This document shows, one piece after another, positions 1 to 64,000 of a stretch of DNA of 64,000 nucleotides (its first letter is position 1; the number at the start of each line of letters is the position of its first letter). The position numbers and the translations under genes are program-made. The notes beneath the pieces were generated by a model. The model did not search any database, was not told where the DNA came from, and saw nothing but the letters and a program-made list of their open reading frames with translations. The stretch covers positions 1-64,000 of the IMG/VR virus record IMGVR_UViG_3300036893_000049; one strand, 5' to 3'. The stretch comes from a virus.

Positions 1-124
1 GGCGTGAGGTTGAGACCAATCGCCGCGCGTTACCTGGCGGCGTGACGGTTGTCGATGTTCAGTATGTTCGGGAGCGTGCCACGAATTAACCCCGGCGTTC
101 GCGCCATAACACAAGGAAACCACG

Positions 125-415
125 ATGCCGAAATTCTACGAAGTTAAGGGCCGCATCCCCGTCACGGGCAACCCGATCACTGATGCCAAACTGCTCACCA
201 AATTCCAGACCGAGTACGACGCATTCGAGACCGGCTTCGTAGCGGCTGGCGGCACGCTCACCATGCGTCCGGTGACGGAAAAGGATAAGGTGGCCAAAAC
301 CGTCCCCGCCGCCCCGCCGCCCCAGAGCGCGCCAATGGCGTCCGAGCCGGAACCGCAGCCCGTCGTGACCGAACACGCTCCGCGCCATCGTGGGACGGCT
401 CAGGCGGCGGAATAA
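125..415 (+). CDS. hypothetical protein
   Basis: 96-aa ORF with AAGGA Shine-Dalgarno upstream. Confidence 0.6.
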   Translation: MPKFYEVKGRIPVTGNPITDAKLLTKFQTEYDAFETGFVAAGGTLTMRPVTEKDKVAKTVPAAPPPQSAPMASEPEPQPVVTEHAPRHRGTAQAAE

Positions 416-477
416 GCCCATCCCCGCCGTGGGGGCGGATGGTGTCACGGCGGGTCGGCGAAACAAGGAGTGGAACA

Positions 478-1302
478 ATGACTGAAGACAGCGTTCGAGT
501 TGGCGACATCTTCGCTCGTCCCCTCGATCTGATCGACCCCGACCCGAACAATCGCAGCACCGAGACGCCCTATGCCCGCGCGCATATCGCGGAAATCGCG
601 GCGTCAATGGTGGCGCGAGGGTTCGACACAGACCGGGCAATCCTGGTCCGTAAGCAGCGGAACGGGCGCTGGATGGTGACTGACGGCCACATGCGCCTTG
701 CCGCCGCATTTCTGGCCGTGGAGATGGGCGCCAACATCAAGGGCATCCCGTGCCGATCCGAGGCCCAGGGAACGACTGAGGAAGACCGGGCGATCCTGCG
801 GTTGCGCGATCCCGGTCTGGCACCGACACAACTGGAAGCGGCCGAAGACATCAAGCGCCTGATGACGTGGGGCTGGACCCGCGCCAAAATCGCCCTGAAG
901 CTCGGCAAATCAGAATCGTGGGTTGCATCCTGTCTCGATATCGCCGGGACCACGATTGAGATACGCCAGGCCGTGACTGAGAATAAGGTCGCGACCACTG
1001 AGGCGTTGAAGATCGTGCGCGAGCACGGCGACGATGCGGGGGCCGTTATTGAAAAGGCTCACGCCAACGCGGTCGCACGCGGGAAGAAGACCGCTACCGC
1101 CAAGGATGTCAAAGCCGTTACCGAACGCCCCGCGCCTGTCCGCACCGATCCGCCATCTCTCCTCAGTTTCGCCGTAGCCGTAGTGCTTGCGTGGGAGGGT
1201 GGCATTACATCCGAACTCGATGGCGCACTTGACCAGTTGGCCGGGCATATCGGCGGGGCGGTGCTGGACGCGGCGCGGGAGAAGATGGAGATTGCGGCGT
1301 GA
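478..1302 (+). CDS. ParB/Srx N-terminal domain protein with HTH
   Basis: IDPDPNNR...ILVRKQRNGRWMVTDGHMRLAAA motif, then HTH (TRAKIALKLGKSESWV); ATG 478 after AAGGAG. Confidence 0.8.
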   Translation: MTEDSVRVGDIFARPLDLIDPDPNNRSTETPYARAHIAEIAASMVARGFDTDRAILVRKQRNGRWMVTDGHMRLAAAFLAVEMGANIKGIPCRSEAQGTTEEDRAILRLRDPGLAPTQLEAAEDIKRLMTWGWTRAKIALKLGKSESWVASCLDIAGTTIEIRQAVTENKVATTEALKIVREHGDDAGAVIEKAHANAVARGKKTATAKDVKAVTERPAPVRTDPPSLLSFAVAVVLAWEGGITSELDGALDQLAGHIGGAVLDAAREKMEIAA

Positions 1303-1384
1303 TCCGCGCCCAGGACAAGGCCAAGGCCGAGGAACTGCAAAACGATGTTGATCTGTATCAGCACGCGCTTGGCGAGTAACCGAC

Positions 1385-1876
1385 ATGCAAGAAAGGCTAA
1401 TCCTCATGTGCAGCAAACCAAACAAACGCCCTACGCAGGCGACAGCCGAAATGCGGATGCGAGCGGCCATTAAGGTTGCCGCTGATCTGATCGACAGTGG
1501 TGACTTCAACGAGTCCGATACGCCGGAATCTTTGGCCGCGGATATTGTTGGCGTAAGGTGTTGGGAGCGTGACGGCTACGCTCTCGCGCGGGAACTTGAA
1601 CGCGATAAGGGATGGTCACCGGACGAACAAATGGTCGAAACGCTTGGTGGTTATTTCCATGCGTGCGATGATGAACTTAGTGCCGCCGAAAAACTCTGGG
1701 GCGAGGAAAATCCGATGGAGCCGCCATTGCCCGTGGGAACGCGCGTGAAAGCTGGCAAAGAGGAAGGCGAGATAATCGGTATCGCGAAATACTCGGTTCA
1801 TAGTTTTGCCGTGAAAGTGCCGAGTGTGGAAAACGGTTATCGTGTGGTGCGGTTCGAGGATGCGGAGGCGCTGTGA
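1385..1876 (+). CDS. hypothetical phage protein
   Basis: 163-aa ORF in a co-directional operon. Confidence 0.6.
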   Translation: MQERLILMCSKPNKRPTQATAEMRMRAAIKVAADLIDSGDFNESDTPESLAADIVGVRCWERDGYALARELERDKGWSPDEQMVETLGGYFHACDDELSAAEKLWGEENPMEPPLPVGTRVKAGKEEGEIIGIAKYSVHSFAVKVPSVENGYRVVRFEDAEAL

Positions 1877-1877
1877 C

Positions 1878-2117
1878 ATGACCCTCAACCCCCGCGACAA
1901 CACCATTTGCTACATCGCCCGTGCGAGACTGCCAACGACGAGCTATCCCACCGGAACCGTTGTGGGGGCGATCGTGGATGATGGTAAAGCGGGCTGTTCT
2001 GCCGCGGTCGGAGGATGGATTAGTGATGGCCACGTGATCGAACGCGCGCCGGTCTGGTGGTGCAGGCTGCATTTGTTCTCGACGGCGCGGTATCGCGAGG
2101 GGGATTTGCCGGGATGA
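1878..2117 (+). CDS. hypothetical protein
   Basis: ATG directly after the previous stop. Confidence 0.45.
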   Translation: MTLNPRDNTICYIARARLPTTSYPTGTVVGAIVDDGKAGCSAAVGGWISDGHVIERAPVWWCRLHLFSTARYREGDLPG

Positions 2118-2183
2118 TCCGCTCTATCATCGCTATCATCGGCAGCCTACACATACATCGTCCAATAACCAAAGGAGAATCAC

Positions 2184-2849
2184 ATGGTATCGATGAGCAA
2201 CACACTTGACCAGGCCGCGCTTCTTGGCTTTGTCGAGCGGATTGAGAAAATCAACGCGGAGATGATCGACCCCGGCAAGGAGGATGTAAAAGTCATTCTG
2301 GCAGAGGCCCGCGCCGCCGGATTTTTGCCTAAGGGCGTTCAACTCTGCGTGAAAGTACGAGCGAAGACGCCGCGCGAACATGAGGAAAGCGAGGAATTGC
2401 GTGACCTCTATCTTCACGGAATCGGTATGGCCGAGGTTCCGCCGTTGTTTCGGCAACTCGACGCCATGGCCGGGCAGAAACTTGGCGGTGATGCTCTGAT
2501 TGAAGGGTTGAAGGAACTGGTCCCGACCAAGGGCGAGATAACCGTTAAATTCGACGGAAAGACACCCATGCGGTTGTGGCGTGATTCGGACGGAAAAGCG
2601 CACGCGGAAGAAGTTAAGGCCACTCCAATGCCATCAGTTCGCGCGCCAGGAACGCCAGCCGCCCCTTCGCGTCCCCAGCAGGACGTGCCCACCGTGGATG
2701 ATGCCGGGGCATTGGAACTCGGCAAACAGGCCGCTCGTGACAACAAAGCCATCATCACCAACCCTTTCCCCTACGGCGACACGCGCCGTCCAAAGTTTGA
2801 CGAAGGATGGCGGCGTGAAACCGGAAACGACGGCTTTGGCCCCGGCTGA
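2184..2849 (+). CDS. GapR (DUF2312)-like DNA-binding domain fused to a C-terminal Rmf/CrpP-like motif
   Basis: N-terminus LLGFVERIEKI...EDVKVILAEARAAGF...ELRDLYLHGIGM matches the GapR pattern; C-terminus ELGKQAA...NPFP...FDEGW resembles Rmf. Confidence 0.7.
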   Translation: MVSMSNTLDQAALLGFVERIEKINAEMIDPGKEDVKVILAEARAAGFLPKGVQLCVKVRAKTPREHEESEELRDLYLHGIGMAEVPPLFRQLDAMAGQKLGGDALIEGLKELVPTKGEITVKFDGKTPMRLWRDSDGKAHAEEVKATPMPSVRAPGTPAAPSRPQQDVPTVDDAGALELGKQAARDNKAIITNPFPYGDTRRPKFDEGWRRETGNDGFGPG

Positions 2850-3814
2850 TGTGGGGCGAAGAACGCAAGCCCGTACTTACCGGGTTCGGTGACATCTTCT
2901 GGCCGGGTGAGGCGCAAGAACCTATTCTTGCGCGCCCGGTTCGGATGGCGCTCACCGAATGGCTCACTGAGGTGTGGGCCGAACCAGAATTAAACGAAGT
3001 CGGGATCAGCGCGCGTAAGAAGGCCATTTTCGATGGTGCGCCGGGCGTCGGAAAAACGACGCTCGCACATCACCTTTCCGCACGTTTGGGTCTTCCTATG
3101 CTGGCCGTGCGCCCCGAAAGGCTGATATCAAAATGGCTTGGTGAAACGGCCCGCAATGTTGGTAATTTATTTGACCTCGCCGCGAACGGTCTTTCCGATG
3201 AGAACAAAGGATCAACCCCCGTTGTTTTGTTCATTGATGAATTCGACGCGATTTCGCACCAACGCGGGCGATCACAGACCGGCGCGGAAGAAGAGCGCAA
3301 CGCATGGGTCAACACGCTCTTGCAGTGCATCGACCGATATAAAGGATTTTTGATCGCGGCAACCAATTTTGGAGAACATGTTGACCAGGCCATTTGGCGC
3401 CGGTTTGATATGCACATCACACTGGCGCTACCTGGGCAAGATGAACGCGAGAGAATTCTCGCCCGATATCTTGTCCCGTTCGGACTGCCGCCGCGTGCCA
3501 TGACGGGACTTGCCGAAGCATTTGAGACCGCCTCTCCGGCCCTCATACGGGCGTGGTGCGAGAATTTGAAGCGGCAACTGGTAATTGGACCGAAACTCAA
3601 CAGCGATATGCGGCGTGATCCGACGATTGAACGAATCCTGGCATCTGTGCATCCCCATCCTGATCTCGGCAAGCCTCGTTTGTGGACTTTGTTGGCGCGT
3701 GATCCTTCGATGGCGCTGATACCGTGGCCCTTGCCGATGGCTGTTGATGTTGTCGCGGATGATATTGAGCCAATCGTTCCCGATAACGTGGTTTCGATTG
3801 GAACGCGGGCATGA
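2849..3814 (+). CDS. AAA+ ATPase
   Basis: Walker A GAPGVGKT, Walker B VLFIDEFD, sensor AATN, Arg finger WRRFD. Confidence 0.9.
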   Translation: MWGEERKPVLTGFGDIFWPGEAQEPILARPVRMALTEWLTEVWAEPELNEVGISARKKAIFDGAPGVGKTTLAHHLSARLGLPMLAVRPERLISKWLGETARNVGNLFDLAANGLSDENKGSTPVVLFIDEFDAISHQRGRSQTGAEEERNAWVNTLLQCIDRYKGFLIAATNFGEHVDQAIWRRFDMHITLALPGQDERERILARYLVPFGLPPRAMTGLAEAFETASPALIRAWCENLKRQLVIGPKLNSDMRRDPTIERILASVHPHPDLGKPRLWTLLARDPSMALIPWPLPMAVDVVADDIEPIVPDNVVSIGTRA

Positions 3815-4407
3815 CCAAAGGCACCACAATCCATGCCAGGCTCAAGACACTTATCGAGGTCCCCACAACCCGGCATCTTTGGACACCACAGGATACAACT
3901 ACCTTCATCCCGCCGGTAATGAGCAAAATATACGGCGACGGGCGCGCACTTTTTAGGCTGACAACCATAAACGATCGCCCAGCCTATTGGGTGATTCGCG
4001 GTGACAGCGGCTGGCAATGTGGAGACGTGCATGCCCCTGATAATGCCCCGGATTTCGTTGATTTCCTCGACGATATTTTAACTTGCCTCGAAGATGAATT
4101 TGGGCGCGCCCTGTGCGGATATAATGGATCAAGCCTCTATACGCCGCCATCTGAACGGGATTGCACATGCGAAGAATGTTCCGATCCGGATAACGTGGCC
4201 CAATGGCCGAATGTTGATTCCTCAGAGGGTTGTTTGTGGGATAGAATAGACTGGCCAGCCGAATTCGGCACCATCGACCATCCTTGGACATGGCAGAGCA
4301 ATCTATTGGCACTGGAGGAAGAGTTGGCCTTTACCCCCGGGCACCCTCGTATCACCAATTTTTGGTTGCGGGCGGAGATTGAGCGCGCCGCAAGGATGCC
4401 GACATGA
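3811..4407 (+). CDS. hypothetical protein
   Basis: ATGA overlaps on both sides. Confidence 0.6.
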   Translation: MTKGTTIHARLKTLIEVPTTRHLWTPQDTTTFIPPVMSKIYGDGRALFRLTTINDRPAYWVIRGDSGWQCGDVHAPDNAPDFVDFLDDILTCLEDEFGRALCGYNGSSLYTPPSERDCTCEECSDPDNVAQWPNVDSSEGCLWDRIDWPAEFGTIDHPWTWQSNLLALEEELAFTPGHPRITNFWLRAEIERAARMPT

Positions 4408-4610
4408 CCCGCTACCGCACCCCCGCCGGTTCCCGCGTCACGATCACTGGCGAGCATCGCGGGATCACGGAAATCGTGTTCGACTGGTTCGAGGAAGGGG
4501 CATGTCCCGAGGCGCATCCAGCCGTGGAGATATTTCTCGGGGAGGCGATGTTGGTATGGGGTTGTGGGTGCTGCGAGCCTGGGTCGGCGCGGTTGGAGGG
4601 GGTGTCGTGA
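4404..4610 (+). CDS. small hypothetical protein
   Basis: start and stop overlap the neighbouring genes. Confidence 0.5.
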   Translation: MTRYRTPAGSRVTITGEHRGITEIVFDWFEEGACPEAHPAVEIFLGEAMLVWGCGCCEPGSARLEGVS

Positions 4611-5443
4611 GGCGCGAGGTGATCGGGGATGCGGTGCTGTATTTGGGGGACGCGCGTGAGATCGCGCCAACGCTTGGTCAGATCGACATGATTTTCACCG
4701 ATCCTCCATATGGGCACAACAACAACAACAATGATCTTATACACCGCAGGGAAGCCGCTCTCGGTCAACTTCCCATCGGCGCGGACACACCGCAGGGCCG
4801 CGCGATTCTGAACGACGGTCCAGAAGCGAATGATCTGGTGCGCTGGCTTTTTTCATTTGCTAAAACGGCGCTATGGCCCGGTTCCTGCTGCTGCTGCTGC
4901 TGCGGCGGCGGCGGCGGTCCCGACCCACAATTCGCACGTTGGTCGCTTTGGATGGACGAACTGCTCAGCTTCAAGCAAATGATTGTTTGGGACAAGGGGC
5001 CGATGGGGATGGGTTGGCATTACCGCCGCTCCTACGAAACGGTCTTAGTAGGCCAGAAGCCGGGGGCGGCATGCCGCTGGTATGACGAAACCAATATGGT
5101 TGAGAACATCATTCGGCCAAACACGCTCGATATCCGGAAAATTCTGCCGTCGAAAGATGACCATCCGACGCCGAAACACTGGCGCATGGCCGCACATTTT
5201 ATGGCGCTACACACAAAACCCGGCGATCTGGTGCTTGATCCGTTCATGGGCGGGGGGTCCACACTGGAAGCTGGGATAAAAACCGGACGGCGCGTGATAG
5301 GGATTGAGATCGACCCGGAACATTTTGAACGATCAATCCTGCGGTGCGAGGCCGCATTAAAGGAACCGCGCGACCTGTTCATCGCCCCTCCCGCCGCCAC
5401 CCCCGCGCGCCAGGGCGGGTTGTTCGAGGGGGACGAGAAGTGA
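4607..5443 (+). CDS. DNA amino-methyltransferase (N6A/N4C, beta class)
   Basis: TDPPY catalytic motif, HPTPK, VLDPFMGGGST SAM-binding motif; GTG start overlapping the upstream TGA. Confidence 0.9.
   Translation: MRREVIGDAVLYLGDAREIAPTLGQIDMIFTDPPYGHNNNNNDLIHRREAALGQLPIGADTPQGRAILNDGPEANDLVRWLFSFAKTALWPGSCCCCCCGGGGGPDPQFARWSLWMDELLSFKQMIVWDKGPMGMGWHYRRSYETVLVGQKPGAACRWYDETNMVENIIRPNTLDIRKILPSKDDHPTPKHWRMAAHFMALHTKPGDLVLDPFMGGGSTLEAGIKTGRRVIGIEIDPEHFERSILRCEAALKEPRDLFIAPPAATPARQGGLFEGDEK
4886..4918 (+). repeat. (TGC)6(GGC)4GGT microsatellite encoding CCCCCCGGGGG
   Basis: read directly from sequence. Confidence 0.9.
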
Positions 5444-6822
5444 TTCGTATTCTGCAAGGCGACTGCCGCGATGTGCTGAAAACGCTGCCGGATGCGAGTG
5501 TGCAGTGCTGCGTGACGAGCCCGCCGTACTACGGCTTGCGGGACTACGGAACCGGAACATGGGATGGCGGTGATCCTGAGTGCGACCATCTCGAAGTGCA
5601 TCCACAAGAACGCGAAGGACGTGAAACACCGGGCGGTCGTGGTGGTTCGTTTCCCCAAACCGAAAGAGCGTTCAAAGGCATATGTGGCAAGTGCGGCGCT
5701 GTCCGCGTAGACCGTCAGATCGGCCTTGAACAATCACCAGAGGATTACGTCAACGAACTTGTTGGCGTGTTTCGGGAGGTGAAAAGGGTTCTGAGGGACG
5801 ACGGTGTTCTGTGGCTGAATTTAGGGGACTCATATTGTTCGGCGTCTGGTAAAGGCGATAACGTGCCTCAAACGAAGAACCCGAATGTCTCATTCCCCAA
5901 TAGTGCCCCTCATCGAAATGGGTTAAGACCTAGCAACCCTGAGAAAAACGGCGGTAATAGCAATCGCGATGGCATCCGTGTCGAAGGCATAAAACCCAAA
6001 GACCTACTTGGAATCCCCTGGATGGTAGCCTTCGCGCTCCGTGCGGACGGTTGGTGGTTGCGGCAAGATAATATCTGGGCCAAGCGGAACGTCATGCCAG
6101 AGTCCGTCCGTGACCGTACCACGCGCGCCCATGAGATTGTGTTCATGCTGACCAAGAACGCGCAGTATTATTATGACGCGACCGCGATTGAGGAAGACGG
6201 CGATATTCCAGCCGGAACCAAGGGCGCGAAAGGGAGCGTTGAGCGTGCTGAGCAAGCCAATGGTCGGCCGCCTGAATATGCGATCTACACCGGGAAACGG
6301 AATAAACGGTCGGTTTGGCATGTCGCGACACAGCCCTTTTCTGACGCTCATTTTGCTACTATGCCACCCGCGATTGTCGAGACGTGCGTTTTGGCGGGGA
6401 CTTCTGAGAAAGGGTGTTGCCCAAAATGCGGAGCGCCATGGAAACGCAATATTACAAGAAAAGACAAAGGCTTCGATGGTTCGCGTTATGGCGAACGCGT
6501 GGTTGAAGCGTCTGGCGGCGCTAAATCTGGCGGAACGGCTCATAGCACTCTAGGCTCTAGCAACGGGAAGATGACTGGTGAAACAATTACAATGGGTTGG
6601 TCGCCTGATTGCGAATGTGGCGTCGTCTCGTTAATGCAATCCTCCTGCGAACCTATCCCCTGCACCGTCCTCGACCCCTTCTCCGGTGCGGGGACAACCG
6701 CACTGGTCGCTGATCGCCTCGGCCGCGATGCCATCGGGATCGAACTCAACCCAGAGTATGCGGAAATGACCAGGCGCAGGATCGTGAAAGACGCTGGCAT
6801 GTTCGCAGACATCGCGCCATGA
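5440..6822 (+). CDS. DNA amino-methyltransferase (SPPY type, probably N4C) with Zn-ribbon insertions
   Basis: TSPPY, WLNLGDSY, HFATMP, VLDPFSGAGTT motifs; CxxC insertions. Confidence 0.9.
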   Translation: MIRILQGDCRDVLKTLPDASVQCCVTSPPYYGLRDYGTGTWDGGDPECDHLEVHPQEREGRETPGGRGGSFPQTERAFKGICGKCGAVRVDRQIGLEQSPEDYVNELVGVFREVKRVLRDDGVLWLNLGDSYCSASGKGDNVPQTKNPNVSFPNSAPHRNGLRPSNPEKNGGNSNRDGIRVEGIKPKDLLGIPWMVAFALRADGWWLRQDNIWAKRNVMPESVRDRTTRAHEIVFMLTKNAQYYYDATAIEEDGDIPAGTKGAKGSVERAEQANGRPPEYAIYTGKRNKRSVWHVATQPFSDAHFATMPPAIVETCVLAGTSEKGCCPKCGAPWKRNITRKDKGFDGSRYGERVVEASGGAKSGGTAHSTLGSSNGKMTGETITMGWSPDCECGVVSLMQSSCEPIPCTVLDPFSGAGTTALVADRLGRDAIGIELNPEYAEMTRRRIVKDAGMFADIAP

Positions 6823-6886
6823 GACACATCGCCATCGCCCTCATCGCGGATCGCACGGGTCTATCGCGTCAGGAAAGGAGAATGAA

Positions 6887-7249
6887 ATGAGTTTTTGGTA
6901 TCTCGCGACCCCATACTCTAAATATCCTCACGGGATTCACGAAGCATTCGTGCTCGCGGTTCAACAGCGCGGGTTGCTTCTCCGCGCCGGTATTCCTGTG
7001 TTCAGCCCAATCATTCATAGTCATCCCGTCGCGATTCAATGCGGATTGGATCCTTTCGATCACTCGATCTGGCTTCCTTCCGAAGAACCGATCCTGCGGT
7101 GTGCTTCGGGGATAATAATGCTGAAGGCCGATTCCTGGGAGATTAGCTACGGGATGCGTGTGGAACGAGAACTATTCGAGGCCGCCGGTAAGCCGGTGGT
7201 GTGGATGACGCCTGGAACTGTGCCCGAGGAATTACGGGTTAAAAGCTGA
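6887..7249 (+). CDS. DUF1937-like (nucleoside deoxyribosyltransferase fold) protein
   Basis: YLATPYS, VFSPIIHSH, WEISYGM..E motifs. Confidence 0.75.
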   Translation: MSFWYLATPYSKYPHGIHEAFVLAVQQRGLLLRAGIPVFSPIIHSHPVAIQCGLDPFDHSIWLPSEEPILRCASGIIMLKADSWEISYGMRVERELFEAAGKPVVWMTPGTVPEELRVKS

Positions 7250-7299
7250 ACACCTCGCCGCCGTCGCGGTGACAGCGTGGCGGGAGATGGAGGGAACCC

Positions 7300-7593
7300 A
7301 TGACGAAAGGCATCCACGGCAGCAGACAACGTGAAGATTACCCGATCCGTCCGGCGATGATGGCCGCGCAATGCCGGGTTCTGGCGGCCGATCTTCGGCG
7401 TGAGTCCGCGCAAGGGATGGCGATGGTCGCAATGACGGGGCTCGGCAATACCAACATCAGCCGCCTCGAAGCCGCCCAGATGATGGAGATGCAGGCGGCG
7501 CGCTGGCAGGCCGAATGCGATACCGGTATCGCAAATGTGATAGATCGGGCCAGGATGGACCCGGATTGGAGGAGTGATGCGAGCCGCCCCTAA
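7300..7593 (+). CDS. hypothetical protein
   Basis: GGAGG Shine-Dalgarno, 97 aa. Confidence 0.5.
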   Translation: MTKGIHGSRQREDYPIRPAMMAAQCRVLAADLRRESAQGMAMVAMTGLGNTNISRLEAAQMMEMQAARWQAECDTGIANVIDRARMDPDWRSDASRP

Positions 7594-8008
7594 ACTGTTG
7601 TGCCCGATGGGCCAGGAGCGTCCCTGGGCTGAAATACCGTGCGACAGATGTTCAACTGTCGGGATCACGATCCTGGCATCGAGCATTACGCGGAATGGCG
7701 TGCTGGAACTTGGGTTCTGTGGACCGCCGTGCGCGGCGATGAACGGATGGCCGTGGTTGCGGCCGGAGGTCGGTTGGCCGTGGTTGCGGCCGGAGGACGA
7801 CGCGCCATGACCCACCCCCATCGCACGCCCAAACCGAACTGGTCCCGGCCGCCGGTGCGAACCGACCCCGGCGCACCGATGCGGTTTCCCGCGCGTCCGG
7901 TCGTGGTCGATGCCTGCACCGAGGCCGCGCCGATCCTGCGGTGGTGCGTCGGGATTGGTTGCGGAAATACATCGAGAAAAAAGGTTGGTCGGTGCGTGTG
8001 ATTCCCGC

Positions 8009-8037
8009 TTGACATTCTCACGTAACCGATAAAATAT
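8009..8037 (+). promoter_or_regulatory. putative sigma70 promoter
   Basis: TTGACA at 8009 with an AT-rich -10 region (TAAAAT or AAATAT, 15-17 nt spacer). Confidence 0.5.
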
Positions 8038-8250
8038 GCTCGGGCTACGTTGTTTTTGGAATGTTGGTTGATACGGACCGGGCCGAACCCGGATGTGCAA
8101 GCGAGGGAGTCGTGACATGACAGCGCGAAGTCGGGGCTGATGCCCGTTTATCTAGACCTGCAAACAATCATGATCGCCGGCGCCGGCACCGCGGCCTGAA
8201 TACGCGGTCGGCCTGAAGTCTTCGGGTAATCCCGCCCGGAGAAACGCGTT

Positions 8251-8285
8251 AAGGCCCTTCCGTGTGGAGGGCCTTTTTGCTTTTT
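8251..8285 (+). terminator. rho-independent terminator
   Basis: AAGGCCCTTCC-GTGT-GGAGGGCCTT hairpin followed by T runs. Confidence 0.85.
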
Positions 8286-8346
8286 GGGGCTTGACAAGCA
8301 TACGCTCGAAACCCATCCTATAGTAACCAACCGCCCGGAACCACCC

Positions 8347-8595
8347 ATGAAATCCCGCCTCGTCAGCAAAAACGTCACCCTCCCCACGGGCCGGACATCG
8401 TTCCGAATGGAGCCGGAGTTCTGGGCGGCGCTGGATGAGATCGCCAGGGTCGAGGGCGTTACGCGGAACGATCTGGTCGGGCGGGCGCAGGCAGCCTACC
8501 CAGATGGCACGCGAACCAGCGCGGTGGGAGTATTTGTTTTGGAGTGGTTCAGGGAGGGCCTTTTTGCTGTTTGGGGCTTGGCGCGGAATGTCTGA
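8347..8595 (+). CDS. ribbon-helix-helix (RHH_4-like) protein
   Basis: SKNVTL..GRTSFRMEPEFWAALDEIA...TSAV.VFVL pattern. Confidence 0.8.
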   Translation: MKSRLVSKNVTLPTGRTSFRMEPEFWAALDEIARVEGVTRNDLVGRAQAAYPDGTRTSAVGVFVLEWFREGLFAVWGLARNV

Positions 8596-9103
8596 CTTCC
8601 CTCTCACCCTCCCAAACCTCGGCCTCACCGTTGTCCTCTATGCCCTGACGCTCTGGGCCGCGTTTGAGGTCGGATTGGCGGTGGCGCGGCGGAAGGATTT
8701 GCAGCGTTCCGGCTGGCTGGCAGACCAGATTGTTCAAGCGTATCGAGACGGGCGGGCGGAGGGGGTTGTAGTGGGCAAGATGTTCGGCTTCCGCGAAGGC
8801 CAGCGTTCTCGGGAGACGTGGCGCGGGCAGACCATGAAACACCTCTACACCGAAGCGGAATGGACCGAAGAAGACGGTCCCGTTCTCTGGTGGAAATTCC
8901 CGGTGACGGAACCGCCATGGGTGGGGACGCCGTTGTGTTGCGGCAGAACCATGCGTGTTCGGATTTGCTGTGGCCTAGATAGCAATGAGATCGAACTGAC
9001 GCACGATGAGCCCGGAGACGGTTGGCCCGGCTACCACACGCATTGGCAACGGATAAAAGTGCCGAAGGAACCACGGATAAAAGTGCCGAAGGAACCGAAG
9101 TGA
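8588..9103 (+). CDS. hypothetical protein with N-terminal TM segment
   Basis: hydrophobic N-terminus; EEDGPVLWW..P..EPPWVGTP phage motif. Confidence 0.55.
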   Translation: MSDFPLTLPNLGLTVVLYALTLWAAFEVGLAVARRKDLQRSGWLADQIVQAYRDGRAEGVVVGKMFGFREGQRSRETWRGQTMKHLYTEAEWTEEDGPVLWWKFPVTEPPWVGTPLCCGRTMRVRICCGLDSNEIELTHDEPGDGWPGYHTHWQRIKVPKEPRIKVPKEPK

Positions 9104-9648
9104 CAGCCCGAAAACACAGCCCCGCGCACGATTTTTGGCATCCCCGTGTCGAGGGTCAAATCCGTCACACCATAGGGCGCCACCCGGAATGGTTCGGCGC
9201 GCTATCATCGGCCAACCGGGTTAAGTTTGTCAATTCGCTGGCGAAGCGAATTGTCGGAGAGATCGTTGCCTGCGACCAAGGTGGGCGCGATGCCGGGCGA
9301 GTGGCGGAGAACTGCGAACCCGGCGGTTCTGGTGGTGTTGTGACGATGCCGCCAGACGCGCGGCCCATGGTCCAGTCTGTGGGCCGCGCGATACCGGCAC
9401 GCCGTCCCATCGACACCATTCCCGAGGCCATGAAAGACGGCCGCCTCGTGCTGATCTGGCACGGCAGGTCGGATGAGCCTTGGCTGGCGCGGTTCCGTGA
9501 TGGGCAGTGGTTTAACGATCAATTCCGCCGAGATCGTCGGTGGTACTTCGCGGATGTGCGGGAGTGGGCGGAGGTGCCGGGAACAACTGAGGGAGGAACA
9601 CATGAGCGATACAATCGACGGCGATCTGTTCGAGGCGCCGAAGACTGA
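9100..9648 (+). CDS. hypothetical protein
   Basis: GTGA overlap with the upstream stop. Confidence 0.5.
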   Translation: MTARKHSPAHDFWHPRVEGQIRHTIGRHPEWFGALSSANRVKFVNSLAKRIVGEIVACDQGGRDAGRVAENCEPGGSGGVVTMPPDARPMVQSVGRAIPARRPIDTIPEAMKDGRLVLIWHGRSDEPWLARFRDGQWFNDQFRRDRRWYFADVREWAEVPGTTEGGTHERYNRRRSVRGAED

Positions 9649-10831
9649 ACTGGCGGTGTTGCCGGTCAGTGCGTTACCTACGATTCTGGCGGTATATAAG
9701 ACCAATATTCTCGGTCGTCTCAAAGCTGAATTAGATGGTTGGGAGGCCGACGCCACAACACCGAAAGGCCGCGCGGAAATCGGGAGTAAGGTGCAGAAGG
9801 TCCGTGTCGCGCGTGCGGACTTCAAGCGGCTTGCCGATTCGCTCAAAGAGGACGCGATCAAGACGCAGCGTGCCGTTAATGCTGAGTTCAAAATATTGGA
9901 CGAACGCATGGAGGGCCTGATCGAGGAGATAAACGCCAGACGCGCCGAATACGAGGCGGCAGAGGCGGCACGGATCAAGGGCAATAAAGACGCCATTGAG
10001 GCCATGGAGGCGCTGGTCGTTGGGCTGGTCGATCTGTCGCCGGATGAAATACAGGCCCGTGCCGCGTCGATCCAGTCGTTCGATTATTCTGTTGAGTTTC
10101 GGGATCGGGCCGAGAAAGCGCGTGTAAGTGTTTTAGCGCAGTTGCGGGTCGCTTATAGCGATGCGGTGCAGCGGATCGCGGATGTTGAGGCTGAGCGGGT
10201 CCGGTTGGCCGAAGAAACCGAATGCCAACGCCTGGCCGATATCGAGGCACGGCGCGTGCGGGAGGAAGAAATTGCCCGTGCCGCCGCTGAACGCGCCAGG
10301 ATTGATGCGGAAGCCGAGGCTGAGCGGTTGCGGGTAGCGGCTGCGGCCGAAGCGCAACGCCTGCTGGACGAAGCGGCGGCGCGGGAGCGGGAACAGGCCG
10401 AAGCCGCGGAACGGGAACGCCGGGAAGCCGAACAACGGCTGGCGCAGGCCGAACAACGGCGCCAGGAAGCCATCGCGGCTGGCGAGCGCGCCAGACTCGC
10501 GGTGGAAGAACGGGAACGGCTTGTGGCGGCGGAGACCGAACGGCGTCGTGTGCAGGCGGCTGAACAAGCCGAACGGGATCGGCTGGCCGCCGTCGAAGCC
10601 GAACGGCAACGTGTCGCCCGTGAGACCGAGGCGCAACGGCTCGCGGATGAGAAGCGGGCGGCGGATAAGGCACACCGAGGCCAAATTAACCGCGCGGTCT
10701 TGACTGATCTCATGGCGATCCTGAATGACAACTGGAAACCGGAAGATATGCTATCGCCGGAAGTCCTGGCAAGGAAGATCGTTGAGGAGATCGCTAAGGG
10801 ACACGTTCGGCATACGAGGATTACTTATTGA
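9602..10831 (+). CDS. phage coiled-coil protein of the recombination module
   Basis: DATTPKGRAEI motif, long A/E/R-rich helix, C-terminal IAKGHVRHTRITY. Confidence 0.7.
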   Translation: MSDTIDGDLFEAPKTELAVLPVSALPTILAVYKTNILGRLKAELDGWEADATTPKGRAEIGSKVQKVRVARADFKRLADSLKEDAIKTQRAVNAEFKILDERMEGLIEEINARRAEYEAAEAARIKGNKDAIEAMEALVVGLVDLSPDEIQARAASIQSFDYSVEFRDRAEKARVSVLAQLRVAYSDAVQRIADVEAERVRLAEETECQRLADIEARRVREEEIARAAAERARIDAEAEAERLRVAAAAEAQRLLDEAAAREREQAEAAERERREAEQRLAQAEQRRQEAIAAGERARLAVEERERLVAAETERRRVQAAEQAERDRLAAVEAERQRVARETEAQRLADEKRAADKAHRGQINRAVLTDLMAILNDNWKPEDMLSPEVLARKIVEEIAKGHVRHTRITY

Positions 10832-11709
10832 TGATCACCGACCCTGGCTGCTACAATCTTCCCGAAGACGATTACCACCGTGACCCATGTCCGACGCCCA
10901 GTCTTTCCGCTGGCATGATCAACCAAATCCTGATCGCGCCTAAGAAATGTTGGCACGCATCATCGCGGCTCAATTCGGCATGGGAAGAACCGGATGACAG
11001 CAAATTCACGATCGGCACCGTGACCCATATCATCCACCTTGAACCGCACGAATTCGACCGCAAGGTTTTGGTCTGCGACTTCAAGACATGGCAATCCAAC
11101 GATGCCAAAGCGGCGCGCGCCGACGCGAAAAAGAACGGCATGACCGCCATCCTCACACACCAGATGGAAGCAGTCCGCGAAGCCCGAGCCGCGTTCCTGG
11201 CGAACGAATTTACGCGCGAGGCATGGTCCAATGGCAAAACCGAGCAATCGCTTTTTTGGTTGCATCCGACGTTGAAAATATGGTGCCGGGCTCGGCCGGA
11301 CTTTATCTCGAACAACCATACTCATATCAATGATCACAAGGCGACGGCAGATGCTAACCCGGAGAAATTCGGGAAGCACGCTTACGATTTGGGGTACTAT
11401 AGGCGGGCCGCCTGGTACCTCGAAGGATATGAGCAGGTGTTCGGCGAGCGGCCGGACCACTACTGGTTCATATCGCAGGAAATCAAGGCCCCATATCTCA
11501 CCGCGGTCTGCGAACTGGATGAATCCGCGTTGGAGGCGGGACTCATGGAGAACGAGCGCGCGGCGCGAATCTTCACACGTTGTCTGGAACGAAATGAATG
11601 GCCCGGTTACCGGCACCGCGACCAGCCGGACAAGGATATCGCGTTTAAGACGGGTATGCCGAATTGGGCGTATATTCAGATCGATCAACGCGACGGTGTT
11701 TATCGTTAG
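10831..11709 (+). CDS. PD-(D/E)XK exonuclease, RecE/exonuclease VIII-like (DUF3799)
   Basis: YH...SLSAG, GTVTH, EQSLFW, RARPD, DHKAT, GYYRRAAWY motifs. Confidence 0.85.
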   Translation: MITDPGCYNLPEDDYHRDPCPTPSLSAGMINQILIAPKKCWHASSRLNSAWEEPDDSKFTIGTVTHIIHLEPHEFDRKVLVCDFKTWQSNDAKAARADAKKNGMTAILTHQMEAVREARAAFLANEFTREAWSNGKTEQSLFWLHPTLKIWCRARPDFISNNHTHINDHKATADANPEKFGKHAYDLGYYRRAAWYLEGYEQVFGERPDHYWFISQEIKAPYLTAVCELDESALEAGLMENERAARIFTRCLERNEWPGYRHRDQPDKDIAFKTGMPNWAYIQIDQRDGVYR

Positions 11710-11721
11710 AAAGGAAATGGG

Positions 11722-11829
11722 ATGATACAGTTGTTCACGCTCTTCGTATTGGCGGTTGGGGTACTGGTCAATGCGGTCGCTCTCGCGCGAGTCAATCGAG
11801 TGCTACGGCGATTGGAGGGAGTGGTCTAA
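11722..11829 (+). CDS. small membrane protein (35 aa)
   Basis: MIQLFTLFVLAVGVLVNAVAL...; AGGA Shine-Dalgarno; TAATG coupling to next gene. Confidence 0.5.
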   Translation: MIQLFTLFVLAVGVLVNAVALARVNRVLRRLEGVV

Positions 11830-12845
11830 TGTCTCTCGTCCAAATCGCCCCGGTCACACGCCAGGGGATGAAACTCCTGATTTCTCTGTTCGGTCTGTCC
11901 GAAACAGGGAAAACCTATTCCGCCCTGAAACTCATGGCCGGGATCGAGCCCGACCCAAAGAAGCGGGGCCTACTCGATACGGAAGGCGGCGAACGTGGCC
12001 GGATGTATTTCGACGCCATTGAAGGCGGCTATATGTATGGCTCTCTGACGCCGCCGTTCACGCCTGAGCGCTATATGGAGGCGTTGCGTGATTTCGTTGA
12101 AGCGGGGGTGACGACGCTTACCGTGGATTCAGTCTCGCACGCATGGTTCGCTGCTGGCGGCATCCTCGATATGGTGGAACAAGCCACCGAAAAAAACGAT
12201 ATGGCAAAATGGGCCAAGCCGAAACGGCGGCTTGGCAAACTCTCCGGCCAATGGTTGACGTGCGGGCTGCACCTGATCCTTTGCTCGCGCGGCAAGCAGC
12301 CGATGGTCGAGGAAGTCGTAAATGGGCGCAAAGCCTATGTTCCTGGCCCCATAGTGCCGGTGCAGGAAAAGTCGCTGCGCTTCGACATGACCATTATGGC
12401 GCTGATGCTTGGTGATGGCGCATTTACGACCGACCGAAAATTCGGCGGCAAGTGTCCGGGTTCATTGCGTCCGATATTCGAGGGCCATGAAGTCATGGAT
12501 GAGAGTATTGGCCGTCAACTAATCGCGTGGATTGGCGGTCAGGACGTAAAGGCATCGGGAGATCGGGGCCTCGAACTCGATGCGGGAGAAGCCGCCGCGT
12601 TGGGCACCGACTCGTATGTGGCGTTCTGGAAAGCCCTGACCAACGAACAGCGGACCCGCTTGCTACCGGGCCACGACAACCGTAAATCGATTGCGAAGGC
12701 TGCTGACGAGGAAATCGAACGCGCGAAACAGGAAGCGGAGGGCGAAGACCGTGCCGATCCGTTTGGCGCTGGTAAGGCCCTCGAAACAGGTATCGCTTTA
12801 GTGGGAGGAACCGACGTTGGATCGACCGATGCCGCCTCAAATTAA
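11829..12845 (+). CDS. Sak4-like / AAA_24 P-loop recombination ATPase
   Basis: GLSETGKT, LLDTE, VDSVSHAW motifs; adjacent to the exonuclease. Confidence 0.8.
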   Translation: MSLVQIAPVTRQGMKLLISLFGLSETGKTYSALKLMAGIEPDPKKRGLLDTEGGERGRMYFDAIEGGYMYGSLTPPFTPERYMEALRDFVEAGVTTLTVDSVSHAWFAAGGILDMVEQATEKNDMAKWAKPKRRLGKLSGQWLTCGLHLILCSRGKQPMVEEVVNGRKAYVPGPIVPVQEKSLRFDMTIMALMLGDGAFTTDRKFGGKCPGSLRPIFEGHEVMDESIGRQLIAWIGGQDVKASGDRGLELDAGEAAALGTDSYVAFWKALTNEQRTRLLPGHDNRKSIAKAADEEIERAKQEAEGEDRADPFGAGKALETGIALVGGTDVGSTDAASN

Positions 12846-13353
12846 GATTCGAAGTTGCGCGACTTGCGTGTTGTGGCCGAAGGATGACGAACGTCCCGGA
12901 TTGCGGCGTTGCCCGAAGTTCCGCGTGCTGACCGGCGCTTCACACGGATCGGCCTGCACGGCCTATGTCCTGGGCGCGGAGGTCCCCGCCGAATGACTAC
13001 CGCCCCGCCGGAGCCGGAGAAGAAGCTATGCGTTTGATCGCCGCGTATCGCATCTGCCATCTGATCGGCCACAAGCGGGAAGGCTACCATGCTGGGTGGT
13101 ACTACGACCGGCGTGGCCGTCAACGCGAACGCAGGCACCAGCGATGTAAGCGGTGCGGCACATCGGACGGCGGCGAGGTCTTTCGTGCAGGCGCGTTGGA
13201 ATGGATGCGGTGGTGGAATTTACGGCGCTCGTTCGAGGATCATACTCGAATAGTTCGCTTGTGGATCGGGCGAGACTGCGAGGCTTGCGGGAAGCGCCGA
13301 TCCCGATTCGGGTGCGATGTCGGGGATCATCGGGACTGTTTGGAGATACCGTT

Positions 13354-13893
13354 TTGAGTGATGATCCGAAGCCCACCTGGATTCCCCGTGAAACCTGGCG
13401 CCAGGAAAAAGCCGTCGTATTCGCGCGGGACGCCATTGTCGGGCCGCACATCTTCATGGCTCATGATCGGTCCCGCGCGAAGTCCAGCAAGGAACATCTC
13501 TGGCAGGCCAAGCGCGGCGTCCGCAAGGGCACGCCAGACACGCAACTGATCCTCCCCGGAGGGTTGCATGCCTGGTTCGAATTCAAGGCCCCAGGGCAAC
13601 GTGTGGCGTCTGGAGACGACCAGGATTTGATGCTGGCGAAACTGCGGTCTCTTGGCGATGAAGCGGATTGGGGCGTAACAATCGAAGATATGCGCGCGTT
13701 CTGGGCCGAGCATAATGTCCCGATGGTGCCGAACGCGGCTTACCGCGCGATGGTGCTGGATGGGCTGGTCGATAGCCGCATCGCCAAGGCCGAGGGCGCG
13801 GTGCCAGTCGTTAAGAAGGCCGCGCGGCCCGGTAAAGTCCAGCCTCGATTCACGGCTGGGAAACGGATGGCGAGAAGGATTTATGCGGGATGA
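13354..13893 (+). CDS. VRR-NUC domain nuclease
   Basis: KRGVRKGTPD...WFEFKAPG...Q motif. Confidence 0.75.
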   Translation: MSDDPKPTWIPRETWRQEKAVVFARDAIVGPHIFMAHDRSRAKSSKEHLWQAKRGVRKGTPDTQLILPGGLHAWFEFKAPGQRVASGDDQDLMLAKLRSLGDEADWGVTIEDMRAFWAEHNVPMVPNAAYRAMVLDGLVDSRIAKAEGAVPVVKKAARPGKVQPRFTAGKRMARRIYAG

Positions 13894-14087
13894 CACCCCG
13901 AGAAAAAGCCCGCACATGGCACAAAGGCGGCATCCGTAGTGGCCGGATAGCCCTCGCGCTTGGCGTGTCTGCCCGCACGGTCCAGCGGTGGGTTTACGGG
14001 CACAAGGCAGTCTGGCCGTTGACGGTGACGCGGGTGCGGGCGAATGGGCGGGCGAGAGTGGTGCGATGCCTGTCCACGTCCGCCTGA
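13890..14087 (+). CDS. small HTH protein
   Basis: SGRIALALGVSARTVQRW. Confidence 0.65.
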   Translation: MTPREKARTWHKGGIRSGRIALALGVSARTVQRWVYGHKAVWPLTVTRVRANGRARVVRCLSTSA

Positions 14088-14463
14088 CCCCCGCCGAACG
14101 CGCGCTCCAGCCCGAGATCGGGGACGTCATCGGCATCCTGCACGGGACAGAGAACGGCGTGGCGGAGGTCGAGTGGCCTGGGCGGAGGTCGTGGCATCGG
14201 GAGGGGGATTTGGAGCGTGTCGAACAAATCTGACCCCCGCCAGAGTTCGCTGTTCCGCGAGCCCGCTCCACGAACCGCACCACAAGTTGTTGAAAAGAAA
14301 GGTGCACGGGACCGAAGCGTGACCTTTTTGTTGCCCGAGGACTATGGGGAGGAGACGGATTGGACGCCCGGTCCGGTTCCCGATGAACTTGATGCCTGGT
14401 TTCGTGCGCCGGAGAGAGCGTGGAACAGGGGGTTGGGGTAGGTAGTTTCCGAGGGGGAGGGGC

Positions 14464-14492
14464 TTGACAGACTCCCTAAACAGGCGTCAAAT
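14464..14492 (+). promoter_or_regulatory. putative sigma70 promoter of the replication operon
   Basis: TTGACA-N17-TCAAAT. Confidence 0.55.
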
Positions 14493-14515
14493 GGACGCTT
14501 CATAGGGAGCCGACC

Positions 14516-14728
14516 ATGATCGATGAAGGCCGGATAAACTTGCGGTTGCCACCAGTTACCGCGAATAAGGTGCGCGCTTTGGCCAAGGAGCGCAATCAGA
14601 CCCTCGTGGGGCTGGTCAGGGAAGCGGTGGGAGTTCTACAGACCGCGCATCAGGGCGGCAAGGATGGTCTTTATCTCGGTCTGGCCAAGCATCGAGAAAA
14701 CCTCGAAACCGTCCTGGTGTCGCCATGA
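14516..14728 (+). CDS. ribbon-helix-helix (CopG/Arc-like) regulator
   Basis: RINLRLP...VRALAKERNQTLVGLVREAV. Confidence 0.7.
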   Translation: MIDEGRINLRLPPVTANKVRALAKERNQTLVGLVREAVGVLQTAHQGGKDGLYLGLAKHRENLETVLVSP

Positions 14729-15042
14729 GCGAACAATCCCGTATGCCGGTGACCATCTTAGAATGGAAGCCGATGAAACGGAACACGCTGCACGGGTTCG
14801 TCAAAATCCAACTCGGAGCCTTGACTATTTCCGATTGCCCCATTCACGATACCCAGGGACGCAAATGGTGTGGGTTGCCATCAAAACCAATAATTACAGC
14901 GGAGGGAACCGTGAAGAAGGGAGACGATGGCAAGGTTAAATATGTCCCGCTCCTACAGTGGGCAACAAAGGCCGCGAGCGACCGATTTAGTGATTCCGTG
15001 GTCCTCTCGCTGGAAGAAAAACACCCCGACGCCTTCGCGTAA
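14725..15042 (+). CDS. SpoVG-like/putative ssDNA-binding protein
   Basis: TLHGFVKIQLGALTISDCPIH...WCGLPSKP pattern; directly upstream of the primase. Confidence 0.55.
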   Translation: MSEQSRMPVTILEWKPMKRNTLHGFVKIQLGALTISDCPIHDTQGRKWCGLPSKPIITAEGTVKKGDDGKVKYVPLLQWATKAASDRFSDSVVLSLEEKHPDAFA

Positions 15043-15053
15043 GCTATTTGCCA

Positions 15054-17480
15054 ATGGGCATCCTGGAAGTCGCGCTTGATATTGTTTTCCGCGAGAATTT
15101 GCCGGTGTTTCCGTGCGGTTCGCGTAAGACGCCTGCTATCTCGAAAGAGAAAGGCGGTCGTGGTTTTATTGATGCAAGCCGCGATGAAGATGAGGTTCGC
15201 CGCATGTTCCGGCTTGCCTCTCGCCCATCGCTGGTAGGGGTTCCAACAGGCCCTGATTCGGGTTTTGACGTTCTAGACCTGGATTACCGGCATGGTGCCG
15301 GATCATGGGAAATGGAGAACGCGCACCGGCTTCCCGAGACGCGCGTCCATCGGACGATGAGCGGTGGCCGTCATTACCTTTTCAAGCATGTTGATGGGGT
15401 CCGCAACAGCGCCAGCAAGAAAACCCTGGCCGGTGGGGTCGATATCCGAGGAGACGGCGGTTATGTCATATATCCGCCTTCCCTTGGCTACATCGTGGAT
15501 TCGGACGCTGAAATAGCGCCGTGGCCTGCGTGGCTGCTCGCCCTGGTTATGAAACATCTGGAAGATCGAAAACCAATAGAACGGCCAGCACCGGGACCGC
15601 CCGTCGAGATTTCAGAAAAAAGGCTCAAAGGCTACATTGAGACCGTTCTTTCCCGCGTTGCCGCCGCGCCCGATGGCGCGAAACATGATACGCTCAGGAA
15701 CAGCGCCAGGCTTCTCGGCGGCATCCAGCATGCCGCGGGTTTCTCGGACGCCACCGCCCTTGGCTGGTTGACCGATAAGGTTCCAAAGAGTGCGCTCGAT
15801 TGGGATAACGTCAAAAAGACCGCGCTCTGGGGTCTGGAAGACGGCCGCCAATATCCATTCGAACTGGAAGACCGCCCGAAATACGTCAACGGCCAAACCA
15901 AATCGAACGGCCATGACACATCCGGTCAACCGATTCGGGTTGTGCCTCCGAAGCCAGAAGACCCCGCGCGTCCCACGATCACGGTTTACCATGGCTTGCG
16001 TCACCAGGCCGCCGATGAGGCGCTAACGGCCATGGGTAACGCCGGAGTGCCGTTTTATCAGCGAGATCGCACACTCGTCCGCGTTTCCCTTGCCAAGGCG
16101 AAAACATCAGATGGGCATGTGATCGAGATCGCAGGGTTGATCGGCGTTACCGCTCCCATCCTCGGCCGCGCGATGGGTAAGGTGGCGGAATGGCAGAAAC
16201 TCCTGAAATCCGGCGAGCCGGTGAGAATCGACCCGCCGAAGGAGGTTGTGGAACAGGTCGCCGCGATGTCAGGAGAATGGCCGTTCCCGCCGATCACGGG
16301 TGTTATCAGCACGCCGACCCTGCGTCCGGATGGCACGCTCTTGTTGACGGAGGGATACGATGATGCGACCGGACTTGTTCTGGTCGCACCGCCGCCTATG
16401 CCGACGATCCCCGATCATCCGACGAAAAGGGACGCCGCCGCCGCGCTCAACGCCTTGGCTGAACTATTGGTTGAGTTCCCATTTGTTGACGACAGCAGCC
16501 GTTCCGTTGCTTTTTCGATGATATTGACTACCGTGTTGCGCGGCGCGCTTCTCCCGGCCGTGCCCATGCATGTCGCCACCGCGCCGCAACCCGGCACCGG
16601 CAAATCTTTTCTTTCGGATATCGCCTCGGTAATATCGACTGGCGAGCGTTGTGCCGTGATCGCCTGGGCGCCGAACATGGAAGAGACCGAAAAACGGTTG
16701 ATCGGGGCGGCTCTGACGGGTCAGCAAATCATCGCGATCGACAACGTTTCGGAGATGATGTCCGGCGACTTTCTCAACCAACTGACCGAACGGCCGATCC
16801 TCCAGCCGCGTGGCCTGGGCTCCAGCGCCATGCCACGTATCGCCAATAGCTTTACCGTTTTCGCCAACGGCAACAACCTCTCTGCGCCGGCCGATCTGGT
16901 GCGACGCACGCTGATTTGCCGCCTGGATGCGAACCTGGAAAACCCGGAGGAACGCGAATTCAAGGGCAATCCGGTTCGCGATGTCCTGGAAAACCGGGGG
17001 AAATATGTCGCGGCCGCCCTGACCATCGGGCGCGCCTACATCACCGCCGGTTCGCCCGAAAAATGCAAAACGCTTCCCAGTTTCGACCGATGGTCCGATT
17101 TGGTCCGGTCAGCACTCGTTTGGCTCCAAATGCCGGACCCCTGTCTTTCGATGGACATGGCCCGCGCCGAAGACCCTATCCGCGCATCACGTGGCGCGCT
17201 CTTCAAGGCATGGGAATCGGAGATCGGGCTCAATCCAGGCGGTCTCACAACGTCTCATTTAGTTGAAGAGACCGAATCGCGGGATGGATTCGGCTTTTCC
17301 CATCCCCTTTTCCGCGAGGCGTGTCTTGGCATCGCTTCGGAGCGCGTTGGTTCGGGTGTTTCGCCAAGAAGACTTGGTAAGTGGTTGGCAAAAAACAATA
17401 ATAACCGCGTTGGAAACCTCAAGATGACCGTGAATCTGGAAGACCCGACACGCCCAAGGTGGGTTCTGAGCCGGGACTGA
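15054..17480 (+). CDS. bifunctional primase-polymerase fused to a P-loop helicase-like domain
   Basis: Prim-Pol motifs VFPC, GVPTG, VLDLD, TMSGGRHYLF, GVDIRGDGGYVI; C-terminal PGTGKS, IDNV, ANGNN. Confidence 0.85.
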   Translation: MGILEVALDIVFRENLPVFPCGSRKTPAISKEKGGRGFIDASRDEDEVRRMFRLASRPSLVGVPTGPDSGFDVLDLDYRHGAGSWEMENAHRLPETRVHRTMSGGRHYLFKHVDGVRNSASKKTLAGGVDIRGDGGYVIYPPSLGYIVDSDAEIAPWPAWLLALVMKHLEDRKPIERPAPGPPVEISEKRLKGYIETVLSRVAAAPDGAKHDTLRNSARLLGGIQHAAGFSDATALGWLTDKVPKSALDWDNVKKTALWGLEDGRQYPFELEDRPKYVNGQTKSNGHDTSGQPIRVVPPKPEDPARPTITVYHGLRHQAADEALTAMGNAGVPFYQRDRTLVRVSLAKAKTSDGHVIEIAGLIGVTAPILGRAMGKVAEWQKLLKSGEPVRIDPPKEVVEQVAAMSGEWPFPPITGVISTPTLRPDGTLLLTEGYDDATGLVLVAPPPMPTIPDHPTKRDAAAALNALAELLVEFPFVDDSSRSVAFSMILTTVLRGALLPAVPMHVATAPQPGTGKSFLSDIASVISTGERCAVIAWAPNMEETEKRLIGAALTGQQIIAIDNVSEMMSGDFLNQLTERPILQPRGLGSSAMPRIANSFTVFANGNNLSAPADLVRRTLICRLDANLENPEEREFKGNPVRDVLENRGKYVAAALTIGRAYITAGSPEKCKTLPSFDRWSDLVRSALVWLQMPDPCLSMDMARAEDPIRASRGALFKAWESEIGLNPGGLTTSHLVEETESRDGFGFSHPLFREACLGIASERVGSGVSPRRLGKWLAKNNNNRVGNLKMTVNLEDPTRPRWVLSRD

Positions 17481-17646
17481 TTTGCGGGTTTCGCTTGTTT
17501 TGCGGGTTTCCCCAGCCGGAGTCTCGCGTGAGAGTACTGACAAAATGAGACGAAATACGCAAATAATAGAATGAGTCCTACAAGAAGCACGTATGCAATC
17601 TGGGCCAGCGGTGGAACAAACCCGCAAAACCCGCCAAACCCGCAAA
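17481..17646. repeat. inverted 11-bp iteron set, putative replication origin
   Basis: TTTGCGGGTTT x2 (17481, 17499) and AAACCCGC(A/C)AA x3 (17618-17646) flanking an AT-richer core. Confidence 0.6.
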
Positions 17647-18253
17647 GCGGATAACTGATTGGAGACACCCATGCCCCTCGTCCCCCCGCTCGACCTGCGA
17701 GCCGCCCAGGAGCCGGACACCACCGGATACACCACCACCGGCGACCATGAACTGGCCATCATCGCCGCCTTGCGCCGGGCCGCCACGGCCCCGGAGCCAC
17801 CTGTGAGCCACTGGGCTCCGTTCCTGCTGGCCATCGCCCTGAGCGGGCTCGTGGCGGGGCTGACGGGGGTGGTGGGGTGACCCCGGCCCTTATCGCGCTG
17901 CTATCCGGCATGATCTTCGCGTCGGTCTTTTGGTAGGTGGTCCTGGCATGCGGGTTGGTTTTTTGGAGATTCTGGCCATGACCGACCCCGAAGAATGGGC
18001 CTTCGTCCCAAACGGCACCCGCGCGCCCCTGGTGACCGCGTGGTGGCGTGTCAGCCTGTTCGCCCGGATCGTGGGGCGGGAATGGCATGCGGGCCGTGTG
18101 GGGCCTCTGACGGCCTGGGAGACGTGCCGGATCATTCATCCCTGGCACGAGCCGGTTAAGGTGTGGAGGCGGGTGGTATGACCGCTGCCCAACGCCGCGC
18201 CCTGGCCTGGCTCCCCCCCCCGGCCGGTCCTGGTGCCAGCCGGGGATCTTTGT

Positions 18254-18511
18254 TTACGCCAGCCGCCGCCGGTTCGCACGCAACTGGATCAGCGGCGGCG
18301 GACATTCGGCGATGCACGGCCATTCGTAGAACCGTCCCCGCGCGGATTCCCGGATTACAACACCGAGACCGTTGCAATACGGGCAGGCGTTCGGCGGGGT
18401 ATGGACCAGACCATCCACGATCTCCGCCAGTTCCAGGAGCGCGCCGGTGGTCTTTTCCGCCGCGTGAGGTTTCCATTCCGTCGCGCGGAGGACGGCTTCG
18501 ATCGGGTTCAT
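18254..18511 (-). CDS. small Zn-finger-like protein
   Basis: CPYCNGLG...C..C. Confidence 0.5.
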   Translation of the reverse strand: MNPIEAVLRATEWKPHAAEKTTGALLELAEIVDGLVHTPPNACPYCNGLGVVIRESARGRFYEWPCIAECPPPLIQLRANRRRLA

Positions 18512-18819
18512 GTTTCCAACTCCTTCAACAATCTCCGCGCCGCCAGAATCACGTTCGGATCGGGATAAACGACGCGTGCCTCAAGGTCCGCGTCCTTTAT
18601 TCTGTTCCATGGCGCGATCAGCGCGGCGAGGACGGTTTCAAGGCGCGGCGCAATTTGCAGGAACCGCCGCACCGCATTGGCTGGATTCGGGCCAGTGCCA
18701 TTCCAGTCGGGGGTAACGACGGGGATGGTTTCGTATTCGATGATAATTTTGTCTCTCGTGTTACCGCGAACGACGCGGTGGTTGAGAGACCCACCGACGG
18801 TGTATCGTAGCGTTTCCAT
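18508..18819 (-). CDS. hypothetical protein
   Basis: GGAG Shine-Dalgarno, operonic. Confidence 0.5.
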   Translation of the reverse strand: METLRYTVGGSLNHRVVRGNTRDKIIIEYETIPVVTPDWNGTGPNPANAVRRFLQIAPRLETVLAALIAPWNRIKDADLEARVVYPDPNVILAARRLLKELET

Positions 18820-18820
18820 G

Positions 18821-19123
18821 TTATTCTCCCTTCGCCTGTTGCAGCGCCGCGCGGGCGTTGGCCATGTGCCGGTCGAGTTCGTCCAGCGTGCCGCCGTTGT
18901 CGTGGTGGCCGATCAGCGCTTCCAGCGCGCGACACAGAGCGGTGGCGGAACCCGGCATGGGTACGAAGCATATCGCGTTTCCATACCCGTAATAATAAAT
19001 CCATCCGCCCGGCACGGGATGGCGCGAAACATCGCTAGAAACGGCTTCCCATTTTGAGGTGGGAATTGAGGTGTCAATTAACATTGTGTTCTCCATGGGT
19101 CGGGGTAAGCTACGATATTTCAA
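18821..19123 (-). CDS. hypothetical protein
   Basis: RHPVPGGWIY motif; operonic. Confidence 0.5.
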   Translation of the reverse strand: MKYRSLPRPMENTMLIDTSIPTSKWEAVSSDVSRHPVPGGWIYYYGYGNAICFVPMPGSATALCRALEALIGHHDNGGTLDELDRHMANARAALQQAKGE

Positions 19124-19994
19124 CGATCCCGGCGACGGCTCGGGCGCTGGCGTTTATGATCGCCGATGGCGCCCATCCTGGCCCATTGATAAACGCCAGC
19201 CATATCCCATACGACGTGCCAGCATCGCCACCCCGCCGCACATCGCTCATGTACCGGGCGAGTTCCTCGGGTGTCGCGAACGGTGGACTGATCGGGCTGC
19301 CCTCACTTACGGTCTGCCAGATTTGGTAGGCGTCTCCGGCTGGGGGTGGTGTCGGTTTCCACGCTTCATATGCGGACTTTGCCTCGGGAGACGGCCATAT
19401 CTTTCCGTTGCCTTCGCAGGACGAACAATAACAGGACGCGCCAAGCCGTTCGCATTCCGCCGCGATTACGATGCCGCTGTTAATACTATCATGGCCGAAT
19501 CCCATGACCGACCGCTCATTGACCTGTCGCGGCGTTGGGATGACAGCCGGGATTTTTGGCTGCCATCCTTTTTCAGGTGTGAATGTATGGGTGAAATCAT
19601 ACAGTCGCCCCTTCTCGATCAGCGCCGCCACGTCATTTTCGTTCAAATGATGGCACCATTGGGCATTCCACAGTTTACACAGACGTAGGGCGTTGCGCCG
19701 AATCGAGGCGTGATCGAGGCCAAAATATTCCGGGTTTTGCTGAGATTGCAGTCGCGACCGCGTGAAGGCGATGGAATCGTCATCCGATGTGAATGGCACG
19801 CTGCCGCGATCTTTCGGACGGAAAGATTCGTATCCATACCAGAGATTACGCAGGCGGCGAGCCGTCGCGGAATAGCCGTCTCCACCACACACCGCGCAAT
19901 CTTGAGCGGTGTAAAGCGGATTGATGTATCCCCGCCATGGCTCGTTTAAGGGCCAATCGAAGTCAGGCGGTACCCGTTTTAGCACATATCCCAT
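19110..19994 (-). CDS. hypothetical phage protein with CxxCxGxG repeats
   Basis: CAVCGGDG, CSSCEGNG, WQTVSEGSPISPPFATPEELA. Confidence 0.7.
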   Translation of the reverse strand: MGYVLKRVPPDFDWPLNEPWRGYINPLYTAQDCAVCGGDGYSATARRLRNLWYGYESFRPKDRGSVPFTSDDDSIAFTRSRLQSQQNPEYFGLDHASIRRNALRLCKLWNAQWCHHLNENDVAALIEKGRLYDFTHTFTPEKGWQPKIPAVIPTPRQVNERSVMGFGHDSINSGIVIAAECERLGASCYCSSCEGNGKIWPSPEAKSAYEAWKPTPPPAGDAYQIWQTVSEGSPISPPFATPEELARYMSDVRRGGDAGTSYGIWLAFINGPGWAPSAIINASARAVAGIVEIS

Positions 19995-20240
19995 TGGATT
20001 GGTTCCTTGTGTTTTAGTCTGGTTGTCAGGTCACATTCCGCTTTTTCGCCGCCAGTGCGCACAGATCGCGTGTGATCTCTTCCTCGGTTCGCCTATAGAT
20101 ATCCGCGACAAGGTAGGCGGTGATGGAAGGAGTTTCATCAGGAAGCCACTCGATATCGTCATTGTCCACGATCCATTTGAGTGCGGATTTGTATGGGATT
20201 GGAGTGCGGCGTTCAGGGGTCGGCACTGGGGAAACTCCTG

Positions 20241-20894
20241 TCAGGAATGATAATCGACCGTCACACACAACCAGTCCGGCCGAACGGTGTGTATCGCGCG
20301 ATAGTCCTCCTTCGCATTAGCAAGGAACGAGGTATGTTTGGCAAGCGCACTACTAATAAGCCGATCCCAATTCGTGGGCTGTACGGATACGCCGTTGTAA
20401 ATAGAATCGATCAGCATGGTTTTGGCTTCCAGGTCGCCGCTTTGCCATGCGGGGCCAGCGATGATGACGTGGTCAGCCTCAAGATCGCCGGGGATTTTAC
20501 TGACCACCATCACGTCTCCATATTCTCCTGAGTAGTGATCGAAAAGCGGACACACCTTTATAGGCGATTCAGGAAAGGCGGCACTCCACATCGCATCAAC
20601 CCTGCTGATTTGCGATGCCGGTGAGAGCGTTTCCTTACCAAACACGAGGCCGCTTACCGTGATGCCCTCGGTATTGAGTTGCTTGCGAAAATCTTCCATC
20701 CGTTCAACCCCGAAGGATTTCATCAGTTTGTGGCCGCTCCAACGCCCACCGATCCTCCAATAATCCCAGAAGGCGTGCCCATGCGTTATATTGTAACCTG
20801 GCGCCCCATTCTCGTCGAATGGCTTCATGATTTGGTCGATCGCGGATTTGATATCCGAGACCGGTGGCAGGATTATTTCGGTATGATAGTGCAT
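20241..20894 (-). CDS. hypothetical phage protein
   Basis: MHY...WDYWRIGGRWSG...VTVDYHS; AGGAG Shine-Dalgarno. Confidence 0.7.
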   Translation of the reverse strand: MHYHTEIILPPVSDIKSAIDQIMKPFDENGAPGYNITHGHAFWDYWRIGGRWSGHKLMKSFGVERMEDFRKQLNTEGITVSGLVFGKETLSPASQISRVDAMWSAAFPESPIKVCPLFDHYSGEYGDVMVVSKIPGDLEADHVIIAGPAWQSGDLEAKTMLIDSIYNGVSVQPTNWDRLISSALAKHTSFLANAKEDYRAIHTVRPDWLCVTVDYHS

Positions 20895-20979
20895 TGTATT
20901 CTCCTGTGTGGGGAGGAAGAGCAAACCCGCGCGACCTGGATCGCGAGACCGGCGCGGAACATATCAAGGAATTCTTCGT

Positions 20980-21162
20980 TCATTGGGTTGGTTCCTTCAA
21001 CCTGGCCAACGCCGAACGCCCAAACGTCCTCCGGTATGGTAGCCCATCGATCTCGACTTCAACGGTGGCACTCCATTCGTTGCACCAGACGACGGACCCG
21101 ATCTTGCCATTGAATGGGCCGTCAGCCGCATCCGTTACTCGTACTTTATCGTTATTTTTCAT
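20980..21162 (-). CDS. small KOW/SH3-like protein
   Basis: DKVRVTD..DGPFNGKIGSV. Confidence 0.55.
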   Translation of the reverse strand: MKNNDKVRVTDAADGPFNGKIGSVVWCNEWSATVEVEIDGLPYRRTFGRSALARLKEPTQ

Positions 21163-21235
21163 GTTTGAGCCTCCTGACCGGGTGGGCCGGGTCGCCGGTG
21201 AAAGTGGATTCTGACATGGGGAGTTTCCTTTCGTG

Positions 21236-21526
21236 TTAAAACGTTTTCACCCAACACACCTTCCGTCCGTTCCACTTGTCATCCAGCGCCGTGTCAGACC
21301 AATCGTAAAGTTCGCGCATCACGGCATCGAATTCCTCGGTATTGATAGAAGGGTCGCGAGCCATATCAGCGAATTCCTCGCGGAGTTCGTCGCGCCGCTC
21401 GTCAATGTATGCGTCCCCGAGCGGCGGTAGCAGGCCGAGACGATCGGAGATGGTGCGGGCGATCAGCGGGATATCGTGGGTATCCCATACGTCTTTGATG
21501 TTGAGGGTGCGTTGCCATTGGGCCAC
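21236..21526 (-). CDS. acidic hypothetical protein
   Basis: AGGAG Shine-Dalgarno; EEFDAVMRELYDWSD. Confidence 0.65.
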   Translation of the reverse strand: MAQWQRTLNIKDVWDTHDIPLIARTISDRLGLLPPLGDAYIDERRDELREEFADMARDPSINTEEFDAVMRELYDWSDTALDDKWNGRKVCWVKTF

Positions 21527-21563
21527 GGGGAGTCTCCTGGGGTTGTACTCGTTTTCGCGAAGG

Positions 21564-21962
21564 TTAATTCACATCCCCCGCCGGGCCATTCTCGATATCG
21601 AACTCAACCTCGATATCCAGAGCCTCGGGAGCCTCGATGGCTGGCAGTTCCAGCGATGTCGCGAATTCTTCCCAGGCCGATATCCAGGCCGCGACTTCCT
21701 GGCCTTTGTCGCTCTCCTGCCATTTTTCCGACTTCTCCTCGAATTCGGATAGCTGGTCGGCGTGGAACTGCTCGGCGAATTCGCGGAGATCGGCTACGGC
21801 ATTCTCTGCTGTCCGATACGCGGTTTCCAGGTCTGCGTAGGCGGTTAGCACGGCCTCGTTAAATGTTTCCCGTGCTTCTTCCATTGCCTCGGTCGCATCC
21901 CGAACCGCCGATGACAGATCGTCGTATTGCTTGGTCTCGCGTTTGTCCATTTTGAAGGGCAT
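21564..21962 (-). CDS. highly acidic helical protein
   Basis: D/E-rich; GGAG Shine-Dalgarno before MPFK. Confidence 0.7.
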   Translation of the reverse strand: MPFKMDKRETKQYDDLSSAVRDATEAMEEARETFNEAVLTAYADLETAYRTAENAVADLREFAEQFHADQLSEFEEKSEKWQESDKGQEVAAWISAWEEFATSLELPAIEAPEALDIEVEFDIENGPAGDVN

Positions 21963-22550
21963 CTTTGTTCTCCATCGCCGGACCATCCCGGCGGGTTGAT
22001 GTTAAGTCCGGTCTCGTCTCACGCGGGCGTCTCTCGTGCCCGCGTGCGCAGCGCCACAGGTGCACACCGTAATGCCAGGATCGGCACATGTTGCCGGTGC
22101 CAGAGTTTGCGCTGAACCAATACCAGCGCCCGCGCGTGCCGCCGGCCAGGAGTGCCGCTTTCACGGCCTCCGAGGTGTACGGGCGCGCCTCGTAAGCGCC
22201 ATCACGTCTACGGAACACAAGCCAGTCCCGATGGCCTTTCATGGCTTTGCGGCGCGCTTCAACAAAGGCGGAAGTGTCGGCGGTGACGATCAACGTCGCG
22301 GCTGGCGTCGGCATCGCTCAGACCCTCCTGAGATATTGAGCCGCCTCAATAATCGCGGCCTCTTTGTTGTTGGCGCCAAGCAAAACCGGCTCGCCGGGGA
22401 CCGAAAAAATAATGACATCTTCCGGGCCTATCAGGACCCAATCGCCGTCACTGTCCTGGCAGACCTTATATCCAATGGGGAGTTTGTTTGGCATTTTGTA
22501 TCCTCCTGGTGTTCAACCCTGATCCGGTCGGGCCGGATCAAGGCAGAGCG

Positions 22551-22835
22551 TCAGGCGTCTACGGCGCGGATAAGCGCCAATGCGCCCCGATAGACCGGTT
22601 CCATGGTGCCGTTCTGTTCGTGGGAATTGGTGCTTTCCACCCAGGCCCGCAGATACTTCAACAGGTCAGGCGCGGCGGCTATCAGCCGAACGTTGGCCGC
22701 TTGCTCTGGCGTACGTTTACCCAAACCGGAACAATCTGCCACGATCTGGTAATCCTGTTCTGGGCCGGGCGAATATCTGACCAGACAACCACCATATTCT
22801 AAATCGGCCTCCCATGGTCCTGGCGTATGCGACAT
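22551..22835 (-). CDS. HTPGPW-family phage protein
   Basis: MSHTPGPW...ANVRLIAAAPDLL. Confidence 0.7.
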   Translation of the reverse strand: MSHTPGPWEADLEYGGCLVRYSPGPEQDYQIVADCSGLGKRTPEQAANVRLIAAAPDLLKYLRAWVESTNSHEQNGTMEPVYRGALALIRAVDA

Positions 22836-22838
22836 CGT

Positions 22839-23126
22839 TCAGTCCTCCTGGTTGTCAAGACTGCCACCCCTCGCGGGACAGTCAGCCCAGATCATCCGCA
22901 TGTTATCCCGGCGCCGACTCCGGGCATGGAACCCAGTGGGCAGTTCCGCACCCGCGAGTAATGCTGACACGACGCCTTCAAGGCCGGGGAGATGCCAGAC
23001 GTGCGTCACGTCGATCTGTTCGCCCGTGCTGTCCACCGTCAGTTCGCGTGGGCTGGTGCCATTGATCCGAGACGAAAGGCGCGTCGTCCCGCAAGAGATT
23101 GAGCCGTCAGCGTATATTTTAAGCAT
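22839..23126 (-). CDS. hypothetical protein
   Basis: AGGAGG Shine-Dalgarno. Confidence 0.55.
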   Translation of the reverse strand: MLKIYADGSISCGTTRLSSRINGTSPRELTVDSTGEQIDVTHVWHLPGLEGVVSALLAGAELPTGFHARSRRRDNMRMIWADCPARGGSLDNQED

Positions 23127-23159
23127 TGTGTATCCTCCTGGTTGTCAAGACTGCCACCC
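22843..23159. repeat. 27-bp direct repeat (22843-22869, 23133-23159) bracketing a gene
   Basis: TCCTCCTGGTTGTCAAGACTGCCACCC present twice. Confidence 0.85.
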
Positions 23160-23197
23160 TCGGGGGTGACAATCCAAACGATCAGGCTGCGAGCAGA

Positions 23198-23866
23198 TCA
23201 CCATCCGAATTTGTCGCGACATATCGGCCCGATACCGAGGTCGATACTTTCTTTGTTCGTCAACTCACGCCCGCAGCATCCGCACGATCCGGTTTTCTGC
23301 CCATAGGCAACCGCCGCTTTGTGTGGGTCAGACGCCACCTTAATCACACTGGCCGTGGTCGCGCTGTCGCAGGCGAACGATGGCCGGAACCGCCCCTCGG
23401 ATACCTTGCCGAGGTACTCGCCGGACTGTTTAACGTAGATCGCCCCCGCGTTGTTGCCGTGGTCAGGCGCGCGGGAGAAAACAAAAGTGGCCAGTCTGAG
23501 TTTCGGCCGCTTGATTCCATTCGCACGCGCCGCCTCGAACGCGGTTACGATGGCATCTACCGTAATTTCAGCAGTTTCAACCTCGCGGCCAGTGCCATTG
23601 CAGGCGAAACATGCGCGGCCACGACGCCACTCGCCAGACCCGAGGCACTTCACACAATCGCCGGGTTGCAATTCAACCGCGATGTGCCGCTGTAGTCCGG
23701 AGCCGTCGCAAGCGAAGCATGGTCCGAAGGGTTTGCCGTTGCGGCCGAGGAACTTACCGCCTCCGCCGCACTTCGCACAGAGAATGTCAGGCACAGGAGC
23801 GTCGTCGCCGATGTCCATTTCGATGCCGAATAGCGCGGACAGATTGGTGTCTGTCAAACGATCCAT
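23198..23866 (-). CDS. Zn-finger protein (CxxCxGxG repeats plus DUF6011-like C-terminus)
   Basis: four CxxCxGxG motifs; CGCCGRELTNKESIDLGIGPIC. Confidence 0.75.
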   Translation of the reverse strand: MDRLTDTNLSALFGIEMDIGDDAPVPDILCAKCGGGGKFLGRNGKPFGPCFACDGSGLQRHIAVELQPGDCVKCLGSGEWRRGRACFACNGTGREVETAEITVDAIVTAFEAARANGIKRPKLRLATFVFSRAPDHGNNAGAIYVKQSGEYLGKVSEGRFRPSFACDSATTASVIKVASDPHKAAVAYGQKTGSCGCCGRELTNKESIDLGIGPICRDKFGW

Positions 23867-24325
23867 TTTTGTGTCCTCCTATGGAAAGGCCACCCGTCGC
23901 CGGGGATGGCGGGTCAGGCCGCCGCTTTCTGATAAACCCGGTCCCATCCATTGGTCTGGGTTGGCGTCTCTACGCCAACGCACCGCGTGGCGAAGGACCA
24001 CACCATATCCATCAGCGCCGCCTTGCTCATGCTTTCGATTTCCGGCTGGCAGGTAGTCGGGATCAAAACGGGTCTTTGATTTTTCAGGTTCATCGTAAGG
24101 GCCTCCTGTAGTGGATTGCCTCATGCTCATCAGGAAGATCATCACCGGGTCTCTGGCAGCCCCAATATCCGTCGAGAAGCTGCACCCACTCGATAGGGCC
24201 ATCCTTGGCCATCGCGTCCCAGAATGACCGTGCTGCTTCACAGTTCGCGGGAGGACGGGAATGATATCGTTTTCCAGTCCCCATGCGGAACACTGCTGAA
24301 AGGTTCCAACCGGCTGGCAGCCCGC

Positions 24326-24523
24326 TCACGCTGGTTGCCAAACTCTCGGCCCCTTGGAATGGCCCAGATGCACGGTCATGGCTCGCACGCACCCGCCTCT
24401 CTTGTTCAGTATCCGCCGCGCGCCAAGTTCAGTCTTCGCGTATCCGAGCACGTAGCGGTCACCTTCCCCCTTGCTGTATGCGGGGTGCGTGACGGGCAAT
24501 GCGGTTGTTTCGACCTGTTTCAT
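24326..24523 (-). CDS. hypothetical protein
   Basis: operonic small ORF. Confidence 0.45.
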   Translation of the reverse strand: MKQVETTALPVTHPAYSKGEGDRYVLGYAKTELGARRILNKRGGCVRAMTVHLGHSKGPRVWQPA

Positions 24524-24526
24524 GGC

Positions 24527-24847
24527 TCAGCCCTCCACTTTGGCAATGATGCGGTCGGCATCGACCAGACACAGATCAGCCCGGCTTTCCGACCATCCGA
24601 GGTCAATGAGCGCCTTCCGGTAGCGGGTGCGCATCTTACGCAGTTCCATCAGCATGTCGGGAGCCGCTGCAATCAGCCGCCCGTCCGCGTCCGCTTTCGG
24701 CTGGTCTGTGTTCTCGAAATTGACGGTGGCCACCAGGGCTTGGATGTCCTCCCCGCTGCGGTCGTCCATCTGAACGGCACCGCTTTCACGGTCATAGAAC
24801 CAGGGGCCTGTGGTGTGGGTCATGCTGTTGTGGTAGAACGGGTCCAT
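24527..24847 (-). CDS. HTPGPW-family paralog
   Basis: THTTGPW...ADGRLIAAAPDML. Confidence 0.7.
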   Translation of the reverse strand: MDPFYHNSMTHTTGPWFYDRESGAVQMDDRSGEDIQALVATVNFENTDQPKADADGRLIAAAPDMLMELRKMRTRYRKALIDLGWSESRADLCLVDADRIIAKVEG

Positions 24848-24904
24848 CTTCGTCTCTCCTGTTTGGGATGGCGGGGAAGCCGGACGGGGCCGGAGCCCCG
24901 TTGT

Positions 24905-25111
24905 CTATGCTGACGCGAAGCCGACCATTTCGCCGCGCCAGTAGTTGGCTGTCGCCGCGAAAAATGCCGCGTTATCCCGCGCCTGTTTCGCGTGTCCGGG
25001 TTGTCCTTCTTCGATTGCCAGGACGGCGCGGCCCTCGGCATGGGCTGCCCAGAGATCGTATTGAGCGATCCATGCCGGGACGCGATCAAGGTTGATTTCG
25101 TTGAGTGTCAT
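24905..25111 (-). CDS. hypothetical protein, first gene of the leftward operon
   Basis: AGGAGG Shine-Dalgarno. Confidence 0.6.
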   Translation of the reverse strand: MTLNEINLDRVPAWIAQYDLWAAHAEGRAVLAIEEGQPGHAKQARDNAAFFAATANYWRGEMVGFASA

Positions 25112-25250
25112 CTCATCCTCCTATCCAAAACCCCAGGACGATCCGGGGGCTTGAGAGAGTAGGCTGTCCGGGAGGTCCCGATCTTGAAGCAGGCGTTAAT
25201 CCTGCGAACGATCCGGGAGGCCCGATCGCCTGTCGTCCGGCGATAGGGGG

Positions 25251-25279
25251 AATGTAGCGAAAGCGTATTGCGCCGTCAA
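25251..25279 (-). promoter_or_regulatory. leftward sigma70 promoter
   Basis: TTGACG-N17-TACATT on the minus strand. Confidence 0.75.
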
Positions 25280-25322
25280 TTGCGCTTTTCGCATACCTGT
25301 ATTGCGCTAGGCGTATTGCGCT
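25264..25322. promoter_or_regulatory. operator-like direct repeats
   Basis: four copies of (GT)ATTGCGC overlapping both divergent promoters. Confidence 0.65.
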
Positions 25323-25344
25323 ACCGCGTCCGAATCGGTATGGT
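25316..25344 (+). promoter_or_regulatory. rightward sigma70 promoter, probably giving a leaderless mRNA
   Basis: TTGCGC-N17-TATGGT, 6 nt before ATG 25351. Confidence 0.6.
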
Positions 25345-25350
25345 CCGCCC

Positions 25351-25596
25351 ATGAGCAACGCCCAGATCACCCGAAACACACGCAACCTCACGATGCGCCT
25401 CCCGCTCGACCTCTATAATAAGGCGCGGGAGAAGGCGTCTGGGGGTAGCCTGAAGCCGGTCATCGAGGCTGGACTCCGTGAGGCGTGGGATATGCCGGTG
25501 GTAATATCTGGTGAGGGGGCTGACACGTCGGTGAGCGAACCTACTGAGGAAATCGAGGTCACGTCCGAGATGATCGAGGCGCGGAAGGTGGGATGA
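25351..25596 (+). CDS. Arc/CopG-like RHH repressor
   Basis: RNLTMRLPLDLYNKAREKA...SLKPVIEAGL. Confidence 0.7.
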   Translation: MSNAQITRNTRNLTMRLPLDLYNKAREKASGGSLKPVIEAGLREAWDMPVVISGEGADTSVSEPTEEIEVTSEMIEARKVG

Positions 25597-26819
25597 GGGT
25601 GGTCATGCAGGCCACGAAAGGACGGCTCTACGGCGGCGGACTCGGAACCGTCGCGCGGATCGGCGGCCAGTGCCGGGCCGTGTGGAACCTGTTCGTTGCG
25701 GAGAGCGCCGAACGCTATAAGGCCGAGGGCAAGTTCGTTTTCTATGCTGAAATGTCGGCTCGGCTGCCGAAGTTGTTGAAGGAAGACGCGCGCCTTGCCG
25801 GGTTGCCGCACCGCGCGGCACAGATGACCGTGCAGAAGCTGGATCGGGCGTTGCGCGACTGCGCCAAGAGCAAGGGGAAGGCGCGACGCGGCTTTCCGCG
25901 CTTCAAGAAATACGCTGACAGGTCCGACGCTTTTTCGTTCGTTGGCCGCGAGGTCCGCGTTGAACCGGGTCGCATCCGACTGCCGAAGGTCGGCTGGCTT
26001 CGCGTGCGCGGCATGACCTTGCCCGATGGCGCTGACATGAAGCAGGTCGCCGTGACGCAAGAGCCGAATGGCTGGCACGTCTCCATCCAGTTCGAAGCCG
26101 CGCCGAAGCTCTACGCCGTGCCGACGCTTCCTGCGGTCGGTATCGACGGCGGCTTGATCCATCTGGCGACACTGAGCGACGGCACCCTCATTCCGCATCC
26201 ACGGCTTGCCAGGAAGGCCGCGAAGCGGCTGCGCCGGTTGAACCGGGAACGCGATCGGCGGCGCAAGGGCAGCGTGAACCGCCGACGCACCGTGGCCAAA
26301 CTCGGGCGCGCACATCGCGCGCTGGGCAACGCCCGCAAGGATGCGATGCACAAGGCCACCCGGAAACTGGTGGACACATACGGCGGCTTCGCCGTCGAGG
26401 ATTTGAGCCTGCGAGGCATGATGCGGACCCGGATGGCGGGTTCGCTGGCCGATGCTGGGCTGGGAGAGTTCGTCAGGACGCTCCACTACAAGGCCGATTG
26501 GGCGGGGCGAACGTGGCACGTTCACGGGCGCTTCGAACGCAGCACGGGCGTCTGTCCGGACTGCGGCCAAGTCGGCGGCAAGCTTGCCCTGTCCGTCAGG
26601 AGTTGGGTTTGCGATAGCTGCGGCGCGGTTCACGATCGCGACGTTGCCGCCGCCAGGGTGATCCTGGCTGGCGCGGTACTGCCAGTGGGGCAGGAACCGT
26701 CGGCTGCGATGCCGAGAAAGCGAGGCGCTGCCGCTCGTGGCGGGGATCGGGCATCCGCTCGGTCTAGTCACGGCGGGCCACCTCCGAATGTTGCCGATGC
26801 TCTGCCGGAGGCTGCATGA
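25593..26819 (+). CDS. tnpB: RNA-guided endonuclease TnpB (IS200/IS605 family), no tnpA
   Basis: CRAVWN, GFPRFKK, IRLPKVGW, RuvC-I VGIDGG, RuvC-II AVEDL, Zn finger CPDC/CDSC, RuvC-III HDRDVAAA. Confidence 0.92.
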   Translation: MRVVMQATKGRLYGGGLGTVARIGGQCRAVWNLFVAESAERYKAEGKFVFYAEMSARLPKLLKEDARLAGLPHRAAQMTVQKLDRALRDCAKSKGKARRGFPRFKKYADRSDAFSFVGREVRVEPGRIRLPKVGWLRVRGMTLPDGADMKQVAVTQEPNGWHVSIQFEAAPKLYAVPTLPAVGIDGGLIHLATLSDGTLIPHPRLARKAAKRLRRLNRERDRRRKGSVNRRRTVAKLGRAHRALGNARKDAMHKATRKLVDTYGGFAVEDLSLRGMMRTRMAGSLADAGLGEFVRTLHYKADWAGRTWHVHGRFERSTGVCPDCGQVGGKLALSVRSWVCDSCGAVHDRDVAAARVILAGAVLPVGQEPSAAMPRKRGAAARGGDRASARSSHGGPPPNVADALPEAA

Positions 26820-27067
26820 GCAAAAGCAATAACCCCGATCCCGATCTTGACAAAATCACGGAATCGCCCCGATTGTCCGTCCCGCGCAATGTGGAGCCGA
26901 CATGCCGGACACCATTCCAATCGCCGCTGCGGACATCCCGCCGGATGATAAATACGATGCTATCCTGGCAATGCTGCACCGGATCGATGCCCGGGTTGAG
27001 GCGCAGGGACGGGAGATACGGACGCTGGTCGAGATGCTGCGGTCGCGGGCTACCCTTCCGCCGGTCG

Positions 27068-27887
27068 GGTATCGTTGATGGCCACAATCGCCGAAAGCGC
27101 CGTTACCAAACCCGCCCGAATCGCCGAAAGCGCCGCCACCAAACCCGCCCGTAAACGACAGCGCCGCTCAGCCGAGTGCCAGCGGGAGCAGGTTCGCCGA
27201 AACCGCGAACGCCGGGCCGCCCGTGCGGAGGCGGATCGAATCGCCGCGGCGGAGGCGGAGCAGCGCCGGGCCGATGACAGGGAACGCCGGGCCGAGGCCA
27301 TCGCTCCGGCATTTCTTCGCAACCCGGTGGTCGTCCCCAAGGGTCGCATGATTGTTGGCCCGCGAATCCAGATCAATGGCAACCATGCTGTTCGAGGTGT
27401 CGAATTTCCATTCGCCTCCCGCCGCGCGCGCCGGGCTATTTCCATGCTCCGGCAGGACTGGGCCGATGTGGGCGCCGGTCTCACCGCGGGCACGGCAAAC
27501 TATGTGGGAATCACCGGGGGCGGATCGGATGCGCCGATCTCAGGCAAGGACTCCGCCATGCTGGCCCAGATCGAAATGCGAGCCCGGCTTGACGGTGCGA
27601 TGACATACGTCGGGGCATTCGCCCCGTGTCTCGCCAGGATCGTGCTGGATTGCATCCCCGTCGCGACATGGGCGATAGAACAGGCCATCCCAATTACGCC
27701 CGACGCCGCCATGAAGCACGTCCTCGCGGCGTTCAACCGGCTCGCGGATTGGTATTGTCCCACGAAACTCGTCGAAATCGGAACCCGCACGTTCGTCATC
27801 GCGCCGCCGCGCGAAGCCTATGCGGTGCCAGGCCAGGACTATGCCGGTCCCGAATATGATGAGCGGGGACGGCAGATTGGGGCTTGA
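27068..27887 (+). CDS. DUF6456-like putative late transcription regulator
   Basis: position just before terminase; RARLDGAM...LARIVLD...RLADWY; start uncertain. Confidence 0.5.
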
Positions 27888-27973
27888 CACGATACCCCAC
27901 AATGCAATAGAGAATCGGACAGGGTCGTATTTTGCGGCCTGTCTCAAATAGTAAACAGATAGTGAGATAGTGA

Positions 27974-28360
27974 ATGCCTGCTGGTGCCGCCCCCGGTGAG
28001 CGGCGGGGTGGTCGGCAAAAAGGTACAACCAACAAACTGACCAAGGCCCGCGATGAATCTGAGAAGGCCGCTCGCGCCGTTGCCTTTGGAAGTTTGACCG
28101 AAGATCAGATTCAAGCCCTGACGCCGAAGGATATCTTTCGTCTTGTGGCACACCATGCGGTGCGGACGATGGATATCCCTCTGATGCTCAAGGCCGCGTC
28201 TGAACTGGCCCCATACGTACATCCGCGCCTGACCGCGACCACGTTGGAAGCTAATGTCCGTAGCAGCCCGAGCGATTACACGGATGCCGAACTCCTGGCG
28301 CTCGCAAGTGCCGGAATGGGCGAAGAAGGAGATGGCGAGGCGATCAGCGGCCCGCACTAA
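27974..28360 (+). CDS. terminase small subunit
   Basis: GGRQKGTTNK, ASELAPYVHPRL, YTDAEL motifs; upstream of terL. Confidence 0.8.
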   Translation: MPAGAAPGERRGGRQKGTTNKLTKARDESEKAARAVAFGSLTEDQIQALTPKDIFRLVAHHAVRTMDIPLMLKAASELAPYVHPRLTATTLEANVRSSPSDYTDAELLALASAGMGEEGDGEAISGPH

Positions 28361-29759
28361 GCTGCTCGGATTTGTCCAGTATACGTATCCCACTTATATC
28401 CCAGCCGGACACCACGGACTGATCTGTGAAAAACTGGAGGCGGTCGAACGCGGTGAATGTAAGCGGCTTATGATTCTAATGCCGCCGCGCCATGGGAAAA
28501 GCCAGCTTGTCTCTCGACATTTCCCGGCATGGTATATCGGCCGGAATCCAACAAAGCAGATTATTAGTGCCTCCTACGCCTCGGACCTTGCATCTGGCTT
28601 TGGCCGCGATGTCCGCAATCTGGTTGCCAGCCAAGAGTTCGCCGCGATCTTTCCCGGCGTTCGTTTGGCTGATGACAGTGCGGCGAAAAATCTCTGGCAC
28701 ACCACACAGGGCGGTATCTATGTCGCGGCGGGGGTGGGCACGGGCATCACCGGCAAGGGAGCCGACATTTTGAACATTGACGATCCGGTAAAGGACCGGG
28801 CGGAGGCGGAAAGTCAGACTATCCGGGATGGTATCCTCGCGTGGTACACGTCAACTTCATACACGCGATTGATGCCCGGTGCCGCGGTAATCCTGACCAT
28901 GACTCGCTGGCATGAAGACGATCTCGGCGGCACGTTGTTGCAGATGGCCGGGGGTGACAAGTGGGACGTGCTGTCACTCCCCGCACTGGCATCAGCCAAC
29001 GACGACCCGCTTGGCCGAGCCGCGAATGAAGCTCTCTGGCCAGCGTGGTACGATGAGACCGCGCTTGCGAAGATCCGGGCGAACATAGGCGAGCGGGATT
29101 TCGGTGCGCTTTATCAACAAGACCCTCGACCGGCCGGGACATCCTTTTTCGATGTTCAATGTTGCCTCGTCGATGGCCAGCCGGTTGATGCGCCAAAAAA
29201 CTGCGAAAGTGTATTCGCTGTCATGGACACGGCGATTAAGACCGGCACGAAAAACGATGGGACCGGCATTCTGTATTGTGCTTTTTCTCCACATTTCGGC
29301 TACCAACTAACGATTCTGGATTGGGAAATTCAGCAGATCGAAGGTGCGATGTTGGAGACGTGGTTTCCTGTCATTTACGAAACCCTGGAAGGCTACGCCA
29401 AGGCTCAGCGGGCGCGAATGGGCGCGCTGGGAGTCTATATCGAGGACAAGGCGAGCGGAAGCATTCTTCTTCAGCAAGCCGCTCGGCGGGGTTGGCCAGC
29501 GAAAGCGATCGAAAGCGGGTTGACCGCGGTCGGTAAGGACGAACGAGCGATATCCGTCTCGGGATACGTTACCAGGGGCGATGTTAAAATATCACGTCAC
29601 GCCTATGAGAAGATCACGAATTACAAAGGCCGGAACGGCAACCATTTCCTGATGCAGGTGTTTCGATTCCAGGTCGGTGTGAAGGATCAGGCGGACGACC
29701 TGCTAGACTGCTTTACATATTCCGCGGCGCTGGCTTTGGGTAACTCAGACGGGTATTGA
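28332..29759 (+). CDS. terL: terminase large subunit
   Basis: MPPRHGKS, IDDPVK, TRWHEDDL, YQQDP, IEDKASG, DDLLD motifs. Confidence 0.95.
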   Translation: MARRSAARTKLLGFVQYTYPTYIPAGHHGLICEKLEAVERGECKRLMILMPPRHGKSQLVSRHFPAWYIGRNPTKQIISASYASDLASGFGRDVRNLVASQEFAAIFPGVRLADDSAAKNLWHTTQGGIYVAAGVGTGITGKGADILNIDDPVKDRAEAESQTIRDGILAWYTSTSYTRLMPGAAVILTMTRWHEDDLGGTLLQMAGGDKWDVLSLPALASANDDPLGRAANEALWPAWYDETALAKIRANIGERDFGALYQQDPRPAGTSFFDVQCCLVDGQPVDAPKNCESVFAVMDTAIKTGTKNDGTGILYCAFSPHFGYQLTILDWEIQQIEGAMLETWFPVIYETLEGYAKAQRARMGALGVYIEDKASGSILLQQAARRGWPAKAIESGLTAVGKDERAISVSGYVTRGDVKISRHAYEKITNYKGRNGNHFLMQVFRFQVGVKDQADDLLDCFTYSAALALGNSDGY

Positions 29760-30076
29760 TAACTCTTGGGGACTCAGACGGGATTGCTTAGCTGGTCACC
29801 GCAAAAATCCACCAGATTATCGCTCCCGCGATCAACAGGGATGCCAGCGACCGCGCCCATCGGAAGAGGACCAGGGCCGCGAAGATGACGGGGAACCAGA
29901 GCAGGGTCACGACGCCAACGACTCTAATTGACTCGCCACGAACAGTTCCACGCGCTCGGGTAATCGCACCGCACATAGGGTGCCATCTCGATCCGCGATC
30001 TTCCCGATGCGTCCGACGTATGCGGAATTCACATCGCGCACCACTCTGACGAGTTCGCCGGATTCGACGGTTTGGG

Positions 30077-30229
30077 TCACTTCGCTTTCCTTTCCTTATC
30101 CTCAACCCGAGCCGCCTCGACCAATCGCCTGACGATTTCAGCGACCGGCACTTCGGCTTCGCGGGCGACATGTGCCAGCCAGGTATCCTGTGGCGCGGTG
30201 AATGTGATTGTGGTTCTCGGGTTGCTCAT
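30077..30229 (-). CDS. small RHH (CopG-like) protein in a moron
   Basis: own translation: MSNPRTTITFTAPQDTWLAHVAREAEVPVAEIVRRLVE; TTGACA upstream at 30266-30261. Confidence 0.6.
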   Translation of the reverse strand: MSNPRTTITFTAPQDTWLAHVAREAEVPVAEIVRRLVEAARVEDKERKAK

Positions 30230-30613
30230 ACGCATCACATTAGCATCGCCTGAGCGAGGTTGTCAATGTCCCTATCCGCCGCCCTCTGTGAAGAACTGGC
30301 CCGGCGCGGGCTGGCGAGGTTGTCTGCCGCCGAACTGGAGGCCGCTCTGAGGGCCCGTGGACTCTCCCTCACCGGGGGTGCCAGGGATGCGGTGAACGCT
30401 CATTTGGCTGCGGTGCGAGGGCTCAGTGCGGATGGTCTGGCGGAACGCGGCGCATGATCGATCCTGTTGCCGCGGTCGTGACTGCCTTGGCGGAACGTGG
30501 CATCGCAATCGATCCGGCCATACTCGCGGACGCGATTCATGCCGCTGGGGCTCAATTCATCCCGCAGGCCGAAGCGCATGACACCGCGAAAGCATGGGAA
30601 CGCGGCATAAAAA

Positions 30614-32152
30614 ATGGCTGAGATTACAATTACGGGGGTGAATCTAAGCACGACCCTTCAAAACCTGTTGATGGCCGATGATATCGTCCCCGGCGCGGAA
30701 CCGTCGTATCAACTTTGTCAAGAAATTTACGTTTCGCATCCGCTAGGAAAAAAATTGTGCGACACTCCAATCGCGCTGGCGCAGTCGCAACCTCGCGAAA
30801 TCGCGATCCCAGGTGCGCCGGAACGGGTCAAAGAACAATTCCTGAAACAATGGAAGTCGGATGGATGCGACGGCCATATCTTTAATGTCGGTTCGGCATC
30901 CCGCCGTCTCGGTGTTGCTGCGATTGGTATCCTGATACGGGGCGTTGAGCCAATGGCTCCCCTCGATCTCGAAAAGATCGCGAATGCCGAGATTTCATTT
31001 AATATGTGGGATGCCCTCAATCTGGCGGGATCGCAGGTTCTCGACCTCGATCCGAACTCGATGGACTTCCTCAAGCCGACCAAAGTATCGGCGGCCGGGA
31101 CGCCGTATCATCGCAGCCGTGCCATTGTGCTGATGCACGAAAAACCGCTGTATCTGAAATATAGCAATCCGGCTTATGGGTTCACGGGCCGTTCGGTTTA
31201 CCAGCGAGCCTTGTTTCCGCTGAAATCGTTTGTTCTGACGATGGTCACGGATGCGATGGTTGCCCGCAAGGCCGGGCTTTTGATCGCGGCGATGAAACAG
31301 GCCGGGTCCGTCATCAGTCAGGCGATGCAAAAACTGTTTAGTGTTAAGCGCGGGATGCTGGAAGACGGCGCTACGAACAATGTGCTTGGCATCGGGGCTG
31401 AAGACCGCATTGAGTCTCTGAACCTACAGAACGTCAACGGCGCGATGAGCGAGTCCCGTAAGAATATTCTCGATAACATCGCGACCGCCGCCGATATGCC
31501 AGCTATTATGCTGAACCAGGAGACTTTCGCGGAAGGGTTCGGCGAAGGCATCGAGGACGCCAAGTCGGTTGCCCGTTATGTCGGTGGCGTCCGCGCCGAA
31601 CTCGAACCAATCTATTCCTGGTTCGATACCATCATCATGCACCGGGCCTGGACGAAGGAATTCTTCAAGACGTTGCAGGCGGAAGAAGAAAATTCCCCTG
31701 ACGTGGAACCGGTTTATTCCGGTATGGAGTATCGCGAAGCATTTTATCAATGGAAGAACGCTTTCTCCGCGATCTGGCCGTCTCTGATCGAGGAGCCGGA
31801 ATCGGAGGCCGTCATGGTCGAGGATGTGAAAATCAAGGGTGTGATCGCCACTGTCCAGGTCTTCGATCCCTTGATGCCGGATCAACACAACAAGGCGGAA
31901 CTGATCGAGTGGGCGCAGGACAATCTGAATTCCAGCGAGACATTGTTCAGGACGCCTCTTAATATCAGCCTCGATCTGATCGCGGATTATGAACCGCCGG
32001 TGCCGATTGCCATACCCGGCGAAGACGAAGGGGAAGGCAAAGAACCGCCGGAACCAAGACCCTTCAGCCGCCAGGACGCGGATGCGCGTGTCGCGGGATG
32101 GCTGGCCGCGGTGCCGGTGTTGGGAAAGAAGAGAGGCCGTGCCGCCGCTTGA
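30614..32152 (+). CDS. portal protein (DUF1073-like)
   Basis: 512 aa after terL; YHRSR, GRSVYQR, IATAADMPA motifs. Confidence 0.8.
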   Translation: MAEITITGVNLSTTLQNLLMADDIVPGAEPSYQLCQEIYVSHPLGKKLCDTPIALAQSQPREIAIPGAPERVKEQFLKQWKSDGCDGHIFNVGSASRRLGVAAIGILIRGVEPMAPLDLEKIANAEISFNMWDALNLAGSQVLDLDPNSMDFLKPTKVSAAGTPYHRSRAIVLMHEKPLYLKYSNPAYGFTGRSVYQRALFPLKSFVLTMVTDAMVARKAGLLIAAMKQAGSVISQAMQKLFSVKRGMLEDGATNNVLGIGAEDRIESLNLQNVNGAMSESRKNILDNIATAADMPAIMLNQETFAEGFGEGIEDAKSVARYVGGVRAELEPIYSWFDTIIMHRAWTKEFFKTLQAEEENSPDVEPVYSGMEYREAFYQWKNAFSAIWPSLIEEPESEAVMVEDVKIKGVIATVQVFDPLMPDQHNKAELIEWAQDNLNSSETLFRTPLNISLDLIADYEPPVPIAIPGEDEGEGKEPPEPRPFSRQDADARVAGWLAAVPVLGKKRGRAAA

Positions 32153-32987
32153 CGGCGGGTTCGGTCCCGCGACAGGCTTCTATGCGGTTTTGACCGCGGC
32201 CATCAACAGTCTGATGGAAACGGGATACGACTCGCCGGAGCAGATCGCGGCATGGGTTGCTCAGATCAGACGGGCCGCCTTGCTCAATATGATCCCGGAG
32301 AGCGTGCTACAAAAATCGCTCAACGACACCATGCGGGCGATCTATCGAAACAAAATTGAACGAGGCGGCATTCTCACTCAACACCCAGGCATCGCACGAT
32401 TCACGCTGGAACGGGTCGAGCCGAAGCTGAGAGCGGAACTTGATCGCCGCATCGTTGCCTCGGCCAATCTGATCCGGCTCAACCGGCAAGAGGCCATTGA
32501 AACGACATTACGGCGGTTTTCCGGGTGGTCCACCTCGATCCCCGCTGGCGGCATAAGCGAAACGAGCCGCCGCGCGACGAAGGAAAAAATCCGTAAGCCG
32601 CTGGCTTCGTTACCGTTTGAGGAACGTCGCGTAGCGGTAGATCAAGGCCACAAGTTCGTTGCGAACCTGTCGGAAATTCTCGCCGCTAACGGTGGGGCAA
32701 TCGCGGTCAAATGGAATTCGCACTGGCGGCAGCAAAATTATGACTATCGCGAAGACCACAAAGAGCGGGATGGAAAGATATATCTCTTGCGCGGAAATTG
32801 GGCGAAGGAAAAGGGCCTCGTGAAACCTGGGTCGGCTGGGTATTATGAGGACATTACATCGTTCGGCCAGGAAGTTTTTTGCCGGTGTTTTGGGACCTAT
32901 ATCCATTCGCTTCGGCGGCTTCCCGAAGATATGCTGACCGAGAAGGGTCAAGAGGCCGTTGCCAACAGAATTAATATGGCGGCCTAG
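32139..32987 (+). CDS. head morphogenesis protein (SPP1 gp7/Mu gpF-like)
   Basis: DQGHK, W.SH...YREDH, GQEVFCRC. Confidence 0.75.
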   Translation: MPPLDGGFGPATGFYAVLTAAINSLMETGYDSPEQIAAWVAQIRRAALLNMIPESVLQKSLNDTMRAIYRNKIERGGILTQHPGIARFTLERVEPKLRAELDRRIVASANLIRLNRQEAIETTLRRFSGWSTSIPAGGISETSRRATKEKIRKPLASLPFEERRVAVDQGHKFVANLSEILAANGGAIAVKWNSHWRQQNYDYREDHKERDGKIYLLRGNWAKEKGLVKPGSAGYYEDITSFGQEVFCRCFGTYIHSLRRLPEDMLTEKGQEAVANRINMAA

Positions 32988-32996
32988 GAGAACACC

Positions 32997-35066
32997 ATGC
33001 CGCTGAAATCGGGATCGTCTCAGAAAACGATTTCAGAAAACATCGCCGAAATGATCCGCGCCGGTCACGATCCGAAACAGGCAGAGGCAGCCGCGTACCG
33101 CATGGCGCGGGGGGATGCCGATTCAACTATCGGTGCCGCGGGCATCATGTTTCTGACGGCTGGCGGCGAGACGTTACTGTTGAAGCGCGGCCCTGGCGGA
33201 GATTTCCCTGGCGCGTGGTGCTTCCCTGGCGGAACATCCGAGGGCGATGAAACCGCGGAACAAACCGCCGAACGCGAAACGATTGAGGAACTTGGCTTTC
33301 TGCCGGAAGGCGAGCGGATGCTTCTGACACGTCAGATGCGCGCCGATCTGCCGCATGATCCTGGCGTTGTGGATGCGCTGAACCCCGTCGATTACACGAC
33401 ATTCCTCCAACGGGTGCCGGAACGATTTGAACCGAAACTGAACGGGGAACATACCGGATTCGCGTGGTGCAAACCATCCGAACCGCCGCAACCCCTTCAT
33501 CCCGGTTGCCGACTCGCGCTCGAACGCCTTGGAATGAACGAACTGGATATCGCCCGCGGCATGGCCGCCGGTGAATTGACCAGCCCGCAACGGTATTACA
33601 ACGTTTGGCTTTTCGATATCAGGATTTCTGGCACCGGTTATGCTCATCGGGGCGCCGTCAAGAACAAAGACGGAAAGGTGATTCGAGAGGCCGAACATGC
33701 GTGGCGGCGGCCTGAGAACTATCTGACAGAAGACTATCTCGCTCGCACGAACGGATTGCCCGTCATCTGGGTCCATCCGAAAGACTCCATGCTCAACAGC
33801 AAGGAATTCAGAAACCGGATAATCGGAACCTGTTTCCTTCCGTATATTCGAGACGAATCTGTCTGGTCCATAGTTAAAATATGGGACCAGGAGTCCGCCG
33901 CCGATATGGCGACGATGGATTTGTCAACATCGCCCGGCGTTGTGTTGAGCGGAGACGATGATATCCGCGTGAGACTTCCCGATGGTTCGCCGTTGTTGAT
34001 TGAAGGCGATCCGACCATAAACGATCACATTGCCATAGTTCCTCAGGGAGTCTGGGACCTCGGCGGCCCACCGTCTGGAATTCGAACCGACAGCGTAAAG
34101 GAAAGCACCATGCCGCAAGAGACCGAAGAAGAGAAGGCCGCCCGCGAGACGCGAGAGGCGAAAGACGCCGCGCGCGATGCCAAGATGGACAAGATCATGG
34201 ATGCGCTCGCATCCATGGCGGATAATTTCGGCAGGCGTTTGGACGCGGCCGAAACGCGCGACACCAAGCGTGACGCGGATGAGGCGAAGGCGCGAGCCGA
34301 TGCGGAGGCCGCCGAAGAAGAGCGGAAGAAGGCCGATGCCGCACACCGCCTTGACGCGAAGGGCCGCCGCGATGCCGAGCGCGAAGCCTGGATGAAGGCC
34401 GATGCTGGCGTGTGCGCCGATGAGGACGCCCAGGAGGCCATGGAACTCGATGCCATGGTCAAGGATGGCGCCGATCCCGACGAGGCCGCCGACAAGGCTC
34501 GCAAGGACCGCCGCGACAGGATGGACAAGCGCCGCAAGGACGCCGCGTCCGAGGAAGAAAGGAAGATCGCGGACAAAGCCCGCGCGGATAGCGTGGCGAC
34601 TCTTGACGCCGCCGCTGTCGCCAAGATTGTCGCGGACACGCTGGCGAAGCAGAACCGGTCGGAGGCGGATACCACGACGCTCAGCCTTGAGCAGGCCCGC
34701 GCCGATGCCGTTTTCACCGCGTTTGGAAGCGGCGCGGCCCGGCGTCCGATGTCCGGTGAAACTCCGGCGGACTATCAGATCGCCATGGCGCGCGAATTCC
34801 AGAAGCACTCAAAGCGCTGGAAGGACACCAACCTTGGCCTTCTGGACAGTTCGACGCGTGGCGTCGTGATCGCGGACATCTATAACGATGCCATCGCGGC
34901 ATCGAAAAACACCGACGATCTTGAGCCGGGCCAACTGGTCTACATCACCCGTTCCGGCGAGGGTGGACACCAGATCACCGAGGCCCGCGGCAACGGCACC
35001 TTTATCCATGGGCTGAAGCGAGATTCGATGCGGGTCACGAAATTCATGACCGAACGGAGGGCTTAA
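32997..35066 (+). CDS. NUDIX-DUF2213-like prohead protease/scaffold fusion
   Basis: NUDIX box GGTSEGDETAEQTAERETIEELG; NGLPVIWVHP, STSPGV, DHIAIV..GVWD; charged scaffold tail. Confidence 0.8.
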   Translation: MPLKSGSSQKTISENIAEMIRAGHDPKQAEAAAYRMARGDADSTIGAAGIMFLTAGGETLLLKRGPGGDFPGAWCFPGGTSEGDETAEQTAERETIEELGFLPEGERMLLTRQMRADLPHDPGVVDALNPVDYTTFLQRVPERFEPKLNGEHTGFAWCKPSEPPQPLHPGCRLALERLGMNELDIARGMAAGELTSPQRYYNVWLFDIRISGTGYAHRGAVKNKDGKVIREAEHAWRRPENYLTEDYLARTNGLPVIWVHPKDSMLNSKEFRNRIIGTCFLPYIRDESVWSIVKIWDQESAADMATMDLSTSPGVVLSGDDDIRVRLPDGSPLLIEGDPTINDHIAIVPQGVWDLGGPPSGIRTDSVKESTMPQETEEEKAARETREAKDAARDAKMDKIMDALASMADNFGRRLDAAETRDTKRDADEAKARADAEAAEEERKKADAAHRLDAKGRRDAEREAWMKADAGVCADEDAQEAMELDAMVKDGADPDEAADKARKDRRDRMDKRRKDAASEEERKIADKARADSVATLDAAAVAKIVADTLAKQNRSEADTTTLSLEQARADAVFTAFGSGAARRPMSGETPADYQIAMAREFQKHSKRWKDTNLGLLDSSTRGVVIADIYNDAIAASKNTDDLEPGQLVYITRSGEGGHQITEARGNGTFIHGLKRDSMRVTKFMTERRA

Positions 35067-35069
35067 CCA

Positions 35070-35969
35070 ATGGTCGCGACCATATCAAACAATCCCTATG
35101 CTACCACGAATGGCTTTGGTGGTTTCAATATCGAAAGCACCGGTTTTTGGCAGGGCATGTCGGTCGATGAACCCGATCTCCGGAATCGCCTCGCTGGCGG
35201 GTATCTGTCCAATGCCGAGACGATTCCGATGTGGGGCGGCGTTATGATCAGCGAAGCCATCCCCGGCGGGTCGGGAACGCCAAACACCGCATTAGGCGGC
35301 CTGATTACGCGCGCTACGACACTGACCGCCACATCGACCAACGGCTATACGGGTTTTTCGGTCTTCGATCAAAACTTCGCGATGGTCAGCAGCCCGTCGA
35401 GTCGAGTCCCATTGATCGGGTCCGGGGGGCAGGTGAACTTCTACCGGAAGGGATCGGGCAAGCGAATCATCGTCGCGATGGACCCGTCCCTGGTCAGTAT
35501 CGATGGCAGCATCATCACCTCTCAGGTCTCGTGGGACTTCAACAACTCGCTATTGACGGCATACGATGCCTCAACGGCGACCTATTCGTTGACCTCGATC
35601 ACATCGACTTATGCGGCCGGCGTTTATACGATGGTCGTGGTTGCCGCCGCCGCCACGCCGGTTGGCGGAATTGGCGACTCAATCAACGTGAGTGGCGTGA
35701 CCGGCACCGGGGCTTCTCTGGTCAACGGCGATCAGGTTGTGACCGCGTTCACCGATAACGAGCATTTCACTTTCCAGGTGTTGGCCGGTTCCGGCGCGAT
35801 CGCCACGGGCGCATTGTCCGGGACCCTGGTGCTGAACTACGGGACCGGCGCGCTGCCCGTGCAGGTGCTGGAAACTCAGGCCGGAAACAGCGGCACCGTC
35901 CAATACAACGCGGTGACCAACTCAGCATCGTGGAATCAATCCGGCGCCGTCGCCATGATTTTGATATAA
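35070..35969 (+). CDS. capsid decoration/cement protein
   Basis: position between protease and major capsid; PMWGGV.ISE motif. Confidence 0.65.
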   Translation: MVATISNNPYATTNGFGGFNIESTGFWQGMSVDEPDLRNRLAGGYLSNAETIPMWGGVMISEAIPGGSGTPNTALGGLITRATTLTATSTNGYTGFSVFDQNFAMVSSPSSRVPLIGSGGQVNFYRKGSGKRIIVAMDPSLVSIDGSIITSQVSWDFNNSLLTAYDASTATYSLTSITSTYAAGVYTMVVVAAAATPVGGIGDSINVSGVTGTGASLVNGDQVVTAFTDNEHFTFQVLAGSGAIATGALSGTLVLNYGTGALPVQVLETQAGNSGTVQYNAVTNSASWNQSGAVAMILI

Positions 35970-35984
35970 CAGGGAGCCCAGAAC

Positions 35985-37001
35985 ATGCTTATCGCCCCCG
36001 CTCAACAAATGATTCATCCGTCATATGTCATGCCGGAAATCGTGCTGCCTTACAGTCAGGCATCGGGTGCGTTCGACGCGCTTCCGACCGGCGAACCGTT
36101 GGTGAGGCTTGGTGAAGACGATCTCGCCGTCTATATGCGCCAGATCGCCGTGCGAACGAAACTCGCCGCCGGGCAGGCCACTTTCAATTCTCTGCCATCG
36201 GCGGACGTGATCGTTTGGCAGATGAGCACCCCGGCTTACCGGTTGCGGTCGCAGTCGATCTTCGACCATCACGAAAGCGCCGCCGCCGGACGCAACGGTT
36301 TCTCGTTGAGTGAGGCATATCGTCTCGCCAATCAGCAGGGCTTCGCGCAGCTTGCTCGTGTCGGCTTGCTCTATGGGTTCAACCCCGCCAACGGCGAAGG
36401 CATCATAAACGCGGCGAATATCACCACGCTCAATTTGCCCGCGGACAGTTTCAGCAATACGACTGTGACGACCTATGATAACGGTCAGATGGCATTCTTT
36501 CTGATGAACCAGGTGCTGGGGATCAAATCCCGGACCAACCAACTCGGAATGGGTCGCAAATTTGTCTTTATCGGGCCTCAGCGGACACTCGGATCATTCG
36601 AGTACAACGTGGTCCAACTCGTGCAGTATCAGCGCCCCGGCGCCGGCACGGCATCCACGGTCGAGACGGTGCGAAACGTTCTGATGTCGAACGGCGACGA
36701 GGTGATCTGGGCCTATGATGATACTCTGATCGGCAAGGGCGCCGGAGGCACCGATGCCGTTGTCATTGTCATGCCCGAGGTCGAACGGCCGAAGCGCGGT
36801 GCGTGGAATACCAACAAATTCGCGGAATTGCAGCCGGGCCAGGAGGCGATGCTTCTGCAAATCTGCGACATGGCGGCGCCGCGCGAAATCACCGTTCCGC
36901 TGGCATTGGGCGCGATCAGCACGCTCTATGAACTGTCGACAACTTCGGGTTGGGCATTCCGTCCGGAGGGCGTTACGGTTGTTTCAATGCCGTACCCGTA
37001 A
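35985..37001 (+). CDS. major capsid protein
   Basis: 338 aa, synteny, C-terminal SGWAFRPEGV. Confidence 0.75.
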   Translation: MLIAPAQQMIHPSYVMPEIVLPYSQASGAFDALPTGEPLVRLGEDDLAVYMRQIAVRTKLAAGQATFNSLPSADVIVWQMSTPAYRLRSQSIFDHHESAAAGRNGFSLSEAYRLANQQGFAQLARVGLLYGFNPANGEGIINAANITTLNLPADSFSNTTVTTYDNGQMAFFLMNQVLGIKSRTNQLGMGRKFVFIGPQRTLGSFEYNVVQLVQYQRPGAGTASTVETVRNVLMSNGDEVIWAYDDTLIGKGAGGTDAVVIVMPEVERPKRGAWNTNKFAELQPGQEAMLLQICDMAAPREITVPLALGAISTLYELSTTSGWAFRPEGVTVVSMPYP

Positions 37002-37039
37002 TAAACCCTTAACATCCGCACCATGCCTTAGGAATTCCA

Positions 37040-37585
37040 ATGAAGCTGTTCATAGGCAACCCCACGACTCAAAATCACGTCTTCCTCTACCGTCTCGCTG
37101 AAAATGCCAAGATCGTTGAGCGGCCAATTCCGGCCGGTAAGCAGATCGACATCGAATGCGACACGCGCGACGAGATTGACAGCATCATCAAACAACACGC
37201 CAGATACGGTTTGATCGATGCGAATGAAGTAACCCGAATCCGCAAATTCCATGGCCTTTGTTACGCGCTCGACAAGCCGATACCGGCCGACAAGCTGAAC
37301 TATTTTCGGGAACACAACACCGGCGAACTGATTGAGCAGGGCCGCGAGTTGCGCCAGATCGCCGCCATCGCGGGAAACGATCTCATGGAGACCGCGTTGC
37401 TGGAAAACGATCGGCACGAACGCGTCGACCGCTTCGATCTCTATATCCAGGAAGATCGGCAGGGTGATAGCCCCTTTCCGCAACTGTCGGATCAGATCAC
37501 GGTGACGAAGAACCCTGATAAGGTGGGGCCGATTTCCGATCCGGTTGCGACACGCACCAAGTCAGGACGACGCAGGGCCGCGTGA
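37040..37585 (+). CDS. virion-associated hypothetical protein
   Basis: synteny after the major capsid gene. Confidence 0.55.
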   Translation: MKLFIGNPTTQNHVFLYRLAENAKIVERPIPAGKQIDIECDTRDEIDSIIKQHARYGLIDANEVTRIRKFHGLCYALDKPIPADKLNYFREHNTGELIEQGRELRQIAAIAGNDLMETALLENDRHERVDRFDLYIQEDRQGDSPFPQLSDQITVTKNPDKVGPISDPVATRTKSGRRRAA

Positions 37586-37763
37586 GCATGTCAGAGACGA
37601 TTGAGGACATGCTCACGCTAACCGATGCGCGGCGGCTTCTGGGACGCGCCAGGGCCGTTCTGCGGACGGTGGCGGAGTGGGATCGGGACGAACCGCAATC
37701 GGCCATGACGCTTGTCGTGGCGGCGCATTTACATCGCGATATCGTCAACGCATTGTCGCCAAA

Positions 37764-38234
37764 ATGAGCAGCACACTCGGTCCAACGCTCGCCGGGTTCA
37801 CGACGTTCGTTTACAACGTTATGCAGATAGACCCGCTCAATTTGCCTACGGATTCGGCTATAATCGAGTATGCGTTCGATAACGCCATGACGATAGTCAA
37901 TCAGGCTCTGTGTGTTGTCTGTGGACCGCCGAATGGGCAATGGTCGTACTATGCCATCGCGGTTTATAATCTTGGCGGGTCGAATATTATCAATTTCGCT
38001 CAGGATCAGACCGGTCGGACATATTTCGCCGATCTTCGCGCGCTGTATGGGATCGGGAAATTTCCGGCTGGTGTGGTTGCCGGAACGTCTGATGCCGGAT
38101 CATCGACCTCGCTTCTCAACCCGGAGTTCATGAAGACGCTCACGATGCGCGACCTCCGGACGCTCAAGGACCCCTGGGGGCGGGCTTATATGGAGGCGGC
38201 GATGGACTACGGGGAAATCTGGGGACTCACGTGA
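37764..38234 (+). CDS. head-tail adaptor (DUF4054-like)
   Basis: AVYNLGG, LKDPWGRAY motifs. Confidence 0.6.
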   Translation: MSSTLGPTLAGFTTFVYNVMQIDPLNLPTDSAIIEYAFDNAMTIVNQALCVVCGPPNGQWSYYAIAVYNLGGSNIINFAQDQTGRTYFADLRALYGIGKFPAGVVAGTSDAGSSTSLLNPEFMKTLTMRDLRTLKDPWGRAYMEAAMDYGEIWGLT

Positions 38235-38740
38235 AGCTCATCCTCGGCGTGTACGACGTACCGTATTCCGATGCATCGTATAATCCAGTTCGCGCCTCGA
38301 AGAATCCGAAATATCGTCGCGGCCGGGCGAGGCGCCCCACCGCTGACGTGGCGGCTTCGAATCATAAAACCACGGGCGATGTCGCGGTCATCCTTGAGGA
38401 TGAATACCACATCATGGAGACGTTTTTCGAACTCCATGAGGACATGATTGGCGACATGCTTTGTCAATCCATGAGCGATACGCTGGATGAACTGGCGGAT
38501 GGTGCGCCGGGCGATTTGAGCCTTACCGCGGCTGCCACCAGCAAGATCGAAGAGACCTTTAAGCGGTGGTTGTCAGAACGCGGCATGGACGCGACCGCGA
38601 CTGCTGGCGTGCCAACCAAGGCCGCGATGATGGGAGTTTCGCATCGGTTTCTGCATCCTTATGCGAAGCGGCCGAGCCGCCCGAGTTTTATAGACACAGG
38701 TCTCTACGAAGCCAGTTTTGTTGCCTGGACTGAGATATAA
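38231..38740 (+). CDS. neck/tail-completion protein
   Basis: RPSFIDTGLY motif; synteny. Confidence 0.6.
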   Translation: MKLILGVYDVPYSDASYNPVRASKNPKYRRGRARRPTADVAASNHKTTGDVAVILEDEYHIMETFFELHEDMIGDMLCQSMSDTLDELADGAPGDLSLTAAATSKIEETFKRWLSERGMDATATAGVPTKAAMMGVSHRFLHPYAKRPSRPSFIDTGLYEASFVAWTEI

Positions 38741-39666
38741 TGTCTTACGCGATCCCCCAGGACACGTTAAACCCCACGCTCGATACTGGCCTGGAACAAC
38801 TCTCCGGCTACGCACAAATTCCGTTCACGCAATATATCCGGCGCGTGCTTCCCCTGGATGGATACGTGTTCTGGCAGGCGACGCAACAGACCACATTCCC
38901 GGGCTCGCTTCATTACGATGCCCGTGCGGTGCAAAACGACGACGAATCATTTTCGATCAACCGGGTTATCCTGACGACAAGTTCGCCGATTCAGCCATTC
39001 GAGAAAATCGGTCCTAACGAAATGTGGATTGGCATCTGGGACGGCATGAAGTTCGCGTTTTCCTCTCGCGGATATTTTTATCCCAACGCCGGGCTTTTCC
39101 ACTACGCGGGCGATGCAGTTTATCCGATCATGGAATCGCAACTTATCGATATCGGCGCCGGGCCGTCCGATGATACTCTGATCGTATCCAACAGCCTCCC
39201 GGCATGGCTGACGCTCGTTACTTATGATCCGGTCTGGCTTGTCGCGGGGAACCCTGGGATCACGCTTTATCCGTCATTCCTGGTGCCGGACAATCTTCGT
39301 CCTCCATACGGTTCGGTGCATATTCCGGCGGAGCAGACAAATCCGATGGCCGGGCTTCCGGTTATCGGAAACAGGGGCGCGCATTCGCAACTGGCCTGCG
39401 ATGTCGTGGATGTCACGCTTTACGGCACAACGAACGCCGAGGCTCTCGCGTTTCTCGATCTCGTCAATCAGTTCAGTCTCGATACCGACATATTTGGGAT
39501 AATGGGTGCCACGGTGGCGCGCGATCCGAAACGGATACAGACAGAACTTAGCGTGATCGCGATGAAGAAAACGTTCCGATTCGAGGTTAATTACCTCCAG
39601 GAGTCCATGGTCGATACGGCGCTTCAACTGATCGAATCGGCGCCGATCACATATATCCTTCAATAA
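38740..39666 (+). CDS. neck/tail terminator-like protein
   Basis: synteny; VLPLDGYVFW. Confidence 0.5.
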   Translation: MSYAIPQDTLNPTLDTGLEQLSGYAQIPFTQYIRRVLPLDGYVFWQATQQTTFPGSLHYDARAVQNDDESFSINRVILTTSSPIQPFEKIGPNEMWIGIWDGMKFAFSSRGYFYPNAGLFHYAGDAVYPIMESQLIDIGAGPSDDTLIVSNSLPAWLTLVTYDPVWLVAGNPGITLYPSFLVPDNLRPPYGSVHIPAEQTNPMAGLPVIGNRGAHSQLACDVVDVTLYGTTNAEALAFLDLVNQFSLDTDIFGIMGATVARDPKRIQTELSVIAMKKTFRFEVNYLQESMVDTALQLIESAPITYILQ

Positions 39667-39676
39667 GGAGTCTAAA

Positions 39677-40270
39677 ATGCCTCAGAACCCTCTTGGTGTT
39701 GTTTTCGGACAGAACCCCGCTGGAGCGCTGCAACCGCTCACCACCGATGGCGATGGTGGGCTTATCGTCTCCCAGGCCGAGGCCAATACGTTCATTGGCG
39801 CCAATCCGTCCGGCGTCACGACCTCCGCTGGGCTGGCGACAACCTATGTCGGCATCTGCCTCTCCAATCCGGCGGGTAGCGGCGTCAATCTGATCTTGCG
39901 GCGTATCGCCGGGCAGTTCATCGTGGCCCCCTCCACCGTGACCGGGTTTAATCTGATCACCGGCTATGCGGCCGGGGGTATCACGGTCCACACGACGCCT
40001 CTGACCCCGTTCAGCGGCATCATCGGCACCGGTCCTACGCCAAAAGGACTGCTGGACAGCGCCGCGACGTTGGTTGGGACGCCGGTCTACACGATGCCCC
40101 TTGGCGAGACTCTGGTCGCCACCGATCTGCCTGCTTTCAATACCGATCTTGAGGGATCGATTGTTCTGCCGCCGGGTGCCTATGCGGCAATCGGCACGAC
40201 CATCGCCGGACCCGCGAGCGGCTTCATGGGGTCGATCCAGTGGGAAGAAAAAGCTGGCGCCGTGATCTGA
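39677..40270 (+). CDS. structural protein, hypothetical
   Basis: strong Shine-Dalgarno, beta-rich, located in the tail operon. Confidence 0.5.
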   Translation: MPQNPLGVVFGQNPAGALQPLTTDGDGGLIVSQAEANTFIGANPSGVTTSAGLATTYVGICLSNPAGSGVNLILRRIAGQFIVAPSTVTGFNLITGYAAGGITVHTTPLTPFSGIIGTGPTPKGLLDSAATLVGTPVYTMPLGETLVATDLPAFNTDLEGSIVLPPGAYAAIGTTIAGPASGFMGSIQWEEKAGAVI

Positions 40271-40296
40271 TCCTCTGATCATCCGGGAGGTGGAGT

Positions 40297-41727
40297 ATGA
40301 CAAACGGCTATAACCCGATCGTGCAGGTAAACGTATCGGTGCAACAGGCACCGGCGCCCAGCACGTTGCAGCGGAACGTGGCGTTCATTTCGCAGGGCGC
40401 CACTAATCTGGCGGCTGGCACTTATTCTTTGTTGACCGTCGCATCGAGCCTCACGCCGCTCCTAAGTGGCGCGTTATCCCTGACCGGGATTACGCAGAGC
40501 GCGGGTACCGCGACGGCCACGGCCGCCGCGCCGCACGGCTATACCATAGGCGACCAGGTGTTTCTGATAATGACGGGCGGCACGGGGTCGTCGGTCGCCT
40601 ATAATGGCGCCTTTATCTGCACCGCAACGACAACGACGCAGTTCACCTATCCGGTTCCTGGCGGAACCCCGGCGACCGGTGTCGGCACGTTCATTTATAC
40701 CCCACAAGATGTTGCCGAACTTGTCGCGATGAACACGACATTTTTCGCGCAGGGTAGCGCGGCCTCGGTTTACGTTCTGGAACTCGGCATCCTTCAACCC
40801 ACGTTAGGGCCGACCGAACTCCAGACCTGGATCACGGCCAACCCAGGAGTGTTCTATGCGTATCTGGTGCCGCGGTTGTGGTGCGTCCTGACCTCGTTCT
40901 ATACGCTCGCCGCGAATTACACGAGCCCAACAGCGAAGACCTATTTTCACCTTACGACCACGCTTGCCTATTGGCAGGCGAATCCTTCGAGTTTCGCGAC
41001 AACGCTGAAAAGTGTTATCGCGAGCATTGAGGCGCCAGCCGTGGCTGCCGCCGCCGTCTCTGGAACGGCGACCGAGTTCAGCGCCGCCGCGTTCTTTTAT
41101 TCGACAGCGAACCTCAATCCGAATGCTGGTATTCCGGTCACTCAGGCAGCCTATACTTTCCTGTATGGTGTGACGCCATACCCCGTGGCGGGAAATTCGG
41201 CATTGTTCGCATCGCTGAAAACCGCCAATATCAACTATGTCGGGACCGGAGCCGAAGGCGGTCTCGCCTCCAATCTGATTGAGTTCTACGGCAAGACGCT
41301 TGACGGAAACGACTTCAACAAGTTTTGGTTTTCCATCGATAATGTGCAGATCAATCTTGAGTTAAACACCGCGAATGCCATCATCAACGGGTCGAATAAT
41401 ACTCTGGCCCCCCTTAACTATAACCAGTCCGGCGTCAACACTTTGCAAGCCGTCGCGGGACAGACCATGCAATCTGAAATTGGTCTCGGTCTTGCCCTTG
41501 GCGCGCTGGTCCTGACGCAGATGACCGCCGCGAACTTCGCCGCCGCCGTCGCCAACGGACAATTCATCGGACAGGTCGTGGTCAATGCGGTGCCGTTCCA
41601 GTCGTATGTGACGCTGAATCCGACACAGTACCCTCTTGGGGTCTATGGCGGCCTGTATGTCGCCTATACGGTGCAACTTGGCTTCGAACAAATCATCTAT
41701 AACATCACCGCTTCGACGTTCGCGTAA
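40297..41727 (+). CDS. tail sheath protein
   Basis: 476 aa; NINYVGTGAEGG, AIINGSN..PLNYNQ; precedes a tube-sized gene. Confidence 0.75.
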   Translation: MTNGYNPIVQVNVSVQQAPAPSTLQRNVAFISQGATNLAAGTYSLLTVASSLTPLLSGALSLTGITQSAGTATATAAAPHGYTIGDQVFLIMTGGTGSSVAYNGAFICTATTTTQFTYPVPGGTPATGVGTFIYTPQDVAELVAMNTTFFAQGSAASVYVLELGILQPTLGPTELQTWITANPGVFYAYLVPRLWCVLTSFYTLAANYTSPTAKTYFHLTTTLAYWQANPSSFATTLKSVIASIEAPAVAAAAVSGTATEFSAAAFFYSTANLNPNAGIPVTQAAYTFLYGVTPYPVAGNSALFASLKTANINYVGTGAEGGLASNLIEFYGKTLDGNDFNKFWFSIDNVQINLELNTANAIINGSNNTLAPLNYNQSGVNTLQAVAGQTMQSEIGLGLALGALVLTQMTAANFAAAVANGQFIGQVVVNAVPFQSYVTLNPTQYPLGVYGGLYVAYTVQLGFEQIIYNITASTFA

Positions 41728-41738
41728 GGAGCCCGAAA

Positions 41739-42200
41739 ATGTCAGGCACGAATAGCGGCAATCCGCAAATCCCGCAGGGCGTCATCAATCTTGGCCGCGT
41801 TAGTTTTCAGGTGCCGAATTATCAAAATCTGAATGTCACGCCTCCGTTCATGGGCGCGGGCGGCCTGTCGTTCTCTCGGGGTGGTCCTTCCACGACATTC
41901 ATTAACACCCTGACTGGACGGGTCAGATCGCCGGAGCCCTTTCAGCCAGTCACGATCACCGTCCATCTGGTGCGCTCTCAGGCACTCGCGGCGGCATGGG
42001 AAGCACAATTACAGTTGTGGTCCCTCCTCGGACCCACGACGGTCTATACCGACTCCCGCATGTTGCCGACTTACAGTTTTTACGAGTGCGCCATCGATAA
42101 CGTCGGTGAGATCGTTTCAAACGCGAAGTCGGCCGAGTACATGGTCACCATTGGCGGGACGCTCCCGATCAATAGTAATCTTTGGGCGCTGATTGCGTGA
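41739..42200 (+). CDS. tail tube protein
   Basis: 153 aa after sheath. Confidence 0.65.
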   Translation: MSGTNSGNPQIPQGVINLGRVSFQVPNYQNLNVTPPFMGAGGLSFSRGGPSTTFINTLTGRVRSPEPFQPVTITVHLVRSQALAAAWEAQLQLWSLLGPTTVYTDSRMLPTYSFYECAIDNVGEIVSNAKSAEYMVTIGGTLPINSNLWALIA

Positions 42201-42781
42201 AAATCGACCGGAAACTAAACCTCGTCCAGACCTTTGATACCTCCGCGGGGACGGTTCACGTCCATTCGGTGCCGATATCATACGAAACCTGCCGCCAGTA
42301 TTCTTTCATCATACGAAAGACATACTCGCAAATCGTCAACAACGGATTGTTTCCCAGCGGCGGCGCGTCGGTTGCCATCGAAATGATGGAGAGGATCGCG
42401 AAACTCGATAACGTCTGGGAAGGTTCCGATGGCGTCCGCGATGGGTTGCGGGCGGAAATCCGGCAGCGAACAAATGTCATTATCCCGACACCCCAGGGCT
42501 GGAAGACGATTCCCTACGCCCATGCTTTGGAACAAAATCTTTTCGACCAGGAAGATGTCGATGAGATGGAAGGCGCCATCGTTTTTTTTACCTGTGCCTC
42601 TTTAGTGTTGAGGAGCCAGAACGATCAACAGAGGATGACGATTCTGTTGAACGTGATGGAATTTCAGTGGCACACGCGGACTACATCGTTGGATTGTATG
42701 GCGCACGCCGCTTCCTTGCCGATGTCGATGCCGGTCGAGAGTTCTGGCGAGACGATGCCGGTATCGTCGGTGCCACGCTAG
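42197..42781 (+). CDS. tail assembly chaperone
   Basis: between tube and tape measure; contains a G-T8 run. Confidence 0.6.
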   Translation: MKIDRKLNLVQTFDTSAGTVHVHSVPISYETCRQYSFIIRKTYSQIVNNGLFPSGGASVAIEMMERIAKLDNVWEGSDGVRDGLRAEIRQRTNVIIPTPQGWKTIPYAHALEQNLFDQEDVDEMEGAIVFFTCASLVLRSQNDQQRMTILLNVMEFQWHTRTTSLDCMAHAASLPMSMPVESSGETMPVSSVPR

Positions 42782-42893
42782 ACTGGGCGGCGACCGATGG
42801 GTTCATGGAGTGCGTCGGCGCCAAGGCGCGGGGTCAATGGACTGATGTCAGTTCATTCCGCCAACGGCATCTGATCGCGGCGTTAAGGAGGGT

Positions 42894-44621
42894 GTGATGC
42901 CGCGCACGGTATTTTCTGTGGATGTGGATCGATCTCAATTCGATTCGTATGTATCCGCATTCAATGACTATCAGGCTCAACTCGGCAAGATGGAGGGATC
43001 GTGGAATGCGGCCAGCAATGCCGCGGTGGGTGCCGAAAGCGCCTCTCTCGGTATGGTCGATACCCTCGCGGCGAGCGCTGCGTCGGCAGTTCTGATTGGG
43101 GATGCTCTGCAACGAACCGAGGCCGCCAGCGGAAGGGCGTCAAACAATTTCGGCAAACTCGCGGAGCATGCCAAGGGAATCGCCTCGTCCCTGCTTTCCG
43201 CGACGGTCAGTCTCGCGAAATGGTCTGTCCTGTCCCTGGGCGCGGGACTTATCGGCGGCGGGGTCGGTCTCTTCGGATTGGACCGTCTCGGGGAGTCGGT
43301 CGCCGCGACGCGCCGGACCTCGCAGGGGCTTGGCATTTCGGCCGGTGAACTACAGGCGTTCAATGTCAATTACGGAACGCGGCTTGGGCTTGGCACGGAT
43401 TTTCTGAATACGGTTCAGGGCGCGCAATCGGACCTCGGCCAACAATGGAAATTCTCTGCCCTTGGTATTCCGCAATCCGAGGTGGGTGGCGACACCGCGA
43501 CCTTGACGACCGATGTAATTCGCCGCGCCCACGCGCTCTGGCAACAGGCTGGACCTCAAGGGCATAACGTTCAATGGATGCAGGCTCATGGTCTTGATGG
43601 GATCATGGGATTCAACCAATGGCAGGCTATCGGCCGTCAGTCAGATAGCGATCTGGACAGGTGGGGCGCTCAATACCGACGCGATGCCGGGACAATGAAT
43701 CCGACCGATCCGACGCAAAAAGCCTGGGTCGAATTTACGACGCAACTTGATCGGGCGGCGAAGCAGATCGAGGCGGTATTTATTACAGGCGCGAGTCCGT
43801 TGCTTCCGGCCCTGGAAACATTCTCAAAATCCATTGAGAAAATGATCGCTAACTTTTTTGGCAATGCGAGCATCGAACAGCATATCAAAAACCTTGGCAA
43901 GGCATTGGAGGGGTTTGGAACCTATCTCGGGTCGGATAAGTTTATTGACGATGTGAAGAAGTTCGCTGATGGAATCAGTTATGCAGTCGATAAGGTCGAG
44001 AATATCTTACGCATTCTTGGCATCATGGCACCAACGGCGGCGCAACAGGCGATGCAGGGGCTGCCCTCGGCTTTCAAGTCGGGAGAGGATACGATCGGCG
44101 GATTGACGTTCCGGCAGACGATTGGGCTCGATCCGAAGCCCGCTGGGTATGATATGGATTTTGGGCCACTCGAACAGAAAGTCGGTCTTCCGCCAGGAGT
44201 ATTGAGGGGCCTTGCGATAACTGAGTCCGGCATGACACCGCATCCTTCTGATCGCTTCGCCGCTGGAGAGTTGCATCGCGGCATGTTCCAAATGTCAGAC
44301 ACCATGCTCGGCCGCTATGGAATCCAAAATCCCTATGATGCGGATCAGGAATCCAAGGCCGCGGCGATTGAGGAAAGCGCCTATCTTCAACGGTTCAATG
44401 GCAACATCGCGGCGGCTATCGCGGCTTGGAATGAAGGTCCTGGCGCGGTTGAATCGCAGATGGAAAAGGCACGGCGGCAGGGCGGTAACTGGCTCGATTA
44501 TGCCGGTAAGGGCGTGCAGAAATATGTCAACGATGTCGCCGGACGCATGAATATCAGTGTCCAGGTCCTAAACCAAACCGGCGCCGCTGTCGCGGTCCTC
44601 TTGAACGGTGCCCGGCAGTGA
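42894..44621 (+). CDS. tape measure protein with C-terminal lytic transglycosylase
   Basis: Ala/Gly-rich helical body; SLT motifs ITESG, GMFQM, AAWNEG. Confidence 0.85.
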   Translation: MMPRTVFSVDVDRSQFDSYVSAFNDYQAQLGKMEGSWNAASNAAVGAESASLGMVDTLAASAASAVLIGDALQRTEAASGRASNNFGKLAEHAKGIASSLLSATVSLAKWSVLSLGAGLIGGGVGLFGLDRLGESVAATRRTSQGLGISAGELQAFNVNYGTRLGLGTDFLNTVQGAQSDLGQQWKFSALGIPQSEVGGDTATLTTDVIRRAHALWQQAGPQGHNVQWMQAHGLDGIMGFNQWQAIGRQSDSDLDRWGAQYRRDAGTMNPTDPTQKAWVEFTTQLDRAAKQIEAVFITGASPLLPALETFSKSIEKMIANFFGNASIEQHIKNLGKALEGFGTYLGSDKFIDDVKKFADGISYAVDKVENILRILGIMAPTAAQQAMQGLPSAFKSGEDTIGGLTFRQTIGLDPKPAGYDMDFGPLEQKVGLPPGVLRGLAITESGMTPHPSDRFAAGELHRGMFQMSDTMLGRYGIQNPYDADQESKAAAIEESAYLQRFNGNIAAAIAAWNEGPGAVESQMEKARRQGGNWLDYAGKGVQKYVNDVAGRMNISVQVLNQTGAAVAVLLNGARQ

Positions 44622-45328
44622 GTGCGTCTATCCTCTCTCCGGTTTTCGCCGCGGCATACGAAATTTCACCGATATTCCTGACCGGCGGCATCGCGGCAAC
44701 GATCGGCTCGGCCGCCGGTTCCGCGTTCGGCGGCAGCATTGGGGCCGGCGTATCATCGGTCATCGGTGGTGCATTGCCACTGATTGCGTTTACCGAGGGG
44801 GTTGATTTTCTCGCGGCGGCCTTGGCCGGCGGTTTGCCATCCTCGCCGTTCGCCCGGTTCACCGTCATCCCCTCAGGAAAACTGATATCACAGCAAATCG
44901 CGCACTATCCGTTTGCCAATCAGGCGGTCGCTGCCAATGCGGTCATTACGGAGCCCCTGACGGTCTCTGTGCGGATGGACTGCCCCGCCGCCGAACCTGG
45001 GGCCTATGTGTCCAAACTGGCCGTTATGACCGCCCTACAGGCCGCGCTGAGTGCTCATAATGCGTCGGGTGGTCTCTATACGGTCCTGACACCGTCCTTC
45101 CCTTACGTCAATCTCATCATGACGGCCTTCACGGATATCTCCGGCAGCGGATCGAACCAGGTGCAATATCAGTGGCAGTTCGACTTTGAACAGCCTCTGG
45201 TAACCCTGGCGGCGGCGCAACAGGCATATTCGTCGCTATTGAACAAGTTCAGCGGCGGGACACAGATCACCGGAATGCCGTCATGGACCGCACCGGGGAA
45301 TGTTGGCCCGGCGGTGCCGGTATCATGA
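44618..45328 (+). CDS. baseplate/tail tube initiator protein
   Basis: YPFANQAVAANA, WQFDFEQPL; synteny. Confidence 0.6.
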   Translation: MSASILSPVFAAAYEISPIFLTGGIAATIGSAAGSAFGGSIGAGVSSVIGGALPLIAFTEGVDFLAAALAGGLPSSPFARFTVIPSGKLISQQIAHYPFANQAVAANAVITEPLTVSVRMDCPAAEPGAYVSKLAVMTALQAALSAHNASGGLYTVLTPSFPYVNLIMTAFTDISGSGSNQVQYQWQFDFEQPLVTLAAAQQAYSSLLNKFSGGTQITGMPSWTAPGNVGPAVPVS

Positions 45329-45597
45329 GCGGATTGATTTCGTTTACGCCAACCAGTACGGCGCCATTTCAGTTCGGCGCCACACTCGACGGGACGAACT
45401 ACACCTGTCAGGTCCGATGGAACGTATCGGCGCAGCGCTGGTATCTTTTCATTTTCGATATCTCGGGATCGGTGGTTCTGACGCGGGCGCTGATCGCGAG
45501 TCCGCCGGGATATGGAATCAATATGATATATGGGTTGTTTCTGACCTCGGTTATGTATTTCTGGGATGCGACGCAGAGTTTTCAGGTGATTCCGTAG
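45325..45597 (+). CDS. baseplate plug-like protein
   Basis: PFQFGATLDG.NY...WNVSAQRWY. Confidence 0.6.
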   Translation: MSGLISFTPTSTAPFQFGATLDGTNYTCQVRWNVSAQRWYLFIFDISGSVVLTRALIASPPGYGINMIYGLFLTSVMYFWDATQSFQVIP

Positions 45598-45605
45598 GAG
45601 GAACG

Positions 45606-45818
45606 ATGGATACGCTTAATCTTAACGATGTGGTTTCTGTGGAACCGGGTGTCTCTGGGAAATCCGTTATGATGATGCTTGTCGAAGTTGAGGCTATTGA
45701 TGGAAAGATCGTGGGGTCTGCACTATCCGCTGGTTATCATATCGATCAATGTGCGTTGCCTGGGCGGCTCATTTATACGATCACGTCTCCAATTGATCGC
45801 GAGAAATGTCCGAAATGA
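45606..45818 (+). CDS. small inserted hypothetical protein
   Basis: AGGAGG Shine-Dalgarno; MDTLNLNDVV... Confidence 0.5.
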   Translation: MDTLNLNDVVSVEPGVSGKSVMMMLVEVEAIDGKIVGSALSAGYHIDQCALPGRLIYTITSPIDREKCPK

Positions 45819-45867
45819 CCCGCTCATGCCACAAGATGTAGTATCGGCGGGGCGTGACAAGCCGGGT

Positions 45868-45896
45868 TTGCAATCCTCAACATTAAGGCATATAAT
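45868..45896 (+). promoter_or_regulatory. strong sigma70 promoter
   Basis: TTGCAA-N17-TATAAT. Confidence 0.8.
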
Positions 45897-45901
45897 AAAT
45901 T

Positions 45902-46036
45902 TGCTTATCCGTCTATCATACCAGAAGAGGCGGTATCTGGTTGTCGGTCCAGGCAGCCCACGCGCGGAGAACGGACCTGATACTCCGCCAGGGCAAGCGT
46001 CCGGTTCAATTCCACGCATAGCCGGATAAGCATTTT
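45902..46036 (+). ncRNA. structured tRNA-like ncRNA candidate
   Basis: closing stem TGCTTATCCG/CGGATAAGCA + TTTT, D-like arm, pseudoknotted arm, T-loop GG-TTCAATT-CC. Confidence 0.65.
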
Positions 46037-47072
46037 GCGTTATTATCTGATCCAAATTTTTCCGCCCGGCTCGGACCCTGGTTCCGCGCCGGTATTCCGG
46101 GAATACACGTCATTTCCAAACGGGCAAAGCGATCCTGGTGCTCTGAATATCGTTTTGGATATCTATCAATACACCTTTGGCGATGCCCTACCATTAAGTG
46201 TCGTGCAAATTTACGGTATAGATATCCGGGATGTTTCCCAGGTCAGCAATTTTACGAACTGCAATATTATGATCTGGGCGGGTTTCCAAAAAGGCTTGCC
46301 ACTCAATAACTCAGCGCAAGCCGGGCTGCTCTTATCAGGCATCATCTGGCAGGCGTTCGGTAATTGGCAGGGCACGGAAATGGTCCTGGATTTCGTGGTC
46401 TCTCCGCCGGGCGCCATCGCGGCACAGAACACGAATTTCTCTTTCAGTTGGACGGCTGGAACCCCGCTTTCTTCCGCTTTGGCGACCACGCTCACGAACG
46501 GTTTCCCGAAAATCAAGCAGAACATCCAGATCAGCCCAAATTTAATTATTGGGCATGACGAGAACGGCGTCTACCAGTCCATGCCGCCATTCGCGCAAAC
46601 CCTGAAATCCCTCACGGCGGCGGCCATCGGTGGCACTTATCCCGGCGTCGATATTATCTGGACGCCAACCCAGATCAATGTGTTCGACGGCACGGCGCAG
46701 CAGACACCGAAACAGATCGCATTTCAGGACCTCATCGGACAGCCGGTGTGGATCGGGCCGCTCACGATACAGTTCATGTGCCCCATGCGCGCCGATATCA
46801 GTGTCGGAACATTCGTCACGATGCCGAAAGCGTCAACCGGAGGCGCATATCCAGCCTATTCTCCTGGTGCCGCCGTTACAACATCAGCCGCGCAACCGCA
46901 GGCACGGCAGAGCAGCATCTTCAACGGAACCTTCAACGTGATCCTCGTGCATCACATGGGCATCTTTCGGCAGCCTGACGGAACAGCATGGGTAACGGTA
47001 TTCAACGCCTATGTGACGACACCGGAGCCCGTTCCGACTGTCACCATTGAATCGTTATCGTTCGGCCCATGA
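46035..47072 (+). CDS. baseplate hub protein
   Basis: 345 aa; FGNWQG, DLIGQPVW, HMGIFRQPDG..W. Confidence 0.7.
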   Translation: MRYYLIQIFPPGSDPGSAPVFREYTSFPNGQSDPGALNIVLDIYQYTFGDALPLSVVQIYGIDIRDVSQVSNFTNCNIMIWAGFQKGLPLNNSAQAGLLLSGIIWQAFGNWQGTEMVLDFVVSPPGAIAAQNTNFSFSWTAGTPLSSALATTLTNGFPKIKQNIQISPNLIIGHDENGVYQSMPPFAQTLKSLTAAAIGGTYPGVDIIWTPTQINVFDGTAQQTPKQIAFQDLIGQPVWIGPLTIQFMCPMRADISVGTFVTMPKASTGGAYPAYSPGAAVTTSAAQPQARQSSIFNGTFNVILVHHMGIFRQPDGTAWVTVFNAYVTTPEPVPTVTIESLSFGP

Positions 47073-47635
47073 ACGGCAATTTTCAGCGTACCCCTATCGG
47101 CGAATCGATTCAACGGATCGCGCGGGAAGGCGTTGGGACGCAGCTACAGCGCGAGGCCAAGGCACTTCCTTGTTCCGTGGTCTCTGTCAACGGCCAATTC
47201 GTTACCGTGAAATTCGAGGTGAACTCTGGAATATTCACGTTGCCGAACATCACGATTCCGATCAATACCAGTGAATACGATTGGATTCCGGTTCAGGTCG
47301 GGGACCTGGGCTACACTCAGGCCGCCGATGTCGCGCTCGCGGCGGTGAGTGGGGTTAGCTCGAATGTCCCCAATCTGGTGCAGGGGATGAACCTGACCTC
47401 TTTGGTGTTCCAACCGATATCCAATATGGCGTGGACGGTCGCGAACTCCAATCAGCGGATTGTGCAGGGTCCATCTGGCGCGGTGATACAGGTAACCGGC
47501 GGCGCGACAAGCCTGACCGTCACATCGAGTGGCATTTTCCTGAAAACAACAAGGCTCAATGTGGCGACGCTTCCAACTTCTCCTGGTGCGGCAGGGGATA
47601 TCTATAACCATTCTGGGACCCTGATGGTATCATGA
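47069..47635 (+). CDS. baseplate spike protein
   Basis: LPCSVVSV...IPVQVGDLG OB-fold pattern. Confidence 0.7.
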   Translation: MNGNFQRTPIGESIQRIAREGVGTQLQREAKALPCSVVSVNGQFVTVKFEVNSGIFTLPNITIPINTSEYDWIPVQVGDLGYTQAADVALAAVSGVSSNVPNLVQGMNLTSLVFQPISNMAWTVANSNQRIVQGPSGAVIQVTGGATSLTVTSSGIFLKTTRLNVATLPTSPGAAGDIYNHSGTLMVS

Positions 47636-47982
47636 GAATCTGGGGAAGAATCCCAGCATCGCCCGGCGCACCGCCGACGATATGGGTTGAGGTCACAACA
47701 GATGCCAATGGTGAGAACGGGAATGTCTATCTGACGAATCTGTGCCAATGCCTGGCACTCAATCTCAATGAAGACCCATTTTTCAGTCAGTACGGAATCC
47801 CGGCGCAACCATCTGTTCTCAGTCAGATATTCCCAGATTACAACACGAATTTAACGCAGCAACAGTTCCAGCAGTATTTCGCGCTTCTGACGATTAAGAA
47901 GCGGTCTTCGCCGACGCCAACATACGACATCACCGCGATTACATTTTCCGGGACCATTCTGACAGCACAGGTGCCGGTATGA
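47632..47982 (+). CDS. baseplate wedge/sheath initiator protein
   Basis: LNLNEDPFF..YGIP. Confidence 0.65.
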   Translation: MRIWGRIPASPGAPPTIWVEVTTDANGENGNVYLTNLCQCLALNLNEDPFFSQYGIPAQPSVLSQIFPDYNTNLTQQQFQQYFALLTIKKRSSPTPTYDITAITFSGTILTAQVPV

Positions 47983-49403
47983 GCGAATCGACGCTTCCTA
48001 ATGTGATGACCCCACTGGGACTCCAGCCGCAGACGCCAGCGCAATTGAACAACCAAATTTATACGGTGGCCTTGTCGCTTTCTCCTGGCCTTACGGTCCT
48101 CCCAGGGACGCTGGTCGCGGATATGGGAGGCACGGCGACTGGCGCCGCTGTCGTGATGGAATATATGCGAGTCGATGTCGTCAATTCCATCTCGCCGCTA
48201 CTCGCGAACCCTTTCCTGCTCTACCAACTCGGAGCGGTTTACGGTGTGCAGCAGGGACAAGGCAGCAATGCTTCGGTTTACGTCGTCTTCACGGGATCGT
48301 CGGCCGGGTTTGTCATCCCAATCGGGTTCACCGTCTCGGACGGATCGAATAATTACACTATTCAGGACGGCGGCATCATCGGGTCGAGTTTGCAAAGCCC
48401 GCCGCTTTTCGCGCTCTGCACGAATTCAAATCAGTTCGCTATTCCCGCCGGATCGGTCACGACGATCAGAACGTCAGTCCCAGGCGGATATACGCTCAGT
48501 GTCACAAATCCCCTCGCGGGGACGCCACTGGAATCGCAACAGACGATCGCCAGTTTCCGGTCCCAGGTCGTACAGGCTGGCCTTGTCGCTTCGGTTGGAA
48601 CGCCCGCTTTTCTGAAGACATTGATTACCAACGTCTCAGGTGTGAATCCATTCCTGGTGTCGGTTGCCTCCGTCCCTGGTACGGGATGGAAAATCATTGT
48701 TGGCGGGTCCGGCGACCCTTATCAGATCGCGAACGCGATCCTACAGGGGGTGGGGTCCGTTGCCTTTTTAACGGGCTCGACCATCGGCGTGGCAAATTTC
48801 ACTGCCGCCGCGAATGGTGTCTGTACAACCACGATCAATCACGGTTATTCGACCGGACAGGCCGTTACGGTTGCTGGTGCCTCGCCGGGTGGATATAATC
48901 AGACCTACGCTTCAATTACGGTCGTGGACGAAAAAACGTTCCAGTCCAACGTAAATACGTCAGGGTATGGTGCATGGACGAGCGGGGGCGTCTGCACGCC
49001 GAACTTCCGAAATCAATCAGTTAGCATCAATGATTATCCTGACACCTATACAATTCCATTTGTTGTTCCGCCCTCCCAGACTGTTGCGATGTCGGTGTCA
49101 TGGAATACGATATCCGTCAATTTTGTCTCCGCGACGGCAGTTGCCTCTTTGGCGGGCGCGGCGCTGGCGAATTATGTGAACAGTCTACCTATTGGTGCGC
49201 CGTTGAATGTTGACGTGATGATCCAGATATTCCAGACCGCCGTTGTTTCGATCCTCCCGGCGGCGCTGATTTCCATCGTGACGTTCTCAGTGACCATCAA
49301 TGGCGTCGCGACCTCTCCCGCTGGCGGAACGGTTCTTGTGTACGGCGACCCTGAGTCCTTCTTCACAACGACCGCGGCTTCAATCGTGGTGACGCAGATA
49401 TGA
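47979..49403 (+). CDS. baseplate J-like wedge protein
   Basis: VVFTG..GFVIPIG, VTNP, GGSGDPYQIANAI. Confidence 0.8.
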   Translation: MSESTLPNVMTPLGLQPQTPAQLNNQIYTVALSLSPGLTVLPGTLVADMGGTATGAAVVMEYMRVDVVNSISPLLANPFLLYQLGAVYGVQQGQGSNASVYVVFTGSSAGFVIPIGFTVSDGSNNYTIQDGGIIGSSLQSPPLFALCTNSNQFAIPAGSVTTIRTSVPGGYTLSVTNPLAGTPLESQQTIASFRSQVVQAGLVASVGTPAFLKTLITNVSGVNPFLVSVASVPGTGWKIIVGGSGDPYQIANAILQGVGSVAFLTGSTIGVANFTAAANGVCTTTINHGYSTGQAVTVAGASPGGYNQTYASITVVDEKTFQSNVNTSGYGAWTSGGVCTPNFRNQSVSINDYPDTYTIPFVVPPSQTVAMSVSWNTISVNFVSATAVASLAGAALANYVNSLPIGAPLNVDVMIQIFQTAVVSILPAALISIVTFSVTINGVATSPAGGTVLVYGDPESFFTTTAASIVVTQI

Positions 49404-50059
49404 GCGAGACACAATACGTCTCCCCCAACGCGGTTTATGATGGAGGCTTAACGTATGTGCCTGGAATACTTCCAGCATATGTTTATCAGGAATATGCTGA
49501 CGACGACAATATCCGAGCGTTTTTCACGTCATATAATAACCTGGCGACGCAATATCTCCTTTGGTTCAGTTCGCTCAACCTGCCGATCTATACCGGCGGC
49601 ATCATCGCGGGTGCGCTGCTTGATTGGGTCGCGCTCGGATTGTATGGGATCATCCGGCCATCGATCACGACGGGCTCTGTGTTTTATGAGGGTGCCACGA
49701 ACACTGTGCCGACAAACGTTGTCGCCACGAACAGCCAGCTTCAAAGTTCGACCGAAGCGTTGCAATCGACCTCGGACGATATCTTCCGCCGCGTTATCAC
49801 TTGGAATTTCTACAAAGGCGATGGATTCGTGTTCAATATGCAGTGGTTGAAACGGCGCGTATTCCGGTTCCTGAATGGTCCGAACGGTGTCTCTCCGGTT
49901 ATAGACCAGACCTATACCGTGAGTTGCACCGTAACAGGAAATACGTTCGCCGTTGTTGTCGCGACCGGAGATGCCGGGACAATCGCGTTACTCAATAATC
50001 TGATCGGTTCCGGCGCCTGCGCGATTCCGTTTCAATATGTAGTGACGGTGGCGACATGA
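49400..50059 (+). CDS. baseplate wedge protein (follows J)
   Basis: GALLDWVA.GLYG, DDIFRRVITW. Confidence 0.7.
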   Translation: MSETQYVSPNAVYDGGLTYVPGILPAYVYQEYADDDNIRAFFTSYNNLATQYLLWFSSLNLPIYTGGIIAGALLDWVALGLYGIIRPSITTGSVFYEGATNTVPTNVVATNSQLQSSTEALQSTSDDIFRRVITWNFYKGDGFVFNMQWLKRRVFRFLNGPNGVSPVIDQTYTVSCTVTGNTFAVVVATGDAGTIALLNNLIGSGACAIPFQYVVTVAT

Positions 50060-51249
50060 TACTCCTTTCCTCGAATGATGCTTCGACGACGCTCGGTGCC
50101 GGGATCAGTTCCAGTACAACCACCATTGTTCTGGCGCCGGGGGGCGGGGGTTTGTTCCCGTCGCCCGCCGCGAACGAATATTTCACACTCACGCTGAACG
50201 ATGCGGCGACGCGAGCGAATTATGAAATCTGCAACTGCACCGCGCGCACGGGCGATAGTCTGACGGTTACGCGCGGCGCGGAGGGCACGACGGCACGCTC
50301 ATGGCTCTTGGGCGACTTCGCTTACAACACGAATACCGCGAACAGTATCGGCACCGCGCGTGCCTATGCCGCTGGAAACACGCCAACGCTCCCGTTCACG
50401 ATTCCCGCCGCGCATCAGGGCGTTGTTCAGTATTGCGGCACCGCGGGCACGATCACGTTGCCAGCCGTTGCCGGGATTCAGGATGGGTTTCTTTGTGCGA
50501 TATGCTGCACGTCGAACGCGGCGACGATCACGGTCAATACGAATTCGGCGACGGTGGTTTTGCCATCTGGCAACGTAACCTCGACGTTTACCCTCACCGC
50601 GCTACAGCAGACTGTTACGCTACAATGGAATGCGGGGGCTTCGCTTTGGTATGGACTAAATAGCAGCGCGGCACCGCCGCCGCCGCCGGTGCCTGGAAGT
50701 TGGGTGATTACCGCAAGTACAACGTTTACCGTTCCCACAGGTGTCGGAACTCTTGAAATTGAATTGTGGGGCGGCGGTAGCGGCGGGGTTGGCGGAACAG
50801 GTGCGGCTGGCAGTGCGGGAGGTTACGCCTGGGGGGTGTACTCGGTGACACCCGGAACAGAATATACCGTATTGATCGGCGCGGGTGGCGCGGGCGTCAC
50901 AGGTGCCAGCGGTAGTTCCTCAGGTGCGGGAGGGGAAACGAGTTTTGGGGGAACGTTAATATACGCAACGGGGGGCCTGTCAGTTGGCCCATCCTCTCTT
51001 GGTATCCCTTCTGAGGGGGGTATGGGCTTTGGTGGGGATCTAAATTTGCCGGGCGGTAGCGGCGGCGATCTATGCAGCACCTTCTTTGTCGCGATTGGCG
51101 GCGCGGCACCCAGAGGCGCGGCGGGGGGGTTTGGTCAACCCGGCCAGACGGCGGGTTATGGTGCGGGAGGAGGCGCGGCTGCTAACCAAACGCTCTTAAT
51201 TGACTACGGGGGCAACGGCGGCGGGGGATTGGTCATCGTCAGATGGTGA
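50056..51249 (+). CDS. tail fibre protein with Gly-rich C-terminal domain
   Basis: SNDASTTL, LTVTRGAEGTTARSW, TFTVPTGV..WGGGSGG, GGGLVIVRW. Confidence 0.75.
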   Translation: MILLSSNDASTTLGAGISSSTTTIVLAPGGGGLFPSPAANEYFTLTLNDAATRANYEICNCTARTGDSLTVTRGAEGTTARSWLLGDFAYNTNTANSIGTARAYAAGNTPTLPFTIPAAHQGVVQYCGTAGTITLPAVAGIQDGFLCAICCTSNAATITVNTNSATVVLPSGNVTSTFTLTALQQTVTLQWNAGASLWYGLNSSAAPPPPPVPGSWVITASTTFTVPTGVGTLEIELWGGGSGGVGGTGAAGSAGGYAWGVYSVTPGTEYTVLIGAGGAGVTGASGSSSGAGGETSFGGTLIYATGGLSVGPSSLGIPSEGGMGFGGDLNLPGGSGGDLCSTFFVAIGGAAPRGAAGGFGQPGQTAGYGAGGGAAANQTLLIDYGGNGGGGLVIVRW

Positions 51250-51320
51250 GTGTGACCTTGGGAGCGTGCCAGGGAAGCCCCTCGACCGGTAGCACCATAA
51301 CGAGGCTCGTGGTGCTGCTC

Positions 51321-51401
51321 GGCGGCGCGGGCGGCGGCCCGACAACCGGCGGGACGGGCGCGGCTGGTTTCCTGACAATTATTGAGTATTGCACCTCATG
51401 A
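51321..51401 (+). pseudogene. orphan C-terminus of a former Gly-rich tail fibre
   Basis: GGAGGGPTTGGTGAAGFLTIIEYCTS*, with its TGA overlapping the next ATG. Confidence 0.55.
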
Positions 51402-52111
51402 CGCCCTACGTCTGCACCGCGATTCCTGGCAATCCCTTATGGTTTCCCGCGCGCGGCAACGATGCGTCTCTCGACTATTCGCTCAACATCGCATCGGCGT
51501 TGGATGCCGGGACCGACTTCCCCGCCTCGGCGACGTTCGCGATAGCCCCGTCCGGTGCCGGGGAAGCGGTCGCCAGCAGCCTCACATACAGCGGCGGAGG
51601 CGGAATACCGGTCTTCACCGTCACGCTGTCAGGGGGCGTTCAGGGCCGCATCTACACATGGCAGTTGGTCGTGACGTGCTTTAACGGGTTAATTTATGAA
51701 TTTATCGGCTACCAGGGCGTGATCCCAGGTCTGCCGGGATATCCGGTTCCGGTCGCGCCATCGCCAGGATTTGGAACGCCGATCACGTGGACAGCGGGGA
51801 CAACCATGCAAGAGGTCGTCACGGGATTGATCGGGACTGGAACGAATCAGGCCACGGCCACGCTGCTGTATGGATTCACGAGCATAATTTCCTCGGCTCC
51901 ATCTGGCACCGGGTTCATTCTGCCTGGATATATTCAGGAGGGGACAATTATTGTCCAGGACATGGACCTTACGCACAACGCGACGATTTATCCTCCCGTG
52001 GGGGCTCATATCAACAACCTCGCGGTCAATGTTCCGTTCACCGTTGGCTCAAACGGTGGCCGGATCAGTTTTTCCACCAACGCACCGGCAACGCAATGGT
52101 ATGCAGGATGA
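51398..52111 (+). CDS. tail fibre adaptor-like structural protein
   Basis: LDYSLN...TLSGGVQGRIY pattern. Confidence 0.55.
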   Translation: MTPYVCTAIPGNPLWFPARGNDASLDYSLNIASALDAGTDFPASATFAIAPSGAGEAVASSLTYSGGGGIPVFTVTLSGGVQGRIYTWQLVVTCFNGLIYEFIGYQGVIPGLPGYPVPVAPSPGFGTPITWTAGTTMQEVVTGLIGTGTNQATATLLYGFTSIISSAPSGTGFILPGYIQEGTIIVQDMDLTHNATIYPPVGAHINNLAVNVPFTVGSNGGRISFSTNAPATQWYAG

Positions 52112-53469
52112 TGAAATATATCTGGGGGCTTCTGGCCGGGATTTTTATTGGTGCCGCCGTAGTGGCGCAAACGCCACTTAGCGGCCCGCTGCTTATTCAA
52201 AAGAATTTCAGCGAGATCGCGACAAACGGAACGCAGGCGGCAGCGATTGCTAATCTCGGGCTCGCGCCGATTTCTCCTGGCACCGGGACTGGCAATCTTT
52301 TGATTGGCGCGACAGGAAATACCGGACTGTCGGCATCATACAACATCTTTGGCGGCTACAGGACCGGCGTAAATGTCACGACATGCACAACCGGCCTTCC
52401 GCCGGGGTTCGATGTCGCGCTTGGGTATAACGACCTTCCCAACGATGCCGGGTGTGAAAATATCGCGGTGGGCGGCCAGATTTTAGGGGCCAATATCGGC
52501 GGGCATAATAACGGCGGCCTCGGGGAGGATGTTCTTGGCGGTGTCACGTCAGGGGTTGGAATTTGGGGTTTTGGTCATGGCGTCGGTGGTCAGGACGGCA
52601 CGTATGCGATCACCGGAGCCATGGACCTTTGGATGCTGGAAGGGGCCTGCGGTTATTGCAGCGGCGCGATATCGGATACAATCTATATAGGCCGGTACGC
52701 CGGAGCAGGGGCACCGGCAAATCACAACACGGCAAGCGGAAACATCGGCATAGGAAGTCTTTCGCTGGAGAATGTTTCAACGGGAACCGGTGAAGTCGCC
52801 GTGGGTGCCGGGACATTGACAGGCTCGTCGTCCGCGCCATTGACAGGTACTAATAATACCGCGATCGGAAACGGCGCTGGAAATGCGGTCCAGGGATCGG
52901 GGAACGCTAATACAATGATAGGAGATCAGGTTTTTTCTCAGTTGACAACAGGACAACAAAACGCGGGGCTCGGAGCCTTCGTTGGTTTTAATTGCATAAC
53001 CTGTATTTCCGACATTCTGATCGGGTACAATACGGCATCTTCGATCCTGACCAGCGGGTCCGGCAATATCATGATCTGTAACAACTGCGATGTTCCAGCG
53101 TCAAATACGAGCAACTGGCTCAACATTGGGAACGCCGTCATGGCGGTTTTGAGTCCGCCGACAGTTGCATCTGGGTTCGGAACAAGCCCCAGCATCCCGA
53201 AGGGCGCCAGCACGCGCGCGTTCACGGTCAATGTCGGATCGGGTGGAAGTGCCACGACTGGCGTTTTGAATATGTCGCAAGCCATGCCAAACGGTTATAT
53301 CTGCAAGGCGACCGATATCACCCACGCCGGTTCGTTCGTCACCGAGGCCGTTCCAGACGGGAGTAATCCGACGTTTGAAATTGACTTGTTGAACTACAGC
53401 CGGACAACGGGGCTCGCCATTGCCTGGACGGCAAACGATGTGATCACGGTAATGTGTGAGGGGTATTGA
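52108..53469 (+). CDS. beta-helical fibre/adhesin-like protein with signal-peptide-like N-terminus
   Basis: NTAIG/NIGIG repeats; MMKYIWGLLAGIFIGAAVVAQ. Confidence 0.65.
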   Translation: MMKYIWGLLAGIFIGAAVVAQTPLSGPLLIQKNFSEIATNGTQAAAIANLGLAPISPGTGTGNLLIGATGNTGLSASYNIFGGYRTGVNVTTCTTGLPPGFDVALGYNDLPNDAGCENIAVGGQILGANIGGHNNGGLGEDVLGGVTSGVGIWGFGHGVGGQDGTYAITGAMDLWMLEGACGYCSGAISDTIYIGRYAGAGAPANHNTASGNIGIGSLSLENVSTGTGEVAVGAGTLTGSSSAPLTGTNNTAIGNGAGNAVQGSGNANTMIGDQVFSQLTTGQQNAGLGAFVGFNCITCISDILIGYNTASSILTSGSGNIMICNNCDVPASNTSNWLNIGNAVMAVLSPPTVASGFGTSPSIPKGASTRAFTVNVGSGGSATTGVLNMSQAMPNGYICKATDITHAGSFVTEAVPDGSNPTFEIDLLNYSRTTGLAIAWTANDVITVMCEGY

Positions 53470-53600
53470 AATGGTTGGCCTGAGGACGGCATCTGCTCAA
53501 CGCATGAATCGCGGTGCGAATGTATCATCACAAGATCGAGCGGTTTCTGTTCAGCCTTCGAACCGAACCGCGTCGTCAGGCCCTCAGTAGGAGCGTTCGT

Positions 53601-53993
53601 ATGCGTAAAGGAATTATTTTTGCCGCGGGTCTGATGTGGACCGGATCGGTATTGGCGCAAGGCGTTCCAGGCGCTTATACCGGAAACGGATCGTTGTCGG
53701 TCACCACGACGCCCGCGCTCGTCAACACGATGACCGTGAATTCAACGGGTAAACCGCTCCCCGCGAATTTGAACAATGTCACGGTGTCCAATCCCGGTGG
53801 CGGAACGGTCGCGGTTTGTCCATCTGCCGGATCGGCGTCATGCACATGCTCGCAAAATGGCGTCGCGAACACCAACGGTCTGACGATCGGCGGCGGTCTG
53901 GGGGCATGGAGTTATGTGCTTCAAGGGGTCGCGTCCAATCTTCCAAAGATTGTCGCGTGTTCCGTGACTACCGTCGTGGAGTTTCAGTGGTGA
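53601..53993 (+). CDS. secreted-type small beta protein
   Basis: AGGAG Shine-Dalgarno; MRKGIIFAAGLMWTGSVLAQ. Confidence 0.6.
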   Translation: MRKGIIFAAGLMWTGSVLAQGVPGAYTGNGSLSVTTTPALVNTMTVNSTGKPLPANLNNVTVSNPGGGTVAVCPSAGSASCTCSQNGVANTNGLTIGGGLGAWSYVLQGVASNLPKIVACSVTTVVEFQW

Positions 53994-56692
53994 TGAAATA
54001 TGCTCTCGCTGCTCTGTTCGTTCTGATCGCCGGAACGGCCCAGGCGCAAATGGGTGCCGCGCCTGGTCCGCGCCCGCCGCAGGGTGGTGCGCCGGGAACG
54101 CTGGCTTGTTCTCTCGCCAATCCATCGCAATGTCCCGCCGCCGGTTCGCCAGGACAGATACAGGTCAACATCGCTGGCGTGCTGGGCGCTTATTCAGGAC
54201 TGACTTATAACGGCACGACATTGACGCTGCCCAGCGGTTCAACGTTTACATCGTCGGGCCAAACGCTCGCGGGCAGCACGACCGCGACTGGCCCATTCTA
54301 CACCGCCGCCGGTTGGCCCCTCCCTCCCTCCAATCTCCGCTCCCCAACCTCCTACGACGCCGCCCAATACGTATCCGGCCTCGCTTATTGGCTCGATCCG
54401 ATCAGCGGGACGATCATGCTCAACAATGGCACTCAGGCCGCCGGGGGCGCGTTTTGGGAACCTCGCGCCGTCGTAAGCGGTGCGGTCTACGATTTTACCG
54501 CGGCGAAGGTTGGCGATCTTCCTAACGCGATACATTGCGCCGGTCCTCGCGTCCTTAGCACCAGATATTGGAGCGGCGCGCTCAGCGGGGGTCCGGCCGG
54601 GCCGACAACTGCCTATATTCGTGAGTTGATCCGTGCCAGCGATGGCACGACCCTTCTCACGACCTCAATCGACGGGTCGAAAGAATACACGGCGGCGATT
54701 GACTCGTTCGGCGGGACCGTCGCGCAGGACTGGGTCGCCGAGATCGTCCGGTTTGGTCAATGTGGGCCGACCACATACACGGATTACAATGAGACGGAAT
54801 GGGAAGTTCCCCTTACGACCGCCTCGACCAGCACAACCGGAAATCCTCTGGTTTTCACGGTGCCGACCGCGACCGCGAGCGGTTCCGCTGCCAGTGCGAC
54901 GCTTACCGCCGTCTCATCTTTTCCGGCGTGGTTGCCTGTTTCAAACTCATCGGTTTTTGATGCGGTGAATGGTCCCGGAGGATTGAACCTCGCGACGATT
55001 ACAGGCACCAACCTTTCGGCCAGTGGCACATGGTCGATCAGCGGGACGACGCTAACCACTCCAAGTGCTACGGGAACCATTCAGATCGGCCAACAGCTTT
55101 CGTCAACGGCTGTCGCCAGTGGAAATAAAGTTGTCGTCGCCGGGACCATTATCACGGGCGGCAGCGGAACCAGTTGGACGGTTTCCATTTCTCAGACCGT
55201 TCCAAGTTCGCCCATGCTGGCCGCTACTCGGATCACCAATTACAGCACCGTGGCCTCGACGCTGACGGTCTCGCCCAATCCGTCAGGAACGATCACGGCG
55301 GGGACGATATCCTACCAGCTTCCCGTCGCGCCGGGGATGGACATTTACGCTGCGGGGACGCTGTTTTGCGAGGGGTTCCATGTCACTTACGTTTCGGGCG
55401 GGAACGTAGGACAGGCGAACTACGACCTCGAAACATCTTGCTATCTGGCGTCGGGGAGCAACGTCCTCATCGGGACCGGTGCGCTGGTCACTCCGCAGGC
55501 TATGGTCGGCAATCAACGCGCGTCCTGGTTCGACGAAGTGAACGATAACCGGGCGGTAGCGAGTGGGTATGCCGCTGGCGCGCTCCAACACGCCGACTTG
55601 TCGCCCAACACAACCGTCGCCGCTACCAACAATATGACAGTCCTCATGGAGGTCGGCACCCGGAACGTCGGGCAGATATTCGATGGGTTTAGTCTGCTGT
55701 CATCTGGCCTCAATTCCAACGCTCTTGCGTTCTCTACAGGAGGCAATGGATACTCGGCTTTCCTCTACCCGCAACCCGGCCTTGGCGCATGGACCAGCGC
55801 GTTCGTTCACCGTGCGCCAGGACACCAGGGAGGATCGCTGATCTGGTTCAACGCAGCCTATGCGAACTCGACAACAGGCAATATGACCGGCGGCATAGAC
55901 GGCCTCGCGGTTGTTCCGGCGAACTATCAGGATGGGAACACGTCGCTCGCGGGTGGCTCGATGTGCGGAAATTTGGGCTTGCAATCGCAAACACCTCTGG
56001 CTTACGGGAATTGCTTATTGGGTGCCGATGTTATTTTCAGCCCGGCGGTGCCACCGGCTTTGCTTCCCCTCGCCAAAGCGGCGATGTATCGCGACAGCGG
56101 CATCATCCCTCAGTATGACGTGAGCATTCTCTTATACGACGGGTTCGCAGGCATAACGGGTATCAGTCAGACTTTTGCTGACCAACTTGAGGCCAAACAC
56201 CCCAACTGGCACATCAACAATATATCGCCCCTTAGCTCCATGTGCAGCCAGGTGACGCATTTTGCCAATTTGGCCACGGCACAGATTGACCCGGCCGCGG
56301 TAAATATCATCATCACGGGGATCAACCCGAACGATGCGTCAACGTCACTGGACCCGACGGTTCAGGAAGCCTGTATCGCTACTTTTATCACGGATGCGGT
56401 GGCGGCGGGGTTTGCAAAACCGTTCATCGTAGTCTGGAACTATAACTCCGGCTCGTGGAATGGGACGACCCTCACCTATAATAATGCGCTGATCGCATGG
56501 GGAAACAGCGGCGCCATCGAGACCCTTGGCGGCATTCATATCGACACGACGGCGTGCGCCGTATCCTACACGCCGAACTCTATTTGGTCGCAGGATGGGT
56601 ACTCGCAGATGCCGCACTGGCACGCTTGCGCCGCGACGATTATTGAAAAGCAGATCATGGATAACCTGCCCGTAGCGTTGAAGGGATATTGA
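53993..56692 (+). CDS. large receptor-binding/tailspike-like protein with SGNH-like C-terminus and signal-peptide-like N-terminus
   Basis: MKYALAALFVLIAGTAQAQ; Thr/Ser-rich beta domains; NPND...HWH. Confidence 0.55.
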   Translation: MKYALAALFVLIAGTAQAQMGAAPGPRPPQGGAPGTLACSLANPSQCPAAGSPGQIQVNIAGVLGAYSGLTYNGTTLTLPSGSTFTSSGQTLAGSTTATGPFYTAAGWPLPPSNLRSPTSYDAAQYVSGLAYWLDPISGTIMLNNGTQAAGGAFWEPRAVVSGAVYDFTAAKVGDLPNAIHCAGPRVLSTRYWSGALSGGPAGPTTAYIRELIRASDGTTLLTTSIDGSKEYTAAIDSFGGTVAQDWVAEIVRFGQCGPTTYTDYNETEWEVPLTTASTSTTGNPLVFTVPTATASGSAASATLTAVSSFPAWLPVSNSSVFDAVNGPGGLNLATITGTNLSASGTWSISGTTLTTPSATGTIQIGQQLSSTAVASGNKVVVAGTIITGGSGTSWTVSISQTVPSSPMLAATRITNYSTVASTLTVSPNPSGTITAGTISYQLPVAPGMDIYAAGTLFCEGFHVTYVSGGNVGQANYDLETSCYLASGSNVLIGTGALVTPQAMVGNQRASWFDEVNDNRAVASGYAAGALQHADLSPNTTVAATNNMTVLMEVGTRNVGQIFDGFSLLSSGLNSNALAFSTGGNGYSAFLYPQPGLGAWTSAFVHRAPGHQGGSLIWFNAAYANSTTGNMTGGIDGLAVVPANYQDGNTSLAGGSMCGNLGLQSQTPLAYGNCLLGADVIFSPAVPPALLPLAKAAMYRDSGIIPQYDVSILLYDGFAGITGISQTFADQLEAKHPNWHINNISPLSSMCSQVTHFANLATAQIDPAAVNIIITGINPNDASTSLDPTVQEACIATFITDAVAAGFAKPFIVVWNYNSGSWNGTTLTYNNALIAWGNSGAIETLGGIHIDTTACAVSYTPNSIWSQDGYSQMPHWHACAATIIEKQIMDNLPVALKGY

Positions 56693-56724
56693 CATGCGCT
56701 GGCCCGCGACCGTGAAAGCGGGCA

Positions 56725-57081
56725 GTGTCCGGGGATGACGATCTCATCGGCCCTGAGTTTCCGCACGCCCCCGCCAACGACCGGTCGTTGCGCTCGCAAA
56801 CCGACGCAAATTCTCATAAAAAAGACGTTAATCGCGCGTCAATGGAGGACGATACATCAATTACGAGGCGTTCCGAGGATGAATCCGACCGGGCCTGGCT
56901 TCATGCACAGCGTGTCTCCGCTCTGGCGCATGCGGCGCGCAAGGCCAGCCGTTGGCGTGCGGTTAAACGGTTCGCGACCGCCGTTGGACTCGCCGCCACA
57001 ACCGGAATGCCATGGACGGCATGGTTGACATGGATATGGGATCATCTCCGTCCAATCATTCACGCGGCTACTGGCCCATGA
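56725..57081 (+). CDS. membrane protein, hypothetical
   Basis: C-terminal hydrophobic segment; start uncertain. Confidence 0.45.
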   Translation: MSGDDDLIGPEFPHAPANDRSLRSQTDANSHKKDVNRASMEDDTSITRRSEDESDRAWLHAQRVSALAHAARKASRWRAVKRFATAVGLAATTGMPWTAWLTWIWDHLRPIIHAATGP

Positions 57082-57243
57082 AATTGTTCGATTCCTGGTG
57101 TTCGATGTCCGACCGGCATCCGGTCAGATGTTCGATTTTACAGTTCGGTGGCGTCTCGTGCGTGTTCGTGGCGGTCTGTCTCTGGGCGGGGTCGGAGAAT
57201 GCGCTGTTGACGCTGTGGCGGATGGTACGGGGATGGTGGTAAC

Positions 57244-57567
57244 GTGGAGGCCGAGATCAAAGAATGGCTCCAAACGGTCGCGCCCTACATCGCAATCTTC
57301 GTGTCACTCTATATTGCGATTCGCGTTCAGGCCGTTCACAAGTTGGTCAATTCGGAAATGGACCAGTTCCGGGCCACGCTAAAGCGGTTGGCCGAGGCGA
57401 ACGAGGCCAGCGTCTTTCGTGCCGGGCAACAAAACGTCAGGGATGCCAATCGCAATACGGTGGTCGTCGCCGGGCAGGCTACGAGAGCGGCGGCAGAGGC
57501 AACGACAGCGGCGGCATCGGCGGTCGAGGCTGTCCAGGTTGGTCGTGATGGTCTCGGCCCCCAATAG
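57244..57567 (+). CDS. membrane protein (holin/spanin-region candidate)
   Basis: N-terminal TM segment, VHKLVNS motif. Confidence 0.5.
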   Translation: MEAEIKEWLQTVAPYIAIFVSLYIAIRVQAVHKLVNSEMDQFRATLKRLAEANEASVFRAGQQNVRDANRNTVVVAGQATRAAAEATTAAASAVEAVQVGRDGLGPQ

Positions 57568-57794
57568 CCTGACCGAATCGATGTCACTCAAGATGACCCC
57601 ATCCCTGGCTCCAAACGGTCGCGAATCATGGCTTAGAGGTACGGTTGGAGCCTTCAACTCACCCCCGGCGGCCGTGGCGGATGGGCGAAGGCGTTGCATT
57701 TCGGGGCCGGTATCGGTAGGATACAACCCATCGCCGCCCAGCGATTTCGTTGCAGCCCCCGTGATACCGTTCCCCGGTGTCCGGGGGTTTTGCA

Positions 57795-58022
57795 TTACGC
57801 GGCCACGGCCTCAGCCGCACGGTGCTTGTAGGTTCGGGCGGCAATCCAACCATCGACATCATTGCGCCGATAGAGAACGCGCCGTTGGCCTACCCGAACG
57901 AAGGGCGGTCCCTCACCGTCAATTCGCCACCGCAGCGTGGTACGATCATCAACGTGCAACAAGGCGCACAATTGCGCATCGGTCAGGAATTCCCCTGACA
58001 GGTCCACAGTGTCATGCAACAT
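57795..58022 (-). CDS. excisionase/AlpA-like HTH_17 protein
   Basis: FLTDAQLCALLHVDDRTTLRWR..GEGPPFVRVG.RRVLYRRNDVDGWI. Confidence 0.85.
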   Translation of the reverse strand: MLHDTVDLSGEFLTDAQLCALLHVDDRTTLRWRIDGEGPPFVRVGQRRVLYRRNDVDGWIAARTYKHRAAEAVAA

Positions 58023-58229
58023 ATCTCTGTCCTTTGGTGACTGGGGCCGACGTGGCCCGCCGTCAAGGACATAGCGAACGGCAGTGTCCGCCCTCTACTG
58101 TCCGCAATCGCATGATTTTCAGACCGATTCCGGTCCTCTTTCAGGTGACGCTGCCATCTGAGTAATTTCCGATCCTCTCGCCCTCTCCTCTCCCGTGACA
58201 TGGTGCGCCCATAATCTCGGGAGCGTGCC

Positions 58230-58424
58230 ATGATCGGTCTGTTGGTCAATCTGCTGATTCTGTGCCTCATCGTGGGGCTGATCTGGTGGGTCATCACCAT
58301 GATCCCGCTTCCCGCGCCGTTCGCACTGATTGTCCGCGTCGTGTTCGCGGTGATCCTCGTCATCGCCCTCATAGATTGGCTGACCGGGTTTACTGGTGTT
58401 GGGCGGCGGTATCATATTCTTTGA
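58230..58424 (+). CDS. small two-TM membrane protein (holin candidate)
   Basis: two hydrophobic helices around IPLPAPF. Confidence 0.6.
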   Translation: MIGLLVNLLILCLIVGLIWWVITMIPLPAPFALIVRVVFAVILVIALIDWLTGFTGVGRRYHIL

Positions 58425-58470
58425 GGGGTGGCGGCCCCCTAAGAATGTGCTATATGTTGAAAGGCCATAG

Positions 58471-58541
58471 GGCGAGCGCAGAGAGTCGAACCCTGGTCTC
58501 GGGGGTACGAGCCCCGCGTCCTACCGCTGAACGACGCTCGC
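58471..58541 (-). tRNA. tRNA-Thr(CGT)
   Basis: cloverleaf: acceptor GCGAGCG/CGCTCGC, D arm GTTC/GGAC, anticodon arm CGGGG-CTCGTAC-CCCCG, T arm CAGGG-TTCGACT-CTCTG; no encoded CCA. Confidence 0.85.
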
Positions 58542-58565
58542 CATATTGGCCGCCATAGCACCATC

Positions 58566-58645
58566 TGGTGCCGACTATCCGGGCCGCTCCCTTCCACTTT
58601 CCTAGGGCGTTGGGGAGCGGCCCTTCTTATCCTCACCCCCGGCAC
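58566..58645 (-). ncRNA. CCA-terminated hairpin RNA candidate
   Basis: GTGCCG...CGGCACCA closing stem plus an 11-bp perfect inner stem. Confidence 0.45.
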
Positions 58646-58804
58646 GGGTAGTGACTCAGTTTGATTTTGGCTGCGGACGGAAGTCCTAGAGGCCAGGTAC
58701 AAACATAGCTGTGTTGCGGGGTACGTTGCGAAGACGTTCTGTTTATCCTGTCTATTCTCTCAGATATCTACCACAATCATCGCTAGGCAACCAGCGGTGG
58801 AACC

Positions 58805-59017
58805 ATGCAACAAGCAGACCCTACGCATCCCAAACGTGATGCAGAGTTCACACACATCTCCGGTGGCAACGATAACGACGAGCCTCCGGTCAACGCGGTA
58901 GCGTTCACTGATTTGGCATCAGCGATGGGGATGGATGAGGACGCCTTGTTGCAGAGGTTTGCCGCGATCCTCCGCAAAAGAGAGGGTGGCGAAGATACAA
59001 CCCCGGCGGAAGAGTGA
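58805..59017 (+). CDS. small acidic hypothetical protein
   Basis: 70-aa ORF. Confidence 0.4.
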   Translation: MQQADPTHPKRDAEFTHISGGNDNDEPPVNAVAFTDLASAMGMDEDALLQRFAAILRKREGGEDTTPAEE

Positions 59018-59335
59018 CGCCGATGGACTGGGGTCAACTCCTGGATGGGGATCATCCAGGAGTCGCCAGTTCCGGGTCCTCGCGGAGAGAGCGTCTATCC
59101 CCCGCGCGAGAAACGGAGTCCAGGCGTGTGCGCGCTTGGCCCCACAGGTTCCCTGTGAGTCTGGTAGCACAAGTCTTGGCTCCTATCAAAGGGACTTTTG
59201 GGCTTTTGTGGCGTTTTTGATTCTGAGGTATGTGCCGCGACACTCGGTTGAGACGGCTGCCTTCGCGGTCGATTGGGCGTTTGGTCCACTCGGCTGAATT
59301 ATAGACCCGATCACCTGACCACGCCATACGTCACC
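59014..59335 (+). ncRNA. large structured RNA candidate
   Basis: multiple nested helices found by eye; ends before a terminator. Confidence 0.4.
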
Positions 59336-59354
59336 AGAACCACCTGAGGGGCGG

Positions 59355-59389
59355 ACGCTCCGGGGGAAACTCCGGGGCGTTTTTATTTG
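59355..59389 (+). terminator. rho-independent terminator between convergent units
   Basis: GACGCTCCGGGG-GAAA-CTCCGGGGCGTT followed by a T run. Confidence 0.75.
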
Positions 59390-59545
59390 TCCTCCGCGAT
59401 TCGCGCGATCTCCGCCAGCCTCTTCCGCAATCGCTCGATTTCCGCGGCGGCGTCAGCCAGCAAGACGTAGCCGATGCCGACTTCCTCCGCGGTCAGGCGG
59501 GGGTGGAGGCGGTAGAATCTCAGGCGATCGATCAGTCCGGGCATC

Positions 59546-60907
59546 TCAGTCTTTCCAAGGATCATCGATTCCGTCTCCCGCCATCGCCACGGCGAATGGC
59601 CGTAGTGTGTGCAGCACTCGCGTCGAGGCCGCGTGGTGAGCCAGCACTTCCGGCAAACGGCGATAAGCCATCGGACTTTCGTCCAGACCGCCGCCCGCCA
59701 GTAACACGCCGCGATCTTGCAACCACGCCTCCATCTGGGTACGGGTGAACGTGCGAATCGCTTGTTTCCGCCCGAATAATCGCCCGGCACCGTGGACCGT
59801 CGAGTAGAGCGCATCCTTCGCTTCTTGGCAGTCAACACCTTCCAAGATCACAGCGTCATCGCCCATGGAGCCGCCAACAAAGCCCTTTTGGCCGGGGAAG
59901 GCTGGAGTTGCACCTTTTCGAACTACCCAGAGATCACGGCCGTTATGCGTTTCGCGCCACGCGTAATTATGATGGTTGTGAACCATTTCGGTCACTGAGC
60001 CGCCGATGATCTGGCGAACACGTTCAACCACCCATTCACGACCGGCGTAAGAGTACCTTCCGGCCAATTGCATCGCCGCGATATAACGGCGGCCGACTTC
60101 ACTATCTTCATCGACCACGGCGGGTGCAACGTTCATGCCGTCTTTCCCGCCAGCCGCTTTCAGATATCGTGTCGCGCTGGTGTGACCGAAACCGCGAGAA
60201 CCGAAGTGGACGCCGATCCAAACGAAATCGTCTTCATCTCGCATGAGATCGACATAATGGTTGCCTGATCCGACCGTTCCTAGCTGTGCGACGGCTTTTG
60301 AGCGGTATTCACCCATGTCGGATTCGCGCCATGCGTCGCTGTCGTCAAAGAGTTCATGTTCCACGCGCTCCTCATTGGTGCGACCGACGCCGAATGAAAT
60401 AACCTTGCGGACATCTTCAAGGATTGGATGGATACGATCCTGGATATCGGAAAATGGCGTGTCCAGGCGAACGGCCATGTTGCCGCATCCGATATCGAAA
60501 CCGACACCGGAAATGCTGATCTGCTTTTCATAAGCGATCACGCCCCCAACAGGTTGCGCGTAACCAAGATGACCGTCCGCGCAAATCACGCCCTTAACCG
60601 CGTTGCCGATAGCCATGCAGTTTCGCATCTGAGCGATGGTGTTGGGATCGTGATCGCCGAAGATCGTCAGAGGACTGTCGCGGAATCGTTCCTCCTGCGG
60701 GCGCAGATTGACGATGCTGGCCGCGAGGTCCGCTGCCTCCCTGGCGTTTTGCGCCGAACGGGCAGCATCGCGGAAATCGCACCATGCGGGCATACCCCGC
60801 TCACTGCCGGGTTTCGCGACACGCGAATCCGGATCGATGCCTTTAGCCTGGCACATTTCGCGTGCGGCGACTTCCAATGGATCGGCTCGACGTGTTGAAA
60901 CAGACAT
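59546..60907 (-). CDS. rtcB: RNA ligase RtcB
   Basis: ADGHLG..QPVG, GFDIGCG, GTVGSGNHYV, VHFGSRG, HNHHNY, RKGAT, STVHGAGR, DESPMAY motifs. Confidence 0.95.
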   Translation of the reverse strand: MSVSTRRADPLEVAAREMCQAKGIDPDSRVAKPGSERGMPAWCDFRDAARSAQNAREAADLAASIVNLRPQEERFRDSPLTIFGDHDPNTIAQMRNCMAIGNAVKGVICADGHLGYAQPVGGVIAYEKQISISGVGFDIGCGNMAVRLDTPFSDIQDRIHPILEDVRKVISFGVGRTNEERVEHELFDDSDAWRESDMGEYRSKAVAQLGTVGSGNHYVDLMRDEDDFVWIGVHFGSRGFGHTSATRYLKAAGGKDGMNVAPAVVDEDSEVGRRYIAAMQLAGRYSYAGREWVVERVRQIIGGSVTEMVHNHHNYAWRETHNGRDLWVVRKGATPAFPGQKGFVGGSMGDDAVILEGVDCQEAKDALYSTVHGAGRLFGRKQAIRTFTRTQMEAWLQDRGVLLAGGGLDESPMAYRRLPEVLAHHAASTRVLHTLRPFAVAMAGDGIDDPWKD

Positions 60908-60925
60908 AACTCTCTCCTTCTATAA

Positions 60926-61004
60926 GGCATCGCCGCACGGGACTCGAACCCGCCGCCTATCCGTTAGTGGCCACTGTGCAGTTCCGACGTTTGCACACGG
61001 CGAT
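60926..61004 (-). ncRNA. tRNA-like RNA with degenerate anticodon arm
   Basis: acceptor ATCGCCG(T)/(G)CGGCGAT, D arm GTGCA/TGCAC with GG loop, T arm GCGGG-TTCGAGT-CCCGT. Confidence 0.7.
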
Positions 61005-61010
61005 ATGGGA

Positions 61011-61991
61011 TCACAAAATCGCGGTTCGATAAGCATCCTTCACGATAGCGTCGATCACGCCGTGGTCCGGCGTCTCGGGCAGTGCGGATACCTCCTCCTC
61101 TGCTTCTACTCGTTCCAACAAATCCTCGATTTCCTCCGCGACGGCGGCATAGGGCAGTTCGCCTTTCTTGATCGCCAGAATATGCTTGGCGTTCAGCAGT
61201 GGAAAGGTGATATGGCCAGATCGCAACAGTTCCAGAGCCTCGCCGCCAACTCGCACCGCATGAGAAAGCGCCTTCCAATCGACGTTTTCGTTACGTTCGG
61301 CCTGCAACGCGCGGGCGCCATATTCGTCCAGTAGTCGAACATAGATCGCGCGCGTATCCTTCAACGATGTGAAGAACGGTGCCTTACGGTTACAGCATTC
61401 AAGATGCGGGATCGGATCGGGACGGCTTGGATGCGGGATAAATATGATCGCGGTATGATCGAGTTTATGTTCCGCGATGAACGTAGGCAGCGTGTCTGCC
61501 GCGATCTCCAACTTTGCCAGATGCCCGTATTCCATGATGGCCTGGTCAAACCAATTCACGATCTCGCGGGCGGCATGAACGCGCGAGCCTTTGATTCCAT
61601 ATTTGTTTGCCTGAGTTCGGCAATAGCCAATGAAGCTGGCGGCACGACGGCTCAACAACTGATGGCGACAATCCCAGATACGGCCCCAGATCGGATCGGG
61701 ATCGCATGTCATAGCCCATCGTGGCGCAAACAGCATGTCCAGAGCAACGGTCTGCCCTTCTGCCAGCAATGACAAATACCGATGGAGCGCATAAGCCTCC
61801 CGGTCGATATCGCCCGCGACGTTCTTTTCGCCAGTCTGCTTGGGTCGTTTGTCTGTTACCGTCGCTTTAACGCGTTGCAATAGGATCGCGTCCGCGTCTG
61901 GCACAAACACGGTTTTGTAATCCACGTCCGACGCTGGCGTGGACGTGCCGTAGAGGTGCGAGCCAAACTTGATCTCGACAAGGGTTTTCAC
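61011..61991 (-). CDS. Pol-beta family nucleotidyltransferase, RlaP/NrdC.11-like
   Basis: FGSHLYGTSTPASDVDYK, DWKALSHAVR, ILAIKKGEL, SALPETPD. Confidence 0.85.
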   Translation of the reverse strand: MKTLVEIKFGSHLYGTSTPASDVDYKTVFVPDADAILLQRVKATVTDKRPKQTGEKNVAGDIDREAYALHRYLSLLAEGQTVALDMLFAPRWAMTCDPDPIWGRIWDCRHQLLSRRAASFIGYCRTQANKYGIKGSRVHAAREIVNWFDQAIMEYGHLAKLEIAADTLPTFIAEHKLDHTAIIFIPHPSRPDPIPHLECCNRKAPFFTSLKDTRAIYVRLLDEYGARALQAERNENVDWKALSHAVRVGGEALELLRSGHITFPLLNAKHILAIKKGELPYAAVAEEIEDLLERVEAEEEVSALPETPDHGVIDAIVKDAYRTAIL

Positions 61992-62404
61992 GACTTATCT
62001 CCAAACATCGCCGCGAACCGTTCTCGTAGAATTTGCTCGGCCTTAGCAGTCAGGATTTGTTCAATTGCGGGGTTCAATTCTTTCCACGTCTCATTGATAC
62101 GTTCGAGGATCATCTTATTGATCGCACCATGCGTCACATCGTTGATGAACGCCGCCGCCATCGCGGTCATGGTGTCCGCGAGCATCTTTTGATATTTGGT
62201 CGCGATGGTTTTTTTATACCAATCGTCTTGAATCATCTCGCTCTTGAGGAACGAATTAATATGGGCTTCAACCGCCTCTCGTGTGGTGCGGCGCGCGATT
62301 TCCTGCGCTACCTGAGCCGCGCCAGTTCTGGCCAATTCAACCGTGGCTTCGGGGTCCAGTTCCAGCAATTTCGCGATTGCCGGTGCGCTCAGCAGCAGTT
62401 TCAT
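61988..62404 (-). CDS. hypothetical protein
   Basis: coupled by start/stop overlaps on both sides. Confidence 0.55.
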   Translation of the reverse strand: MKLLLSAPAIAKLLELDPEATVELARTGAAQVAQEIARRTTREAVEAHINSFLKSEMIQDDWYKKTIATKYQKMLADTMTAMAAAFINDVTHGAINKMILERINETWKELNPAIEQILTAKAEQILRERFAAMFGDKS

Positions 62405-62598
62405 AAAAAAGCACTCGCTCTCATGGCTTTCCGAACGGCATGGTCCCACGGTTCGGAATTGTGTGGCAGCACGACGGCATACTCGCCGCCCTTCTTATCG
62501 ACCCGGTAGCGGATCGCGATGTGATCGCCGGACGGCTCGTGGAGATACACGCTCAGTTCCCCGGCGCGGTCGAAAATGGTCAGTTGCGTGCCAGACAT
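62401..62598 (-). CDS. hypothetical protein
   Basis: GGAGG Shine-Dalgarno. Confidence 0.5.
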   Translation of the reverse strand: MSGTQLTIFDRAGELSVYLHEPSGDHIAIRYRVDKKGGEYAVVLPHNSEPWDHAVRKAMRASAFL

Positions 62599-62749
62599 CC
62601 CACCCTCCAAAATCCCCGCCCCGGCCAGCGCAGACGCGGGGTGTCTGTAGAGCCGGGACTATTCCCCGTCGCTGGCCGGGGAGTGGTGGATACGACGATT
62701 GGGGTTGACAGATCAATGCACCCGATCTTTTGAAGCAACCGGACGGTTT

Positions 62750-63241
62750 TCATACCGCCCCCATCTTTCTCAAAAAATCCCGGGCGACCTCCGCGACCGG
62801 CAGCGGGTGAGTGGCCCCCTCCGCTACATCCGGCTTGCTCCGGTCCTTAGCCGTATGCTCGATCAGACCAAGTATCGATTGTTCCCGCAACGCTTCACGC
62901 AGTGCAGGTGGCGAAATGTCATTGGCCTTGGCGAGACCATTAGATATGGTACGAAATCCCCGCCGCGCCTGACTACGAATACGGGCACGAGCCGTTTGAC
63001 CGATTTTGTGCAGATCGTCAGGAACGACGCGTTTATATCCAACACGGCGCACGGAAGCGAATACCGCGCCATTTTCTCGTTCAACGACAAAAATCGCGCG
63101 ATAAAGAAGATACCGGCATACGTTAATGTTCCGGCCGATTGCCTTACTGAAATCGTCGAATGTCAACGTTTCGCCAAAAGGACAAGCGGCGAGAAGGTCC
63201 GCGAGGATGCGGGTGTCCTGGTGTAACTCCATGACGATCAT
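62750..63241 (-). CDS. putative winged-helix protein downstream of the RAMP/array
   Basis: GETLTFDDFSKAIG...FASVRRVGYKRV; AGGAG Shine-Dalgarno abuts the array. Confidence 0.6.
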   Translation of the reverse strand: MIVMELHQDTRILADLLAACPFGETLTFDDFSKAIGRNINVCRYLLYRAIFVVERENGAVFASVRRVGYKRVVPDDLHKIGQTARARIRSQARRGFRTISNGLAKANDISPPALREALREQSILGLIEHTAKDRSKPDVAEGATHPLPVAEVARDFLRKMGAV

Positions 63242-63253
63242 GGGAAGGCTCCT

Positions 63254-63402
63254 GTATTGTGTCGTGCTGTGCGGTGGTGTGGCGTGACGTGTCGTGCGGT
63301 GCCGTGGTGTGGAGTGGTGTGCTGTGGTGTGATGATTTTGGCAGTCCCAACAGAAGCGAGAACGATTCCGTTGGGATTGCCGATGATGTGCCGTGGCGTG
63401 GT
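63254..63402 (-). repeat. pentamer array (NN-CAC)n split by a hairpin; putative guide RNA
   Basis: 16 contiguous units 63254-63333, hairpin 63340-63381, 3 more units 63388-63402. Confidence 0.9.
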
Positions 63403-63403
63403 A

Positions 63404-63997
63404 TCATGCAACCATCTGGCGATTATCCTGCCAGACCAGTTTATCCAGAACGAAGCGGCCATTGTGACCGCCATTTTGTGGCCGGAACTGGCCGATTCCA
63501 ATAAAGAGGCCAGCAAGTTCCACCATGTCCCGGAAAACGGGCTCGACGATGATCGGGTCCAGGATGATGATTTCGAATGTCGATGACCATTCCCGAACCA
63601 CGGGAAAGCGGCGCACGACTCGTTTGCCTGAACCCCGGACACCATCGGCGTTGGCTGAGATCGTAACCATCATCGCCTCTGAGGGATCGATATTCAGGAT
63701 TGGTGCGGCGGGGATCATCACGCCGCTGGTGAACTTGGCGGACCATGTGGCCTTCCCCTGGCCCGGGATTTGGATTTTTGAATATTTCGCCGCCGCGATC
63801 AGGCATTGGTGAAAACCGTGCGGTGGAATAATGATGGTTTTTTTGCCGTCGTGTTCCTCGATGGACAATTTGCTACGCCATGTCCTGGCGTCATAGGCAT
63901 CTGGCGACTCGCCTTCGAGCCGCGGGTCATTGTGTTGCCGGGACTGACTGTACGGCGCGGTGCCACGGAGGGTCAGTTGAGCGATGGTGTATTGCAT
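63404..63997 (-). CDS. stand-alone Cas7/RAMP-like protein
   Basis: N-terminal strand LTLRGTAPY, IIIPPHGFHQCL..AA, RFP...WSSTFEI, C-terminal G-loop AGLFIGIGQFRPQNGGHNGRF. Confidence 0.75.
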   Translation of the reverse strand: MQYTIAQLTLRGTAPYSQSRQHNDPRLEGESPDAYDARTWRSKLSIEEHDGKKTIIIPPHGFHQCLIAAAKYSKIQIPGQGKATWSAKFTSGVMIPAAPILNIDPSEAMMVTISANADGVRGSGKRVVRRFPVVREWSSTFEIIILDPIIVEPVFRDMVELAGLFIGIGQFRPQNGGHNGRFVLDKLVWQDNRQMVA

Positions 63998-64000
63998 GGA

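Follow-up and report, generated by a model that had tools for sequence, protein, structure and literature searches.

What does the DNA immediately upstream of the baseplate hub gene of this phage do: does it encode an RNA of its own, or does it serve the translation of the genes around it? The window, i.e. the whole stretch of DNA that was analysed, comprises the first 64 kb of an 85,259-bp IMG/VR phage record that has direct terminal repeats and a genome GC content of 58%. Two near-identical contigs of the phage, of 84,950 bp (Logan/ENA) and 1,638 bp (JGI), were also found. The first-pass annotation had read the stretch as a promoter-driven, tRNA-like and pseudoknotted non-coding RNA. It lies on the plus strand in the tail/baseplate operon, with the following genes around it:

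42894-44621, plus strand: tape-measure-like protein with an SLT domain
44618-45328, plus strand: phrog_7750 protein
45325-45597, plus strand: baseplate plug gene, 90 amino acids (Pfam Pam3_gp18, 6e-07; phrog_8737, 7.5e-26)
45606-45818, plus strand: orf70, a small gene of 70 amino acids with a strong ribosome-binding site and five distant homologues
46035-47072, plus strand: baseplate hub gene with a TTG start (phrog_196, 1.2e-27)
47069-51249, plus strand: downstream genes, each with a 4-nt overlap with the preceding gene

Between 44618 and 51249 the genes overlap their predecessors by 4 nt, and the gap between plug and hub interrupts this series. To place the gap we drew on viral and metagenome collections and compared 25 loci with relatives of the hub, at 31-61% identity. 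Where the junction can be read, as it can in more than 20 related phages, the plug stop touches the hub start, and where the upstream gene is present and recognisable, a plug of 87-91 amino acids ends at or a few bases from the hub start; the plug gene studied here aligns with these genes 5' of the hub. The junction reads TGAATG in the closest relative (L017, hub 61% identical), the gap measures 24 nt at locus L012, and the junction is likewise abutting in the cultured relatives Yersinia phage vB_YenM_21.09 and Pantoea phage PdC23. Since plug and hub abut in relatives, the sequence between them is extra DNA, which bears out the original proposal of an insertion in the baseplate operon:

45598-46034, no strand assigned: lineage-specific insertion of 437 nt, from plug stop to hub start, at a junction that is abutting in relatives

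The insertion consists of the orf70 gene and a 216-nt stretch with the putative non-coding RNA. It is absent from all hub relatives found in the viral, metagenome and phage collections, and a hub search of genome contigs gave no match. The GC content is 0.45-0.52 over 45500-45950, compared with 0.58 for the genome. Judged by these alignments, the stretch in question is the 3' half of a 437-nt insertion that is restricted to one phage lineage. At L017 (1616-2209) a different insertion of about 600 nt is seen one junction upstream, between a 253-aa gene and the plug, and is apparently coding on the minus strand; junctions in the tail/baseplate module seem to be hot spots for extra DNA.

The 5' part of the insertion holds a gene. 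The ribosome-binding site of orf70, TAGGAGGAACGATG, has an anti-SD energy of -10.2, the source pipelines called the gene in assemblies of the phage, and its five homologues (P0002-P0006), at 36-50% identity, have a clear motif pattern in common. We conclude that orf70 is a real gene and encodes a small all-beta protein. It has no Pfam match and no significant PHROG match (best E 0.24), the predicted structure (pLDDT 67, low confidence) gave no Foldseek match in the PDB, and neither orf70 nor its family matched viral contigs or genome contigs. Residues 20-60 match six stretches of P0007 (935 aa) and three of P0008 (473 aa) with E about 5e-4 to 7e-4, which suggests that the orf70 fold may occur as a repeat unit in some large proteins. 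A 172-aa ORF at 45300-45818, present in the longest-ORF list, is rejected as a frame artefact, as its first part is out-of-frame plug sequence; the IMG call is a 133-aa version of it (P0009), in which out-of-frame plug sequence and the real orf70 are merged. The local annotation is thus corrected to a true plug of 90 amino acids and a real 70-aa orphan gene, and the 172-aa ORF is spurious.

The features within and next to the 3' half of the insertion are as follows:

45826-46029, plus strand: bridging ORF67 (P0014), 67 codons, a hypothetical relay that spans the whole putative non-coding RNA
45868-45896, plus strand: sigma-70-like match TTGCAA-17-TATAAT, 10/12, predicted start about 45903
45889-45898, plus strand: outer AU-rich segment including the TATAAT, complementary at 9 of 10 positions to 46040-46049 (hub codons 2-5)
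45902-45916, plus strand: 5' arm of a long-range inverted repeat, pair probability about 1
45917-46017, plus strand: GC-rich interior of 101 nt with the putative 'D', 'anticodon/pseudoknot' and 'T' arms, z -0.55
46018-46032, plus strand: 3' arm of the inverted repeat, hub positions -17 to -3, containing the TAA of the bridging ORF

The inverted repeat is the most distinctive of these. A 10-bp closing stem had been described at 45902-45911/46023-46032; it is present and actually extends over 15 positions (45902-45916/46018-46032), with 14 Watson-Crick pairs and one T·C mismatch. The duplex energy is -17.9 kcal/mol, and the stem forms with a probability of about 1 in the folding ensemble. It is the only repeat of such quality in the whole genome at a span of up to 200 nt, where an analytic estimate gives about 0.5 expected per genome, and none of 3000 dinucleotide shuffles of the gap produced its equal. 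The fold of the whole element reaches a z-score of -2.73 on the plus strand and -3.64 on the minus strand. As the plus strand shows no stronger signal than the minus strand, the signal reflects the inverted repeat and not a strand-specific RNA fold. Outside the stem, the pairing 45889-45898/46040-46049 forms in the minimum free energy (MFE) fold of 45880-46060, with the start codon in an internal loop; taken alone this outer AU-rich pairing contributes only -2.3 kcal/mol.

The earlier observation that the 3' stem lies over the initiation region of the hub holds, with positions -17 to -3 of the start covered. The start itself is well defined. The hub N-terminus aligns from residue 1 with its relatives (MRYY...), and in the closest relative its TTG 46035 is matched by the ATG of the hub; the residue-by-residue alignment of the N-termini shows TTG 46035 to be the true start. 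A Shine-Dalgarno (SD) sequence is missing from the hub (anti-SD energy -3.3). Genes that follow a gap have strong SDs, their anti-SD energies lying between -7 and -11.6 kcal/mol except at 37040 (-4.2), and the SD is weak (-1 to -6 kcal/mol) wherever a gene overlaps the preceding one. Both the hub and ORF67 (+0.1) fall in the overlap-coupled class. Because the hub combines a TTG start, a missing SD and a helix over positions -17 to -3, it looks, from its sequence, as if it depended on ribosomes arriving from upstream.

A frame that could deliver such ribosomes is present. The third plus-strand frame is open from 45676 to the TAA at 46027-46029; within it, the ATG of ORF67 at 45826 lies 7 nt past the orf70 stop, and the TAA precedes the hub TTG by 5 nt. 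An equally tight bridging ORF occurs in 0.7% of dinucleotide shuffles, or in 0.3% if only ATG is accepted as a start. The same spacing on either side of the open frame, of the type seen in coupled genes, would also be expected if ORF67 were an ordinary orphan protein gene for a basic protein of 67 amino acids with a Pro/Gly-rich tail, in which the inverted repeat is incidental or of minor importance, and the GC3 of ORF67 (0.45) resembles that of orf70 (0.44). However, the usual marks of a protein-coding gene, i.e. homologues, frame-specific codon bias and a gene call, are all missing here. No homologue was found in 5.8 billion clustered proteins or in viral contigs, no similarity exists to the C-terminal extension of the orf70 homologue P0004, and the source pipelines did not call ORF67 in the assemblies of the phage. 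The codon score of true frames is 0.36 ± 0.16 and that of wrong frames -0.53 ± 0.24; ORF67, at -0.22, lies well below the former, and none of the frames in this stretch is distinguished by its score. The open frame and its spacing are thus the only gene evidence, and a unique 15-bp repeat inside a short gene would be a coincidence. We therefore consider an ordinary protein gene improbable. The ORF67 data fit a relay ORF whose peptide is unimportant and non-coding sequence equally well.

Two further candidates in this stretch were rejected. For a -1 frameshift joining ORF67 to the hub no slippery heptamer was seen by eye. A 26-codon small ORF inside the element runs from a TTG at 45941, 10 nt past a GAGG, to the TAG at 46019-46021; it is unsupported, and its product is hydrophilic and basic and not toxin-like.

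A minus-strand fold signal that equals or exceeds that of the plus strand, and an interior without structure, would also suit an element at the level of DNA. In this explanation a palindromic element of about 131 bp, either MITE-like or left behind by the recombination through which orf70 came in, would have no function of its own, and promoter-likeness and open frame would be by-products. It has terminal inverted repeats of 15 bp, and its size is that of a typical bacterial MITE. Of the properties by which a MITE is recognised, namely terminal inverted repeats, a target-site duplication and multiple copies, only the repeats are found: no target-site duplication is visible, the element is single copy without similarity to the rest of the genome, and a search of viral contigs for the two arms with their gap returned one match, which is unrelated and AT-rich. 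A relation to IS or TnpB ends in the genome is rejected for the same lack of similarity elsewhere. The explanation also leaves the translation of the hub and the bridging frame, rare as it is among shuffles, without a reason, and we regard it as rather unlikely.

The promoter-like site bears on a different alternative, an independent small RNA. Transcription would start at about 45903, the ends of the transcript would be paired, some termination would occur at the U4 tract, and the product would be a stable RNA, about 131-135 nt long, that acts in trans, for example with a moron-type role in regulation or anti-defence. The near-consensus promoter of the first-pass annotation is there as a motif, with a perfect TATAAT and a 17-nt spacer, and it is notable for its position, as the predicted +1 is the first base of the stem. 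A site of such quality arises anywhere in the gap in 1.4% of shuffles. The uniqueness of the stem, the T's that follow it and the location of the stretch within a horizontally acquired insertion of lower GC also favour a small RNA. Genome-wide, however, sigma-70-like sites occur at chance frequency (5 against 4.2 expected) and are thus not enriched. In addition, the -10 hexamer shows complementarity to the codons for the conserved Arg-Tyr-Tyr of the hub, which provides a non-promoter reason for a TATAAT at this position. The other two plus-strand sites with 10/12 matches or better lie past the window, at genome positions 64894-64921 and 75001-75028; they end directly 5' of plus-strand ORFs (64921-66174 and 75035-75295, respectively) and may be real promoters.

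The TTTT that had been noted after the stem is found at 46033-46036, but its last two T's belong to the hub start codon. An intrinsic (Rho-independent) terminator, for which we required five or more T's among the 8 nt after a compact GC-rich hairpin whose loop measures 3-8 nt, is rejected, given a 'loop' of 101 nt and only four T's; the terminator scan made no call at this site. A small RNA is further disfavoured by an interior that is unstructured relative to shuffles, by a fold signal that is not strand-specific and by the lack of an Rfam family or homologue (see below), and it gives no reason for the bridging frame or for a hub start that is without an SD and buried in a helix. We regard an independent small RNA as unlikely, if still worth serious consideration. 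Firing of the promoter and a role in cis could be compatible, so that the two models do not exclude each other.

The tRNA-like and pseudoknotted character of the RNA was attributed to the interior. The quoted motif positions are correct (ACCAGA/TCTGGT at 45920-45941, GG-TTCAATT-CC at 46003-46013, TTG at 46035), and the lower pairs and bulge of the GGTCC/GGACC stem as well as the complementarities GCGGAG:CTCCGC and GCCC:GGGC are present. As structure, the pseudoknot and the D and T arms do not rise above chance level. With a z-score of -0.55, the interior is no more stable than expected, as 49 of 200 shuffles are equally stable. When the ensemble is computed without pseudoknots, none of the D-like, T-like and pseudoknot helices exceeds a probability of 6%, the GGTCC/GGACC arm has a probability of about 0, and other hairpins are favoured. 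By our estimate 6-bp helices are expected by chance in 101 nt of such composition, and the T-loop consensus GTTCAATTC is mildly unusual, with about 1% expected by chance in the same length. A fold in which the D-like and T-like hairpins are forced, with the pseudoknot helix drawn as a hairpin, has an energy of -49.5 compared with -51.3 for the MFE fold, i.e. within 2 kcal/mol. In these folding models a cloverleaf fold of the interior is conceivable but unsupported.

Family searches lead to the same picture. Rfam searches of the 64 kb, of 3 kb and of 156 nt, at gathering thresholds and with E up to 10, recovered no real family for the element; the matches to HOXB13-AS1_2 and mcrA are on the minus strand and at chance level. 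In the 156-nt search the tRNA clan, tmRNA and YrlA were unmatched at E up to 10, while an equally lax control search detects another tRNA-shaped element of the phage (60929-61004). With default settings ARAGORN reports only a tRNA-Thr (58470-58541) and nothing on the element, and its tmRNA and intron modes gave nothing credible; a 'tRNA-Asp' on 45910-46025 is poor and appears only at a 70% threshold with a 40-nt intron. A canonical cloverleaf, with a 7-bp acceptor, a 5-bp T stem and a 5-bp anticodon stem with a 7-nt loop, does not describe the element, whose closing stem has 15 positions, whose T stem has 2+4 bp with a CC bulge and whose 'anticodon' loop has 22 nt. The homologue search proposed with the original annotation found no relative of the RNA in the collections searched, whether by DNA, pattern, translated or context searches. 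The blastn search against phages and plasmids was without match, as was a scan of viral contigs for the 19-mer pattern of the T arm. A gapped pattern of D-loop and T-loop hit four viral contigs, all of them in one unrelated tape-measure gene. The evidence for an RNA gene is, in consequence of these searches, that of a single sequence.

The phage carries RNA-repair genes at another locus, which is relevant for a tRNA mimic:

58470-58541, minus strand: tRNA-Thr(CGT), ARAGORN
59245-59296, plus strand: DUF3800-VI RNA motif, 50.3 bits, above gathering
59546-60907, minus strand: RtcB ligase (PF01139, 1e-63)
60929-61004, minus strand: tRNA-shaped element between RlaP and RtcB (tRNA-Sec model, 19.7 bits, E 0.07, below threshold)
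61011-61991, minus strand: RlaP nucleotidyltransferase (PF10127, 2.5e-14)

The RNA-repair cluster spans 59546-61991 on the minus strand and is adjoined by the tRNA-Thr and the DUF3800-VI motif; the tRNA-shaped element within it has a canonical T arm. A DUF3800 gene was not found 3' of the DUF3800-VI motif, and the ORF that overlaps the motif (58935-59297) has no Pfam match. With RtcB, RlaP, a tRNA-Thr and a second tRNA-shaped element in the genome, the element could be imagined as a tRNA mimic or decoy, a cloverleaf folded into an L, with a lengthened acceptor stem, AG..GGTA as its D-loop and the T-loop given above. It would act on tRNA-recognising enzymes or host anticodon nucleases alongside the RNA-repair genes of the phage. 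In our reading the T-loop agrees with G53-T54-Psi55-C56-R57-A58-N-N-C61, with the T arm stacked immediately on the closing stem, and the near-optimal energy of the forced cloverleaf-type fold is in line with this. Against it stand the missing matches to the tRNA clan, tmRNA and YrlA together with the silence of ARAGORN at default settings, the chance-level arms, the large 'anticodon' loop and bulged T stem, and the chance expectation of about 1% estimated for a 9-nt T-loop motif alone in 101 nt. Moreover, no TROVE/Ro gene was found in the 85-kb genome by a search that gave matches in control genomes, which makes a YrlA-type Y RNA unlikely. We consider a tRNA mimic very improbable. The fuller version, in which a promoter-driven RNA of about 131 nt with a tRNA-type elbow and a lengthened acceptor-like stem serves as decoy or cofactor in a tRNA-centred conflict between phage and host, is just as doubtful; if true, it would be the first of a class of phage tRNA mimics not described before. 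As a small RNA or a tRNA mimic alike, the element would count as an orphan RNA of a phage whose genome visibly invests in RNA repair.

A cis regulator was also among the options named at the outset, and it has become the leading reading, in place of the tRNA mimic listed beside it, which the missing tRNA-clan match disfavours. We tentatively favour a cis-acting translational-coupling helix with a relay ORF, both on the late polycistronic mRNA. Judged by the plug stop touching the hub start, the two genes are translationally coupled in the relatives. In the phage studied here the chain would run from the plug to orf70, which has its own SD, then to ORF67 as a relay and on to the hub. Ribosomes would complete orf70 and restart 7 nt further on at ORF67 (45826-46029). 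In crossing ORF67 they would melt the helix 45902-45916/46018-46032, which would otherwise bury the hub start and which is prolonged by the weak AU-rich extension on hub codons 2-5. Termination would take place at the TAA within the 3' arm, and re-initiation 5 nt on, at the hub TTG. The coupling chain broken by the insertion would thereby be restored. The sigma-70-like site may fire as well and give a structured, hub-silent RNA, which the model does not require. We infer that the helix forms in living cells, that ribosomes translate ORF67 and that the hub needs both for its expression.

The features by which such coupling is recognised in a sequence are all found here: a short distance from stop to start, a weak or absent SD and a start placed in a structure that the upstream ORF traverses. 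Besides the missing homologue, gene call and codon signal of ORF67, two observations count against the coupling helix. The promoter-like site at the first base of the stem is unneeded and would in part be a coincidence, and the 101-nt spacer between the arms is unexplained. If the coupling helix is real, it shows how a phage tolerates foreign DNA in a tightly coupled structural operon, with a relay frame and a start-occluding helix re-creating the coupling. This would help to annotate "non-coding gaps" in tail modules and to engineer phage operons.

How does the locus compare with known systems? Phage morons are extra DNA between genes that are adjacent in relatives, often with their own promoter and terminator, as known from work on HK97 and HK022. 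The locus resembles them in being an exact insertion of lower GC between genes that abut in relatives, with a small gene of no assigned function and a sigma-70-like site. In contrast to a moron, the promoter-like site lies 3' of the inserted gene, with none 5' of orf70, and a canonical terminator is missing; the inserted gene, which reads with the late operon, is preceded by a strong ribosome-binding site. Thus the position between genes adjacent in relatives agrees with a moron, while an own upstream promoter and downstream terminator are not found.

Bacterial MITE-type palindromic elements include the Correia, ERIC and Rickettsia palindromic elements. With these the stretch shares a size of about 130 bp, terminal inverted repeats and a position inside an operon, and also the possibility of ORF read-through and of promoter-like sequence. 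It differs from them in being single copy, without a target duplication and with no other copy in the collections searched.

The likeness to tRNA and tRNA-like RNAs (RF00005, CL00001) consists of the T-loop-like GTTCAATTC, the D-loop-like AG..GGTA and a four-way junction that can be drawn; the differences are the lack of a covariance-model match at the thresholds tried and arms at chance level. YrlA is brought to mind by RtcB, which the phage carries as do rsr-yrlA-rtcBA loci, but the phage is without a Ro/TROVE gene. In YrlA Y RNAs, moreover, the end-to-end stem replaces the anticodon arm (PMC4201824), whereas here it stands in place of the acceptor stem.

The closest parallels to the coupling helix are found where translation of an upstream frame opens an RNA structure. 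Coupling by RNA unfolding and re-initiation is described for genes VII and IX of phage f1, where a long hairpin ends just 5' of gene IX (PMC12548453), and translation of the intergenic small ORF mgtQ opens the structure around the mgtB start (PMC8092293). As in these two cases, the downstream start would here be buried in a helix and is without a usable SD, and the upstream ORF crosses the helix and ends a few nt before the start; a further likeness is that overlaps of 4 nt link the other genes of the operon. The differences are that the arms lie 101 nt apart here and that the coupling is predicted from sequence, that the relay ORF, at 67 codons, is long and its peptide bears no mark of selection, and that the arrangement occurs in one phage lineage, created by an insertion. 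No new kind of system is required to account for the locus, as moron-type insertions and structure-mediated coupling are both known.

What the first reader, a model, noticed from the sequence alone, without database searches (positions are those of the whole stretch)
63241..63997. Stand-alone Cas7/RAMP-like gene with an (NN-CAC)n pentamer array: candidate CRISPR-independent RNA-guided system
Seen: a 197-aa ORF with RAMP/Cas7-type motifs, including the glycine-rich loop GIGQFRPQNGGHNGRF. Immediately after its stop, the sense strand reads ACCAC GCCAC GGCAC, then a 12-bp hairpin (63340-63381), then 16 phased pentamers (63254-63333). CAC is invariant (TAC in the last unit) and only the dinucleotide varies: AT AC AG AC TC AC GG CG GA GT GC AC CG AG GA AA. 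No cas genes or CRISPR repeats occur in the window. A fixed 3-mer with a diverse 2-mer is not what slippage produces. Known: Cas7 polymerises on RNA with a fixed nucleotide periodicity. Inference: each subunit binds one CAC and the NN pairs form a non-contiguous guide against a gapped target, such as a rival phage or host gene. From memory this resembles recently reported viral RAMP systems with GGY/NN repeat RNAs (VIPR; not verified here), but the constant triplet here is CAC, so it may be an undescribed subtype.
Basis: partly seen in the sequence, partly recalled or inferred. Interest (0 to 1): 0.95.

Follow-up and report, generated by a model that had tools for sequence, protein, structure and literature searches.

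The report
Phage VIPR system with CAC-NN guides
This 85-kb peat phage carries a genuine VIPR system, the CRISPR-like RNA-guided DNA-silencing system of phages first described in 2026; it belongs to a branch whose guide RNAs use C-A-C instead of G-G-pyrimidine as the fixed letters of each 5-base unit, a variant already noted in the literature, so it is real and tidy but not a new kind of system.

Summary
It is also incomplete: a second, 19-unit NN-CAC array lies just past the window end, directly upstream of the gene.

- **Protein.** The 197-aa protein is a Vipr homolog. A family profile hits the solved SUSP1 Vipr at E=1.4e-11. The AF2 model (pLDDT 96) matches Csm3, Cmr4 and type VII Cas7 (Z up to 12.8).
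- **Family.** In 101 related loci, period-5 arrays flank the gene on its sense strand, mostly NN-CGC and a minority NN-CAC.
- **NN variation.** All nine listed differences in a natural variant contig fall on NN positions.
- **Scaffold and G-loop.** Gln at position 170 goes with CAC in 7 of 7 loci. Arg goes with CGC.
- **Operon layout.** Arrays abut the ribosome-binding sites of vipr and of a conserved 163-aa gene with a winged-helix-like N-terminus. They therefore lie inside the operon transcript.
- **Targets.** None was found.

VIPR was published in 2026 (bioRxiv 10.64898/2026.04.26.720920). CAC/NN repeats next to Vipr-like folds were named in 10.64898/2026.10.21.760802. Earlier agents of this scan reported CGC-, CNC- or YRC-type VIPR loci in at least five other genomes.

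Verdict: a new member of a known kind.

The parts
63998..64000 (-). Last 3 nt of the window, which are the 3' end of the vipr leader. The rest of the leader lies beyond the window end, where the genome's numbering continues the window's:
- SD AAGGA at 64005-64009;
- array 1, 19 perfect NN-CAC units at 64015-64109 (21 with two degenerate 5' units), containing an exact 20-nt tandem duplication (64020-64039 = 64040-64059);
- hairpin GGCC-GCGA-GGCC at 64117-64128;
- promoter-like TTGACA-16 nt-TGTAAT at 64138-64165, whose -35 lies in the palindrome TTGACTGTCAA.
   Evidence: The promoter was read by eye; the consensus scan did not call it. Analogous TTGAC-type -35 hexamers sit just upstream of the first array in L009 (TTGACA) and L026 (TTGACG). 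A GCGA-looped hairpin also separates arrays in L011.
63404..63997 (-). vipr: a 197-aa minimal RAMP (single RRM core, thumb hairpin about residues 126-145, G-loop 167-182).
   Evidence: Profile hit to PDB 36pp_D 'SUSP1 Vipr protein', E=1.4e-11, over residues 13-183. AF2 pLDDT 96. Foldseek top hits are type VII Cas7, Csm3 and Cmr4. VIA Z 12.8 to Csm3 6ae2_B. 1037 and 1081 homologs. phrog_4652.
63388..63402 (-). Three NN-CAC units right after the stop codon (ACCAC GCCAC GGCAC). This is the start of an array that is full-length in natural variants.
   Evidence: Contigs of three RNA-library runs continue this array in phase in place of the hairpin (loose end before L001 1694). In 52 of 73 related loci an array starts 40 nt or less after the vipr stop.
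63340..63381 (-). 12-pair hairpin between the 3-unit remnant and array 2. It is a boundary element (5' handle, 3' tail or processing site; which one is undetermined).
   Evidence: -26.6 kcal/mol sense, -27.5 antisense. Hairpin modules separate arrays in multi-array relatives.
63254..63333 (-). Array 2: 16 NN-CAC units (the last is AATAC), running into the SD (AGGAG 63249-63253) of the next gene.
   Evidence: A variant contig differs at 9 listed places, all of them NN positions.
62750..63241 (-). Conserved accessory gene (vap-like), 163 aa: an N-terminal winged-helix-like domain plus a long helical hairpin.
   Evidence: A homolog is present in 75 of 101 vipr loci, always on the same strand and downstream in 73 of 75. 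AF2 pLDDT 92. Only weak fold matches to winged-helix DNA-binding domains. No Pfam hit.

Best explanation
This is a VIPR (Viral Interference Programmable Repeat) operon of a peat phage. Its order is: promoter, small GNRA hairpin, array 1, vipr, short array remnant plus hairpin, array 2, winged-helix-like accessory gene.

The arrays are transcribed on the vipr (CAC) strand as part of the operon RNA and give vrRNAs built of C-A-C-N-N units. By homology with the solved SUSP1 complex, one Vipr protomer binds each 5-nt unit. It sequesters the constant triplet and presents the two variable bases, and the filament reads a gapped double-stranded DNA target (NN x NN x ...), probably in a competing phage or mobile element, and silences it.

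The scaffold is C1-R2-C3 instead of G1-G2-Y3. Position 2 appears to be read by G-loop residue 170: Arg with G (U tolerated), Gln with A. This phage belongs to the Gln/CAC branch.

Shown here:
- homology and fold of the protein;
- the arrays, their phase, and the conservation of the triplet against variation of NN;
- the operon layout and the accessory gene.

Inferred:
- the strand of the mature RNA;
- binding of the RNA by Vipr;
- the 1-nt skip rule;
- DNA silencing and the identity of the targets.
For: - **Protein.**: the family profile matches the SUSP1 Vipr chain (E=1.4e-11); a confident model with the Cas7/Csm3 fold.
- **Arrays in relatives.**: about 95 of 101 related loci (IMG/VR and mostly alphaproteobacterial genomes) have period-5 arrays flanking vipr, always NN-C[G/A]C on the vipr sense strand. 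Among the IMG/VR loci, 168 arrays were called NN-CGC and 17 NN-CAC.
- **Strand asymmetry and G-loop.**: thousands of units on the sense strand and almost none on the antisense strand. Gln170 goes with CAC in 7 of 7 loci; Arg goes with CGC in 65 of 69. Arg loci tolerate T second (G > T > A >> C), which fits an H-bond donor reading a keto group on the sense strand.
- **NN variation.**: all 9 listed differences of a variant contig fall on NN positions (chance 0.4^9 = 2.6e-4). RNA-library contigs of three peat studies include both arrays.
- **Operon layout.**: arrays end a median of 17 nt before the vipr ATG and 23 nt before the accessory gene's ATG. They must therefore lie in the mRNA leaders.
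- **Precedent.**: in SUSP1 the YNNGG arrays are on the vipr strand too.
- **Mechanism.**: the published mechanism.
- **Self-targeting.**: no self-target, as reported for published VIPRs.
Against: - No natural target was found under any skip rule in the phage itself, in about 100 related loci, in IMG/VR or in JGI metagenome contigs.
- The strand of the mature RNA is not shown. The laid runs are contigs. This phage's own 12-pair hairpin has an A.C mismatch on the sense strand and a G.U pair on the antisense strand. Inter-array spacers fold more stably as antisense RNA in 80 of 104 cases, although that test is confounded by the G-richness of the antisense strand. A composition-neutral wobble count was indecisive (75 against 52).
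- No 3' structured tail follows either array here, unlike SUSP1 vrRNAs.
- The Gln/Arg association may rest on as few as one evolutionary switch, because the tree backbone is unresolved.
Confidence: 0.8

Rival explanations
1. Same VIPR system, but the functional vrRNAs come from the opposite strand. They would be G-U-G-N-N repeats, each followed by a 3' hairpin tail and driven by promoters inside the 5' ends of vipr and the accessory gene.
For: On the + strand each array of this phage is followed by a hairpin, matching the published 'repeats then 3' tail' order. The 63340-63381 hairpin is fully paired only on the + strand, through a G.U pair. Antisense spacers are more stable in 80 of 104 cases. 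G-rich scaffolds resemble GGY.
Against: - No promoter was found on that strand.
- Arrays fill the operon's intergenic gaps and abut the SDs in most loci.
- In multi-array loci, hairpins simply lie between arrays, so the 5'-or-3' argument is symmetric.
- SUSP1 vrRNAs are on the vipr sense strand.
- G-Y-G aligns worse with G-G-Y than C-R-C does, since C-R-C keeps a purine at position 2 and a pyrimidine at position 3.
- Arg with C and Gln with U is chemically less coherent than Arg with G/U and Gln with A.
- The MFE bias is expected from G-richness alone, and the neutral wobble count slightly favours the sense strand.
Confidence: 0.12
2. The arrays act mainly in cis as regulatory leaders. Vipr polymerises on the 5' UTRs of its own mRNA and of the accessory gene's mRNA and occludes their SDs (autoregulation), with little or no trans targeting of DNA.
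For: Arrays end a median of 17 and 23 nt before the two start codons, and in some loci the last units themselves contain the SD. No target was found.
Against: NN hypervariability among close variants and among paralogous arrays (L061) has no obvious reason in a pure leader. Loci with up to 15 arrays exceed what two leaders need. The homologous SUSP1 system targets DNA in trans. This rival may coexist with guide function.
Confidence: 0.05
3. The pentamers are DNA-level elements: slippage microsatellites, or iterated binding sites for the winged-helix-like protein or a replication protein. In that case they have nothing to do with the RAMP.
For: Period 5 is half a helical turn. A DNA-binding-like protein is encoded next door.
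Against: Slippage does not hold three positions fixed while two vary. The arrays are strictly co-oriented with vipr in about 100 loci and track a G-loop residue of Vipr. They also occur in loci that lack the 163-aa gene (26 of 101). The protein is a homolog of a solved RNA-binding Vipr.
Confidence: 0.03

Closest known systems
Type II VIPR of Escherichia phage SUSP1 (and the Pseudomonas fulva prophage); bioRxiv 10.64898/2026.04.26.720920 and 10.64898/2026.04.26.720927
   Same: - A small stand-alone RAMP (about 200 aa) with RRM core, thumb and G-loop, detectable by sequence profile.
- Phage-borne, in a two-gene operon with a DNA-binding-like accessory gene.
- Arrays of 5-nt units with 3 fixed and 2 hypervariable bases, upstream and downstream of vipr and on its strand.
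- Array length of 12-19 units.
- No self-targets.
   Different: - The scaffold is C-A-C (C-G-C in most relatives), not G-G-Y.
- G-loop residue Asp177, which contacts G1 in SUSP1, is Gln or Arg here.
- The arrays abut the SDs and have no pseudoknotted 3' tail. Structured elements sit on the 5' side or between arrays.
- The accessory protein shows no detectable similarity to anything solved. Its relation to vap1-6 could not be tested.
- The 1-nt skip rule is untested and no targets were found.
Non-canonical VIPR repeat clusters (GAC/NN, CAC/NN, WGT/NN, TGH/NN) found by entropy periodicity; bioRxiv 10.64898/2026.10.21.760802
   Same: A fixed trinucleotide other than GGY, explicitly including CAC/NN, repeated about 10 times or more next to a Vipr-like fold.
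   Different: That report is a computational listing. I could not check whether its CAC cluster is this protein family, because the figures and tables are not held. It does not mention the G-loop Arg/Gln covariation or the leader position of the arrays.
'YNNNG' alternative vrRNA consensus of the original VIPR classification (seven types)
   Same: Read in the paper's register (Y3 N4 N5 G1 G2), the majority scaffold of this family is C-N-N-C-G, which fits YNNNG.
   Different: This phage's own units read C-N-N-C-A, so the last position is A, not G. Which of types I-VII the family belongs to could not be determined.
Class 1 CRISPR backbone subunits (Cas7 family: Csm3, Cmr4, type VII Cas7)
   Same: The fold (Z 10-12.8; Foldseek E down to 9e-8). 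By analogy, polymerisation on RNA with thumb-induced periodic base flipping.
   Different: No CRISPR array and no other cas genes nearby. Period 5 with a 2-nt readout instead of period 6 with a 5-nt readout. The guide is written in tandem pentamers, not in spacers.

Membership tests
VIPR system | Vipr protein: a minimal RAMP (RRM core, G-loop, thumb) homologous to described Viprs | tested here: met
   Profile hit to the PDB chain 'SUSP1 Vipr protein', E=1.4e-11, covering residues 13-183. AF2 pLDDT 96 with the Cas7/Csm3 fold, Z 12.8.
VIPR system | Tandem 5-nt repeat arrays beside vipr with three conserved and two hypervariable positions | tested here: met
   Two arrays of 16 and 19-21 units. 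The family-wide column frequencies are about 0.8-1.0 for the triplet and 0.3-0.5 for NN. 9 of 9 variant differences fall at NN.
VIPR system | Canonical GGY scaffold | tested here: not met
   The scaffold is CAC (36 of 40 units). The literature accepts related consensus repeats (YNNNG and others) and lists CAC/NN as non-canonical VIPR. This therefore defines the canonical types, not the family as a whole.
VIPR system | Minimal locus without CRISPR array or cas operon; mostly viral or proviral | tested here: met
   Complete 85-kb IMG/VR virus record with terminal repeats. No CRISPR-like repeats in the window. The neighbours are RtcB, an RlaP nucleotidyltransferase and small ORFs. Not every ORF was screened for cas families.
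VIPR system | Accessory vap gene next to vipr | tested here: inconclusive
   A conserved 163-aa gene lies downstream in 75 of 101 loci, with a winged-helix-like N-terminus. Identity with vap1-6 could not be checked because no sequences are held.
VIPR system | vrRNA expressed as about 100-nt RNAs and bound by Vipr | not testable with these tools
   Only contigs of three metatranscriptome runs, which include both arrays but show neither strand nor ends.
VIPR system | Conserved structured 3' tail after the repeat tract | tested here: inconclusive
   Both arrays here are followed directly by an SD. The hairpins lie 5' of the arrays on the sense strand. In multi-array relatives the hairpin modules lie between arrays, so they could belong to either side.
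VIPR system | Gapped (1-nt skip) recognition of dsDNA targets in competing elements | tested here: inconclusive
   No match above shuffled or chance level for skips 0-3 locally. Nothing for the 1-nt skip in IMG/VR and metagenome contigs. The collection scans were exact-match only, so targets with scattered mismatches would be missed.
CRISPR-Cas class 1 effector (Cas7) | Cas7 fold together with a CRISPR array and partner cas genes | tested here: not met
   The fold is met. No CRISPR array was found and no cas neighbours.

The most novel reading that the evidence does not exclude
The scaffold triplet of VIPR guide RNAs is set by a simple, swappable protein-RNA code. A single G-loop residue (Arg170 or Gln170 here, Asp177 in SUSP1) would choose the base at scaffold position 2 (G/U or A). 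CAC-type and CGC-type systems would then be mutually orthogonal guide/effector pairs. In addition, in this branch the guides double as 5' leaders that let Vipr throttle its own translation and that of its partner. Neither point is stated in the papers I could read.
Probability: 0.3. Interest if true: 0.5.

Novelty: new member of a known kind. Interest (0 to 1): 0.3.

Why it matters
The locus adds a well-resolved example of the C-R-C scaffold branch of VIPR: a complete phage genome, two arrays, an accessory gene and natural variants. It comes from peat, and the branch's cellular relatives are mostly Alphaproteobacteria.

Its practical value is modest but real. The Arg/Gln to G/A covariation points to one residue that may set scaffold specificity. 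That could be used to build orthogonal VIPR effector/guide pairs, and it can be tested with one point mutation.

The position of the arrays against the ribosome-binding sites suggests autoregulation, which the characterised type II systems would not show.

It does not open a new class, and the target biology remains unknown.

Tried and rejected
**1. Strand by folding energy.** Antisense spacers are more stable (80 of 104). I rejected this as evidence because the antisense strand is G-rich. A purine/pyrimidine-neutral wobble count gave 75 G.U on sense against 52 on antisense, with loci split 11 to 9. That is inconclusive.

**2. Promoter/terminator scan.** It found no promoter. Its one 'terminator' lies inside array 2 and is an artefact of the repeat.

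**3. Rfam.** No ribozyme or known RNA family in this locus or in L003. The inter-array hairpins are not hammerheads by this test.

**4. Targets.**
- Own genome and 80-100 related loci, skips 0-3: nothing above shuffled-order controls.
- IMG/VR exact scans of array 2, units 1-8, 9-16 and 5-12: 24, 4 and 10 hits, all extending to 23 of 32 or fewer, which is chance level.
- JGI metagenome scan of array 2, units 3-13: 0 hits.
- Array 1, units 4-14, in metagenomes: 6 hits. Array 1, units 7-16, in IMG/VR: 1 hit. Of the four metagenome loci inspected, three lie in apparently unrelated ORFs that share low-complexity '(D/E)AVA(D/E)A(D/E)AA' peptides: one looks like a 2-hydroxyacid dehydrogenase, one like a nucleotidyltransferase (both named by eye from the sequence, no domain search run), and one is an unassigned ORF. 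L137 shows no such peptide. The IMG/VR hit (L149) reads the same kind of peptide. I rejected them as chance matches to a GCN-rich pattern.

**5. Earlier agent's lead.** Guides were said to spell motifs of rival vipr or capsid genes. This was not seen for these two arrays.

**6. DNA and protein searches against cultured phages (INPHARED).** No match.

**7. Tree of Gln/Arg switches.** The careful tree did not finish. The quick tree places Gln in three spots, but its backbone is unresolved, so one to three switches are possible.

**8. The look-up of encoding contigs was closed.** The 88%-identical homolog's contig could not be fetched.

**9. Supplementary tables of the VIPR paper are not held.** Whether this family is among its 2,664 Viprs, and which type it would be, could not be checked.

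**10. Accessory protein.** No Pfam or PDB sequence hit. The fold hits are generic (Z < 8).

**11. RNA-library cover of neighbouring genes is patchy.** Absence of cover there is not evidence of silence.
Full report
**Observation**

The minus strand of 63241-63997 holds a 197-aa ORF (63404-63997) with the glycine-rich motif GIGQFRPQNGGHNGRF. Four elements follow the stop, in this order:
- three units, ACCAC GCCAC GGCAC (63402-63388);
- a 12-pair hairpin (63381-63340);
- the Shine-Dalgarno AGGAG and the ATG of a 163-aa ORF (62750-63241).

The window is bases 1-64000 of a complete 85,259-bp IMG/VR virus record with terminal repeats.

It has 19 perfect NN-CAC units at 64015-64109 on the same strand. 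It ends 17 nt before the ORF's ATG. Upstream of it lie a GGCC-GCGA-GGCC hairpin and a TTGACA-16-TGTAAT promoter-like element.

These two arrays are the only period-5 signals in the genome. The real maximum score is 0.825, against at most 0.70 in 50 Markov-2 simulated genomes.

**What the protein is**

Pfam finds nothing. PHROGs gives only an unnamed family, phrog_4652.

The family is large:
- 1037 clusters at 90% identity;
- 1081 representatives at 50% identity with E≤1e-3.

A profile of 66 diverse members hits one solved protein, 'SUSP1 Vipr protein' (36pp_D). The E-value is 1.4e-11, over profile positions 13-183 against chain residues 30-191 of 202.

The AlphaFold model is confident (pLDDT 96, pTM 0.89). 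It matches CRISPR backbone RAMPs and nothing else at the top:
- Foldseek: type VII Cas7, Csm3 and Cmr4, down to E=9e-8, with 176 hits at E≤1e-3;
- VIA-align: Z 12.8 to Csm3 6ae2_B and Cmr4 6s6b_I.

So the RAMP call is right, and the protein is specifically a Vipr homolog.

**What is known**

VIPR is real and was published in 2026.

*Original paper, bioRxiv 10.64898/2026.04.26.720920*:
- phage-borne Vipr RAMPs with vrRNAs of 9-16 YNNGG units and a structured 3' tail;
- recognition of dsDNA through the NN bases with one skipped target base per unit;
- seven types with accessory vap genes;
- 'related consensus' repeats: NNNGG, YNNNG and NNNNG.

*Cryo-EM companion, 10.64898/2026.04.26.720927*:
- one protomer binds per unit;
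- G1 is read by H17 and D177;
- G2 sits between R138 and W178;
- Y3 lies in a purine-excluding pocket.

*Later preprint, 10.64898/2026.10.21.760802*:
- it reports 21 clusters of non-canonical period-5 arrays next to Vipr-like folds;
- it names 'GAC/NN or CAC/NN'.

The CAC scaffold is therefore already noted in the literature.

Earlier agents of this scan also reported CGC-, CNC- or YRC-type VIPR loci in at least five other genomes. I treated those notes as leads only.

**Comparative anatomy**

I fetched 80 IMG/VR loci and 21 genome loci. The genome loci are mostly Alphaproteobacteria: Roseomonas, Hyphomicrobiales, Rhizobium, Paracoccus, Devosia and Ancylobacter.

About 95 of the 101 loci have period-5 arrays flanking vipr. 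With vipr oriented forward, the consensus is NN-CGC in 168 arrays and NN-CAC in 17. The constant columns are 0.8-1.0 conserved and the NN columns 0.3-0.5. Chains of NN-CxC units occur by the thousand on the sense strand and hardly at all on the other.

The typical layout is as follows:
- arrays per locus: median 3, maximum 15;
- units per array: median 15;
- in 62 of 71 loci the upstream array ends within 40 nt of the vipr ATG (median 17 nt);
- in 52 of 73 loci an array starts within 40 nt of the vipr stop;
- in 46 of 63 loci an array ends within 40 nt of the next gene's ATG.

In several loci the last units themselves contain the SD. In multi-array loci such as L011, 14 arrays are separated by a two-hairpin module whose first hairpin has the same GCGA loop as the one here.

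The 163-aa ORF has a homolog in 75 of 101 loci. It is always co-oriented with vipr, and it lies downstream in 73 of the 75. Its model (pLDDT 92) has an N-terminal winged-helix-like domain and a helical hairpin. The fold matches are only weak and generic. I regard it as this branch's accessory (vap-like) gene. I could not compare it with vap1-6.

**NN varies, the triplet does not**

There are three lines of evidence.

- The column statistics above.
- Paralogous arrays in L061 differ only at NN.
- Peat metagenome and metatranscriptome runs hold this phage or close variants. Laying four of them on the locus showed one RNA-library contig covering array 2 with nine listed differences, at L001 1593, 1598, 1599, 1603, 1609, 1614, 1619, 1623 and 1629. 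All nine fall on NN positions of the pentamer frame. The chance expectation is 0.4^9 = 2.6e-4.

In three RNA-library runs from three studies, contigs share the vipr 3' end exactly. They then continue with a different in-phase array where this phage has its hairpin. The 'three extra pentamers' are therefore the stump of an array that is full-length in relatives.

These runs are stored as contigs. They show neither strand nor ends. DNA carry-over cannot be excluded, and the runs were selected for holding this stretch. I count them only as a weak hint of expression.

**Which strand**

*For the sense (CAC) strand:*
- The arrays occupy the intergenic gaps of a co-oriented operon and abut the SDs. 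Any vipr or accessory-gene mRNA must therefore carry them.
- Promoter-like elements with a TTGAC-type -35 hexamer sit just upstream of the first array here, in L009 and in L026.
- In the founding system SUSP1 (KT454805.2), the YNNGG arrays lie on the vipr strand.
- C1-R2-C3 keeps the purine at position 2 and the pyrimidine at position 3 of G1-G2-Y3. The majority form reads C-N-N-C-G in the paper's register, which is YNNNG.
- The G-loop residue aligned with SUSP1 D177 covaries with scaffold position 2. Gln occurs in exactly the seven CAC loci, with A in 87-100% of units. Arg occurs in the CGC loci (65 of 69), where T is usually the second-commonest base and C the rarest. An Arg donor reading the keto groups of G or U, and Gln reading A, is coherent on the sense strand. 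On the antisense strand it is not: there Arg would have to read the amino bases C and A.

*Against the sense strand:*
- This phage's 12-pair hairpin has an A.C mismatch on the sense strand.
- Antisense spacers fold more stably, but that is expected from G-richness.
- A composition-neutral wobble count was indecisive.
- The Gln label sits in three places on a quick tree with an unresolved backbone, so the covariation may reflect one to three switches.

I put the sense strand at about 85%.

**Mechanism**

By homology, one Vipr protomer holds each C-A-C and presents the two following bases. The filament then reads a gapped DNA target and blocks transcription of a competing element.

The following steps are inferred, not shown:
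- RNA binding by Vipr;
- the skip rule;
- silencing;
- the target class.

A branch-specific inference follows from the layout. Because the arrays run into the SDs, Vipr assembly on unprocessed leaders could repress translation of vipr and of the accessory gene.

**Targets**

None was found. Details are under Tried and rejected. The collection scans accept only exact patterns, so targets with scattered mismatches would be missed. There is no self-target, in line with published VIPRs.

**Verdict**

This is a genuine VIPR operon of the C-R-C scaffold branch, Gln/CAC sub-branch, in a complete peat phage. The novelty claim is not, because CAC/NN beside Vipr-like proteins is already in the literature.

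The new details are the Arg/Gln to G(U)/A covariation and the leader position of the arrays. These are testable and modestly interesting.

Noticed in passing
window 59546-61991 (-): RNA-repair pair just downstream of the VIPR operon. It consists of an RtcB ligase (453 aa, PF01139, E=1e-63) with an N-terminal extension and an RlaP-type nucleotidyltransferase (326 aa, PF10127; phrog_388). An earlier first-reader note reports a tRNA-like RNA between them; I did not check that.
   Followed up: partly
G000 64020-64059 (beyond window end): Array 1 contains an exact 20-nt tandem duplication (GCCAC TCCAC GACAC ATCAC twice). A guide segment was therefore duplicated in phase. This shows how arrays can grow by multiples of 5 nt.
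   Followed up: partly
G000 64155-64412 (+), beyond window end: A divergent 73-aa gene (MSREILLPEVITVRLPAG...) starts 82 nt from array 1. By eye it resembles a ribbon-helix-helix protein; no domain search was run on it. It shares the palindromic -35 region TTGACTGTCAA with the vipr promoter. L003 has a small gene upstream of vipr that by eye looks like the same kind of protein, on the same strand, but tblastn finds no homolog of this one in the 101 loci.
   Followed up: partly
G000 about 64610-65500 (+), L001 2911-3801: A small ORF follows that by eye looks like an HNH endonuclease. After it comes the start of an ORF that by eye resembles TnpB (…KGQHDKLRAALSHTRDLYNAALAERIDCYRKTGKG…). No domain search was run on either. 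An earlier first-reader note describes the second as an IS insertion. A metatranscriptome contig (X17) joins L001 2878 to 3173, skipping 294 nt (13 other letters lie between the two sides), so a variant with a different form of this stretch exists.
   Followed up: no
L003 3600-5160; L011 1979-4559: Some relatives carry 8-14 arrays in tandem, separated by conserved double-hairpin modules. This resembles a CRISPR array with the roles of repeat and spacer kept but the 'spacer' written in pentamers. Rfam finds no ribozyme in L003's modules.
   Followed up: partly
L051, L056/L057, L115, L122: A few Arg-type relatives use mostly C-T-C units (for example L051 with T in 33 of 36 units, and L115 with T in 68 of 107). 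This is a third scaffold flavour within the family.
   Followed up: no
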